Shown piece after piece: positions 1 through 64,000 of a stretch of DNA of 64,000 bases. Numbering within the stretch: position 1 is the stretch's first letter; each line of letters starts with the position of its first letter. Source of the DNA: Glaucostegus cemiculus (taxonomy: Eukaryota); assembly GCA_976551045.1 (NCBI GenBank), contig CDPCPM010000043.1:4526001-4590000 (forward strand), given 5' to 3'. A program made the translations under genes and the position numbers. The notes below the pieces were generated by a model, which saw only the letters and a list, made by a program, of their open reading frames with translations, made no database searches and was not told where the DNA came from.

Positions 1-209
1 ATGGAGAGAAGGCAGGGAGAGGCAGGCAGCACAGAGACAGTTAGAGTTACAGCTGGAATTTATCTGTGACCTTTTGCTGCTTTTTCCCCTGTACAGAGTC
101 GAACTGGAGTGTGGATTCCATTAGAGCTGATGGTTATTGCTACAGCTGGTCATTCTTCCATATATCAGCCTCACTCCCGACTTCTCAGCAACCAAAATGT
201 GTTTGTTCC

Positions 210-860
210 ATTCCCTCCTTCCCCCTCCTCTCTCCATATCCCCACCTTCCCCACACCCTCTCACAATCCACACCCCTCACAACTATGCCCTCTCATTGTT
301 TTCTCTCAGTTCTCCCTTTCCCCAACTCCTTCCTCCTTTACTTTCATCTCCCCACCCAACAGCCCAGCTTTTCTCCTCCTTCCTCTCCTACTGTCTTCTC
401 CATTCCGTTTCCTCACTCCTTCCCTTTCTCCTTCTCACTATCACATTCTCTCCCTTTCTCCACTCATTCTCTTCCGTCCTACCCTATTACACTCATTCCA
501 TTCCCCATCCCCTTATCTTCCTCCCCTCTCTATCCCAATCCTCCTCCTGTGTTTATTCTGCTTCCTTGGTCCCCATCCCCACTCCTTCTCCTCATTTCTT
601 TCCCTGACACCTTCTCACACCACTTCCTCACTCTCTCATCTCTTTCCTAATGTCTTACCCATGCCCCCCGCCCCATCTTCCCCGCCCCGTCTTCCCCGCC
701 CCCTAAACCCTTCCACCCTTACCCCTCATCTATTCCCTCCTTTCTACCATCTCTTCTTTCTCACCTCTTTTTCCCTTACTTCTCTTGCCTCTATATCCTA
801 TTTCCCCCACCTCTTTCTTCACCTCTTCTGTCTGCTTCATTTCTTCCCTTCCAATTTCCC
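210..860. repeat. Polypyrimidine (C/T-rich) low-complexity tract
   Basis: Almost pure C/T on the + strand; produces spurious S/P/F/L-rich ORFs in all three + frames. Confidence 0.85.
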
Positions 861-1339
861 CTTGGTTTCTAAGACTGAGTATTTGCCTGCTCTTTCTCTC
901 AGTGTCCTGTCCTCCTGTCCTGGGAATGCTGCTGTACATACCAGCCCATTTGGAATTTGTGAACCCACATGTGCACTGCACACGGATCTTTATCTCTTTT
1001 CTCTGGCAATATTGGATGAAAGCTTCTCTAATTCCAGAATGAAATAAGCAGCAGCTGCCCACGAGGCACTCCGGAGCTGGGTGGTGTCAGAGGTCCTGTG
1101 CGTGAATTAACAGAAACTTCAATATCAGGGTTATAACCAGGGCTCTCGGAAGGTTCAGATCTTTTGATGAACTGCCATGTATAGAGAGACCCACATATCA
1201 ATACGCCACCATGTATATTGATAATCTGCAGCATTTTCTGGTGACTTGGGCAATTATTCTGGTTTGCGATCAACTGACCCTCAGTGATAAATGGATTATC
1301 TTTCACTTTCTGAATATGTGTCACCAACTGATCCTCAGC

Positions 1340-3635
1340 CAATGACTGACACTACGATTGATTGAATGTCAATGATAGATTGTCAGTGAGTGACCAAATC
1401 TCAGTGATTGACTAAATCTGAGCGAATAACTCATTGTCAGTGAAAGATCAGTGACCAAACTAGTGACTGACTGATTAACGAGTGACCGATCCTCGGAGCA
1501 TGACTGACCCTTTGAGGGTATCCGACCCTCAGCAAGTGACTGAGCCTAAGTGTTTAACTGCCTTTACTGATTGACCCTCAGTGAGTGAGCAACCATCAGC
1601 AAATCACTAAAACTCGGTCAGTAACTGATCATCTGTGAGATATTGACCTTAATGATTAAAATCCTCAGCAAGTGACTGATTTTCCAGAAGGGACCGCGAG
1701 TGGCCGATCCTCATTGAGTGACTGACCTCCGTAATTGACCAACTCTCATCAAGTGTTTGATCTTTTAGCAAGTGACTGATTCTCAGCAGAGGAGCATCCC
1801 TCAGCGATTAACCAGCCTCAATGGACGACCATCCCTCAGCGATCAACCAGCCTCAGTGAATGACTATCCTTCAGCGATTGACCAACCCACAGCACTGACC
1901 AACTGACAGTGATTGACATGTCAGTGAAAGACAAACGTTGAGTGAGTCCCAGCCCTCAGAATAACTGACCCTCAGCAAATGAACAATCCTCAGTGAGTCT
2001 CTGACCTTCAGCAAGTTGAATGATCCCCAGTGACTGAGTGATCTTTACGGAGACTGATCCCTACCAAATGACAAATCCTTAGTGAGTAACTGGCACTCAG
2101 TGACTGAGTGATTCACTCTCAGCAAGTGACTGATTCTTAGTGAACAACCAACTCTGAGCAAGTGGCTGGCTCTTAGTGATTGAATAACCCTCAGTGAATG
2201 GCTGACGTTCATTGAGTTCAAACCTTCAATGATCAACTGATCTCAATGACTGGCAGTAACTCATCCTCATCTTATGAGTGAGGACACTTGGAAGGACTGA
2301 TCCTCAGTGAGTGAATGATCTTTGTAATGATTGACCTTCAGTGAGTGAGGACGCTCGGAGAGATTGATCCTCAGTGTGAGTGACTTGGAAAGACTGATCT
2401 TTAGTGAGTGAGGACGATGGAAAGACTGACCCTTAGTAAGTGAGGACACTGGGAGACAGATCTTTGCCTTGTGAATGACTGACCCTTGGAGAGACTGATC
2501 CTCAGTGTGAGTGGATTCTTGGAGAGACTGCCCCTCAGTGAGTAAATGATGCTCAAGTGTGAGGATCCTTGGGGAAATTGATCTTCAGTTTCCAGTCAGA
2601 CGATTGAGGGTCCTCATAAATGCAAAAGTCCACATAATGATTGATATCTTCAGTGAGTGGCATGCCCTCAGAAAATGATCAGTCCTCAATGAGTGACAGA
2701 ACCTCAATGAGTATCTCACCCTCTGCAAGTAACCAACCACAATACCTGACTTCATTAAGTAGCTGACACCCAGCAAGCGATCTATCCAACGTAAATGTCC
2801 AATGCTCAGTGCTACCAGTCCTTAGTGAATGGATGACTCAGCAAGTGACCAGTTTTCCTAAGTTACCAGTCCTCAGTGATTGGATGACCTCAGTGAATGA
2901 CCAGCCTTACTGAGTGGCCATCCTCGGCGATTACGTGATCTCAGTAAGTGGATGTTCCTCATCTTGTGACTGACTCTCATCAATTGAGCAATCCTCCGTG
3001 AATAACAGGCCCTCAATCAGTGACTGATGTCATCAATTGATAAACTCCCAGGGAGTGATTGTCTGTTCCAAAATGAGTGACTGATTCTCAGTGACAGACC
3101 ACATCTCAGTGAGTGATCTTATCTCTGTCAGTGACTGATCGTCAGTGAGTGACCAACCTAAGGTGAGTGACCAATCCTCAGCGAGTGATCGATCCTCAGT
3201 GAGTGACCAAACCTCAGCGTGTTATTGATACTTAGTGAATGACTGATGCTCAGCAAGTTACTGATCATTAGTGAGTGACCGATCCTCGGTGAGTGACCAA
3301 ATCTCAGTGAATGATCCTCAGTAAGTGACCAATATCCTCAGCGAGTGAATGATTCTCAGAGCGACTGATAGTCAGTGAGTGACGACCTTCAGTGAGTGAG
3401 TGAACCTCGGCAAGTACCTGACACTCAGTAATATCTCCAGTTATTGAGCAGCCCTCAGTGAGTGACCGACCCTCAGTCAGTGATCACCTCTCAGTGACTG
3501 ACTGATGTCAGCAAGTGCTGATCCTCAGTGATTAACTAACCTCAATGATTGACCAACCCTCAGTGAGTGACTGACCCTGAGAGATTGACCTCAGTAAATG
3601 ACTGACCCTCAGTGAGTAATCGACCTTTACTGACT
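1340..3635. repeat. Degenerate ~19-20 bp minisatellite (consensus ~GATCCTCAGTGAGTGACTGA)
   Basis: Many recurring variants of CTCAGTGAGTGAC / GACTGATCCTCAG over ~2.3 kb. Confidence 0.85.
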
Positions 3636-5444
3636 GAGTTTGTTCATTTGGTATCTTGAGCCTGGTGAATGCTCTGGATGGTTATCAACTGATTGCTAGA
3701 CTTTGGGTTGCCCTTAGCCTCTTTATACTTGGTGTTGCCTCTTTGGTAGTGGGTGTTTGACAGTTTGGGCATGTTAATGACACTTAGAAGATTGCCATTT
3801 TGAGCTAGCAGAGTCATTCTTGTTAATTCACAGATATTGAGTATTACAGATGGAGTTATGGTCCAGTTGGGCTGTATTGCATCATCACCTGCACCAGCCC
3901 TATTCTGCTGTAGCTTATGTGAAAATAAAGCCAGTAGTCATATCATTATTGAACCCCTTCTTTGGGAGAATATATCCAGTTTATATCATTTCACTTTATA
4001 ATCCAGTCCCTGCATCCCCTTTGTCATCCTGGTAGCTCCCTTCTGTACCCTTGCAGTAGCTTTTTGCACTTTGTTGACCAAAAATGTTCACGATCTCTCA
4101 GTAGGATTGCACAATAATCTCTGAAGAAGCAGGAGAGCCTTACTATTTTAGGTCACCATTTAATACATCACAACATCTGATTGACTTTACTCACAGCACA
4201 GAAATCATCTCCCATTTATTATCACATGACCCCCAACTTGCTCTCATTTCTATGCACATTAGTTTCTTTCCAATGAAGTCTCCTTAATATTTTGTCTCAG
4301 TGTGGTTTGCATTTTCTAAAGTGAATGTCACCCACCCAATTCTCAGCTATCCTTAGAATTCCTTTAACTTGTCACTTTCACCATCAGACAGCGTATTTGT
4401 GATCTCTTGATCCAAATGTTCAATATATGTATTATTACAGTTTAGGTAACAATATAGAAACATATTCAATAATGTATGGTATGTTATTTAAACATTACAC
4501 ACACGAATGCTATACCCAGTAACACAGTCTACCATGTACTGTACCTGAGTGTTTTGTGCAATAACACACGATGTGGTGTAAGGTGCACAACATATAAAAT
4601 AATGTACACAAGCAATATACCCAGTAACATAAGAAATTATATGTACAGGTGCATTTTGAGAGGAAGCAATACACAGACCAATGACAGTTTTCTTGAGGTA
4701 TGTAGAATTCTGAGTTGGTCTGCTGCTCATTGATGATTCCAGGAACCTGAGGATAGGTTTTGATTCTAGGAGGCATGGGAACCCTCTTTCTCCTGCACAA
4801 ATTGCAGCAGTCAGTGAGCATCACGGAACTGGTGCTTTGCCTGATCCATTATCATACATACTGTTTGAATATATAAACTGCAATTGCTGAAGTTCAGATG
4901 GAGCATTGTCTCCCATGCGAAGAGGAATGCACCTGAAACAGCAGCATGAGCCCTCTCAGAAAAATAAGAGACAATCTTGAACATCAAGGGATAGTGCTCC
5001 CATCAACCAACAGCTTCACTGGCAGCAGATTGAGGTACCTTTCTCCTCAACTCCTCTGTAATGAGACTGCTATATACCTGCAAACGCCTGCCCCAGCGCC
5101 AGGAACATTTGACACACAGCTCCCAGAAAGTTTCTCTTCAAGCAGTACTGCTGACTAGCCCCTAACCACATATCATCATTGGGAGGGGGTCCTTAACACC
5201 ATCTGGTACATACTCAAATCATTCATTCCTGCAAAACCCCAGTGCTTATGGTTTCCAATTCCTATCTGTTGTGTTCTCTGAATCAACCCAGTGTGTTTCA
5301 GTGTAATTATCCTAGAAAACAGAATTATGTTATCAAAAGGCTCCTGTAAGGAAGTCGGCTCTACAGCATAGGCAGAATGTACCCAGATACTACTTTGTGA
5401 AGATAACTTTCTATTCAAGAGCTCATTTGGCCAGTTTGTCTTCA

Positions 5445-5700
5445 CATAGATCACAAGATGATGGAGCAGAAGCAGGCCACTCGGCCCATCGTGTCTGCTC
5501 CAAAGGGAGGGGAGGGTGGGGAAAAAAGAGGATGAAAAAGAATGAGAAAAAAAACTATTCTAACTCCAAATTCCCGCCTTATCTCCATATCCCTTGATAC
5601 CTTGACCAATTAGATATCTATCTATTTCCTTCTTGAATATCCCCAATGATCTGGCCTCCACTGCTATCTGTGGTAAGGAGTTCCACAGGTTCACCACCAT
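5445..5700 (-). mobile_element. CR1/HER1-like LINE 3' end fragment
   Basis: Reverse-complement LINE 3' motifs (GGAGCAGAAGCAGGCCACTCGGCCCATC ... GGCCTCCACTGC ... GAGTTCCACAGGTTCACCAC). Confidence 0.65.
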
Positions 5701-7659
5701 AGATTTGGGGGTCAAAGGTGCTGGGGAGGGTGGTTCTGTGAGAAGGGTTAGACCTAATTGAGCAGGTTACTATTCAGATGGACAGCACTTTTACCCCTTT
5801 TGCGAGCACCCATTCTGGGTGAACAGACTAAATAACAGCAATTACGTTATGCAGTTCACTTCCATCTTTACATTTTGGCCAACATCTTTACCAGTTAACT
5901 TAGTAGATGGCAGCTTAAGGCCTGTTAGGCAGTGAGGAAGAATGCTCAGGGTGGTGCTGCAGATGTCTTTCCACTAATAATTGTTCCTTTCCTGAGCACC
6001 TCATCTGCTTCCGAATGCAAGAAATACCTTAAATTGTCCAGTGACTCTGCAATCACTTGTGTTCTGGAACCACTCGTCTTTCAGAGGTGATTAGGTGGGT
6101 AGAATCATGAGCTCAACATCTGTAGAGGAAGTAACCTGATGGTCCAGATGTGTGCCTGTTTCTCCGGCAGTGTCTGCTCTCTGCTCAGTATGGAGAGGGT
6201 AAGTGGTGAGTTTGGGAAAAAGGATAATGGAGAGAATAAGACAATGAGATGAGCTTGGAATTGATATGGGACTTTGAGAGAATGGAGTAGGAGGATCAGT
6301 TTGGGATGGACTTGGGACAATGCTGAGTTTGAGACAGTGGTTTTAATTTTGCATTGATAAAGAGTTTTGGGGAAAGAGCAGGATAATGCGATTAATTTGA
6401 GATTGGTACAAAACATTGGGAAAGGGCAGGATAATGGGATGGTTTGGATGGTTACAGGATAGTGAGATTGTGAGGCAGTGAGATTAATTATAGATTGATA
6501 ACAGAGGATGGGGAGGTGGCAGAGGAGAATGATTAGGTTGGATTTGCTCTAGGAAGCTGATAGACTTAGGTGACTGCCCTATTGTGCTGTGAATTTTGAG
6601 ATCTTGGATAGGTGTTTTGTCGGTTCCATGTTTTTGGATCTAGAATGCCACACTACAGTTACCCCACAGAAATAAGGAGTGGAGGCACAGAATTTGTGTT
6701 GAACTACCTACATTTTGGAAGTATTCAATTTTTGGAAGTATTCAATTTTCATCCCTAAAAATAGTTCTAAAAGCTATTTGATATTTGATCCAATGCTTGA
6801 GTTTAGACATCTACAAATGCCTGATTTAATGTAGTGTCTTTAATGTAGTAGAATATCCCAAGGCACTTCCCAGGAGCATTTTTAAAGAAATATTTGATTA
6901 CAACCTGCGTGAGAAAGAGAGCAGATGTCCAAAAGGTTCATCAAATAAGTTGTTTCTAAGAATAAGAGAAAAGGTAGATGAACAAAAGCCAGTGATTGTG
7001 GCCTAGTAGGGACCAGTACTATTAATCTGACAAAAAAAATTGGGACTGCACAAGATTAGAATTGGAGAAATGTCAAAATTTGAGGGGTGTGGGGATGGAC
7101 AAGATGATTGATCTTCATTCTTTGCCCTCTGATCACTGACTCGCCAAGCTCCAATCTGTCTCATGTTATAAATGTTGTATAACTATTCCTGCAGATAATT
7201 TGATTGGTATTGAATTTAAGAAATAACTTTCTTTGTAAAATGATGTAAAATGAGTTATTGGAAAGAAGGACCCTACTTTTGAGGATCCTTCTTTCTTTTC
7301 ATATTGTACCGCGTTGTGACATTGTCAGTTGACCTATTTACCCATTTATTGACATACTCCTGGTCAGCTGCTCTAGGAGTAGATCAAACTAAGGGAGGAA
7401 TGAGAAGATTAGTTGTGTCCAGCACCAGCTTGCTTTCTTTTCACCTTTGTTTTCACTTTTATATTTTAACTTTAACCTGTGCACCGAGCCTTAGACCCTT
7501 TGGGCCAGAAATGAAGGATGCTTTAAGTTGTACAAATTTCCCTTTGTTGTTTTCCTGTGGCCATGCTTCCCATGAAGATGATAATCAGTGAACTGCTGCT
7601 AAGCAGGATGTTGCACTGGTTGGAAGGCAACAATACCATCCACACCTGAAACCCAGTCT

Positions 7660-8420
7660 CAGGACATCTCCCGGACAGAGATGGGGTTCTATGGCATCTT
7701 GGGCTTTCACAAAAGAGATGGGTTCCTTGGAAATCTAGGACTCCAGCCCCCACTTCTGTCCAGGGTCTTGAGCAGTAGTGACTCCTCCCTGAGGCCCTTG
7801 GGGATACTGACTCCACATAAATCAGAAGTGGGGATCCAGAGATCCTGCTGCCCCATTTCCTAGGTGCTAAAGCATTCCCTTGGACTTCTTGACAGTCCAG
7901 CCCTTGAGAGGTGGGATCCCATGATGTCAAAGGGACCCAGTAATGGGGTCCAGCAGAATACTGGCCCTGAAGAAGGTCTTTCCCAGTAATAAGGTCTCAT
8001 GGAGTTCTAACCATTCCAGAGAATGAGATGAGATCCAGGAGAGATGGGATCTTTGACCCCACTCCTGCCCAAACCAGAGGTGGACTCTCATTGAATCCTG
8101 GGCATCTCTTCAAGAGATCATAGGGTCTATTGGAATCCTGTCCACACCCAGAGATGGGAACCAGCAGACCTAGGATTCCCCTGAGATGGGGCTGATTGAG
8201 TTCTGTTAATCTCCCTGAGATTAGATTATAGTGATACCCCTATCCCAAAGGCTGGTCTTAAGGGGCCTTACTCCAAAATACAGCTCTTAGCAGGCTTGTT
8301 TCCCCTCTCCCTAACCCCCCACAGATGTGGGATACCAGGGTGTCCTGTCTTTCAGGGATGGTATTGTAGAGTCAACATCAATCTACCAGAGATGGGGTAC
8401 AAAAGTTCTGGTCCCTTTGC
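7660..8420. repeat. Highly degenerate tandem repeat built on AGAGATGGGG/GGGATC motifs
   Basis: AGAGATGGG-like motif recurs at about 7677, 7714, 7907, 8040, 8150, 8183, 8389. Confidence 0.5.
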
Positions 8421-9788
8421 AATGTCTCACTGCCTGCTGTACTTCGTTATCAGATAATATGGCTCTGTTCATTTGTTGCTGGAGCTGTGTTGAGTGGAAT
8501 GTATTTTGCTTATCAATGTTTTAATATTAAATATATTTGAAATTGATAAAATGGTTCATTTTTCTGTGTTGTGAAGAGCATTGTGGATCTAGTACTCTCT
8601 GATAACAGAATAATGATCCCAATAATAAGTTTCACTCTGAAAGGACAGAACAGGTGAGATGGGCTATTAGGTGATAGTGAGAAATTAGAACAGGTGAGAA
8701 TGTGAAATTGGCATCTGTTCTGGGATCTTAGTCCAAACAGAAAGATTTACTGGCTTGGAGATTGAGGGTAAGTTGGGTCTGACATAGGAAATGTGAGTCA
8801 GATACTGATCAGGGACCAGAGGGTCAATGGAGATGATTAGAGATCCCAGCATTGGTCTATGAGGAATGTCACACACAGCTCATCCAACTAATTCAGAAGC
8901 TGAGGGCTAGTGAGGCACCTTTAAGTTATGGAGGAAAACAGATTTAATTACTTTAATAAACTGAAAGGCGGTGTTGCTGGAGCTTTCGATAGTGGGTTGT
9001 TACATTGCTGAGTGATGATGCCTAGCCCCTGGCAATGATGCCTTGTGCTAAATGCGATCAATGAGGACATGCGTACAGCTATTCTTGGAGGGGGGCAGAA
9101 ATAAATGAGTAAAAATTAACCTCTTATTTTAACACTGACCCCAAGATGCTCAGAAATAGTAACTGAGCTCAGTGGATATGGGGCTCCTCCTGGCTTCCTC
9201 TTGGGGGGGGGGGGGAGGGAGGCTGAGGGGGTGTTGGAGAGGTTGGGGGAGAAGAATGTGAAATATGTTCTGGAAAGTTTATTCATTCAATGGGATAGGA
9301 GCCTAGGTTAATGAACGGAAGTGGAATAGGGCCAGATTGACCCTAATGTAGAGAGGTAACCTGGGGAGAGGTAACCCAATGAATATAAAGGAGTGGTGGA
9401 GGGAATAACCCTCTCCCTCCCATGGAGAGTTTATCCACATTTGTAATCCTTTCTCCTCGGGAGAGCAACCCCGTTGTACGGGAGGGGCGGGCTAATCTTT
9501 CCGTGGAGAGTTTGCAATTGAAAGAGTGGAGTTGGGGCAAGTTATCTCAAGACTATAGAGTTAACTCATTGAATACAGTGGGAGAGGTGTAGGCCAGCCG
9601 ACTCTCCTCTCCCAGAAAGTTAACCCATTGACTACCCTGTGGGTGGCGACTCCCTGCCACAGGAGAGTTGATTAACTCATAGAATAAACTGGGAGGGGCC
9701 AGGATCGACCCCTTCCCTGGAAAGCTCATCCACCGAACACACTGGGAGGAGTTTGATTAACCCATTCCTCCCTCGAACACTTATTGTT

Positions 9789-10012
9789 CTAAAAATAAGG
9801 CCGGAGTGAGCGGCGCTGCCCAATGAGAGGGGCGGCTATGATTAGCCCCGCTGGCGGGCGGGGCGGGTCGCCGCGGGCCGGGAGCAGTTGATTCGGTGCG
9901 GGGTTTATATGGGCATGGCCTCGGGATTCCTGGCGATCCTGGGCTCTGACGTGAACTCGGAGCAGCCGTCGCTTATTAAAAAGTGCGGCTGGGCTGGGAG
10001 CGCTATCATTCG
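9789..10012 (+). promoter_or_regulatory. FLNC proximal promoter at the start of the CpG island
   Basis: MEF2 consensus CTAAAAATAA 9789-9798, CCAAT 9820-9824, GC boxes ~9830-9866, CRE-like TGACGTGA 9947-9954, TATA-like TATTAAAAA 9974-9982, Inr-like TCATTC 10006-10011. CpG-rich from ~9800 to ~10650. Confidence 0.7.
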
Positions 10013-10161
10013 GCGAGAGGGAGCCGAGGAGAGTAGCCTTCGGGCGGTGTGGGCAGCGCCGAGAAGAGGCAAACGCGGACGCCTCGGCTGACGGCAGCGG
10101 ACTCGAGCGGACACTTGGGCAAAGTTTGGGCAAAGTTTCGGAGCCCCGTCCCACCACGGCA

Positions 10162-10498
10162 ATGGATCAACAAGGACTAGCCACCAACGGCCAGGACGAC
10201 GCCGAGATGCCGGCAACCGAGAAGGACCTGGCGGAGGACGCGCCCTGGAAGAAGATCCAGCAGAACACGTTCACCCGCTGGTGCAACGAGCACCTCAAGT
10301 GTGTGAACAAGCGGATCGGCGACCTGCAGAAGGACCTCAGCGACGGCCTGAGGCTGATCGCCCTCCTCGAGGTCCTCAGCCAGAAGAAGATGTACAGAAA
10401 GTACCACTCGCGGCCCAACTTCCGTCAGATGAAGCTGGAGAACGTGTCGGTGGCCCTGGAGTTCCTGGACAGAGAGCGGATTAAACTAGTCTCTATCG
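10162..10498 (+). CDS. FLNC: FLNC exon 1 (CH1)
   Basis: Kozak gcaATGG; MDQQG...[32 protein letters not shown]...KLVSI; donor G|gtagga. Confidence 0.95.
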
Positions 10499-13400
10499 GT
10501 AGGAGCACGTCTGCCCCGTCGGGTGGCCTCCCCGTCTCCCTCCCACCCTCGTCTCCTCTAATGGCGCGTCGGCCACACCAGGTGTCAAATCCAAGGCCAC
10601 CCCGCCCTGCAGGGCGCAGGGACCCCGCGTCAAATCCTCGCGTTTAGCGTTAGCCTTGGGGCACTTCGTTGGGTTCTTCAATTAAATGCATAGTTTCGAT
10701 AGAATCAGAGACATCTCCAGAGGCAGAATGGCCTGTGACCAGGGGCACACATCGGAGCTGATGAATAAGAGGACCAGGGTGGTTATAAGTATAGCGGACT
10801 GTTGTGCTCTGGGATGGAGTCTGGGAGGGAGGAAGCAAATGTGGTTATAGAATGGGATATATAAAGGGAGTGTGATCGGATCTGTGGAGGAGAGATCAGG
10901 GAAATGAGACAAACTGGTTCTATCAAATAGAAGGGCAGATTGGCTGCCTTGTGTGCTGGATCATTCTATGGATTCTGTAATATTAATTTGGGACTAATTC
11001 CTACTTATACAGAATCTTATCGTGTCTCAGTAACGCTTAGCACTACTTGAGCTAAGATGAATTATGTGGCCCGTGCGGGTGAAGAGACCAGCCACTTCAC
11101 CCGTTGCCATGAGTTGGAAGGTTACTGGTGGTAGGGGCGGTGCTGTGAATCCACTGGTGTTTTTAGATCCCACAGCATTGTTGGAAACTTGTTCTGTCCT
11201 GGGAGGAAGCTATTGAGCTGGTGGCTTCCATGCTCCCAACAGAGCAATCCCATCCCTTTCTCTTTGTAGCCCAGCAAAACATCTTTTCTCATATTCCTAT
11301 AAGCACTACTTTTACTACTTGACTACACTAAGGAGTAACTTACAGTGGCCGGTTAACTGACTGGTATGTCTTTGGGATGTGGGAGGAAATTGTTGCACCA
11401 GAGAGAAAACATGAGGTCACGGGCGAATGTGAAAACTCCACACAGATAGCACTAGAGGTCAGGATCAAGCCCAGATCCTTGGAGCCTTGAGATTGTCACA
11501 CTACCCCAAGAGTAGTGGAGTTCTCCCCGGTGTACACGACTATATTTGTATCTCAATCAATGACAGTAGTTAAGTTATTAATCATGTTTCTGTTGTTGGA
11601 ATCTTGTTCTAGGCAAATTACTTGCCTTGCTTCCTGTCTTACAGCAATCACTTCTGTGGTCACTGTAAAGTGGCTAAGACATTGTAAAGATGTGGAAGGT
11701 CCAATCTTTCTTGACATTTATACTAATTTTGCTGAAAAAGGAACCTCCTTAATGACACCGCGAACCATCTTCACCACAGGATCTTTGAGACCTAGTGAGA
11801 CTGACCTGGACCTTGGTGATCTATGATGTAGTTGGGGCACATGGGCTTCTGAATCTCAAGCTTGTGGGTTCATACCTGAACCTTGAGCAAAAGCCTGAAC
11901 TGACACCTCAGTCCAGTCCTACTGTCGGAGCTGCTTTCTTTCAGCTGAAGGATTAAACAGAGGTTCCACCTACTCAAGTCCATTTAAGCCTCCTGTGGGA
12001 CTATTTAAAGAAGAAATAATATTTATCCCTCAATGAACAGCCCTAAACCAGATTTTTCTGACCATCTGCTTGTAGGATCATGCTGTCATCTTTCCTAAAC
12101 TGAGTACTCTTTGGATTTACTTTGGCTGTAAAAAGGCTTTGGGATAATGTGAGGCTATAAACAGTATGGTAGAAATGGCTGCATGTCATCAAAGGATGCC
12201 AGGCTGCTCACATCTTCCATATTCTAATCGATCAGGAGCTGAGCTCCCAATTTTGCATTCTCTTTATCACCATCTATCTCTGTTTCTTTATCATCACCTG
12301 ACTACCCCTGCCAATCAGCTGCTGAAACCCTCAGCAATATCAGTTTTTAAACTTGAATATTTAAATTCTCTTTTGGCCAGCCTCCCATCAACCACTCTCT
12401 GTAAACTTTTCTGCTTATCCCAAACTTTGAGCCCCATGTTCAGCTTTCACTATCCTGCTTCACAGTATCATCCCAGTGCTCACTGGCCCATCTGCGATCA
12501 GTCCAGCTCCACAATCCTCTTAGATCCAAATTCCTCCAATTTGGCCTCGTGTGTGTCCTCCGTTTTTACCACTTCATCTCCAGCCTTTAGCTGCTGTCCT
12601 AAGCTCTGGTAGTCCCTCCCTAAGCCTCTTTACTGCCCTTCTCAAAAAAATATCTGACCAAACTTTTTGTCACCTGTTGCTTGATGTCAATTTTCAGTCT
12701 GTTAACTGATCTTGGGAAGTTCCTTGGGGACTTTTGCTACACTGAAGATGCGGTTAAATACATGTTGCTGTTTTGTTGAGGCAGTGGGGTTGGTGGGGAA
12801 ATGTCTTCCACCTTCCTTCACGTTGTTGCTTCATGGTCATCTGGTAGCAGCTGATCAGCCTAAAGGGATTAAAGTGTGCGACAATCCACTCAAATATCAG
12901 TCAGATGCTACCTGTCAATAATCTCTTCTACACAAATTGGAAATTGCCAGGTGGGAATCTGAAAGCTTTCATCTGTATATCCATGTTGTAATGACTGTCT
13001 CTAAGTGTTTGGCATGGAAAAACATACAAATCCTGCTGTTGAAAGTGATCTTTGTATTTATTTTATACATAATTATCTTTGGATCAAGATTTCAACTTCA
13101 ACTTTTTGAATACTATGCAGAGAGGCTCCCAACCTTCAACTTCGTCTCAGTTGTGCTGCTTGTTTAATCTTGGTCAAGAGCTACAAACTGTCTTGGGCGT
13201 CTCTGTACCACAGACGGGAACAGAAGCCTGGTCATGAGCTATTTGGTCCTTTTGAGCTCGTTTGGTCATTCAAACAAAAAGTTCAGTCAGTTGACCCATT
13301 GTCACAAGGCTCAGTTGGCAGTACTTTGTTTTTGTTTGCTACTTTTCCTTTGCCTTTCACCCTTCCCCAGTCCGTCCCCACCACCACCACTTCCAGTCAG

Positions 13401-16400
13401 GAAGTAATTCCCATTGGTAGCTCCCAGGCTCCAGCTGTCCTCTGATCAGATGTGGTTCTGCGGGTTGCCCTTCCAGAATATTCCTGACACATTTGCAAAG
13501 TCACGCCTGTCCCAAGCTGCTCTCCTCAACCCCTTCCCCCACCTTGTGCTGAGCTCAGGAGCTATATACAGCTGCTCGGGCAGCTGGCAGGAATGTGTCA
13601 GTGATAACCTTGGAGTCTGACAGCTCACAGTGTTACTCGGCTCTCTCCCAGTGTTGCTCCTTCCGAAAGCCTGCCTGTTGCATTTGCACGACACTGTGAA
13701 ATACTTGAGGCTCCTGAGGGGCTGACTTGCTCATCTTACAGCAGCTTCAGTGCGACATGGGAGATTTTGGAGGGTTACAGACTTGTGCATGCTCTACTGT
13801 GTCAGAGGATGTGTGCGATGGCTAGGGCAGCATTGAATAACATCAAAAAGTTGCTGAATTGACTGGCAAAAAGGCCCAGACAAAATCCTGGCTGCAGATT
13901 TATCCTCCTTCATTGCCTACCTCAGTCTGGGTTTTGTGGTCTAGGCCCTTTAGGTGCTCAGAGTTGTGGTCTGGATTCTGTGGTGAATGGCTGGTAGCCA
14001 CTTCATTGCTCCTTTCCCATCTCTAAGAGTGTGTGGTGCTTTCCTGTTGCACCTCTTCTGGCTCTTTGATTCAGTGTCTGAACTTTCATTCTATTCAGAC
14101 GGTCTCCTTTCCCTCCTGAGATTGCTTTGCTTTGATCTGTCTTTACGTAGTGAACCTCCCCACCTCCTTTTTGCCACTTTGCCAAAAATTTATTCCAACT
14201 CGCTATAACTCAATTTGTCCTTCGGGGGTGGGTGGGGGGGAGGTGGGAAATGCCCTGCTCCTTCATTTGGTGTCAGACACTTGCTTTTCTCCAAGAATCC
14301 CTATTGTTGTTCATCTTACTTCAGGAGGAGATTTATTTCTCTGCTCCTTGCACTCCTAAGTGTGCTGATGTCTCTGGTATGTTGTGCATGTCATTGTTTG
14401 AACTGATCGACTTCTTCTTCATTGCATGGAATTGATATGATTATTCTGGAGCACTGGAGGTTCTGGATTCTTGGGCAGGCTCTGAACAGTGAAATAAGAA
14501 GAGTAAATGCAGGGAATACTCAGCAGGTCAGGCAGAACCTAGGGAATGAAAGATAGTGTTAATGTTTCAGACCAAGGATCCTTTGTCCTGAGGAAAAGAG
14601 GACAATAGTGTTATGAGAGAGAAGCTGGAGTACAAAAGTAAACTTGCAAGGATCATAAAAACTGACTGCCAAAGCTTCTATGAATAGTTGAAGAGATAAC
14701 ATTTAAGACAACTACAGGTCCCCGACCATCAGAAATGGGGCAAGTTATAATTGGAAGTAAAGAAGTAGCAGAACAATTAAACAGTACTTTGTGTCCGTCC
14801 TCACAAGAGGACACAGATGACCTCCCTGGTAAGTTAGAGAACAGAGTCTCTAGCAAAAGGCAGAAAGAGAAGAAAACCTGTAGTAGTAAGGAAATACCTC
14901 CTATTAATTTCTCTTGCTCTAAAGGCTGGCAGATTACCAGGCCCTGATAAATCTACATCCTAGAGTACTAAAGAAGGTGGCCCTGGACCTAGTGGTCATC
15001 TTTCAAACTTGTACTCTGGAGCAGTTCCTACAGACTGGACGTTGGCACATGTAACCCCACTTTTTGTTTTTTATAAAAAGAGGTTGGGGGGGTGGGGAAT
15101 GAGGAATTATAAACCAATAAGTCTAACATTGGCAGTGGAGAAAATGGCAACATCTATTATTATTGATATTTGGAAAGTGTTAACAAGATTTGACCAAGTC
15201 AGCATAGGTTTATGAAAGGGAAATCGTGCTCAACAAATCTGTTGGTGTTCTTGTGGATGTAACTTGCAAATCAGATAAGGAAGAACCAGTAGATGTGCTG
15301 TATTTGGAGTATCAGTAGGTTTTTGTTGACTGATAGGGGTTTATTCCAACTGTTTCCTTTTTTTCAGAGGGACAGGCAGTGACTAATGAGGCACCACAGG
15401 AACTGGTGTTTGGACCCTAGCTATTCTTAATATATCTCAATGATTTTTAGATGAGGGAACTACAAACCACATCTCCTACATTTACATATGGCACATTGTT
15501 TTGGGGGGGTAGTCCCGCTGTTTATGTTAGCTTGAAGAGGATGCAAAAAGGTTCCATTGTGACTGAGACAAGTTAGGTTAGTGGGCAACTGCTTGGCAGA
15601 TGCAGTTTAATATGGATAAATGTGAGATTATCAGTGTTTTTATTTAAAAAATGATACTACCTGAATGGTGATAGATGGGAAGGGGGCAATAAGAGCTGGA
15701 TGTCCTTGTACACCAATCACTAAAAGCAAGTGTTTGGGTGCACCAAGCATTCAGGAAGCCAAATGATCTATTGGGGCTTGATGCAAGAGGATTGGAGTAC
15801 AGGAGCAAGGATGTCTTGCTGCAGCTACATGTGGCTTTGGTGGGATGACATCTGGAATAAGAAAGGATGCTCCTACCATGGAGGGAGTGCAGCCAAGCTT
15901 TACTAAACTGATTCCTGGGATGGTAGCATTGATGTGTGAAGAAAGATTAGGTCTATGTATAGTGGAGTTTAGGAAAATGAATGGAGATGTCAAAGAAGCC
16001 CATAAAATCCTAATGGGATCCTATAGTCTAAGTGCAGGGAGGATGTTCCTGATGGCTAGAAAATGCAGAGCCAGGGGTCAGAGTCTCACGATCTGGGTTA
16101 TATCATTTAGAACAGAGATTAGGATAAATCACCACCCTGAGGGTGGTGAACCTGTGGAATTATCTGCCACAGAAGGCAGTGGCAATTAAATCTTTGAATC
16201 TAGTTGAGGAGGAAGTAGATGTATTTCTTAATTCTGAAGAGACATGGGTGGTTGGTAGTCAGGAATGGTCAGCCACAAACACTGTATGGTAGAGTGGCCA
16301 AATGGCCTACTTCTGCTCATTTGTCTAAATTTTTGTATTTGTTGTTGATTTTCATTCACTGAATAGTGAAAACCTCTCTGCATGTGATCCATTTTAAGGC

Positions 16401-19400
16401 AGGGTTCCCATTTCCACACCAGTCATTGCCATTTCTCCACCTGAGACTGACTCGCTGGCTGCAAACCAGTTGTGGCAGGCTGCTGGGGTGAAGATTGGTG
16501 GTTAATCTAAACTTCCTGGAAATGAGATGGATGTGATTGTTGCTTTTGAACATACTCATTTATCTATCTATTTGTTTATTTATTTGTTTGTTTATTAAAT
16601 ATTTATCTATTTGTTTATTTATTTGCCATTTATTTATTTGAAGGAATGTCAGTTAGTGACACATACTAGGCTCTCAAACTGTTAGATAATGCAAAGGCAC
16701 TGGAGAAAATGGGGAAGAATTACTTGTAAAAGGAAAGAGGTTTAACAATTGGAAACAGCTGAGCAGGTCTTGGTTTTCTAGTAGAGGCTTTAACTTGATA
16801 TTAGTAGAGTGGATGTAGCGAAGGTGTCATGGTCAAACAGCACGTAATGGGTCCTTGGGCCCACCATGTCCAGGTCCACCATTGGTACTCATCTATACTT
16901 AACCCAGTTGCCAGCAGTTGGTCCATTGCCTTCAATATCTTGGCATTTCAAGTGCCTGTCTAGATACAGGCTCAGGCTTCCCATCTCTTCACTGCATTGC
17001 CCCCATCATCTCACTGATGAGGAGTGTTATTCTGATGTTATTTTCAAAAGAGAAGGAGTAGCCTAAGAGAAAGCAGGAAATGGTGAGATGTTTGACCTGG
17101 GTGAGGCCAGTACAAGGGAAATTGCTGGTTGGTGGGTTACTTTTTTTTTTAAAAAAAACTGTTTATTTCTGCTTGGTGGTGAGTTAATCTAACAGAGGGT
17201 CAGGGCACCTCTGACTGGTGGAATACATGTCCTGTGTCACATGGAAATTCCAGGGCAATTTCTGTATTCTGGACAAACATGAGTGCAGGAAGTGTTGTCA
17301 GCTGAAGGAGTTTGAGCTCTGGGTTTTGGAGCTGGAGTGACGGCTGAGGATGCTGCAGTCTGAGTGTTTTATGGATGATGTGTTTCTGGACATGATCATC
17401 CCGTAGCTTGAGGGACTGGTTGATTAACAGACTCTTTTTAAAGAAAGAAAAGCAGGTTTGTAGTTCTAGTAGGCTTTTAGATCCCTGAGGGATGTGCTGT
17501 CTAATCAGTATTTCATCCCAAGAATGGATAGGGCGAGGTTTCCCTGTACCGTGCAGATGGCACCAATACCACTGTGTCATGGGTGACTTAACTGTCCAAG
17601 GAAGCAGGAGAATGATAGTAATTGAGGATTCTCTAGGGCAGTGCTTCTGTGTTTGCAGATGTAATTCCACGATGGTACATTGCCACCCTGGTGCCAAGGA
17701 AGGATCCCACTGAGTGGCTGCAGAAAATTCTTCAAGGGAGGCTGAATGGTCAAGGGACTTGGTCCATATTGATACCAACAACATAATGTATTGAGTACAA
17801 GAAGTCAGGATGTCCTGCAGGCAGCTTTTTAAGAATAAAGTTGTTCTTCTGGTGCCACACGCTAGGTTTGCTATTGCTTTGGGGGAGGTGTTAAACCAGC
17901 TTGGCAAGAGGATGAAAAGTTGGACATAGATTTAGAAGGAAGAAAAGCAGGTGGACAATATAGATAGTCTAGACAATGGGACAGAAAAATGGCAAATGGA
18001 ATTTAATCCAGAAAAGTGAGGTAATGCATTTGGAGAGGTGCATTGGGGAAGAGAATACTTCACAGGAGAATATTGAGAAGTGTGGCCACAGATCTTTTAA
18101 AGGTAGTGGTTTAAAAAGCCATATGGGATTCTTTCTTTTATTAGCTGAGACAGAATCTTAGAGCAGAGAGATGATGCCAAAACTGTACACAACACTAGCT
18201 AGACGACAACCTGAGTACTGCATACAGTTCTGGTCACTATATTTACAGGAAAGATATGCTTCCACTGGAGAGGATGCAGAGGAGATTTGGAAATGCCAGG
18301 ACTGGAAAATTTTTGCTGTGAGGAAAGATTGAGTATGCTGGAGTTGTTTTCTTTGGAGCAGAGGAGGCTGAAGGGGAACTTGAACAGTGGTGTATAAAAT
18401 AGTGAATAGGAAGAGCATTATTACCTTTGGTAGAGAGGTTGAAAACCAAGGGGTAACATTAACTGGTAGAAAGATTTAAAAGGGCATGAAGAAATATTTA
18501 TCGCCAGGGAATATCTTATTGCATTGGAAAAGTAGTGGGCTGTGAACTACAGCTTGATGGACTTGGGCTAGTAGGTGGGATTAGTCACAGCATGGAAGCA
18601 GGCCATTTGGCCCACCGTGTCCATGCTGACCAGTGGCACCAATCTGGATTCAGCTGGGTAGACTTTTCTTGACTGGCAGCGATGCAGTACGTCACAATGG
18701 ATGCCTGTGTTTATTCTGATTTTCCCACCCTGTGCCCCCAGGTTAAAAGGCCATATGCTGTGTAGCTGATTCATCCCAACGACTTTACTGTCTGCTGTGC
18801 AGCAAATTTTATAGATAATCTGGGACATGACCACTTGGCAGTTGAAGTATGGGTGAATAAATCGAAGGCAATTGTGTTTAAAATCAAATTTTGTGCCTAG
18901 TTTGAGGTATTGAGGGTTGTCTGATTTGTGTTGGGTTTTTTTCTTTCAAAAAGGCATTTGACAAAGCAACTACTGCTTAGCAAAGTTGATGAGACTGTAG
19001 CAGCGTGAATCTAAAATTGGCTAGGGCATATAACACTGTATGGAATAATAAATGGTGGGTTTTTTTCTGGATTGAAGTACAGAATAGTGATCCTACAGTT
19101 AATACGAGGGTCACTTTAATGACCCTGACATCCTTATAGTTCATAATTTCAAAGTCTGCAGATGAAACAAAGCTCAAGCAGCCAACAGTGAGGATAACCA
19201 AAGAAATGGAGACATGGGGCAGATAATAGTTCATGCATTGAAGAGTGAAGTGGTGCATCTTGGATGGAAGAACAAAGCCACTGAGCTAAATTATGGCATT
19301 TTGTGTCTTGCAGGAAGACTAATCTTTGTATATAATCTTTGAAGGTAATAGGAGACCTAAAGCCTGGAATTTGTAAATGCAAATTTTTTTAAATATATTG

Positions 19401-22400
19401 CATTCTAAAGTTTATAAAACATGTATGGCTTCTGGATTAGTGGGTTGGGTTCCAAGCACAACATAATTATAAGATGGCAGGGTCATGGTGAGGGGTGTAG
19501 GGGCGGTATACTACAGTTTCCAGTGATGAGGTACTTATCTTCTATGGAAAGACAAGTTAAGAATTGTTTTGCATTGAAGAGGATGAAGGGAGATTTGATG
19601 GCATTTTCAAAGTCTTGAGGGGTTTTCTATTGGGGGAAGGTTCTGTGACCATAGGACACAGATTTAAGGCAATTGATAAATAACAGGCAGCTTGTGGAAA
19701 TGCATTGCCTGAAAGGATGTGGAAACCTATCCAGTTGCAATTTGTAAACGAGAATTGAATAAACAATTAAAAGGGGTGAAAAAAGTATAGCTGTGAGGGG
19801 TAAAAGAGCAGGGACAAATTGGCTGGCTTTATAAAAGAATTGGCACAGCAGGAAGGGCTAAGCAGCCTGTGTTGTGTGACTCCTAAGAAGAGTTAGTTTT
19901 GAACCATACAGACTTGCTGTTGTTCAGGGTTAAGGTCACTGACAATCTAACTGTAAACAATCATTCTTTGTTAGGGTAAACTATCTAAGTAGAGAGGTGC
20001 TGTTTATTCAGGGTAAAGGTTATTCGATACAACTCTGGGTCAGTTTATTCAGGGTAATGGCTGTTTAATGTAACTGTACATTCAAAGTAAGGGTTGCCTA
20101 TTGTCTAAATATAGGGGGTCATGCTGTAAACTAATAACCCTTACCGTGAATGAAGAATAGAGTCACTGTTAGAGTATGGATTATTCATTATATAATGGCA
20201 TAAGAGTTGCTGATGATTTGGTTGTTTGGGAAGGTAATTCTTTTGTCTTGTGTGTCTGTATCCTTTCATGGTAAAGTATGAATGAATCTTCAGTCAAGCC
20301 AGATGAGCCTCTGTGTCAGCTTGTGTCTGAGCAAATACTTTGGACTTTACATCACCTTCTATGTGTGCAGCAGTCTTCTACGCTCACTGTGTCTCACTTA
20401 CTCTCGTTTTAGGTGGTTGGTGCTTGCCACCCATTTCTTGCACTCTTAGCAGGGTGTGACGGGGGATTAGATAAGTATGCAGAGAGTTGGAGCATGTAGC
20501 TGATGTGATCTGGACAAGGGCTACAAATTGGTGCAATTTGAGGTTTTTTTTTAAGTTTGTTGACTGTGGAATTTCTGACAGCAGTGCTCCTTTCTGTGAC
20601 AGCAGTAAGGGTCACCGGGAGCATTGCCAAGCCGGGTATGGTGTTGGAGGAAATCCTTCTGTATTCTGCATTGGGGGGGGGGGGAAGGGAAGCACTAGCT
20701 CTGAAATCCTTGGGATCTGCTGCCTGGCTACACTGGAACATTACTGAAAATATCATTGCTGGCTGTGGCCCCAGCCAGCAACTCCCAGATGAGTGAGAGT
20801 GATCTCTGCAACAGCTGGGAAGTTGTGGCTCACAGGGAGAGAATTACTCATGGTGGGGAGGGTGGTTCCAGCAATTGTTTTGATCAAGCTTTGGACGGTC
20901 ACTGACCAGAGTTCCTTTTTTGATTTTTATTCAATGTTGTAATTTTACTGTGAACAATACCTGATTTATTGGGAGAGCCACAAGAGCTTGAGAGAAGCAG
21001 GAATAGACTGTTCTGCTATTTGATAAGATCAAGATGAATCCTTTCCCTTGATACTACTTTCCTGCACTAACCCAAAATGCCTTAATTACCTAAGTTCTAA
21101 AAATACTGATCTCTTCCTTGAATGTGCTGAGCCTCCACAGCCCTATTGTGCAGAAAACTACAAAGATTTACTGACCGCCTGACAATATTTCTTATCTGAT
21201 GTGAATGGCTGATCCCTCCTTTTGAGACTGACCCTGGTACCAAACAAAACATCACTGCTCTGAAACCAAATCAAAATTTTAAATGTTTCAATGGGGGTCA
21301 CATTTCATTCTTCCAAATTTGAGTATAGGGCCAGTCTACTTCATGTAACAAACCTAACCTCCCATGCCATTTGCCAGCTACGTTGTTTATTGTATCTGCA
21401 TATTAACACTAAAATCTCTCCTTTTAGTCTTTCACACCACTTTTTAATGTCATTCTAATTTTTTTTTCAACTAAACAGACCACATTTCACTCCATCACTC
21501 ATGTCTTTCCCTTGTCTTTATTTCCCTGAAGTCTCTCGGCATCCTTCTCACCGACCACACTGCCATCAAACTTGCTATCATTAGTAAACTTTGATATATT
21601 ACACTTGATTTTCCTCCTCCAAATCATTGTGAACAGCTGTGGCCACAATACTGATTCTGCAGCAATCTACAGCATCACAGCCAAACAACCCGTTTTCTTC
21701 TATTTTCTGTCCATTTCCCATTCCTCAATACATCCCAGTATAATATCCACAATACTGTGCACCTTTTAATGAAAGCCTTCTTAAAGTCTGAATGCACAAC
21801 TAATAACTGGTTTCTCCTTTCTCTTCTACTAGTTACATCCTCCAAACTCTTTTGGATTATTATCAAAGATGCATTAATCCATGTCAACTCTACCCAATCA
21901 TATTTATTTTCTAAGTGTCCTGTTACCACTTCCTTGGGAAAGTGCTGGATCTCTTACTGCTACTGCCATTGGTGGAAGTCGGGGAATTAATCTTGGATGG
22001 TATTAGTGTGGTGGGCTTGCAAGCTATTGGTTAGTTACAGAGCGACATGTCCTCTCCTCCATCTAACCAAACTCTCCCAATGCAGAAACTGCATGGGTTT
22101 AGTGAGCCAGAGGTTGGACAGGTTTTGGGAAGAGAGTTAAATTGTAGTCTTTCTGAATACTTTTTCCTTTAAGTCCTTTTTAAATTTCCTGTGTCAACCC
22201 ATTCATATGTGACTTTCCCTTGCATTGTGAAAGATTATTACTGTGGTGATGTCTTGATACTTTGCTGTTGGGTTCTAACCCAAATCCTGACTTGTAATTC
22301 ACAGACAGCAAGGCTATTGTGGATGGAAACCTGAAGCTTATCTTGGGCCTGATCTGGACTCTCATCCTCCATTACTCCATCTCTATGCCCATGTGGGAAG

Positions 22401-25400
22401 ATGAGGATGATGAAGATATCAAGAAGCAGACTCCCAAGCAGAGATTGTTGGGATGGATTCAGAACAAGATCCCACAGCTGCCCATCACCAACTTTCACCG
22501 GGATTGGCAGGATGGCAAGGCACTAGGTGCATTGGTGGACAACTGTGCACCAGGTAAGTGGGGAAGAGTGTAGTGGGATTAATGACCTTAATTAAAAGGA
22601 ACTTGGCTTTTAAGTGTGAGTGGATTCTGGTGAATTTATGGAATGTTTGTTCTCACTGGAGGGGAGGTTGCATTATGTGCTCAAGTTGATTGTAGAAACT
22701 GACTGAAAATCATGGTGATTGTAAATTGTATCAATAAGGTCATAGGATTATCAGATGTGTAGCTGCACAGAGGGGTGCAGAGAAATTGAAAGTTAATGTT
22801 GGGATTGGGGGCAGGTTGGTCAACTGGTGGGAATTTTGAAAGGTGTTTGTGTTAGGAAGGACATGAGTACCCTTCAGTACAAATTACTGAAAGATCTTGT
22901 ACAATGACAAGAAACCATACAGTACATTGGCCTATATTACTAGAGGATTTGAGTATTAGGGTAGTGATGTCTTGTTGCAACTTTGCTGGACCTAGTATGA
23001 CTGTTTGTAATAGTGTGTTCAGGTCTGATTTCACTTTAAGGATGGGTATACTTGTGGTAGAGGGAGTGCGGTGATAGTGTAATAGTGTAATAGTGTGTAA
23101 TAGTAATAGTGTAATAGTGTAATAGTGTGTTCAGGTCTGATTTCACTTTAAGGATGGGTATACTTGTGGTAGAGGGAGTGCGGTGATAGTGTAATAGTGT
23201 GTAATAGTAATAGTGTAATAGTGTAATAGTGTGTTCAGGTCTGATTTCACTTTAAGGATGGGTATACTTGTGGTAGAGGGAGTGCGGTGATAGTGTAATA
23301 GTGTAATAGTGTGTAATAGTAATAGTGTAATAGTGTAATAGTGTGTTCAGGTCTGATTTCACTTTAAGGATGGGTATACTTGTGGTAGAGGGAGTGCGGT
23401 GATAGTTCACAGGATGGATTCCTGGGATGGTGGATTTGTCAAATGAGGGGAAGTTGAGCAGATTGGGCCTTTTGTTCTCTGGAAGAATAGGAGGTGATCT
23501 CACTGAAATGCAAAAATTCATACAGGACTTAAGTGGATATGGCATTGATGTTTTCTCCCAGCTGGGTTGTCCATAACCAGGGGGTCACATTCTCAAAATA
23601 AATAGTCAGCCATACAGGATAGATGAGATTTCTTCACCTCATTAATGAACCATTGGAATTCTCAACCCTGGGGGCCTGTGGAGGCTCCGTAGCTAAGTAT
23701 GTTTAAGAAGGGTCAATAGATCTTTAGATATTAAAGGAATCAAGACATCTGGGAAGTGACATTGAGGTAAAAGGTCAAACATGGTCTTGAATGACAGAAC
23801 AGGCACGGGGTCAAATGGGCTCCTCCCACTTCTATTTCTTGTATTATTGAAGGACCACTTTATGCACAGCAGTGCCTCGATTCACTTGCCATGTCTTCCC
23901 CCAGAATGAATCAGTTGGTGGATGTGACCCTTGCAAGTAGCAGTACTGTCGAGGAGGACTGGGGTGTACCAAGAGCTTATGAAGCAAGGGGATGGGATTT
24001 GAAAATGCTGAATTGGCAATGTTGGAAATGTTTGACAGAGCTATATACAATTAAAGATAAACAGAACCAGATGTGAGCTGGGGCTGGCACAGACCCAGCT
24101 CCTGCTATGTTATTAGTCATCAACAGGAGCAGTGATGCTGATCAAATGTGCACTCTGTAGTTGGGGTGATTGTTGATCAATGAATGTACATGGGATCAAC
24201 TTCAGTGTGAGCTCTGTGTTAACTGTAGCTTGGTCCAAAGTTACTGCGCATTAAATGTGTGGGATCCTTTATTTTTTGGTGTGTTTAAGCAATTATAAAG
24301 CTAGCCAGAACTAAGCTGAGAGTGTGTCCCTTTGTAGTTTTTGGTGTGTGGGTTTTCTCAGCTGCCTGATGCAGGGATTCCATGCTTCATTGCTCATTGT
24401 TTAAAGGGTGTTTGTTGTACCCACAGGTCTGTGCCCTGACTGGCAGGATTGGGACCCAAATCAACCTGTGGGTAATGCCCGAGAAGCCATGCAACAGGCT
24501 GATGATTGGCTGGGGGTTCCTCAGGTGAGTGTCTATGTTCTCGTGTCTCTATTTGTGCCAATACCACAGAATCTGTAGAGGAAATTCAATGGAATCCCTT
24601 GTCTCCTTTGCTTTGTACTTGCTCTTTGAATCCAGACCTCGCTCGTGCTCACTTGGATCTTCAAATTTATCCTCTCCCTTGCTCGTCCATGTGTGCCTCT
24701 CACATTTAAGCCTTCCCAGCTCTCATGCCTGATCTTCTTTGCCCTCTGCAGGTAATTGCCCCTGAGGAGATTGTGGACCCCAATGTAGATGAACATTCGG
24801 TGATGACCTATCTCTCCCAATTCCCAAAGGCAAAGCTCAAACCTGGTGCTCCACTCAGGACAAAACTCAACCCCAAGAAAGCTCGAGCTTATGGGCCAGG
24901 TATGGACATCTTTTTCCGTATGGTTCCTTAACTACACCACCACCACCTGTCCCCCTCTTTCCCCCCCCCCCCCACCATGTGGTACCACAAACCTTGGCTC
25001 ACTGCTATCCAGTACATTTCTCAATTGTTCCCTGGGATAAGGGGTGCTCTCTCTTTCTGGGTATGCCCTTTTTGACCTGGAATGAGGGATAGTTTTCTGT
25101 CAGCTGAGTGTACCATTTTGGTTAGATTAAGGAACAACAAAAGATGAGTCTGGGCAGACCCTTTGGCCTGGGGGGAATAGTGTGTCTGCTTGACCATGCC
25201 CTTAAATCTGGTGTGAGGGATAGTGATGTCCTTCGGCCTGGTAGGAATGTTATTGTGATAACACCTCTTGCATTTGATTCTAGGTATTGAGCCACAGGGT
25301 AATGTAGTCCTAAAGCCGGCAGAGTTCACAGTGGAGACGATCAATGCTGGTCTTGGAGAGGTCCTGGTCTTTGTGGAGGATCCCGAAGGGCACACTGAGG

Positions 25401-28400
25401 AGGTAATGTGTATTGGAATGGGTTGTGCTTTTTGGTTATCGTTTGCAGCATATTGATGTTGTTGAAGACCATCATTTAATGCTCACCTGTATTTGTTCCA
25501 GAGGGTGTACCATAACTGTGTTGTGGTAAGGTTATAAATGTATACTGTATCTTGTGTAAGCTGAAGAGTCTGGTGCCTGTTTTGGTCTGTGGGCTGATGT
25601 GGGTGTGACCAGTGCAGTGCAGAATGACCATTTTGTTTTCTTTGTACAGGCACGAGTGACTGCAAACAATGACAAGAACCGCACATACTCTGTTTCCTAC
25701 ATACCCAAAGTTGCCGGACTTCATAAGGTAACTCTTTGACCATTCACAATAGTTCAGGTCATCCAGGATGAGCTGTGTCTTCATCCTCATCTATCTCATT
25801 ATCATGCCCTGTTCTTGCTGTGCACTGGCTGTGAATTACTCCACTGGTATGTTTGGTCATGCTTTGATTCATAGGTCTGGAAGTCCTGCTGGGTTTTCCC
25901 ATCAGTAGTGTTTGGGAGCTACATACCAGAAACTGTTGCATGAAGCAAGCCTACTGATGTCCGCCTTGCTGTTGGTACATCAGGGAACTGTTCTGCCACT
26001 CAGATGGTGATCTGCACTTCAACTCTGCTCCCTGTCCTTGGGTTGTAATCTGGGATGGGAAAAGATCAATCTTGACCTTGAAAGATCCATTTTGACTTTT
26101 CCTTTTAAAAGGAGTGAGAGTGTTTCTATATTCCCCCCCCCCCCCCCCCCCCCCAAAACCTGTTGTGCTAGGAAGTGGCTTCTGACGTCCCATCTGAACA
26201 GGCTAGCCCTGGTTTCTGTGCCTTGTTCTGGGGAACTAGAGGAAACAGTTTGCATCTTGAATTATTGTTTCCAAACTCACTCACGTCATCTCTTAATCTT
26301 CTAAACTTGGTACAACCACTCTAAATCAGATTGAAATCTCTTGATCCCTGTACTCCACAGGAAATTTGGAGATTTGGGAGGAGATTGGGGTTGCTGTGGT
26401 ATACAATAATCAATCTTCTTGCATCAATGCTTCCACCTTTGTGCTTGCTTTCAGGTAACAGTTTTATTTGCTGGGCAGCAAATTGACAAAAGCCCTTTCA
26501 AAGTCCAGATTGGCATGGCTCTGGGTGATGCCAACAAGGTGACTGCTCAAGGCCCTGGACTGGAGCTGAATGGGAACGTGGCCAACAAGCCAACGTACTT
26601 TGACATTTACACTGCAGGTGAGTAGGAAGGTGAAGTGGGGTTCCCCACTGGGACACATGGTGAGGCAGGAGGGAAGTTCTCCACCCCTTGTGTCCATTTG
26701 TCTTTTGAATGTGTCTCTGAAAATGTTTCAATACCGTGTGCTCCTGCACCCCAAACCCCCCCCCCCCCACATGAGTCTAGACCATTTGCCCATTATTTTG
26801 GGTTGATAAGCTTGGTTTACTGACCAACTTGCCTGAGGAATTCCTTTCTACTTTCTCGGACAAAGCCTCTTGAATGACCCTTTAGGTCTCCCTGTAACCA
26901 GCTTTTCTTGGTGTAGTAAAAATCCAGCTTCTCTGATCTCTCTACATACTGAAGTCCCTTGTCCTCCTAGTAAACCACCTCTGCATCCTGATATCCTTAT
27001 TCCCCAAATGAGAACTTGTAAAGTTTCACCAGGCCATCTGTCTCCTTGTATCTGGTATCCTGTTTGCAAAACTAAGTTTGGGACTGGGGAAGGGTTGTGT
27101 TGAATAACCAGGTGCCTTGGAACCCAGCCCTGATTCCATCACTTTTTAATGTTGACTTGAAGCATGAGTTCTGACCATTCTGCTGCCAGCATGTGCACAG
27201 TTACTGACAACAGCCCCTTATCCCCCTTAGGTGCTGGGTCAGGGGATGTTGGAGTCGTCATTGTTGATCCCCAGGGTCGGCGGGATACAGTGGAGGTGAT
27301 CCTGGAGGATAAAGGAGACAATGTTCTCCGCTGCACTTACAAACCTCTGCTCGAAGGTCCTCATGCCATCCATGTGACTTTTGCTGGAGCCCCAATACCC
27401 AAGAGTCCCTTCACCGTCAACATCTCAGAAGGTAAGGTCCACATGCACTGCACATGGCCTGTTATGTGCAAGGAGCCTTTGTCCTTCGCCCATTGCTTAA
27501 TCTTTCCTTCACAAGCAAAGGGTGATGGGGGAAACAGACCAGTAGGGAGGTTAAGAGAGTGGGGGTGTATGGAAGACAGCATGCATGTGGAGAGGGGGAG
27601 GGAGTGTGAATGTGGGGAAACAAGAGGTGGGCAAGAAAAGTGGAAGTTTGGGGATGAGAGTGATGTTCAGAAGTAAGGGAGAATTGAGTGTTAAGGGGGG
27701 ACTGAGTATTTGAGGGAGGTTGTGGGTCATAGGCATGAAGGAGATAAAATGCATGGTTTGTGAAGGTAGAAGGCAGGAGCATGGGTGGGCTCATTGGGGA
27801 AGGAGAAGGGAACAAGCAAGGAATTGAAGGCTGACACTTAGCAAGTCGTGACATTGGATTCCATCGCTGTGTTAATGTCACAAATACAGTTAATTGTGAA
27901 TTGATTATTGCTCTTTTGGGGGGGGAGGGGGTGGGGAATGCAACAATCTTTTGAATGGAGCTTGTGGGTCCCTGCAATAAAGCTCCCACAAGCTGTCTGA
28001 GTATGCATATGTGTAAAAGAATCTTCATTTCTGAAGCCCCCTTTACAACCCTGGGGTGATCTAAAATGTTTTGCAACCAGTGAAGTTGCTGTTTTAACAC
28101 AGGAGTCACAGTAACCAATTGTGCACAGCACAATCTCAAAGAGTGATGTGTTTAATGTTTTCTTTTTGCATATGATGCTGATGCAGTAAGAATATCAACC
28201 AGAACAACAGAAGAGAACTCTGGTCTTCAAACAGTGGTGTGGAACATTTTGCATTCTCAGGAGTGGGTTCCAGCATGGAACCTGAAGTTACTATTTGACC
28301 GGGAATAGGCAGGGTTGCTCTCCTGTGCAATGATTCTTTAGCTTAATTCTGACTTAATTGAAATTTTTCATTGCTGATCTGAACCCATGCTATCAGTTTT

Positions 28401-31400
28401 TGTTTCGATTCTGGGTTATGGTTAGAATGTAATTGCATGATTCTTCAGCACTGTTATCAAAACAAATGATTATAGTATTCTGGGGAGGAATCTCAGAACC
28501 AAGTTTATTATCACTGACGTCATGAAATTTGTTCTATGGCAGCAGTGCAGTGCAAGGCATAAAAATTACTATGTTACAAAAACAAATGGTGCAAAAGAGA
28601 ATAATGGGGTAGTGTTCATGGACTGTTCAGAAATCTGATGGTGGAGGAGAAGAAGTTGTTCCTGAAACCGTGAGTGTGGGTCTTCAGGCTCCTGTACCTC
28701 CTCCCTGATGGTAGTAACGTGAAGAGGGCATGTCCCAGATGGTGAAGGTCCTTAATGATGGATGCTGCCTTTCTGAGGAACCGCGTCTTGAAGATGCTTT
28801 GAATCTAGCTTTGCTATCAATACAAAGTCGGTTTGCAAAGTATTTAACTTTCTAAGTTAGGCAAGCCATGTGAATATTGATTGGCTACTGATATGGGTGG
28901 GAAAGTTTGTTCATGGTGCCTGGCTGGAGACTTAGCTAAACATATGAAGATGCTGCCAGCTTCCATGTCAATAGACTAGCTTTATTTCTAGACGTTTATC
29001 TATTACGGCCATGGGGAACATTAGAATGAGGGAGCATATGTTTTTATTCTCCAAGAGGTGACCAGTTAACTTGGATAAATGAAGCCTGCCTAGAACAGCC
29101 AACTAATTAGTGGTGAACGGATGCATCTCATTGGGAACCTGTTATCAATTTACTCATGCATGTTGAGTAAAATAAGAGCTTTTGTTTTGTGGGATGACTT
29201 GTCTTTCTTGTGGGCTTTGGAAAGATATCCAACAGCATGGTCAGAGTAGTGGATCTTGCTTTCTTGGAGTCACGTTGTTTAACTAAACACTAGGTGGTGA
29301 GGGTGCTCCTTTGGTTGTAGAGGACATTAGCTTAGCTATAAGGGTAAATTGCTGGTGCTGAAGCTTGGAAAATGCCTAATGCACAGTTCCCAAATTGGTG
29401 ACATTGGGCCCGTGTGGAAGACTGGTTAGTACAGAAAGTTGAGATGAAGCAGGACTGATGGTGCTCTCCCTGAGGGTAAGGCTGATTAGAACGGGACAAT
29501 AACAAGGATACAAGATTGTTTGGACCATGGCCAGTTAGAGTTGGGTCTGCTGTGGCAGAAATTTAGAGGCTGAGACTGTGAAAGTGATTTGGAAGCTGGG
29601 GCTGTGAAGATGGTGCAGTGAAGCAGAGATTGGGTGGCATTGGGCACTGCAGCATCTTCAGTCCACTCTGGTAAGAATGGGTGTAGTTTGCAGATTGGAT
29701 CTGTTTCTCCCAACCCCACTTTTCAACTAAGCTGCAGGAAACAGCACAGATCTCTGCCACTCACACCATGTTACATCTCTTTCGTCTTCTCTTCTTCATG
29801 ACTTGTGCCTGGACTGACCTCAGGATCCCCCCCTCCGGCCCAGGCTGCTGCACCAGCTCCAATTATGATCGTTCCTCAGTCCATCCGCACCCCGCCGGCA
29901 GACAAGGCAAAGAAAGCACCGCCCCCTCCTCCCAAACCCAAACGACCACGTTAGTATTGGCCTGAACTGAGTGGCTGCCTGTGCTTGTGTCTGTACGAAG
30001 AGATACTGGTCATGCTTGTGTTTGACAGGTGCTGGTCATGTGTCTGAGGGAATGTGAGCTGTGCTTCTGACAATATCTGTGAACATTGTGCCTCTGTCTG
30101 TACAAGGGGTTGCTGGCCGTGCCTTCTCTGTGCATGGGGGTACCGGCTAATGGGCCAGTCCCAATCCTGGGATGGTCATTGGCTCCATGAGTCAGTGCAA
30201 GTCTTTTGTGGGCTGGAGGGTGGTTAGTGGCTTCTCATTCCTGGTCTTTACTAACTTGGTCATTAGCTATAGTGCTGTTGTTCTGGGGTCGGCAAGTTGG
30301 CTGCCATGTTTTGCTGGAATGGCTCTGTGCTCCTGCAGTTCTTGAGTGGAATGGTTTGTGGATCACTGGATAATCCTGTGCATTCCTTTTCCAGAATTGC
30401 TTCTCCCACAGTGTATGGAATTTTTATGGTTAATCGAGATGGAATGAGGTCATGTGATTTAAAATCTTGATCAATTTAGTCATAGTTGTACTGCATGGAA
30501 ATGAGCCCATTTGGCCTAACCGGTCTATTTGACTAAGATGCCCCATTCAAACTCACCCCATTTGCCAATGTTTGGCTCGTAACCTTCCACACCTTCTGTA
30601 GCCATATACCTACCCAACTGTCTTTTCAGAAGTTGTAATGTACCTGCCACAACCACTTCTTCTGGCATCTCATTCCACATGCATACCACCCTTCATGTGT
30701 AAGATTATATTAAAAAAAATTCCTCAAGTTCCCATTAAATCTTTTCTTCCCTCACCTTAAACCTATTCCCTCTGGTTCTTGATTTTCCCCAACCTGGTGG
30801 GGTAAAAGACTGAGTGCATTCATACACCTCTGAGATTGCCTGTGTCTCCTATGCTCCAAGGAATAAAGTCCCAGCCTGTTCAACTTCTCACTATAACTCA
30901 GTTCCTCAAGTTCCTGGCAACACCATTGTAAATCTTTTCTGCATTCTTTCCAGTTTAATAACATATTTCCTATAGCAGGGTGACCAAAGCTGAACACAAT
31001 ACTCCAAGTGCAGCCTCACCAGCATCTTGTACAACTGCACCACAACCTCCCAACTCTCATACTCAGTACCCTGACTGATGAAAGCTAATGTGCCAAAAGT
31101 TGCATTCACCACCCTGTCTACCTGTGACTCCACTTTCAGGGAATGATGTACAAGGCCCCTCTGTTCTACAACACTGCCAAGGGCTCTGCTGTTCACTTTG
31201 AAAATCTGACCTTGATTTGACTTTCCAAAATGCACCACCTTGCACTTCCCTGAATAAAACTCCATTTGCCATTCCTTGGCCCACTTACTCAGCTGATTGA
31301 GATCTTCCTGTAATTTTTGATAGCTGCCTTGATTGTCCACTATACCAGCTATTTTAGTGTCATCTGCATTTTGGCCACTGTACATGGTTTTCCTTTCCAG

Positions 31401-34400
31401 GACAGGAAGGTGGTTTGTCATCTGTATGTGGAGAGGTTGTCCCCTCCCTCTATCCTGGGTCATTGATTAGGAGCAGGAACCCCTGCTGATTTCTCATATC
31501 TCTATTCCATTGTTCTATGCAATAAGTGGGTCCAGAAAGCCCCTCCATCAGAATAGAGCCTGTAGTCTGAGGTATGTTTTTGCAGCAGAAGCAGCTGGTT
31601 TGTTCGCTTGCTAAACTGGCAAGTTCTCTGATTCCTCTTGTAACAGGAATCCTGTAGGTGTGGTAACAGTGATGTGACTGTGGGCTGTGGTTGAGCTCTC
31701 TGTGGATCTGACTGATGGCTTGACATTAACCTGAATCACATGTGTTTTCTGCCAGCGTGCAATCCCAATGCATGTCGAGCCTCAGGGAGAGGTCTGCAGC
31801 CCAAAGGAGTGCGAGTTAAGGAGGTGACCGACTTCAAAGTCTTCACTAAAGGAGCTGGCACTGGGGAGCTGAAAGTTGTCATCAAAGGACCTAGTAAGTT
31901 GGCTGGTAGGGATTGTGTATTCCAGCTTGGCTGGGGACGTGGTTGGGAAGGGGGGGAGCAAGGGAGGGGGTGCTGTAAATGTTGATCCTGGGTTAAGTGG
32001 TGGAATACATGTTCGCTGTTGTGTCTGTGGGTCAGTTCCAGCCTACAGCCTACAGTGGATCATTCATCTTCCTGTTCTGCTCACTGTGCGTCTATCCATG
32101 GATTATATGCTGAGTCAACACACACACAGTGCTGTTGGATCTCGGCAGGTCTGGCAGCATCTATGGAGAGAAAGAAACAGTCAATGTTTTGGATTGAGAC
32201 CCTTCATCAGGACTCTGGTCTCAACCTAAATCGTCAACTGTTTATTTCTCTCCATAGATGCTGCCAGAGTTGCTGAGTTCCTCCAGCACATTTTCTGTGT
32301 ATTGCTCCAGATTCCAGCATCTGCAGAATCTCTGTCTTGTGTGCTGAGTCACTGTCTTTGTGAATGATTGATCTGAATTTTTTTTCCCATCACACCAGGG
32401 ATAGGATTGGCAGTTACTGTCCTATCCCAACAAGTGCTCTCACTGATGTCCTCTGCTTAATGCACTTTGGCTGGTGGATTATGGTGACTGGAGTTCTGTT
32501 CAGCCCTAGTCCTCTCAGCAAAGTTGTGGTGGAAGTCTTTGGCTAGCGGTGATCTTGGATGTAATGCTGCTGTTGTTGCTGCACCTTTCAATCTGATCCT
32601 CATTGCCAGTGAGCAGAAGCTCTGGATTCACTGACTAACCAGCAATTAGTTAGTCAGTGAATCCAGCAACCAGCACCTGAGGAGATGCAGCCACTGAAAC
32701 AACCAGTAAAGGACGAGCAATCGGCAGACATCACTCACTGGTCTCCATTTATTTTCCTCCAGAGGGCACAGAGGAACCTGTGAAGGTTCGGGATGTTGGT
32801 GACGGTGTCTATGAATGTGAATATCATCCGGTGATTGGAGGCAAATACGTGGTGACCATCACCTGGGGTGGTTATGCTATTCCAAGAAGGTGAGTCGCAT
32901 TTAGGAAAATACTCCTGGTTCATTCAATTTGGTCACAGAATTAATTTGTTGATGTTGCAGTTTTGGTTAATTCCAACAGAAGGGTCTCTCCCCCTGATTC
33001 CAGTTCTACTTGTCTATCTTCCTCTAGGATCTTAAATCAATCTTCCATTTTCAAACAACAACACATGTTGAGCAGAACACTCGGAAATTACCTTCCTCTT
33101 TTCTCTCCACCGCCCCCCCCCCACCCCCAACCCCAGTGTAATACCATGGAACCTTTTAGTGCCAATGTTAATTGAAAGTACAGCACGAGGTGTATACTGA
33201 CCTGTGTGTTGCTCCCTCAGCCCCTTCGAAGTGCAAGTTGGACCTGAAGCTGGTGCTCAGAAGGTGCGAGCCTGGGGACCGGGACTGGAGACTGGTGTTG
33301 TGGGAAAGTCGGCGGATTTTGTAGTGGAGGCAATTGGGACTGAAGTTGGAACACTAGGTAAGTGCTGTCACTTCCTGTGATAGTAGTGAGGCTTCACTTT
33401 AGGGCCAACACTAGTCTGGATCCTAGCTCCAGCCCCTGTTTATTCACTGCACCTTCTCTCTGTTCAATCTACATTTAATTGAGGGTAATAAGGCTCTGAC
33501 AAAATATCAGGGTGGACTTTTTCTGTGTCTGACCTGCACTGGAAATGTCTGATGGCATTTGGCCTTCACTCTGAGAACCACGTTGTAATTTTCTTCTCCA
33601 GGTTTCTCCATTGAAGGTCCTTCACAGGCGAAGATTGAGTGTGATGATAAAGGAGATGGATCATGTGATGTACGATACTGGCCCACTGAGCCTGGTGATT
33701 ATGCTGTGCATGTAATTTGTGATGATGAAGATATTAAGGATAGTCCCTTCATGGCACACATCCTGCCAGCAAACAATGAAAGCTTCCCAGAGAAGGTGAG
33801 TGTAGAGTGCAGGGCATGAGTAGAGTAAATGTGTGGCATGGAGTCAGGGCATCAACAGGGGTCACTGTGATTAGTCTTTGAGACTTTTAAATTTAGTGCA
33901 GGGAGCACATTTTGAAATCTGCAAACGATACAAAAATGATATCAAAAAATGAGTGAAATATTTTGGGATGGGGAGGTGTATGGTGAATGCAATGGAACTG
34001 TGCACTTAGAAGTTTTGCTGCATCCCTGATCAAATCATATCCTGAGCATTGTAGTCCAGGGCTCTGGATTTTACTATCAACCTATTAGCTTTGGAAGAGT
34101 GCACACATTGCAAGAATATGACCAAAGGTTAAGTTCTGAGGAGAGATTGCATTAATATGGCTTGTATTCTCTAGAGTGGAGAAGATTGGATTTGGTAAGA
34201 GGTTTTGGATTTTTTAACCTGCTAGAGAAATCCCTGCTAATAAGGGTGCATAGGATAAAGAGCAGAATGTTTAAAAACCCTAGGCTACTTGTTCCTCTGC
34301 CAATAGTACTTTACAATGCATCCACCCAAGATGATCAACAAGACCTGGTTTTACAAAGGTAACAAAGTTGTAGTGTATGTGTCCTTGGTGCTGCCATCCA

Positions 34401-37400
34401 GGACACCATTACCTGTAGTTCCTCGGTCAGGAATTGCTGGGCTAGATTAAGTGCTTTGGTTTCCACAAGACGAAAGCTGAAGTGATGTTTTCTTTCACTT
34501 CATCAAAGGCCTGTTTGGAAGTGGTCAGTCTATGAGAATAGCACACAGCTTAGGAAACCCATGGTTGCCAAAAAAAAGCTACTGGAGGAACTTGGTGGAG
34601 GCAAAAGGATGGTTGACATCTCGGATCAAGGACGTGCATCATGTCCTAATGCAGGGTCTTGACATGGATCGTTGACCATCTCTTTGCCTGCACAGATGCT
34701 GCTTGACCTTCTGAGTTTCTGCAGCAGCTATATTTTTGGCAGCTTATTGTGGGTGAGGTAACTTTTAACTATTGTTTCAATCTTGCTTTTCAGGTGAAGG
34801 CTTTTGGCCCAGGTCTGGAACCGACAGGCTGCATCGTAAACAAACCAGCTGAGTTTACCATTGATGCTCGAGCTGCTGGCAAGGGTGAACTCAAGATCTA
34901 TGCACAGGTAATGCCTTGCAGTCTTGGTCAATACCAGTGAAGGTTGGGGGAGGTGGGCAGAGATGTGGGTGGCCACCTTAACTGGAGTAGACTTGCTGAT
35001 TTTTAAAAAAAATCTAAAAATTCAGAAGTGGAGTGGGGAGAGCATGTTGACATGTTATTGTAGGGGTAGGAATATTCTATTTAATCAGATTTGAGGGTCT
35101 GTTTATGAGAGAGTGAGGATCCTCAGCTACAGTTTGCCATGCTTACTATTTGTTTCTCTGGCTCTCTAGGATGCGGAAGGTGTTCCCATTGACATCCAGA
35201 TCAAAGATAACAGGGACAACACATTTTTCTGTGTGTATGTGCCACAGAAGCCCATCAAACACACAATCATCATCAGCTGGGGCTCCGTCAATGTCCCGAA
35301 CAGTCCCTTCCGAGTAAGTGGGGAGTGGGAGGGAGTGTGGGAGTCTGAATGGGCCTATTACACCCTGTTGGAGGTTTTGGGGTGGGGGAAGAACTAGAAA
35401 CCTGGTGACTCTCCCTGGCGGAATGGGAGATGCAGGTAGTCGGTGGGATTGGGCCAGTGTAATGGAAACTGATGGGAGGGGTTAGTGATGATTGGGGTGG
35501 GTCAGTGTGATGGAGATGGGTGTGAAGGGGAATGTGGTGAATCAGTAGGTAGGAGGAAGGGGAGTCTGGGTGTCATCCCAAAATCGATTTCCCCTTCTGT
35601 CCGTTGCAAGAAACACAGTGCCACGAGGTCTGGTCGAAAGGTACCTTTATTTTCTTTAGCAGTACTGCTAGGAGAGTCCCTTTGGCACTCACACAGAGTC
35701 GCTTCCCAAGGTATCTCTCAGAGCAGTGGGCAGACAGAAATTTATACAGATTTTCCCATGCTAACCCCATGCACCCGGCGCCGCGAGTTTCGGACAAACT
35801 ATACAAATGTAAAAGTAGTCATCAAGTATAATTGGATTCCGATCAATAGGGACAAAGGTGGGTATCACCCGTTAGCTGCTGGACTGTCTGCTTCCCTCCC
35901 AATGTTAACGACAGAGCCAGAGTCTGATACTATGTAAATTTCAGTTGACATTACTGTTGACTATGGGATGTATAGGGATGTCGATTTCAAACAACGGGGC
36001 TGCAGCTGTCTATAACGATTGTTGATTCGAAACAGTGGGGGGTGGGGGGGCGCAGCTGTCTTTAGCGATAGTCAGTGTCAGTCTGCAGTGATACTAATTG
36101 CCAGTTTCAATGGTAGTCTGTGCTATAGATGTTAATGTTGGTCCCTGTCAGCTCAATGTATTCTGATACCTAGACAAAGGTGATCAACATGTCTGACATT
36201 CCTCAGCTAAGCAGTCATCCCCCTACCCAGTCCAGGTTGGGAAGAAGTCTGTGGTCTTTTCTAGAAACCAAAGATGGCTGCAATTTTAACCATTTACTAC
36301 CACATGGGTAATGGGTGGGGTGAAGAGACAGTGATGTACCTAGTATTGCACATTGAGGTTTACCTGGGTTATACAACTGCCTTTTTCTCAGAATGGATCT
36401 GGTTAAACATTTAACAACTAGTCCTGTGCTGCTGCTGCTGCTGCTCTGCATTTCACTGGAATATGCCCTGAAGTGGCTGTGTAGTAACTTGCATTTTGCA
36501 TGTCCCTAGGTATCTGTGGGTGAAGGCTGTCACCCACAGAAGGTGAAGGTCTATGGACCAGGTGTGGAGAAAACTGGACTCAAGGCCAATGAACCCACTT
36601 ACTTCACAGTGGACTGCAGTGAGGCTGGACAAGGTGAGTCTCTGGGAAATGCTCCACCCAGTTCCTGCCTTTTATGTTTTAAGAGAGGGATACGACCAGC
36701 TGCAAACCAGTCAGCCAAATGCTGGTTGTAGGGAAACCAGAGTTGATAATCTGGATAAAGTTAATTGACACTTGGAGAAGGTGTGGGCTTATGACTAACT
36801 GCTCACTTGGATTTGTTGAAGGCAAATCATGACAGTTGTTGTTTGGAGAAAGATATTTAACAAAATGCCGCAGACGGGCAGCTCAGCCCTCGGTATTGTA
36901 AACTGTAGGCGTGACTGTTTCAGAGTGCTGGGTTATCCTGTGGTCTCATACTACCCTCTTCTCTGACAGGTGATGTAAGCATTGGCATTAAGTGTGCGCC
37001 AGGTGTTGTGGGACCAGCCGAGGCCGACATCGATTTTGACATAATTAAGAATGACAACGATACTTTCACAGTGAAGTACACGCCCCCTGGTGCTGGGCGC
37101 TACACCATCATGGTGCTGTTTGCTGACCAGGTACAAGATTCTGCTCGGACCTTGTTATGCAGTTGTGCTCAGTTGGAGTCTCTTGTCTGCTTTCTGCTGA
37201 GAGGGGTTGGTGACTGTATTCTGAAGGGTCTTTCCCCCTAGAAAGAGAGAGCAGGTTCTTCAGTCTTCTCCACAATCCATTTAAAGCTGCGATTCCTGAA
37301 CTCTGCTTTGCATGACACTGAGGGCAAATGGGGAGAAATTCTGGCTGGAGGGTTTATCTGTGAGAGGATAGTCAGGTGGCAGGGGGAGGGTGGGTGACTG

Positions 37401-40400
37401 TGGGTGGTGTGCCAGGCAAACAATGACATGTTTCACAATGTGGGGCGCATTCCAGCAATTTGGGGAAACGGGGAGGCTTCCTCTTGGGAGAATCTAGAAC
37501 TAGGTGGTCATTGCTTAAAAATAAGGAGTTAGTCCCTTTTTTAAGATGGAGCGGAGGCAAGTTATTGTCTTTGAGGGTTGTGAATCTTTGGAACTCTCCT
37601 CCAATGGGCAAGTGGAGTGTTTGAGTATTTCTGAGAAGTGGCAATGGGGTGAAAGATTGCAGTGGGTATGAATATTTAATGATGCAGTCAGATTGGCCAT
37701 AATCTCAGTGAATGGTAGAGGTGGATAATGGGCACATGTAGTCTACTGCTCTTGGGATGTTCCTGTGAGGGGCATGGGTTGGTGGGTGGCTGTGCCTGGT
37801 TACTTCACTGTAAAGTCTTGTCTGAGAATCAATCTTGTGCATTGCATTTGGGCAGTATGATTTAAGTAGAACAATGCAGTGTCCTGGCCTCCTCCTGTTA
37901 ACTTCTCCTTGATGCTCTCCTTCTGTCTGATGTATATTTTATTTTCCTTTCCCACTCTCTTCCTTTTGTACTTATCTAATCATTTCCTGTCCAATTTATT
38001 TGCAGGAAATTCCCATCAGCCCATTCTGCATTAAAGTGGAGCCGTCGCATGATGCTGGGAAGGTCAAGGCTGAAGGTCCTGGACTGAGCCGGACTGGTGA
38101 GGAGAAGCTGACAGATGTGGTCATGCTGTAGGTCACCAACCCCCCAGGGCAGTCCTGAACTGTCCTGGTTGAATAATGATCCCCTAGACATGGGAGCAAG
38201 TGAGGAAAAGAAATCCTCTCTTCAAAATTCAGTGTTTTTTTTCCCCTGCTGGTTGTAAACATTAAGATGGGTGAAAGATTGCTTGACTGTTGATTGAGTG
38301 GTTGGAGGTGGGAAATCCTGATGCAGCCTCTAGGAATATTTTACCAAACCTGGCAATGCTTTTTTCTCTTCTGGTGGATGTTGGTTACCGAGGACTGTCA
38401 ATATGACAAATTGGGATCTCGTACCCGTGGCCATTGGATCAGTAGCAGGGTAGGTTCGAAGTGGTGAGAGACCTTCAAGTCCACTCTAAATCTGACCATC
38501 TTGCATAGACTGGGTCCAGTGCTTAAACCTGGGAAGCATACTGACCTTCACTTTGGGGTGTAATGTAGGTGGGAGTGGGACTAGTGTGGTGGATGCAGGT
38601 TAATGTGGAGGAAAGCAGCAAGATATGGGTGAGAGGTGACATGTTACATGCAGATGTGGGGAGCTCCTGGATCTGTGCTCTATTCTGAGCAGACCACATG
38701 TGTTGTTTGCAGGTGTCGAGGTTGGGAAACCCACCCACTTCACAGTCTACACGAAAGGGGCCGGCAAAGCTACACTGGATGTGCAGTTCACTGGAGCAGC
38801 AAAGGGAGAGGCTGTTCGTGACTTCGAGATCATCGATAACCATGACTACTCCTACACTGTGAAATACACCGCTGTGCAGCAGGTGGGGAAGCAGTGGGTG
38901 AATGTTAGAGGATGGGTTTTGGGTTTGCACTCAGGAGGATGGTGTTTGAATGCAATGGGTATTTATCCTACGGAGCTGGGGTTAGGAGAGGGGGTTGTGT
39001 TTTTATCCGAGTGCCTGGATTTGAGTTAAACTTGGTGGGGCACTGCTTGAATTTTGGGGCATTGTGTGCACTGATCAGAAGTTCACCAATGTATTTTAAC
39101 AAACCATGTGCCGTCCTTTGATTGCAGGGTAACATGATGGTGACTGTGACCTATGGTGGTGACCAGGTTCCGAAGAGTCCATTCACGGTTAATGTGGCTC
39201 CACCTCTTGACCTGAATAAGGTCAAGGTTCAGGGATTGAATAATAGTAAGAGCGTTGACCCTTTGTAAATAACTTGGTTGTTATGCCTAGAAACTGTCTT
39301 GCATCAGTTGGGCTACTTTGCTAAAGATGCCCTGATGTTTTTGTTGTTGCAGAGGTTGACGTGGGGAAGGATCAGGAGTTCAGTGTCAATACTCGAGGTG
39401 CAGGGGGACAGGGGAAGGTTGACGTGAAGATTACGTCTCCATCCCGCCGTCCCATCCCGTGCAAGGTGGAGACAGGATCTACCAGTGATGTTTACTCTGT
39501 CAAGTACATGCCGCCTGAGGAGGGTCCGTATAAAGTGGACATTGGCTACGATGGACATCCAGTTCCTGGAAGCCCTTTCACTGTGGAGGGAGTCATGCCT
39601 CCTGACCCCACCAAGGTGAGTACAGATTATGCCATCTCCCTTTCTCACAGTGGCTCACCACATTGCCACAGCCCTCTGTTCAACACTGGGCCAAGAGTTG
39701 GGTAACTCGTGTAGTCATGGAACGAAGGATGTTGTCTGCTTCTGCCCCACCAACCTCCAGATTATCTTCAGTTTGATTGACGCTAGTTTTCTGTTCATTG
39801 TGACACTCAATGATGTTCAGTGTGAAATGCTGTTTTTTCTATACAGACACACCCACTCTGCTTTCCCTCCCCAGTGAGCAGATCCTGTCCAATATTCAAC
39901 CTCTGTCAACATAACAAAAACAAAGAGATCATTATCATATTCCTCTTTGTGGGAACTTGTTGTGCAATACATTTGTTTTCTTGTGTTATGATCCCTATCT
40001 ACACAGCTGAAAGTACTTGACTGGCTGTGACACATCTTGGAATGTCCTGACCTTAGGCAGTATTTTAATACAACGTTTGGCTCCAATTGCAGTTTGATGT
40101 TTGTTGTGAAGCATACGATTATGTGATATTTTTTTAAAAGAAATAAATGAGGAATTTTTGGTTATATTTCAGGTTCGTGCCTATGGGCCAGGTCTCAAAG
40201 GTGGTGTGGTTGGAAAAGCAGCTCCCTTTGCCATTGACACCAAGGGTGCTGGCACTGGTGGTCTTGGGTTGACTGTCGAAGGTCCTTGTGAAGCTAAAAT
40301 TGAGTGCCAGGATAATGGTGATGGTTCCTGCTCTGTCTCCTACCTCCCAACAGAGCCAGGTGAATACACAGTCAACATCCTATTTGCTGAGGCCCATATC

Positions 40401-43400
40401 CCAGGGTCCCCCTTCAAGGCAGACATCAAACCAGTCTTCGACCCGAGCAAGGTCACAGCCAGTGGCCCGGGGCTAGAGCGCGGCAAGGTTGGTGAGGCAG
40501 GAACTTTCACTGTCGATTGCTCCAAGGCCGGGGAGGCTGACCTGACTATTGAGATCATCTCTGAGACCGGCGTGAAGGCGGAGGTTCACATTCAGAACAA
40601 TAGCGATGGGACCTATACCATCACCTACATCCCACCGTTCCACGGCATGTACACCATCACCATCAAGTATGGCGGGCACGCAGTACCCAAGTTCCCAGCT
40701 CGCGTCAGGGTTGATCCAGCTATTGACACGGCAGGAGTGAAGGTGTTCGGACCAGGAGTAGAGCCTCGTGGTAAGGGAACCATCTGTAGAGGCAGCCACT
40801 GTTTTGCTCTTTTGCTACTACAGGAAAAGCTCACTTTGGGAGAAGTGGATCTCTGAGACAATGTGATGGAACAACCAGGCAATTAAACAGCTTGTAGCAT
40901 TGCTTTTTGTGTGGGTGGGGATCTGTGGGTGGGGAAGTGGTGGGAAAATGGCAGGTCTTTCAGGGGGAGCTGACCTCTCTGTAGGAATCTGATTTCAAAC
41001 AAAATATCAAGGAACTTGTACATGTGTGGGAAGCACTGGGTTGATTGTGGGTGTTGGGGACTTGATAGTGCAGATGTTCAGAGCAACAGGATCACTGCAG
41101 TGGTAAGGTAAAGAGAAAAATCTGATCCCATTCCAATTCTCATTTTTAGGGGTGCTCCGGGAGGTCACCACTGAATTTACTGTGGACTGTCGATCTGTTA
41201 ACAAAACTGGTGGGAACCATGTCAAGATTCGTATAGTTAATCCTTCTGGGGCCATGACTGACAGTTACATCAAGGACAATGGTGATGGAACCTACCGTGT
41301 GGAGTACACAGCCTATGAAGATGGTGAGTAATATATGCCACCTCCATTTCAGGTTTTTAATTTTTTTAATTTCCTTACAACAGTCCTGGTGATTTGGTGC
41401 TCATTTCCTGGCAAAGTAATCCCAACTGCTTCTGATCAACACCAGCCTTCCGCAAACCTGTTTGTCTCTGAGGACGTGGGGCAATTGTGGTCCGAGCTAA
41501 TGGACTTGCTGGGGGGGAAGAAAATTCCAGTTTGTCATCCAGGACAAATTCCATTCTGGAGACTATTCCCTGTCTCCTAGGTTTGCTCCTTCAGATTTGA
41601 GTTGCTAATGTGAGAATGTTGCCCTTCCCTTTTTTCCTTGGGTTGCAAGATCTCCTGATCTCTCTTCCAAGTGAAGATGAAGGATATCTCCTTGACTTTT
41701 GGAAGCAAAGTCCTTGAGAAATGGTGAGGAGATGATTTTCCCCAGATGTGATTGCACCTTGCCACGAATCATTCTTCCACAAGTTTGTTCACATTTCCCC
41801 TGACCCTTGATGGGCTCTTGGCTACTGTTGGAACAGTTTTAGTTGCTGGAGCTTCCCCATACCATGCGTTCCTTTGGGATGTGAGGCAAGGGGGGCCCCT
41901 CTGTGGTGGATTTTAAAGGGTAAAGTCCAGGGTTTATCGAGGAAAAAAATCTTTTTGTGGGCAGTTTTGAGATGGGGTGCATTTTGCTGTCAGTCAGCAT
42001 TGCTGATCTGTGCTTTTATAGTTTACCTTTTATATGTTGCTGACTCTTTCAGGAATGCACATGATTGAAGTGCTCTATGATGATGTCCCAATCCCCAAGA
42101 GTCCATTCAGAGTTGGAGTCACTGAGGGATGTGACCCCAGCCGTGTCCGGGCATATGGGCCAGGCCTGGAAGGAGGTCTAGTCAACAAACCGAACCGGTT
42201 CACAGTGGAAACCAGGTAAGCTGTGACTGTAAATGGTAAAGACTAGGTATACAACGGGTCATTTGCTTGATCTCTTCCACAGTCCATCTGGACTCTATCT
42301 AACCATCAATTCACCAGAAGGAAAGTTTTTGTTATTTCAAAGAAATGAAAGAAACCTTGACATTATTGGCTTATGCTGGCTTTCACTGACCATACTAGGA
42401 TCTTGTGTTGCCTGTCTGTACCAATCCCAATAAGCATTATCCCCCTCCATCCTGAGAGATAACTCTGAATGTCCCTTTTGCTGACCCACCATTGCCCCCT
42501 TGCCTCAGATCATTTCTTTGGCTGTGCTGGGAAACCCCTGATCCCATGGTTTGGGTGGGTGAGGTGGTTTTGGTGGGTTAGGGGAGGTGGAAATGCCATT
42601 GATTATCTAACTGATTTTAGACATGACCTCTTACCTGTATCTTGTGCAAACACATTACCCCTCTCTCTCTCTTCTCTCCCTCTTTCTCCTCAGGGGTGCA
42701 GGCACTGGAGGCCTGGGACTGGCCATTGAGGGTCCCTCTGAGGCAAAAATGTCCTGCAAGGACAACAAGGATGGCAGCTGCAGTGTTGAGTATATCCCCT
42801 TTACTCCTGGAGACTACGATGTCAACATAACATTTGGTGGGCACCCCATTCCAGGTGAGCTCAGCCCAGCTACCCACTGAGGGCTACCTTGTCCTAGTGA
42901 GACAGAATCAGTTCAGTGTATGATGCATTGGGAGCAGAATCACAGGGCACTTAAGGACTGGGCTCTGCTTTGGTTCTCTCACACTGCCTCTCTGGCTTGC
43001 TCCCTTTGTGCCTCTCTGGCTTGCTCCCTTTGTGCCTCTCTGGCTTGCTCCCTTTGTGCCTCTCTGGCTTGCTCCCTTTGTGCCTCTCTGGCTTGCTCCC
43101 TTTGTGCCTCTCTGGCTTGCTCCCTTTGTGCCTCTCTGGCTTGCTCCCTTTGTGCCTCTCTGGCTTGCTCCCTTTGTGCCTCTCTGGCTTGCTCCCTTTG
43201 TGCCTCTCTGGCTTGCTCCCTTTGTGCCTCTCTGGCTTGCTCCCTTTGTGCCTCTCTGGCTTGCTCCCTTTGTGCCTCTCTGGCTTGCTCCCTTTGTGCC
43301 TCTCTGGCTTGCTCCCTTTGTGCCTCTCTGGCTTGCTCCCTTTGTGCCTCTCTGGCTTGCTCCCTTTGTGCCTCTCTGGCTTGCTCCCTTTGTGCCTCTC

Positions 43401-46400
43401 TGGCTTGCTCCCTTTGTGCCTCTCTGGCTTGCTCCCTTTGTGCCTCTCTGGCTTGCTCCCTTTGTGCCTCTCTGGCTTGCTCCCTTTGTGCCTCTCTGGC
43501 TTGCTCCCTTTGTTTCTCTGTAACAAAATCATTAAGGCTTGTTTAAAAACATGTAATTGTTGATTGGCCATGTGGCTCTTCCAATCTGTTCAACCATACA
43601 TTATTGACAGCTGAATGTCCATAATCTATTCCTCTTTCCAGCTTTATTCCCAAATGCCAGATTCCTTTGTGTCCAAAGATACATCAAGCTCTGTCACAGA
43701 TCTAGTATGAATCTGTATCTGCAGCCTTCTGGAGTTAAAAAAAAAAATTCAAAGCTTTCCAATTCTTTTGCAGAGGTTATGGTGGGGGTGGGGTGGGGGT
43801 GTGGTGGCGGGGGGGACAAAGCTCCTTATCTCTGTTCAAAGTGGCTACAACCTTGTGTGGCGTCTATGCCTTGAACTGGCTCTCCAACCAGGGAGGGGGT
43901 GTCTTACCACTTGTTGATCATCATCTGTGTTTTTGAGATCATCTTCATTCTTCTAAATTATGGAGAATATGGGTCTATCCAACCTGTCTTGAATCATCTG
44001 GGTGTACTTTTTGTTTCATCTCCTGAAAGTACAGAAACACAAACTGTACACTGGTTTACAGTTTAATTGAAGCTGTTGTTGATATAAAGCAATCTCCTGG
44101 GGTTGTACATCTGCTCTCCATAGAGCCTGTGTCATAGAACATAGAACAATACAGCACAGAATAGGCCCTTCGGCCCATCAAGCTGTGCCATCCTACAAAC
44201 ATCTCCCAAACTAACTCTTTCCACCCTCATATCCTACTATTCCACATTCTTCCATGTGCTTATCTAACAATCTCTTAAACCTGTCCAACGTATCTGCCTC
44301 CACTACCACCCCAGGCAGTGCATTCCATGCACCAACCACTCTCTGGGTGAAAAACTTCCCTCTGACATCTCCCCTATACTTTCCACCAATTATCTGAAAG
44401 GCATGCCCTCTCGTCTTGAGCATCTGCGCTCTGGGAAAGAGGCGCTGACTATTAACTCTATCTATTCCTCTCAATATCTTAAACACCTCTATCAAGTCCC
44501 CTCTCATCCTCCTCCTCTCTAATGAGTAGAGCCCTAGCACCTTAAGCCTCTCTTTATATTCCATACCCTCCAATCCAGGCATCATCCTGGTAAAACGCCT
44601 CTGCACCCTCTCCAACGCCTCCACATCCTTCCTATAATGCGGCGACCAGAACTGAACACAATAGACCATCAGCCTTTATTCAGTATGCAAGTTGCTGGGG
44701 AAATCGATGTGGTGTGACACTCGTTTTGTGTTGATAGGAAGTCCCTTCCGTGTGCCAGTGAAGGAGTTGGTCGATCCAAGCAAAGTGAAGTGCACGGGCC
44801 CTGGATTGGGCACTGGAGTACGGGCACACGTACCCCAGACGTTTACAGTCGACTGCAGCAAAGCTGGGCTAGCACCACTCGAAGTGCTGGTCCTCAGGCC
44901 TACAGGTAAATCTTGGACTTTGCTGCTGGCATGTGCTTGTTTGAGGTTAGCTGTAAAACCTAAAGCCTAGGGATGTATTTTGAGGGAGGAGGGTGGGAGT
45001 CATTCTGTGGGAGGGGGTTGGGTTGATGAGGGACATGCTCTGAGTGGATACCTGCTCAGAGAGGGGTCATTGTTTCTAGAGGAAGTGTTTACTAGGAAAA
45101 CAGCATTGCTCGGTGTTTGAGTGGGGGATTGGTGGAAAGACAGCACTGGTTCTGAGGGATTGGATGAAGTAGAATCGGTTGCCGTTGGGTGAACTTTGAC
45201 CCCATTTGTATTGTCCAGGTGTATCGGAGCCAACGAAAGTTATTGATAATGGAGATGGAACGCATACTGTTCATTATACCCCAACCACGGATGGTCCCTT
45301 CACTGTTTCCGTTAAGTATGCAGACCAGGAGGTTCCACGCAGGTGAGCATCAGCTATTGCATCTGTCTCTGACTCTCCATATTTACTGGAGAATCTGGAA
45401 AAGTTTGAGATGTTCAAAATTTTGAAAGAAGACAATGCACATTTAACATGACTAATGAAAAGCCAGAGGAAATATGAGATTTTTATGCACAAGTTGTGAT
45501 CAGGACTGCTCTGAAGCTGATTCAATAATGCCTCACGAAAGGGAACTGGATAAATATTTAAAGGAGGAGAATGTGTAGGGTGTTGGGGTAAGAGCAAGGA
45601 AGAGGAATTAATTTGAAGCTGTGCTACTGCTAGCGAGGTCTGGTCAATTGAGCCATCATCCATTTGCACTGACTCATTCTCTGGCTCTAAGCACTTGAGA
45701 ATTGTCTGCATTATACTTGATATGCCATATCTCTGACCATTCCACCAGTAGTCCGTGGCTATTTCTTAATTGTTGAGATTTCTTAATTAGTGTCATCCAC
45801 AAACTTTGAAATAATTAATGGAATGATGCATATTTAGACCAAAGAAATAGGCCACTGAACCCAACTGGCTTGTGCTACACACAAGCCATCATCCATCCCT
45901 TTCCATCCAGCTGCAGCAACATGTCCTCTATATTTTTTTTTTAACAACTTGTACAGTATACACTCTGCTTGTACCAGGTTCCACGCTAAACATTGTCTAG
46001 GAAAGAATTCCTCCTGAACTTCGGATTTATTAGTGTTTTGTATTTCAGGCCCTGTGTTCAGCTTCCACTGCGAGGAGAAGCCTCTTTTTTTTTCCTGTCC
46101 AACACTGAAGTCCTTTTCATAAACGTTAAGACCTATATGGTAGAAATTTCTCGTCCATGAACTAAATGTTTGATTTAGTAGTGAACGCACATTGAAATAT
46201 ACTTCTGAAATTTGGTTCTATTAATTTTGTTTGCTCAAAGTTTAATAAGAAGATTAATTTCTACTCCATGACATTAATCTAGTTTGTTTTTTTTTGAATC
46301 CCAGCCCTTCAATCTTTCCTGCAAGATGCGATCTTGCAGTTCTTGTTTTAATAACACTTTTTTTATTATTGTTTGCTCTTCCTCAATGGAGGTCAGGGGA

Positions 46401-49400
46401 CAATTCTCAAGTGTGGCCCTACTAAGATCCTATACAAATTTAATACCTGCATTTCATTCCTCTCCATCTGAAAAGGTACTCCAATGCTTCAGTTATTTTA
46501 ATGGTCTTAACTGGGGTTGTTACTGTGATCTTGAATTTGTACCTCCAGATGCTTGTTTCTCTACTCATTTACACATTTATTTTCACATGTGTGAAGTACC
46601 TTTCTTATTGTTCCTGTCAATGTACCATCACACACTTTACACTGACCTGCATCAGGCAATGCATTAATATATCAAAGGGTAAAGGAGCTGATAACGATTG
46701 AACTGTACTAGTGTATCTTCCCTTCAGACAGAAAACCATCCATTCACTAATATTCTATATCCAGGCTGCTGCTACTTTACCCCACAGGAGTTAATGTTCC
46801 AACATGTCTGTGGTATCTTATCAAACATGCTTTTATTTTCCCCCAAAGTCTACGTACACAACATCTGCATTATCCTTGTCAACCCTCTATTTCCCCTGTA
46901 ACAAAGCCATGTTGGCTTTCATTATTAAAACCCACTTTCCCGAGAGACTATTTATTTTGTTCATTATTTTCCTCCCCCAGTCCCTTCAAGATCAAGGTTC
47001 TGCCGACTCATGATGCCAGCAAGGTGCGAGCAAGTGGGCCAGGACTGAATGCCTCTGGAGTGCCAGCTAGTCTCCCTGTCGAGTTCACTATCGATGCCAG
47101 GGATGCTGGCGAAGGACTACTCACTGTCCAGATCATTGTAAGTCTGGGCCACATCTTCTACCATCTAGGTCAATAGGCAGTATGACCAGGGCCAGAAGTT
47201 TCTTCTACAATCTGTGCTTTAATGAGACACTGACTGATCTGAACTTCCATTAATTGACACTGCCTGGTTCTAGGCTTTGATCACCTTCTGAAAGCAGTTC
47301 TTGTCTTGGAACAGCACAAATTTCCAGTGACCTACCCACGCCCCCACCCCCAACCCCTTACATGGTTGTGTTGTTCCTAATCCTTGACAATGCTCTGCTC
47401 TAAAGTTAAATAGAATGTGACTGTATTCCTAAAGTACAACCTATGCTTGCTGAACAAATAATTGAGAGAATGTTTAGATGAAGTTACAATCTGTGATTTC
47501 TGTCTGTGTTCCAGACTTTGTTTATAGTATAGTAAGTACTTGGACCAAATATTTATCCCAAACCTTAAACCTGTTGCTCATATATAGAGATGAAGTTCGT
47601 TCTCGCTCTCCGTGTGCATGGGTGTAAATGTGGGCAGTGTACGTAAACCCTTGATGGGAAATGGGCTAAGGCCTAAGTTCTCTGCAGTTTGATATCAGTA
47701 ATGTTGACTTGTCCATTTAGGATCCTGAGGGCAAACCAAAGAAGGCTAACATTCGTGATAATGGAGATGGAACATACACAGTGTCCTATGTCCCTGATAT
47801 GACTGGACACTACACCATTACTATCAAATATGGAGGTGATGAAATCCCCTACTCACCATATCGAATCCACGCCATTCCAACTGGAGATGCCAGCAAGTGT
47901 CTGGTAACAGGTACAGTCAGCGGTTACGTCCATCTAAGTGTCTGCACAGGGAGAAGTTGAAGTAAATAAATGGCCAGCCACTGGAGGCTCCTCCTCTGGG
48001 ACAGAGAGAGGGATCTTGCAACCGGCTGCAGTGATTGTGTGGAAATTGAGAAAGGAGGTGAAGGTGGATCCCTGGAAACCTCGAACTTTTGGGTTCTGTA
48101 GACACGTGGGCCGGGGGTTGGTGCAGAGGCAGGAGGCCCTGGGACTGCCACTTGGGGGGTGGTGTAGTGTTGCTTCAGTTACTCCTGTTCTCACTATGCC
48201 CAGGGATTCCCATACCAACAGGGACTATCGTCACTCTGGGAATGTAAACGCAAAAAGTTGCCATCATTATCAAAGCCTAGCTAAACTCTTACACTGAGAC
48301 GCTAGCCATTCATTGGGATTTGGGAATATACTGTAGATCCCTGGGGATATCACTTGTTGGATCTCAACTCTGTCTACTACTTTCTGACCAATTGGAATTT
48401 TGGAATTAGAGCAGGGATGGCTGAAGTTTGAGGGTTTGAGCCATTAAGTAATTTTGCTGTACTTTGTAAGCAGTTTTGGAGACATGCAGTTTGTGGGTGC
48501 CAGCCTGTGTCCCAGCAGCTTCATGAACTGATGCCACAAGAATCCAGGGATTTATTTCAACCTCTCCTGCCTGTCTTGTGTTTTTTTTTTGCTAACGTCA
48601 ATTAATCTGTGTTTTGAGTTTATGGGTGACAGTTTCTAACCGGCTGCTCTCCCCCCACAGTGTCCATCGGCGGCCATGGACTAGGTGAGTGACCATCCTC
48701 CAAACTCCTCAGTTCTTCAGCCTCTATAAACCAGGAAATCCCAAACCCCACCACCCACCTCCCCAGGGGGTCAGTGATCTGGAGCAAGAGCCCTGGCTCA
48801 TTTATTTCCCCCCCCCCCCCCCCCCCCAAATCAAACTAGAGTCAACAGAACTTTTGTAGCTGGATTCAGAACCCCAGCTGATTTTGTTTCTTTTTTCCCC
48901 AAACCAGGGGTCACTGTGGCCCAGCTGTTGTCTTGGTTGAGGTGACAAGACAAATGTAACTGGGCCTTAAAGATTTGTTTCTGTTTACCCATCGTCTAAT
49001 GGGTCAGTCTTGCTGCCCATCACCACCACCACCACCTATCCCCACCTCTCTCTGGTCCTGCCCTGCTGCCCTTCACTGAGTATCTTCTAGTTTTATTTGA
49101 TGTATTGTGTTGGGAGATGGAGCTGCTCCTGGTGCCGCTGTCTATCTCAACCTGGTCTGCGGGCTGTTCTAATGCTCATTGCCAACTCTGTGGGTCCTAA
49201 CTGGTGATGGAGTCCCACCCCACAAAAGCAACGTGTCCATAACTTGTCATCACGTGTAGAACTTGGGTTGAATTGTACCACCCATTAACCATCACACCCA
49301 CTTCACTTACAGGGGCAGGACTTGGTCCAACCATCCAAATTGGCCAGGAGACGGTCATAACAGTGGATGCCAAGGCAGCTGGCAAAGGGAAGGTCACTTG

Positions 49401-52400
49401 CAAGGTCTCGACCCCTGATGGAGCTGAGCTAGATGTTGATGTGGTTGAAAATCAAGATGGAACATTTGACATTTATTACACGGCACCAGAACCTGGCAAA
49501 TATGTCATTACCATCCGCTTTGGTGGGGAGCTTATACCTAACAGCCCATTCCATGTGGTGGTGAGTAACGCTAACCAATCAGCATCATCACTAGGTCACA
49601 CTATTAGTGTATGTTACCCTGATAATTAAATGATAGGTGTCACGTGATAATCATCCATAGAATTTGAAAGGGGGCACAGAAGTGCATATGCATGCACCTG
49701 CAAATACTACGTGAAGGCAAAACAAGTTTGGACAACCATTAAATTTGAGAGTCCCCTATTTATTACGGGTTGAGGCAAAAGTTTAAGAAGAAGAACATTA
49801 GACTAACCCTTTTTGTAAAGTGTTTGGAATCTAATAGTTGTGGTGGTCAATTCCAATTTTTAGGAGGGTTGGTAAGACTTTGGAAAGGATTTACGAGCCA
49901 TTTAAAAATGGTACCAGGGATGAGGGACTTCAGCTATGTGGAAACGTTAGAGAAACTCGAGCTGTACTCTTGAGCAGAGAAGGTTAAGGCAGGGTTTGGA
50001 AGAAGTTCTCAATGTTATGGATATTCTTGACTGAGATATGGAGAATCTTCCTCTGGCTGGAAGATTGATGAGAACATCCAGATTTGGGGGCATGAGGCAA
50101 AGATTCCAAGGGGAAAATAAAGAATTGTATTTCACACAGTGATGTGGTGTAGAATTTGATTTTTAGTAGTTGAAGCAGATTCACTAACGTGCAAAGGGGA
50201 ATTGCATCGCAATTTGAAGGGGAATTAAGGGGCAAAGTGCGAGGCTATGGAAAATATCAGGGGTTGGACTATGTGCTTAAGTAATTCCTGCAACCATATG
50301 CCAACTAACTTATGTACTATTGTTCTATGATTTGATGTGATTTTTAGAATCAATGTTGTCTTATCATATTATTACAACTAATCCAAAGGAGGAGTTCCCT
50401 GTATGAAGCTTTTGAATTCCTTGGCTTATGGGTCTAAAATGGGGCCTTGCGAGTGTAGAGGCCCAAATGGAGAATAGAATTGTTGTAGGCATGAAAGGGA
50501 GCTTGGAATCAAAGACTGGTTATGTATGAGGAGAGAGATGGGATGTGGGGGAGAAAGGGAGGTGGAATCTTTATCTATCTAATTTAATGTCCCTTTATTC
50601 TTGGCTCTACCAACAGATGGAATAGTTTTTTGTTATCTACCCAATCAAATTCTTTTAATCAACTTAAACACCTCTAATAATAACCCCTTAATCACCTATA
50701 CTTGAGGGAATATAGTCTTTCCTTGCAATTTGACTCCAAACTAATGTATACATTTTTATTTTCCTTGGGTGGTGTCCAGAACTGAATTCAGTACTGCTGC
50801 TAGGATCTGACCAGTCCTCTGTTTAGCTGTAATGTAACACACTGCTATGTGTTCCAGTCCTTCTGAGATGATGTGTAAATATTCTATCAACCTTTGTGGT
50901 AACTTGTATCTGCACTAGTTCTGTGATTCTTCTGTACCCATTCAATACCAAATGCCTTGAATTCAATCAGTGTTACAGTCCATGAAGCCACAATCTCGAC
51001 ACTTGGATCCCATGTATAGAATGTAGAGTGTAAAACTGCCATGAATGGAGAACATGGCCTCTGTCCTGGTATGGATATCTGTGCCTCAGTATTTTGAGTC
51101 CAGCTGAATGGGTGTTTTTTCTCCTCACCTCCATTGCCACCCTCTGCACAAACCTCTTCGGACCATTTACAGATGGGACATGTCACCCTGAACATCAAGA
51201 TGGAAGGAGTAGTTCGGAGGAATGCTGGCTTATAGAGCCGCAGTTGACTTCCCCAAGCCTTGTCTCTTAGCTTCTTGCACTGCTTCTATACTTACCCCAC
51301 CCCCAACGCCTTTTGCATTTGATTTTTCAGTTACAAGTTTTGAGAGTTGTGTGTTGGACTTGTGTTTTAACTTCTAGCTTGCTCCAATCATAGGCCTGCG
51401 ATGCTATCCCCATCATTGAGGAGCCCTGTGATACCTTGCAGCTACAGCAGCCCTACGTGCCTTGCCGTGCTGGCTATCCACCACACTGGGTATAAAATTC
51501 AACCACTGACTACTCTCTCCTCAAATAGGACTTCCACTCTATCCTTCCTCTCCTCTTTGTTTCTCAGTTTCCACAATGTTATTTCTAATATTTTATTCTT
51601 TTTCCTCTTTTTGGTCAATTTATCATTTTTTATAGTCTGCCTTGTACTCGTGGTCTTGATCTGTCTCTTCCTGCATTCGTTCTTGAATCTTCTAGTCTCT
51701 AACCACAGGCTGGAGTACCGTCTTGCCTCTTTGCTCTGCAGAAATGCTCGTATTTGACTTTTTTTTTTCAGTAGCCAGTTCTCTTTCATTATGAAACTCA
51801 TTAGATGAAGTAAAGCTCCTGATAAATCTCTATACGTTTTCTGCCCACTGAACACTTGGACAGTTCTCTAAATTAATCTTGGTCACGTTTGCTGGTTGAG
51901 TTTCCCCACTTGGCAGGTTGCATGTGATTAGGATACCCATCAGAAACAGTCACTTGATAAACACAGAAATATAACATTTTATAAGAAAAAGGGAGAGAAT
52001 ACATTTCTGCCCCTGGGATTAATTTACTCCAAAGGAACCTGGGTTCCACCAACGGCTCGTGCATTTTAAATCTGGCTCAAATCTCTACTCCTTCATTTTA
52101 AATAATTCCAGGGGGAAAATATTGTACAGATTTGTCAGGGCAACACAGTATGTTCAGTTTGCTGCTTTGTTTGGCCACTTGGATTAACTAGTGAATTTAT
52201 AATTGCAAGGATCAAATTGTGTTCCTCAAAGGAACACCCTTCCTACACTGAGACAGCCAGTCAGCACCAGAGTCTTTCAATTTAGTGCCCAGAAACCAGG
52301 ATGAGCAGAGGTGGGATGTAAATGACCACTTGTTTATACTCCATTAAATCCCTGTCTGTCCCAAAGCTACTTTTCTCCTTCCTTCAAGTTCCAGGCAAGG

Positions 52401-55400
52401 AGAAGTGTATTTATTCCAGAGGTTGGTTCTCAGTCACGTGACCACTGCAGTGGCTAAAAGGCCTGAGTGAATCCAACCACCTGTGTTGATTAGAGAGTGG
52501 ACAAGATCGATGGGTGGGCATATGTGGCCAGAAAATTGGCCAATCCAATATCTTGTAACAGAGGGTCCTAATCAGTGTTGTCCATTTTCTCTGCTTAGCT
52601 AGCCAATCCCAGAACTTTAGTTCTCCAAAGGCTGGAGCATTACCTGATTTCACTGCAGGTTGCTGCCTTCGACCCTCTACTCCCACTGTTCCTGATCTAG
52701 CCCTGTTCTGCAGCTCAACCCAGTCATTCTCTTACAGATCTTCAATCTGCTGAAATGGTGCAGGAGTTAACTCAGATCACAATATTCCAGCCACTTAGTG
52801 ACACTTCTTGATAATAGCCTGTTAAACCTCCTGTTTACTCTTTATCTTTCCTTCTCACTTTCTGTCTTGCTTTTGCTTTCTCACTTTCTGGTCTATAAGT
52901 TTTAGTTATAGTTTTACTCACTCACTTCACAGGCCACTGAAGAGTCTGTTGTCCCAGTTGATGTTATGGAACATGGTCTCCGCCCATTCAACTTGGTCAT
53001 TCCCTTCACTGTCCAGAAGGGAGAAATCACAGGTAAGATGGAAAATTTTCCTTCTGCAGTGGATCTTTCTCACGGGCACAGTGAGATTGTGCATGTTGTC
53101 CATGGTTGTACATTGGTGATCATTCAGAAATGAAAAGGCTGAATTCCCAGAGTCTAGTGAGGTCAGTTAAGGAGGGTGAATAGCCACCCTCACCTTTCCC
53201 TCATCCCTTTTTGAGAGAAGGGACCATGTCCATCTCTGCCTGGGTGAGTTTTGAAAGGGTGAACACACTTCCTATTTGTATATCATTTTTTCCCAACCTT
53301 TTTATGTGGTGAGCTCCACCATTCAAATTCTGTGGATACTGTGGGGACTAATGTGATATCTGAAAACTAGTATCTAGGATGGTGCAGAGATTTACTGCCT
53401 TATAGCTCCAGATCTCTGGAGTGAGACTTGAACTCATGACCTTCTGATGCTTTGCCAAAATTGAGAAGTTGATGTTGGTGAAATATAATTTCCCTTTCAC
53501 AAACCCATGTTGACTTTACTGGATGACCTTGTTTTTACAATTGCCCTATTATAACATTGCTAATAACAGCTGTTAGCATTCTCCCCCATAACAGCCTTTA
53601 GTTTCCTGCTTTGTCAATGTTTGACTGAATTTCATGTTCTCAAATTCTTACCTGCACTTGTAAGCTGGCAATCTTCTGTTTCCCTTCCTCGTCCCAGGTG
53701 AAGTCCGGATGCCATCTGGTAAAACTGGCCGTCCACACATAACTGACAACAAGGATGGGACTGTCACAGTAAAATATGCTCCCATCGAGAAGGGTCTGCA
53801 TGAGATGGACATCAAGTATGATGGGAATCACATCCCAGGTATGTGGCTGGACACATCACCATATTAATACTGTGAACTAGTTACTGCCTCTAATTAAAGA
53901 TGTTTCTTCCTGCGTGACCGGTGATTATTTAGCTTTGCCAATACTTGCCTTGTCCTCTTGTTCTGTTGGGACTGTGGTTCTCTGAAATGGCAGTTACATG
54001 TTACATGAATGATCTTGGTGGTGCTGCAGCACCACTGCGTTATACCTACATCTTTAGTGACTGATGCTCCATTCTGATCATGTAACATCGGCCCTGGTAC
54101 CAACATCCAGGATGACGAGTAACCCAGAGCATCCCAGCACGCTCAACTTTGCCATGAGGGAGGTACTGATGCAAACACCTAATTGAGTGGGTGACTGACT
54201 AACTGCAGTATCCTGAGGGAGGAATGACCTTTACTGACCTCCTTACATTTCTTCTGCTATAGGCAGCCCATTACAGTTCTATGTGGATGCTATTAACAGT
54301 GGTCATGTGACTGCATTTGGACCTGGTCTGAGCCATGGGATGGTGAACAAACCTGCAACATTCACCATTGTCACCAAGGATGCAGGGGAAGGTACGTGTG
54401 GGTCAACACTGAATCTAGGAGAAAGGGAGGAAAGCAGGGGCTGAGCAAGGAAGAAGTGCAGGATTATAAACAAAATGCTGTAAAAACTCAGGCAGCAGCT
54501 GTGGAAAGAAAATCTGTTAATGTTGTGGTCTGAAACCCTTCATCAGAGAAATGTAGGATCTGGGCTGGAGTGAAAATTTTTACAACTAGGGAAAAAGATG
54601 TAAAGGTCTGGATTCAGGGTTGGTGAGGGGAAAGGAAAGTGCCCTTTCTTGGTATGTGGGAAGGGTAATGGAATGAGAATGGAGGTGGGGGGGGGGGGAG
54701 TGGGGTTGGATGAGTGGGATTGGGTTTACAGCCCAGGGGTACAGTAGATACCTAAAACAACACTTTCTTTCTGTAGGTGGCCTGTCCCTTGCTGTGGAGG
54801 GTCCCTCTAAAGCTGAAATCACATGTAAAGACAACAAGGATGGGACCTGTACTGTATCATACTTGCCCACGGCCCCTGGAGATTACAACATTATTGTTCG
54901 ATTTGATGACAAGCACATTGCCGGGAGTCCCTTCACAGCCAAGATCACTGGTAACTTTGCTCTCTTGTAGTCCATTGCCAACTTTTTTTTTAAACCTTGT
55001 TGAGACTGAAGAATGTCTATTCTCTTGGTGAGGTTCCATTACAAACACCTGTAGGATTTAGCAGATACTGGGCATTGTAGCTTGACCTGATGCTCTTGTT
55101 TCACTCCTTTCAGAACTTGGTCATTAATCAGAATGCAGAGCCAGTCAACCAGATCCAGAAAGATGGGGTTGGTTCTAATGTAGGTTAGTTGGTGAAACTA
55201 AGATGAGCAGTATACCCATTGATATCATTGGCAGAAAGACCGAGGACTAAATGTCTTTTGGAGCTCTAACAGGTTCACATGTGGACCACGCTGTGAGAGT
55301 GGGTGAAGGGAGAGCTCTAGCTATTCTGTGCTGTATTTATTGACCTTGGCTGTTGGGATGGCCTATTAGCCTCTAAACCTGCAATAGGGAAGAGTTAATA

Positions 55401-58400
55401 ACACACTGTGCGTGCAGGTGCTGATTGTACAGTATTAGGGCGGGCCATGAAGTCTCCACTGTTACATACTCCACTTTAGTAGTTGTCCTCCAGCCAGTCC
55501 AACAGTCAGCTTGGTTGAAGATGGCAGAAGTAATTGCAAGGGTACTGGGACTGATGAGTGTCTTTGAGAACCAAACAAGTTGATGAAACCATTTTGTGCA
55601 GGTGATGACTCGATGAGAACCTCTCAACTCAACGTTGGCACTTCAACTGAAGTCTCACTGAAGATTACAGAAACAGACCTCAGTCTGCTCAATGCCAGCA
55701 TCAAGGCCCCATCTGGTAATGAGGAACCCTGCTTGCTGAAGAGGCTGCCCAACAGGCACATTGGTAAGACATTCAGGAAAGGTGTGCACAGCCAGAGGTT
55801 GACTGGGCATCTCTATTAGATACTGAGTAGTGATCAGTGGTTTCATTTTATTGAACAATAACCCAATTGAAAATTGTGGATTCCATTTTTTTTGTGCTAC
55901 ATGGCTAGAAGGATATTTGGGAGATTCAGCACAGATACACCAAAATGATACTTGGCCATGGAGTTAAATAAATTAAGGTTGTGTCCTATTAGTGTAAAGA
56001 GTGAAAGAACTATATAAATTATTGCTAATTAAAGGATTTGATAGGTTCTATTTACCTGATTGATTGATTATTTATTTAGATAGATAGATAAAATTTCCCA
56101 GCACAAAGATTGTAATCTTAAAACTAGAGTTGGTCCACCAATTAAAACTTCCAAGTCTGAAATCCATGGATTTTTGTTGGATAATGGCTTTAAGGGTATG
56201 AAATGGAGCATGAGGTTAGCCCTTCTCTAAATGAGTGCAGTTGTAAGCTTGGAATTGAATGACCTCATCCAATTCCTTTTATTGCAAATAGCACAAAGAG
56301 TGAGATACTATTTGTTTTGCAATCCTCTCATCCAGCAATGTGATTTGAAGAGTTTTGCATATTAAGGTATAGACAGGATAGACAAATGGATCACTTCCAA
56401 CTCAAGACAAACATTGGAGATTTCAGATTGTATAGAAGAAATAATTGTGAGGCTATGAAATTCCTTAAATTAGGGCTTTTAAGAGCAGGTTAGATGGGAA
56501 CAGGATGGTCATCTGGGATTAGGATAGTGTGTCTGGTGAAGATGAACATCAACACTAACTATGGACAAAATGTACTTCCACTCCTGCCTTTCTCACTTTG
56601 TACAGAATGATGGTCTGTCAATTGGAAGTCCTACAGTTAGGGAGGATTATTCACCATGGTGGTGGGAGGTGACTTTTTTTTCCAGAGGGGTGGGGGGATG
56701 TTGGTTGAAAGTAGTCTTCTCAATGAGTTGGTTGGTTGTTCACGAGCCTCTATGATTGGGGGTGTTGCAAACAGCAGTTGCTGGCTGCGACAGGTCAGAT
56801 ATTCTACCAATGGGTATCTCTTTCCATTCAATGACTTATCCCTACTTTCCTCCTGTTCACCAGGTATTTCATTCACCCCAAAGGAGGTGGGAGAGCATGT
56901 GGTGAGTGTGAAGAAAAATAACCGTCATGTCACAAACAGCCCCTTCAAGATTATGGTAGGGGCCTCTGAGATTGGCGATGCCTCCAAAGTGAAGGTTTCT
57001 GGGAAAGGCCTGGTGGAGGGTCGAACATTTGAGGTGTCAGAATTCATTGTGGACACAAGAGGTGCAGGTAAGGACTAGTTCCATTGAAGACAGTTTCAGT
57101 AGTGACTTGGTGGTTTCAATCAGGAACTGTACTTGCTGCAGAAAAATTGTCTTGTGTGGGAACTGTCTTTTGAGGGGCAGCTTGCTCAGACCATGAGTGA
57201 AAATTATAACCAATCTCCAATCCTGAGGTGATCTAAGTAATGGAATTGCTCCGTCGGGATGGGATAGTTAGTGTTCTGGAATGAATAACTGAATGACTAA
57301 ATGTGTGCTGGGAAAATTTTAAAGACCTGAACAAGGAGTTGTGTTTAACTTGGGAGTAGGCTATCCTTTGTTCTTGATGCACTGTTTTGCACCCATCTCC
57401 CAGGTTACGGAGGGCTTGGTCTGTCTATTGAAGGCCCCAGCAAAGTTGACATCAATTGTGAGGATCAGGAGGATGGAACTTGCAAAGTGACTTACTGCCC
57501 AACTGAGCCAGGCAACTACATTATCAACATTAAATTTGCTGACCGCCATGTGCCAGGTAAGTAACTGGAAAACGAGGGCTCCTTCACACTGTCAGGCCAT
57601 GGCAATGATTTGAACAACCGTGGACTACTGCAGCAGCTTTCACTGTGACCTCATTTTTTTTTCAACCAGCAAGTTACTTGGTGACTGTATGATGTAGCAA
57701 ATTGCATTTGGCTTGCTACTAATTAAGATGTGACTTTTTGTTGTAGGAAGTCCTTTTACAGTGAAGATGACTGGTGAAGGGAGAATTAAGGAGAGTATCA
57801 CCAGGAGACGACAGGCACCCTCCATAGCAACTGTGGGTAGCACCTGTGACCTGAATCTGAAGATTCCAGGTATGTACAACCCCTGGGTCAAGGTCGAGTG
57901 TAATTTATTGTAGGGCAGAATAAATGTTAGCTGCTCTTTTTCTGAGCAGTTTCCTCTACAATCCTCTATGCATGCCATTCATTATCTTTTGCAAATGGAT
58001 ACTGTTTTTCAACAAACAGGATCCTTGCAGATGTGCATGGTCATGGGTGAAAGTGGGAAGCCTTGTTGGGTCTGACAGGAGGCAACTGCAGCATTTGGAT
58101 AAGTTGACTTAAGGGCTTTTTGGGGAAATAGCTGTGGGGGATTGTTCCCTTGTCAGAGGCAATTTCTCACAACCTGCATTTTTATTTTGGGGTTCTGTGT
58201 TATAGAAATCAGTGGGTGAGGAAATGGAGGCAGCTGGGTCTAGAAGGCTTTAGGACCTGTAAGGAAAATAGCTTTCAAAAAAGCTATCTCCTAGCTTTTG
58301 GATTTTTTGGTGACATTGGGTAGATGCTTCAGCTGATGAAGATGCCCATGCCTTTGTTGAACAAGACCTAGACAACATTTAGCCATGGGATAATACTTTA

Positions 58401-61400
58401 TGCCCTATGAGTTTGAAGTAGTTATCTCAAACATTAACCTGCCCCACTTGTTGTTCAAGAGTATTACCATCTCTAAATGCATCAACATCCTGGGTTTACT
58501 GTTGACTTGAAGTACAAGTGGACCACCCAGAAATGAAGCAGGAGCAGGCCACTTGGTCTCTTGCATCTACTCTGTCATTCAACAAAATCTTCTGCCTTGC
58601 GGCCACTTTTCCACCCTATCCCTTGCTTCCTCCAACATCCAAAATGCTATTGAGTTCTGTTTTGAATGAAATCAAGGATTGAGCTCCACAGCTCTCTGGG
58701 GTAGAATTCCATGGATTCACCTCCCTTTTAAGTGAAGAGGTGTGTTCCTATTTGAGTCATAAATGGCTTACTACCTATTTTGAGACTATGACACCCTACT
58801 AGTTTTTGAGACTTGCTTGTTTAAGAATGAAGGCATGTGGAGAACAGCACTTGCCTCTAAATGATGCAGAAATCCTAAATTTCAACACAACTGGTTGGGA
58901 ATTTCCTGATTACACAGCTGTGTTGGACTTTCCATGAACTTGTGCATTTCTCAGCATTGCACAGAAATCTGCATACTGTTCCTGTACCAAACTATACCTG
59001 GCACAGATAATAAAGTGAGCACATTCATTTGAATGGAGAAGAATGGCTGTGAGGGAGAAGGGTTATCTACATTTTGAATTAATTGAGTTAGAAATAAGAA
59101 ACGAAAGCACGAGTAGGCTATATTGCCTCGAGGTGGTTCATCACCACCACCTTAAGGTCAATGAGGGAAGGGCAATAAATGTGGGCCTTGCCAGAAATAA
59201 CCATGTCTTGTATAAGCAAATGCACCTGATTTTTAAATGTCTAACCTTAATTGCCCTTAAACTAAGTGATTTGCCACTTCAAAGAATATTTAACAGTCAA
59301 CCATAATGCTGTGGGTCAAGAACAGCATATAACTAGCCTAACGGTGGCAGATTTCCCCAGTGAATGGTACTGAAGTAATAGTTTTCTTGACTACTTGGTA
59401 GTTTCATTGTCACCATCACTGCTGCCAAGTTTTGTTTTATCTAATTTGTAGATTTCAGTAAACCAGCTGTCCTGGGTCTTTTAGTCTCTGTGCTTTAACT
59501 GTTGTATTAACAATCCAATCCTATTAGACCCTTAATGAGCCTTCAGCAGTCTTCCTATGTTGATTTGAAGAAGATATAATCGGCAGTTCACAACTTAGTG
59601 GTCATTAGTCGTATCACTGACTGATATTCAGTGACACGTCTGGCTAGTTGAGATGAACTCTTGAAAACTGAGAGCAAGATTGGTAATAGAAGGAACTGTT
59701 TGGGACTTTTTTTAAACATTGGTTCATTGATGGGTTAAAACAGAATGTTGGGGTTTGTATGGCAGCTTGGAAAGGTGTTTTGTAAAGATACAAATGTAGG
59801 AGTCGGTCACTTGCCTTACAAGCCTGCTCTGCCATTCTATAAGTGTGCAACTGATCTGGTTGTAATCTCAGTTATACTTCCCTGGCTACCATTTTAGTAC
59901 GATTGCATCCCTTTGCTCATCAGGTATTTATCCACATCTACCCCAAATGTTCAGAAATTATGCTTCCATGATCCTTTGAGGAAGAGGTCCAAAAACTAGT
60001 GACCCTGGAACACATCGCCTCATCTGTGTTGAGGGTTGGCCATTTAAACAGTGATTGCTAGTTCTAGATTCTCCCACAAGAGGAAACCTCCTCTCCACAC
60101 ATATTTCAGGATACTGTATGTTCCAATCACATTGTCTCTCACTCTCCTAAACTCAAGTGGATGCAAGTCTAGCTTGTCCAACATTCCTCATCAGACAAGT
60201 AAATGTTGGACTAGTTAACATGAACTGCTTCCATCCATCCTTAAGGGAACCAATACTGCTCAGAGTACTCCCTGATGTGGTGCCTTTTGCCTGGTAACTG
60301 AAGTTAAACCTCATTTTTGTACTCCATTCACCTCTCAATAAACAATAACAACCTGTTAACTTTCCTGATTTACTTTCTGTAGCTGCATACTAACCTTTTG
60401 TGAACCAGACCCAGATCCCTCTATCAGAGCTCAGCTGTCTCGCTCCATTTAGATGTGCTTTTATTGTTTTCTGCCTAAATAGACAATATTGCATTCCCCC
60501 CTGCCACACTTTGCCTTTTTTGCTCATTGGTTCTGTCTTCCTTCATCTTCCCCCACCTGCCCCCCTTTTTCTTTTAGGAAATTGGTTCCAGATGGTGTCC
60601 GCACAGGAGCGTTTGACCAGGACCTTTACACGCAGTAGCCATACCTACACACGCACGGAACGGACTGAGATCAGTAAAACACGCGGTGGCGAAACTAAGA
60701 GAGAAGTGAGAGTGGAGGAATCCACACAAGTTGGAGGGGACCCTTTCCACAATGTATTCGGAGAGTTCATGGGCCGTGAAAGCCTGGGCTCCTTTACCAA
60801 TATCCCACGGGCTGAAGGTGTGCATCTGACTGTGTTTAATGGAGGGGGTAACTTGATATTTGAAAAGGAAGTGATGAACCAATATTTGAGGTGCTATTGC
60901 CATATGATTTAAGAAATTTTCTAACTTTGTTCTTTCTGTGCAGTGGAAGTTGGAGCAAAGGAGATGACAGCACAGGTCACCAGCCCATCTGGGAAGATGG
61001 ATGATGCAGAAATTATCGAGGGAGACGACAGCACTTACAGTGTGCGGTTCATACCGCAAGAGATGGGCTCTCATACTGTCAATGTTAAGTATAGAGGTCA
61101 ACATGTTCCCGGCAGCCCCTTCCAGTTCACTGTGGGACCACTGGGCGAGGGAGGATCCCACAAAGTTCGAGCTGGGGGCTCTGGTTTGGAGCGTGGTGTG
61201 GCTGCAGTGCCAGGTGAGTTTTTGATTAATGAAACTGGAGATGAGTACAGAATGGGTGCTATTTGGGGAAGGGCAGGAATGGGGCCAGTCTCTGGTGGAG
61301 GAGGGAGGAATATAGGTGTAGTCCAGGGATGGGGATGGAGAGAGACTGATCAGGGGAAGAACAGAATGGCGGTGTAAATTTATTGAGGATAGAGCAGATT

Positions 61401-63759
61401 TTTGTGTGTCTGTCCCTCAGTCACTCACTGCCCTCCTTTTTTCAGCTGAATTCAGCATCTGGACCCGTGAGGCTGGGGCTGGTGGTCTCTCCATTGCTGT
61501 GGAAGGCCCAAGCAAAGCAGAGATCTCTTTTGAAGATCGCAAGGATGGCTCATGTGGCGTTTCCTACATTGTACAGGAACCTGGTCAGTAAATTGGATGG
61601 CATTGTTTGTCTCTTTTTACACCTTCTGTATCCAGACTTGAGTTGAGCTTCTTTTCTTTTTCCAGGTGACTATGAGGTATCCATCAAGTTCAATGATGAG
61701 CATATCCCAGACTCTCCATTTATTGTTCCAATTGCTTCTCCCTCGGATGCTGCCTGCAGACTCACCGTTACCAGTCTCCAGGTGTGCACAAGGCAGGCAC
61801 TGAATGTGGCTGTGCTTCAGAGTGGGGTGGGGCAGGGGCTTTTGTGGATTGTGGGGGATGAGAAGTGGCTGGTGCAGGGCATTGAACAGTACTAGAACTG
61901 GGAGGGAGGCAGCAGCAGCTGAGAAATCACGGGAGGAGCTTGTGCTGCTCCCCACTACATCTGGTCTGAATTGACAACCAGACTTTTTCCTGTGATGACT
62001 TCATAAAGAATGGGTTTTGCAGAAGTTAAATGGCAGCTGATTCTGCTCAGCATAAAGCAGCCTGCATTACACTTGAGAGAGAATTGCGGAACCTTGCTCT
62101 ACTCTGAGAGGACACAGGATGGCCGGTGTCTAAGATTGTTCTTAGCTTTTGACACTATCGTGAGCCACCTGGCCCCTCAAGCTTGCCCTACCGTTCAGTG
62201 TGGTGCAGCTAGTAGAGCTGCTGTCTGTCAGCACCCCTGACCCATGTGAGATGAAATTCCTACACACTTCAGTTTTAAATGGCCACCACCTTTTCTTGTA
62301 ACTGTTTGCTAGTTAAAATATCAAGGTAGAAAGCTTAACACTGTACCTGGCCTTGGAGTGATTGTTGAGACTCTGCAGATGGAGTTTTCCTCTGTCTAAA
62401 CTATGCTGCCTTTGCCTTGGCACTTTTTTGATGGACAGTGGACAGTGTAGAGGCTCTTCACACTGACTTATGAGATGCTGAGCCTTGGGCAAATGGATGT
62501 GGAATGTTTGCTCAGATTTTATTATCTATTTAATGTGTCCAGGAATCTGGGTTAAAGGTCAACCAACAAGCCTCATTTGCAGTACAGCTGAATGGAGCAA
62601 GAGGAGTCATCGATGCAAAAGTCCGGACCCCATCTGGGGCTGTGGAGGAATGTTATATGTCAGAGCTGGATAGTGGTGAGTGACTGGGGAGAATTTTGGA
62701 GTGGGTGGGTGGAGGGAGTGTGGCCCCTTTTGTGCAGCTTGCCTCCTGCGCTATACTCCCTTCTGTTACCTATTCACTAGTTCTTTCCCTTACCCTCTGT
62801 GCAGCCACACAATGGTTAACACAGTAGCAATGATGAACAGCAGTGATTTTTTTTTTTGTCATCTGATTTCATGGTGATGTTCTGGTGGGGCAATCCAAGC
62901 ATGCAATTCATTTTTGCAGATCCCCACAGGGGAGGGGGAAATGGAGGGTTGTCTGTGCCCTAGGCTTGGACAAGACAAAGTTGTGGGGCAAAGCAGGGCA
63001 GGAGGGAGTAGAGACAACACCCAGTGGAAGGGGGAGGTGGGAGGCAGTGCAGCTGGATGTGGTGTATGTGGCCGAGGGGTGTTATTGATCTGACCCAGAA
63101 TAAGCAATTATTCCCATACCATGTGCCATGGCCTCTTGTAGCAGCTGCCTGGGGCTTAAGCTGTAACACGAGATCCAGGCTCCTACAGCCTTCAGTAACT
63201 CAGAAACTTCCAGAAGGACAACACAAGGTCATTTAACTTGTGCAAAGCTATCTCCACCTCCTGCCTTTTTCTGAAGCTTTGTTTTTCCAATTGCGCTTTT
63301 GTTGCACTGAAATCTACAGCTCCCTCCCATTCCCCCCCCCCCCCCCCCCCCCCCAAACTCCCCACCACCTCCCTCCCCATTTGCCATGTGTCATTGCTGC
63401 CTCCTGACCCTAGGGGTCTATCACTGATTGCTGCACTCAGAGTGCCACCTACTGGTAGTGGCGAGATCTCCAGGATTTGATAGAGCCTCCTATGTCTAGC
63501 ATTTATTCCACAGTTCCTAAGTGGGGAAACACCTGCTTTATGTAGAGAAAAGACCATAATACCAGAACGCTTCTGTTCACAGATAACTTTGCAATCCGCT
63601 TCATACCACGTGAAAATGGTGTCCACTCCATCGATGTCAAGTTCAACTCCTGTCACATCCCGGGCAGTCCCTTCAGGATCCGAGTGGGAGAGCCAGGGCA
63701 GACTGGGGATCCTGGCTTGGTCTCTGCCTATGGCCCAGGACTGGAAGGAGGTGTCACAG
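10162..63759 (+). CDS. FLNC: Filamin-C gene, exons 1-45 (3' end beyond window); spliced CDS 7537 nt
   Basis: 45 exons with canonical GT-AG sites and matching phases give a continuous ORF: filamin ABD plus Ig repeats with GPG/SPF motifs. The exon-40 insert [49 protein letters not shown] is diagnostic for FLNC versus FLNA/FLNB. Confidence 0.96.
11335..11505 (-). mobile_element. HE1/V-SINE-like SINE
   Basis: Reverse-complement V-SINE-type motifs (TCTTTGGGATGTGGGAGGAAA ... AAACTCCACACAGA ... GAGGTCAGGATCAAGCCCAG). Confidence 0.65.
11850..12165 (+). mobile_element. DeuSINE/SacSINE1-like degenerate SINE
   Basis: tRNA-like head (GTGGGTTCA), ATTTATCCCTCAA, and TTGGCTGTAAAAAGGCTTTGGGA tail typical of Deu-domain SINEs. 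Confidence 0.5.
12230..12775 (+). mobile_element. Old L2-like LINE 3' fragment
   Basis: Degenerate motifs CAGCCTTTAGCTGCTGTCCTAAGCTCTGG...CCCTCCCTAAGCCTC and a ..TAAATACATGTTGCTGTT tail. Confidence 0.4.
14650..16330 (+). mobile_element. Degenerate CR1/HER1 LINE ORF2 (RT) fragment
   Basis: Broken frames: [46 protein letters not shown]; LINE 3' end at ~16300. Confidence 0.85.
16561..16640. repeat. (TTTA/TCTA/TTTG)n microsatellite
   Basis: Direct inspection. Confidence 0.7.
17200..18560 (+). mobile_element. CR1-like LINE remnants (ORF1-like part followed by ORF2 3' part)
   Basis: Cys-rich CRKCCQLK-type ORF1 start and MVHCHPGAK esterase-like piece, then degenerate RT C-terminus (KWQMEFN..., CIQFWSL..RKD). 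Confidence 0.65.
20990..21935 (-). mobile_element. Degenerate CR1-like LINE fragment
   Basis: Minus-strand DFKKAF-like RT motif (ORF 21675-21929) and reverse-complement 3' end near 21000. Confidence 0.6.
22305..22553 (+). CDS. FLNC: FLNC exon 2
   Basis: cag|ACAGC; [27 protein letters not shown]...NCAP; G|gtaagt; 249 nt. Confidence 0.95.
22860..23840 (+). mobile_element. CR1-like LINE 3' fragment containing an internal tandem quadruplication
   Basis: RT C-terminal motifs ([22 protein letters not shown]) and LINE 3' end. Confidence 0.7.
23007..23406. repeat. Four identical ~65-bp cores separated by (GTAATAGT)n spacers; periods 112/104/112 bp
   Basis: TTCAGGTCTGATTTCACTTTAAGGATGGGTATACTTGTGGTAGAGGGAGTGCGGTGATAGT starts at 23018, 23130, 23234, 23346. 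Confidence 0.9.
24427..24524 (+). CDS. FLNC: FLNC exon 3
   Basis: [33 protein letters not shown]; AG/GT flanks; 98 nt. Confidence 0.95.
24752..24899 (+). CDS. FLNC: FLNC exon 4
   Basis: [49 protein letters not shown]; 148 nt. Confidence 0.95.
25284..25402 (+). CDS. FLNC: FLNC exon 5
   Basis: [40 protein letters not shown]; 119 nt. Confidence 0.95.
25650..25727 (+). CDS. FLNC: FLNC exon 6
   Basis: [26 protein letters not shown]; 78 nt. Confidence 0.93.
26455..26617 (+). CDS. FLNC: FLNC exon 7
   Basis: [17 protein letters not shown]...PTYFDIYTA; 163 nt. Confidence 0.95.
27231..27431 (+). CDS. FLNC: FLNC exon 8
   Basis: [16 protein letters not shown]...SPFTVNISE; 201 nt. Confidence 0.95.
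28030..28330 (-). mobile_element. DeuSINE-like fragment
   Basis: Reverse-complement Deu-domain motifs (TTTTGCAACCAGTGAAGTTGCT...CCAATTGTGCACAGCACAATCTC). Confidence 0.45.
28495..28800. mobile_element. Interspersed repeat (L2-like 3' fragment, probably minus strand)
   Basis: Motifs TTTATTATCACTGAC..CATGAAATTTGTT, AAGAAGTTGTTCCTGAA..GAGTGTGGGTCTTCAGGCTCCTGTACCTCCTCCCTGATGG resemble a common chondrichthyan repeat. Confidence 0.55.
29824..29949 (+). CDS. FLNC: Putative alternative proline-rich cassette exon (8A) of FLNC
   Basis: CU-rich tract then cag|GA...CCAC|gttagt; 126 nt, phase 1-1 matching intron 8; stop-free: [42 protein letters not shown]. Confidence 0.8.
30480..31370 (-). mobile_element. 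CR1/HER1 LINE 3' fragment (RT C-terminus)
   Basis: ORF 30906-31463: ADDTKI...[31 protein letters not shown]...[19 protein letters not shown]. Confidence 0.92.
31756..31893 (+). CDS. FLNC: FLNC exon 9
   Basis: [18 protein letters not shown]...VVIKGP; A|gtaagt; 138 nt. Confidence 0.95.
32118..32335. mobile_element. Fold-back (palindromic) element, Penelope-terminus-like
   Basis: Perfect 24-bp inverted arms 32150-32173 / 32245-32268 inside a longer imperfect palindrome; related degenerate copies at ~14500, ~34570, ~54470. Confidence 0.7.
32763..32889 (+). CDS. FLNC: FLNC exon 10
   Basis: [42 protein letters not shown]; 127 nt. Confidence 0.95.
33221..33357 (+). CDS. FLNC: FLNC exon 11
   Basis: [46 protein letters not shown]; 137 nt. 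Confidence 0.95.
33602..33795 (+). CDS. FLNC: FLNC exon 12
   Basis: [38 protein letters not shown]...SFPEK; 194 nt. Confidence 0.95.
34794..34907 (+). CDS. FLNC: FLNC exon 13
   Basis: [38 protein letters not shown]; 114 nt. Confidence 0.95.
35170..35313 (+). CDS. FLNC: FLNC exon 14
   Basis: [48 protein letters not shown]; 144 nt. Confidence 0.95.
35571..36304 (-). mobile_element. Solo LTR (ERV/Gypsy-type), antisense in intron 14
   Basis: TG...CA termini, 4-bp TSD TGGG (35567-35570 / 36305-36308); on the minus strand CCAAT (35835-35831), TATAAA (35746-35741) and AATAAA (35651-35646) lie in U3-R order; CpG-rich relative to the G-rich flanks. Confidence 0.7.
36510..36633 (+). CDS. FLNC: FLNC exon 15
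   Basis: [41 protein letters not shown]; 124 nt. Confidence 0.95.
36970..37130 (+). CDS. FLNC: FLNC exon 16
   Basis: [31 protein letters not shown]...MVLFADQ; 161 nt. Confidence 0.95.
38006..38096 (+). CDS. FLNC: FLNC exon 17
   Basis: [30 protein letters not shown]; 91 nt. Confidence 0.93.
38713..38882 (+). CDS. FLNC: FLNC exon 18
   Basis: [18 protein letters not shown]...KYTAVQQ; 170 nt. Confidence 0.95.
39128..39245 (+). CDS. FLNC: FLNC exon 19
   Basis: [39 protein letters not shown]; 118 nt. Confidence 0.95.
39353..39615 (+). CDS. FLNC: FLNC exon 20
   Basis: [20 protein letters not shown]...PPDPTK; 263 nt. Confidence 0.95.
39890..40075 (+). mobile_element. DeuSINE-like fragment
   Basis: TTTGTGGGAACTTGTTGTGC...AAAGTACTTGACTGGCTGTGA...GGAATGTCCTGA Deu-domain motifs. 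Confidence 0.45.
40173..40770 (+). CDS. FLNC: FLNC exon 21
   Basis: [11 protein letters not shown]...FGPGVEPR; 598 nt. Confidence 0.96.
41150..41323 (+). CDS. FLNC: FLNC exon 22
   Basis: [25 protein letters not shown]...[15 protein letters not shown]; 174 nt. Confidence 0.95.
42053..42215 (+). CDS. FLNC: FLNC exon 23
   Basis: [19 protein letters not shown]...NRFTVET; 163 nt. Confidence 0.95.
42694..42854 (+). CDS. FLNC: FLNC exon 24
   Basis: [28 protein letters not shown]...GGHPIP; 161 nt. Confidence 0.95.
42985..43512. repeat. Perfect minisatellite, 22 x TGCCTCTCTGGCTTGCTCCCTTTG (24 bp)
   Basis: 528 bp of identical units in intron 24. Confidence 0.97.
44133..44668 (-). mobile_element. 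Young 5'-truncated CR1/HER1 LINE
   Basis: Uninterrupted ORF 44211-44669 ([31 protein letters not shown]...[14 protein letters not shown]) and (TTCTATG)n 3' tail (CATAGAACATAGAAC on +). Confidence 0.93.
44738..44905 (+). CDS. FLNC: FLNC exon 25
   Basis: [25 protein letters not shown]...VLRPT; 168 nt. Confidence 0.95.
45219..45342 (+). CDS. FLNC: FLNC exon 26
   Basis: [41 protein letters not shown]; 124 nt. Confidence 0.95.
46981..47137 (+). CDS. FLNC: FLNC exon 27
   Basis: [53 protein letters not shown]; 157 nt. Confidence 0.95.
47721..47910 (+). CDS. FLNC: FLNC exon 28
   Basis: [29 protein letters not shown]...GDASKCLVT; 190 nt. Confidence 0.95.
48661..48684 (+). CDS. FLNC: FLNC exon 29 (24-nt micro-exon)
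   Basis: ccccacag|TGTCCATCGGCGGCCATGGACTAG|gtgagt; VSIGGHGL, the known filamin A/C micro-exon peptide. Confidence 0.93.
   Translation, partial: CPSAAMD
49313..49560 (+). CDS. FLNC: FLNC exon 30
   Basis: [28 protein letters not shown]...SPFHVV; 248 nt. Confidence 0.95.
49740..50330 (+). mobile_element. Old CR1-like LINE 3' fragment
   Basis: Degenerate ...[21 protein letters not shown] motif and TTGTTCTATG tail. Confidence 0.6.
51394..51489 (+). CDS. FLNC: FLNC exon 31 (hinge 1, alternatively spliced)
   Basis: tag|GCC...TGG|gtataa; 96 nt, phase 0-0; [32 protein letters not shown], similar to human H1 (ACDP...QPY...HW). Confidence 0.88.
52933..53032 (+). CDS. FLNC: FLNC exon 32
   Basis: [33 protein letters not shown]; 100 nt. 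Confidence 0.94.
53698..53838 (+). CDS. FLNC: FLNC exon 33
   Basis: [47 protein letters not shown]; 141 nt. Confidence 0.95.
54263..54391 (+). CDS. FLNC: FLNC exon 34
   Basis: [43 protein letters not shown]; 129 nt. Confidence 0.95.
54777..54950 (+). CDS. FLNC: FLNC exon 35
   Basis: [23 protein letters not shown]...SPFTAKIT; 174 nt. Confidence 0.95.
55602..55763 (+). CDS. FLNC: FLNC exon 36
   Basis: [27 protein letters not shown]...LKRLPNRHI; 162 nt. Confidence 0.95.
56864..57067 (+). CDS. FLNC: FLNC exon 37
   Basis: [19 protein letters not shown]...FIVDTRGA; 204 nt. Confidence 0.95.
57404..57556 (+). CDS. FLNC: FLNC exon 38
   Basis: [51 protein letters not shown]; 153 nt. Confidence 0.95.
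57747..57869 (+). CDS. FLNC: FLNC exon 39
   Basis: [41 protein letters not shown]; 123 nt. Confidence 0.95.
59785..60430 (-). mobile_element. Old CR1-like LINE 3' fragment
   Basis: Reverse-complement LINE 3' motifs (GTAGGAGTCGGTCACTTGCC..., CTAGTTCTAGATTCTCCCACAAGAGGAAAC). Confidence 0.6.
60578..60817 (+). CDS. FLNC: FLNC exon 40 (FLNC-specific insertion in Ig repeat 20)
   Basis: [80 protein letters not shown]; 240 nt, phase 1-1. Confidence 0.95.
60944..61213 (+). CDS. FLNC: FLNC exon 41
   Basis: [18 protein letters not shown]...[15 protein letters not shown]...GVAAVP; 270 nt. Confidence 0.95.
61446..61583 (+). CDS. FLNC: FLNC exon 42
   Basis: [46 protein letters not shown]; 138 nt. Confidence 0.95.
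61666..61781 (+). CDS. FLNC: FLNC exon 43
   Basis: [39 protein letters not shown]; 116 nt; preceded by an 82-nt intron. Confidence 0.95.
62543..62675 (+). CDS. FLNC: FLNC exon 44
   Basis: [44 protein letters not shown]; 133 nt. Confidence 0.95.
63583..63759 (+). CDS. FLNC: FLNC exon 45
   Basis: [59 protein letters not shown]; 177 nt. Confidence 0.95.
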
Positions 63760-64000
63760 GTATAATGCCTCAGTATATTTGACATGTAATCTACAGGATT
63801 TGCATTAACTGTGGATAGCTGGCAGGAGACTGGAATGTGATTGGGTAAGTGTGGGTTGTTTATATAAAACAACACCTTGGTGTGAAGCACAGGCTGGAAT
63901 CTGCTTTAAGGGCATGGGTGTTTTTAAGATATAATATCTGGGATAATAACAGTGTTGAAAATGCACAGCAGGTCATGTAATGTAATAAGAACAAAACAAG

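What the first reader, a model, noticed from the sequence alone, without database searches (positions are those of the whole stretch)
29824..29949. Hidden proline-rich cassette exon between Ig repeats 2 and 3 of filamin-C (possible extra hinge / SH3-ligand module)
Seen: a 126-nt stop-free segment in intron 8 with cag| acceptor and |gttagt donor, phase 1-1 exactly matching the intron. Inclusion gives ...[53 protein letters not shown]... (15 of 42 residues Pro). It retains CpGs like the true exons and is missed by the ORF track in this frame. Established: PxxPxR (PPKPKR) is a class II SH3 ligand, poly-Pro binds WW/EVH1/profilin, and SP/TP are proline-directed kinase sites. From memory, canonical human FLNC joins exon 8 directly to 9 and has only hinges H1/H2. 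I recall similar inserts in predicted fish FLNC isoforms but cannot verify this. Inference: a regulated flexible linker and adaptor-docking site in rod 1, lost or unannotated in mammals.
Basis: partly seen in the sequence, partly recalled or inferred. Interest (0 to 1): 0.8.

Follow-up and report, generated by a model that had tools for sequence, protein, structure and literature searches.

The report
Ancient optional exon in filamin C
The muscle gene filamin C of this cartilaginous fish (likely a ray) carries a 126-base exon that database gene models from sharks to lizards either include or skip; it adds a predicted floppy, proline-rich linker that likely docks filamin C onto the SH3 domains of the muscle proteins nebulin and nebulette.

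Summary
Real. Window 29824-29949 is a phase 1-1, 126-nt exon between FLNC exons 8 and 9 (Ig repeats 2 and 3). It is not hidden. Database FLNC models carry it in chimaera, sharks, rays, ray-finned fish including zebrafish, lungfish, amphibians and squamates. Both included and skipped forms occur in 17 of 21 species for which I held two or more models. A teleost contig keeps the same unusual donor (GTTAGTAT). AlphaFold leaves the insert unstructured. The nebulin/nebulette consensus PPxxxPKP is in 78 of 102 distinct inserts (shuffles 2.9); this window has only the minimal PxxxPK. Best reading: a spliced-in flexible linker with a nebulin-family SH3 ligand. Binding and tissue use are untested. No RNA run was listed, and mammal, bird and turtle status is unresolved. 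Ten paper searches found no description, and the scan had not noted it on other DNA.

The parts
27231..27431 (+). FLNC exon 8 (most of Ig repeat 2), ends in phase 1, consensus donor AAG|gtaagg
29770..29823 (+). Acceptor region: TC-rich pyrimidine tract set back from the acceptor, then cag
   Evidence: regulatory role inferred
29824..29949 (+). Cassette exon, 126 nt, phase 1-1, adds 42 residues between Ig repeats 2 and 3
29826..29858 (+). Variable Pro/Ala spacer (first 11 residues; 2-5 of 11 identical outside elasmobranchs)
29859..29903 (+). Conserved block [15 protein letters not shown]; Thr-Pro is a likely proline-directed phosphosite
   Evidence: PQ[SAT] 95 of 102, TPP.[DE] 83 of 102; function inferred
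29919..29939 (+). PPPPPKP: meets the minimal nebulin/nebulette SH3 consensus PxxxPK; an Ala stands where the full PPxxxPKP has its first Pro
29950..29965 (+). Non-consensus donor CAC|GTTAGTATTGGCCTG; the first eight intron bases are identical in teleost contig L036
29966..30199 (+). Downstream UG/YGCY-rich intron stretch with one TGCATG near 30131; candidate muscle splicing enhancers
   Evidence: weak, no formal test
31756..31893 (+). FLNC exon 9 (start of Ig repeat 3)

Best explanation
This is an old filamin-C exon that gene models from sharks to lizards either include or skip; when included it inserts a predicted disordered 42-residue linker between Ig repeats 2 and 3, whose PxxxPKP end likely binds the SH3 domain of nebulin-family Z-disc proteins (nebulin, nebulette, LASP). 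Shown here: the exon, its frame, its conservation from chimaera to snakes, both isoform types in databases, and no match in the stretch upstream of exon 9 in either paralogue of this genome. Predicted: the insert is disordered, so inclusion would loosen the actin-binding head plus Ig1-2 from the Ig3-5 unit. Inferred: a weak donor with UG/YGCY elements lets muscle splicing factors set inclusion. The polyproline-Lys motif would lie on the acidic RT loop of the nebulin/nebulette SH3 as the XIRP2 peptide does, tethering filamin C near thin-filament ends without Xin as a bridge. Phosphorylation of the conserved Thr-Pro-Pro ten residues upstream might tune this.
For: Exon and both isoform types: (17 of 21 species with two or more models held show both). 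Codon and donor conservation. Disorder: pLDDT under 50 and no secondary structure over residues 270-307 of the Heptranchias protein, flanked by Ig domains at 80-90. The solved FLNA Ig3-5 unit aligns from residue 312, right after the insert. Motif: Eulitz 2013 (PMC3810769, passages) define PPXXXPKP, minimal PXXXPK, with the XIRP2 peptide PPPTLPKPKLPKH, and say the Leu in the usual Pro position makes no specific contact. PPxxxPKP is in 78 of 102 distinct inserts (shuffle mean 2.9, max 10) and PxxxPK in 94 of 102 (28.6, max 42). Squamate inserts read PPPTLPKPRKP or close. They keep PxxxPK 6 of 6 while losing class I, class II and PxxPxKP, 0 of 6 each. Five skipped FLNC isoforms checked have no PPxxxPKP anywhere. 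This genome encodes nebulin- and nebulette-like SH3 domains with the acidic RT loop. FLNC-specific: one match in the genome and no profile match upstream of exon 9 in either paralogue.
Against: The window's own insert and 10 of 11 chondrichthyan inserts lack the first Pro of the full consensus, and Eulitz show that a near-match peptide (KKKPQLPPKP) did not bind. The 102 inserts are related and mostly teleost, so the shuffle test shows conservation, not partner identity. The squamate change is one evolutionary event. 8 of 102 inserts lack PxxxPK, 6 of them from the more divergent teleost type, and some teleost inserts are cut to 19-30 residues. TPPx[DE] and the I-x-I-x-P-Q block are as conserved as the SH3 motif, and this model does not explain them. 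Isoform evidence comes from computed gene models whose read support I did not see.
Confidence: 0.5

Rival explanations
1. The linker is an SH3 ligand, but for another family: cortactin or Abp1-type, sorbin/vinexin, Grb2-like or BAR-protein SH3 domains using class I, class II or PxxPxKP registers.
For: The window's insert matches class II and PxxPxKP, found in 94 and 83 of 102 inserts (shuffles 50.0 and 9.3). Cortactin, Abp1 and sorbin SH3 domains are among the next PDB relatives of the nebulette SH3. The cortactin consensus is recalled, not checked.
Against: All three patterns are absent from 6 of 6 squamate inserts although the exon stays conserved. Half of the shuffled inserts match class I or II by composition alone.
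Confidence: 0.2
2. The exon is a purely mechanical third hinge: it frees the actin-binding head and Ig1-2 from the Ig3-5 unit, and its sequence matters only as a stiff, hydrophilic, protease-exposed spacer.
For: Predicted disorder. Length mostly 40-44 residues. An unrelated insert of about 83 residues sits at the same junction in an amphioxus filamin, so the junction tolerates spacers.
Against: A spacer does not need 18-29 of 30 identical residues between a ray and groups as distant as snakes while its first 11 residues drift freely.
Confidence: 0.13
3. The key element is a phospho-switch at Thr-Pro-Pro-x-Asp/Glu (Pin1-type WW binding or an FBXW7-type degron) that marks the exon-containing filamin C for turnover or isomerisation.
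For: TPP in 98 of 102 and TPP.[DE] in 83 of 102 inserts (shuffle 34.4 and 1.1), kept in 6 of 6 squamates.
Against: The strict FBXW7 pattern (recalled) matches only 30 of 102 (shuffle 15.0, max 27), and the window has Asp rather than Glu or Ser at +4. No phosphorylation data were seen. It does not explain the Pro-Lys-Pro end.
Confidence: 0.12
4. The hydrophobic I-x-I-V stretch folds back as a beta-strand onto the ligand-binding CD face of a neighbouring Ig repeat and autoinhibits it.
For: Alternating hydrophobic residues are conserved ([IV]xPQ pattern 84 of 102). Filamin ligands bind the CD cleft (PMC7216277 passages).
Against: The best AlphaFold model with 69 aligned sequences shows no strand in the insert. 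The model lacks most of Ig5 and has pTM 0.30, so this is weak.
Confidence: 0.04
5. The segment is not used in this species (a pseudo-exon or a propagated annotation artefact).
For: Weak donor; many chance AG..GT segments in the intron.
Against: Intact frame and splice sites, 38 of 41 residues identical to the annotated Hemitrygon exon, exon-like CpG, synonymous-biased change and a conserved donor.
Confidence: 0.02

Closest known systems
Filamin-C isoforms in NCBI/UniRef gene models (e.g. XP_072922819.1 Hemitrygon, XP_048409865.1 vs XP_048409867.1 Stegostoma, XP_009298480.1 zebrafish, XP_031754944.1 vs XP_031754946.1 Xenopus tropicalis, XP_062839468.1 vs XP_062839470.1 Anolis)
   Same: Same exon, position, frame and optional use.
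   Different: Nothing essential. The models are numbered isoforms without comment, and the insert has no Pfam family.
Filamin hinge 1 (FLNC exon 31; Ig15-16)
   Same: Frame-preserving cassette exon encoding a linker between Ig repeats; present in this window too.
   Different: Different junction. The new insert is longer (42 against 32 residues), Pro/Lys-rich, and was found only in FLNC here. It is not listed in the passages of two FLNC reviews.
FLNC Ig20 insertion (82 residues in human; myotilin-binding, Z-disc targeting)
   Same: FLNC-specific extra exon that adds a docking site.
   Different: That one lies inside a repeat of rod 2 and is well described. This one lies between repeats near the actin-binding end and is a short-motif linker.
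[quoted passage not shown]
   Same: Consensus PPXXXPKP, minimal PXXXPK; squamate FLNC inserts share the eight residues PPPTLPKP with XIRP2.
   Different: Binding is shown for Xin/XIRP2 and only inferred for FLNC. Elasmobranch inserts meet the minimal consensus only. No homology is implied.

Membership tests
Filamin C gene | Actin-binding domain plus Ig repeats most similar to FLNC, with the Ig20 insertion | tested here: met
   About 95% identity to Hemitrygon FLNC over 42 matched pieces; Ig20 insertion exon at 60578-60817
Conserved cassette exon | Length a multiple of three, symmetric phase, AG/GT ends, no stop | tested here: met
Conserved cassette exon | Orthologue under codon-level constraint in distant species | tested here: met
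   5 synonymous to 1 replacement in 10 codons (small sample)
Conserved cassette exon | Both included and skipped transcripts exist | tested here: met
   At gene-model level only: 17 of 21 species with two or more models; reads not seen
Conserved cassette exon | Junction reads in this species, by tissue | not testable with these tools
   No run available to lay on the window
Filamin hinge (H1/H2 type) | Unstructured segment between two Ig repeats | tested here: met
   Prediction only: pLDDT under 50 at residues 270-307
Filamin hinge (H1/H2 type) | Calpain sensitivity and added flexibility | not testable with these tools
   Needs proteolysis, SAXS or EM
Nebulin/nebulette SH3 ligand | Minimal consensus PxxxPK | tested here: met
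   Window yes; 94 of 102 inserts
Nebulin/nebulette SH3 ligand | Full consensus PPxxxPKP | tested here: not met
   Not met in the window (Ala at position 1) or in 10 of 11 chondrichthyans; met in 78 of 102 inserts overall
Nebulin/nebulette SH3 ligand | Partner SH3 with acidic RT loop encoded in the organism | tested here: met
   L008 and L007
Nebulin/nebulette SH3 ligand | Measured binding | not testable with these tools
   Needs ITC or peptide array
Canonical class II SH3 ligand (PxxPx[KR]) | Motif present and conserved | tested here: inconclusive
   Present in the window and 94 of 102 (shuffle 50); lost in 6 of 6 squamates
WW (PPxY) or EVH1 ([FL]PPPP) ligand | Motif present | tested here: not met
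   0 of 102 and 1 of 102; patterns recalled

The most novel reading that the evidence does not exclude
Filamin C has had, since the origin of jawed vertebrates, a splicing switch that gives it its own Xin-like ligand for the nebulin/nebulette SH3. This would allow a direct filamin C to thin-filament-end link during myofibril assembly or repair. If the exon also survives as a minor or unannotated exon in mammalian intron 8 (not testable here; I put that extra step at about 0.3), it would be an overlooked coding target in a major cardiomyopathy gene.
Probability: 0.35. Interest if true: 0.72.

Novelty: new variant of a known kind. Interest (0 to 1): 0.48.

Why it matters
FLNC is a leading myopathy and cardiomyopathy gene, and the reviews I read describe two isoforms differing in hinge 1. 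A third optional segment next to the actin-binding head, kept from chimaera to snakes and present in zebrafish and Xenopus models, adds an unexamined variable to fish and frog filaminopathy work. It makes a cheap, sharp prediction (peptide binds nebulin-family SH3; skipping removes the site). The exon itself is already in databases, which caps the surprise. What seems new is the conservation pattern and the named partner.

Tried and rejected
RNA evidence: no RNA holder was listed for window 27232-32000, so no reads were laid; this is no evidence either way. Complex prediction of the insert with the nebulette-like SH3 was not available, so there is no verdict. Mammals, birds, turtles and crocodylians: none with the insert among the 120 best of 924 hits. 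Insert-free proteins begin to appear near rank 113, so a well-conserved annotated insert in a cluster representative should have shown. But 90% clusters hide isoforms and no mammalian FLNC was retrieved, so I count this as a weak hint only. Three bird fragments (P0175, P0311, P0360) show the skipped form only. The metagenome scan returned 5 loci, 4 teleost-like and 1 invertebrate-like, with no amniote. The 50%-representative search (best 150 of 4843 listed) added an amphioxus insert but no mammal. Both ESM Atlas searches gave no usable hit. Pfam has no family for the insert. Literature: ten searches found no paper describing an exon between FLNC repeats 2 and 3; one search was swamped because 'FLNC' also means full-length non-chimeric reads. 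Most subscription journals are not in the library. Supplement searches for Flnc in PMC5577920 and PMC13478325 saw one file each and no hit, so splicing tables I could not see may list the event. Passages of PMC12458930, 10.1101/2024.10.05.616792, PMC1851013 and PMC12613645 were not relevant. The first codon table was one codon out of register and was redone. Scripts stopped part-way and were completed. Rejected readings: WW/PPxY, EVH1 and long-polyproline ligand; a fold-back strand (weak). Earlier scan notes: none by sequence, two unrelated notes by words.

Full report
Observation. The segment is as described: 126 nt at 29824-29949, cag acceptor, donor CAC|gttagt, phase 1 at both ends, matching exon 8 (ends 27431) and exon 9 (starts 31756). 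Inclusion replaces one Ala by 43 residues, a net gain of 42. The gene is an intact-looking filamin C, about 95% identical to Hemitrygon FLNC over 42 matched pieces and 91-92% to Narcine, Leucoraja and Stegostoma, so the organism is likely a ray. The peptide has a single match in this genome. CpG content is exon-like, but the splice signals alone are weak evidence: 92 in-frame stop-free AG..GT segments exist in this intron and 3 pass a loose filter.

Conservation settles it. The 41-residue peptide found a Heptranchias FLNC model with the same insert (1 hit among 1580 candidates). Two region searches (33 hits of 205 candidates; best 120 of 924 hits) and two multi-protein cluster look-ups returned the insert at the same junction in chimaera, sharks, rays, bichir, sturgeon, paddlefish, gar, teleosts (two sequence types, which I take to be the two paralogues), lungfish, caecilian, newts, frogs, anoles, geckos and snakes. 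In a hand-made list of 38 species, 21 had two or more models among my proteins and 17 of these show both included and skipped forms; the trout pair may be two gene copies. These are computed gene models, which by general knowledge usually rest on RNA-seq; I did not see their support. Against 16 representatives the last 30 residues are 18-29 identical, while the first 11 are 2-5 identical outside elasmobranchs. A teleost-like contig, L036, begins inside the exon. Ten codons show 4 identical, 5 synonymous and 1 replacement change, and the odd donor continues GTTAGTAT in both species. A profile of the inserts finds nothing between exons 8 and 9 of the paralogue on C275, nor between exons 7 and 9 of the paralogue on C1074, whose exon 8 was not mapped.

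Structure. AlphaFold on the Heptranchias fragment with 69 aligned sequences gives folded Ig repeats on both sides and pLDDT under 50 with no secondary structure over residues 270-307 (pTM 0.30). The solved FLNA Ig3-5 unit aligns from residue 312, so the insert separates the actin-binding head plus Ig1-2 from that unit. Without it the repeats are joined directly.

Which motif matters. I extracted inserts from 213 proteins with both anchors; 166 had an insert. I left out the unnamed representatives P0168-P0317, three odd models (a crocodile FLNB and two extended predictions) and six inserts under 36 residues, which left 102 distinct inserts. Against composition shuffles: PPxxxPKP 78 (mean 2.9), PxxxPK 94 (28.6), PxxPxKP 83 (9.3), class II 94 (50.0), class I 89 (49.8), TPP.[DE] 83 (1.1), PQ[SAT] 95 (19.8), PPxY 0, [FL]PPPP 1. 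The sequences are related, so these counts measure conservation only. [quoted passage not shown] The crystallised peptide is PPPTLPKPKLPKH, and its Leu sits in the usual Pro position without specific contacts (PMC3810769, passages). Squamate inserts read PPPTLPKPRKP or close; 6 of 6 keep PxxxPK, and 0 of 6 keep class I, class II or PxxPxKP. This is one evolutionary event, but it removes every rival pattern I tested and leaves the nebulin-type one. The genome encodes nebulette- and nebulin-like SH3 domains with the acidic RT loop. Against: the window and 10 of 11 chondrichthyans have only the minimal motif. A near-match Xin peptide did not bind in the paper. 8 of 102 inserts lack PxxxPK, 6 of them from the divergent teleost type. 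The TPPx[DE] and I-x-I-x-P-Q blocks need their own explanation.

Splicing control (inferred). The donor is weak. The 250 nt downstream hold 8 YGCY (2.9 per 250 elsewhere in the intron), 10 TGTG/TGTT (4.5) and one TGCATG (0.35); the 250 nt upstream hold 16 TC-type words (6.4). L036 has 12 YGCY against 7.0. By recalled positional rules for MBNL, CELF and RBFOX this fits muscle-promoted inclusion, but no significance test was made and no tissue data were seen.

Mechanism. Shown: exon, frame, conservation, optional use in models, FLNC specificity in this genome. Predicted: disorder. Inferred: muscle-regulated inclusion, binding of the Pro-Lys-Pro end to nebulin-family SH3, and a tuning role for the Thr-Pro site. 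I give the whole 0.5; the exon being real about 0.97. Rivals are another SH3 family (0.2), a pure hinge (0.13), a phospho-switch (0.12), a fold-back strand (0.04) and non-use (0.02). They are not fully exclusive.

Known or new. The exon is already in database isoforms, so it is not hidden. Passages of two FLNC reviews mention only the hinge-1 isoform pair and the Ig20 insertion (PMC7216277; PMC7318287). Ten full-text searches found no description of it, within a library that lacks most subscription journals and most supplements. Whether mammals, birds, turtles and crocodylians keep it is open: none appeared with the insert in the 120 listed hits, which is a weak hint of loss, divergence or missing annotation. 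Verdict: a new variant of a known kind (an optional filamin linker exon), interest 0.48, higher if binding or a mammalian copy is shown.

Noticed in passing
window 48661-48684: 24-nt cassette exon encoding VSIGGHGL; included or skipped in Hemitrygon models. It resembles the 8-residue optional exon of FLNA (recalled).
   Followed up: partly
window 51394-51489: Hinge 1 exon, 96 nt, 32 residues; all four combinations with the Ig2-3 exon occur in Xenopus tropicalis models by length and sequence.
   Followed up: partly
window 60578-60817: FLNC Ig20 insertion exon. Some Anolis and Paroedura models skip it, so this Z-disc targeting insert may itself be optional in lizards.
   Followed up: no
P0170 (Branchiostoma lanceolatum filamin), Ig2-Ig3 junction: An acidic insert of about 83 residues at the same junction, unrelated in sequence and without PxxxPK; possibly independent use of the site.
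   Followed up: partly
P0163 (Crocodylus porosus 'Filamin B' model), Ig2-Ig3 junction: 21-residue Pro-containing insert in one of four models held; may be a prediction artefact.
   Followed up: no
P0062 residues 1632-1670 (Channa argus): A further 39-residue optional segment in a teleost FLNC; not looked for in the window.
   Followed up: no
P0111, P0129, P0147, P0151-P0154, P0157, P0159, P0165, P0167: In the more divergent teleost type the insert erodes: shortened to 19-30 residues in some groups, and Gly-rich with loss of PxxxPK in others, suggesting relaxed function after duplication.
   Followed up: partly
window about 42980-43500: Intronic minisatellite with a 24-nt unit, about 20 copies, open in two frames.
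   Followed up: no
window 29857-29949: An in-frame internal acceptor would give a 93-nt form that drops the variable spacer but keeps both conserved blocks; use unknown.
   Followed up: no
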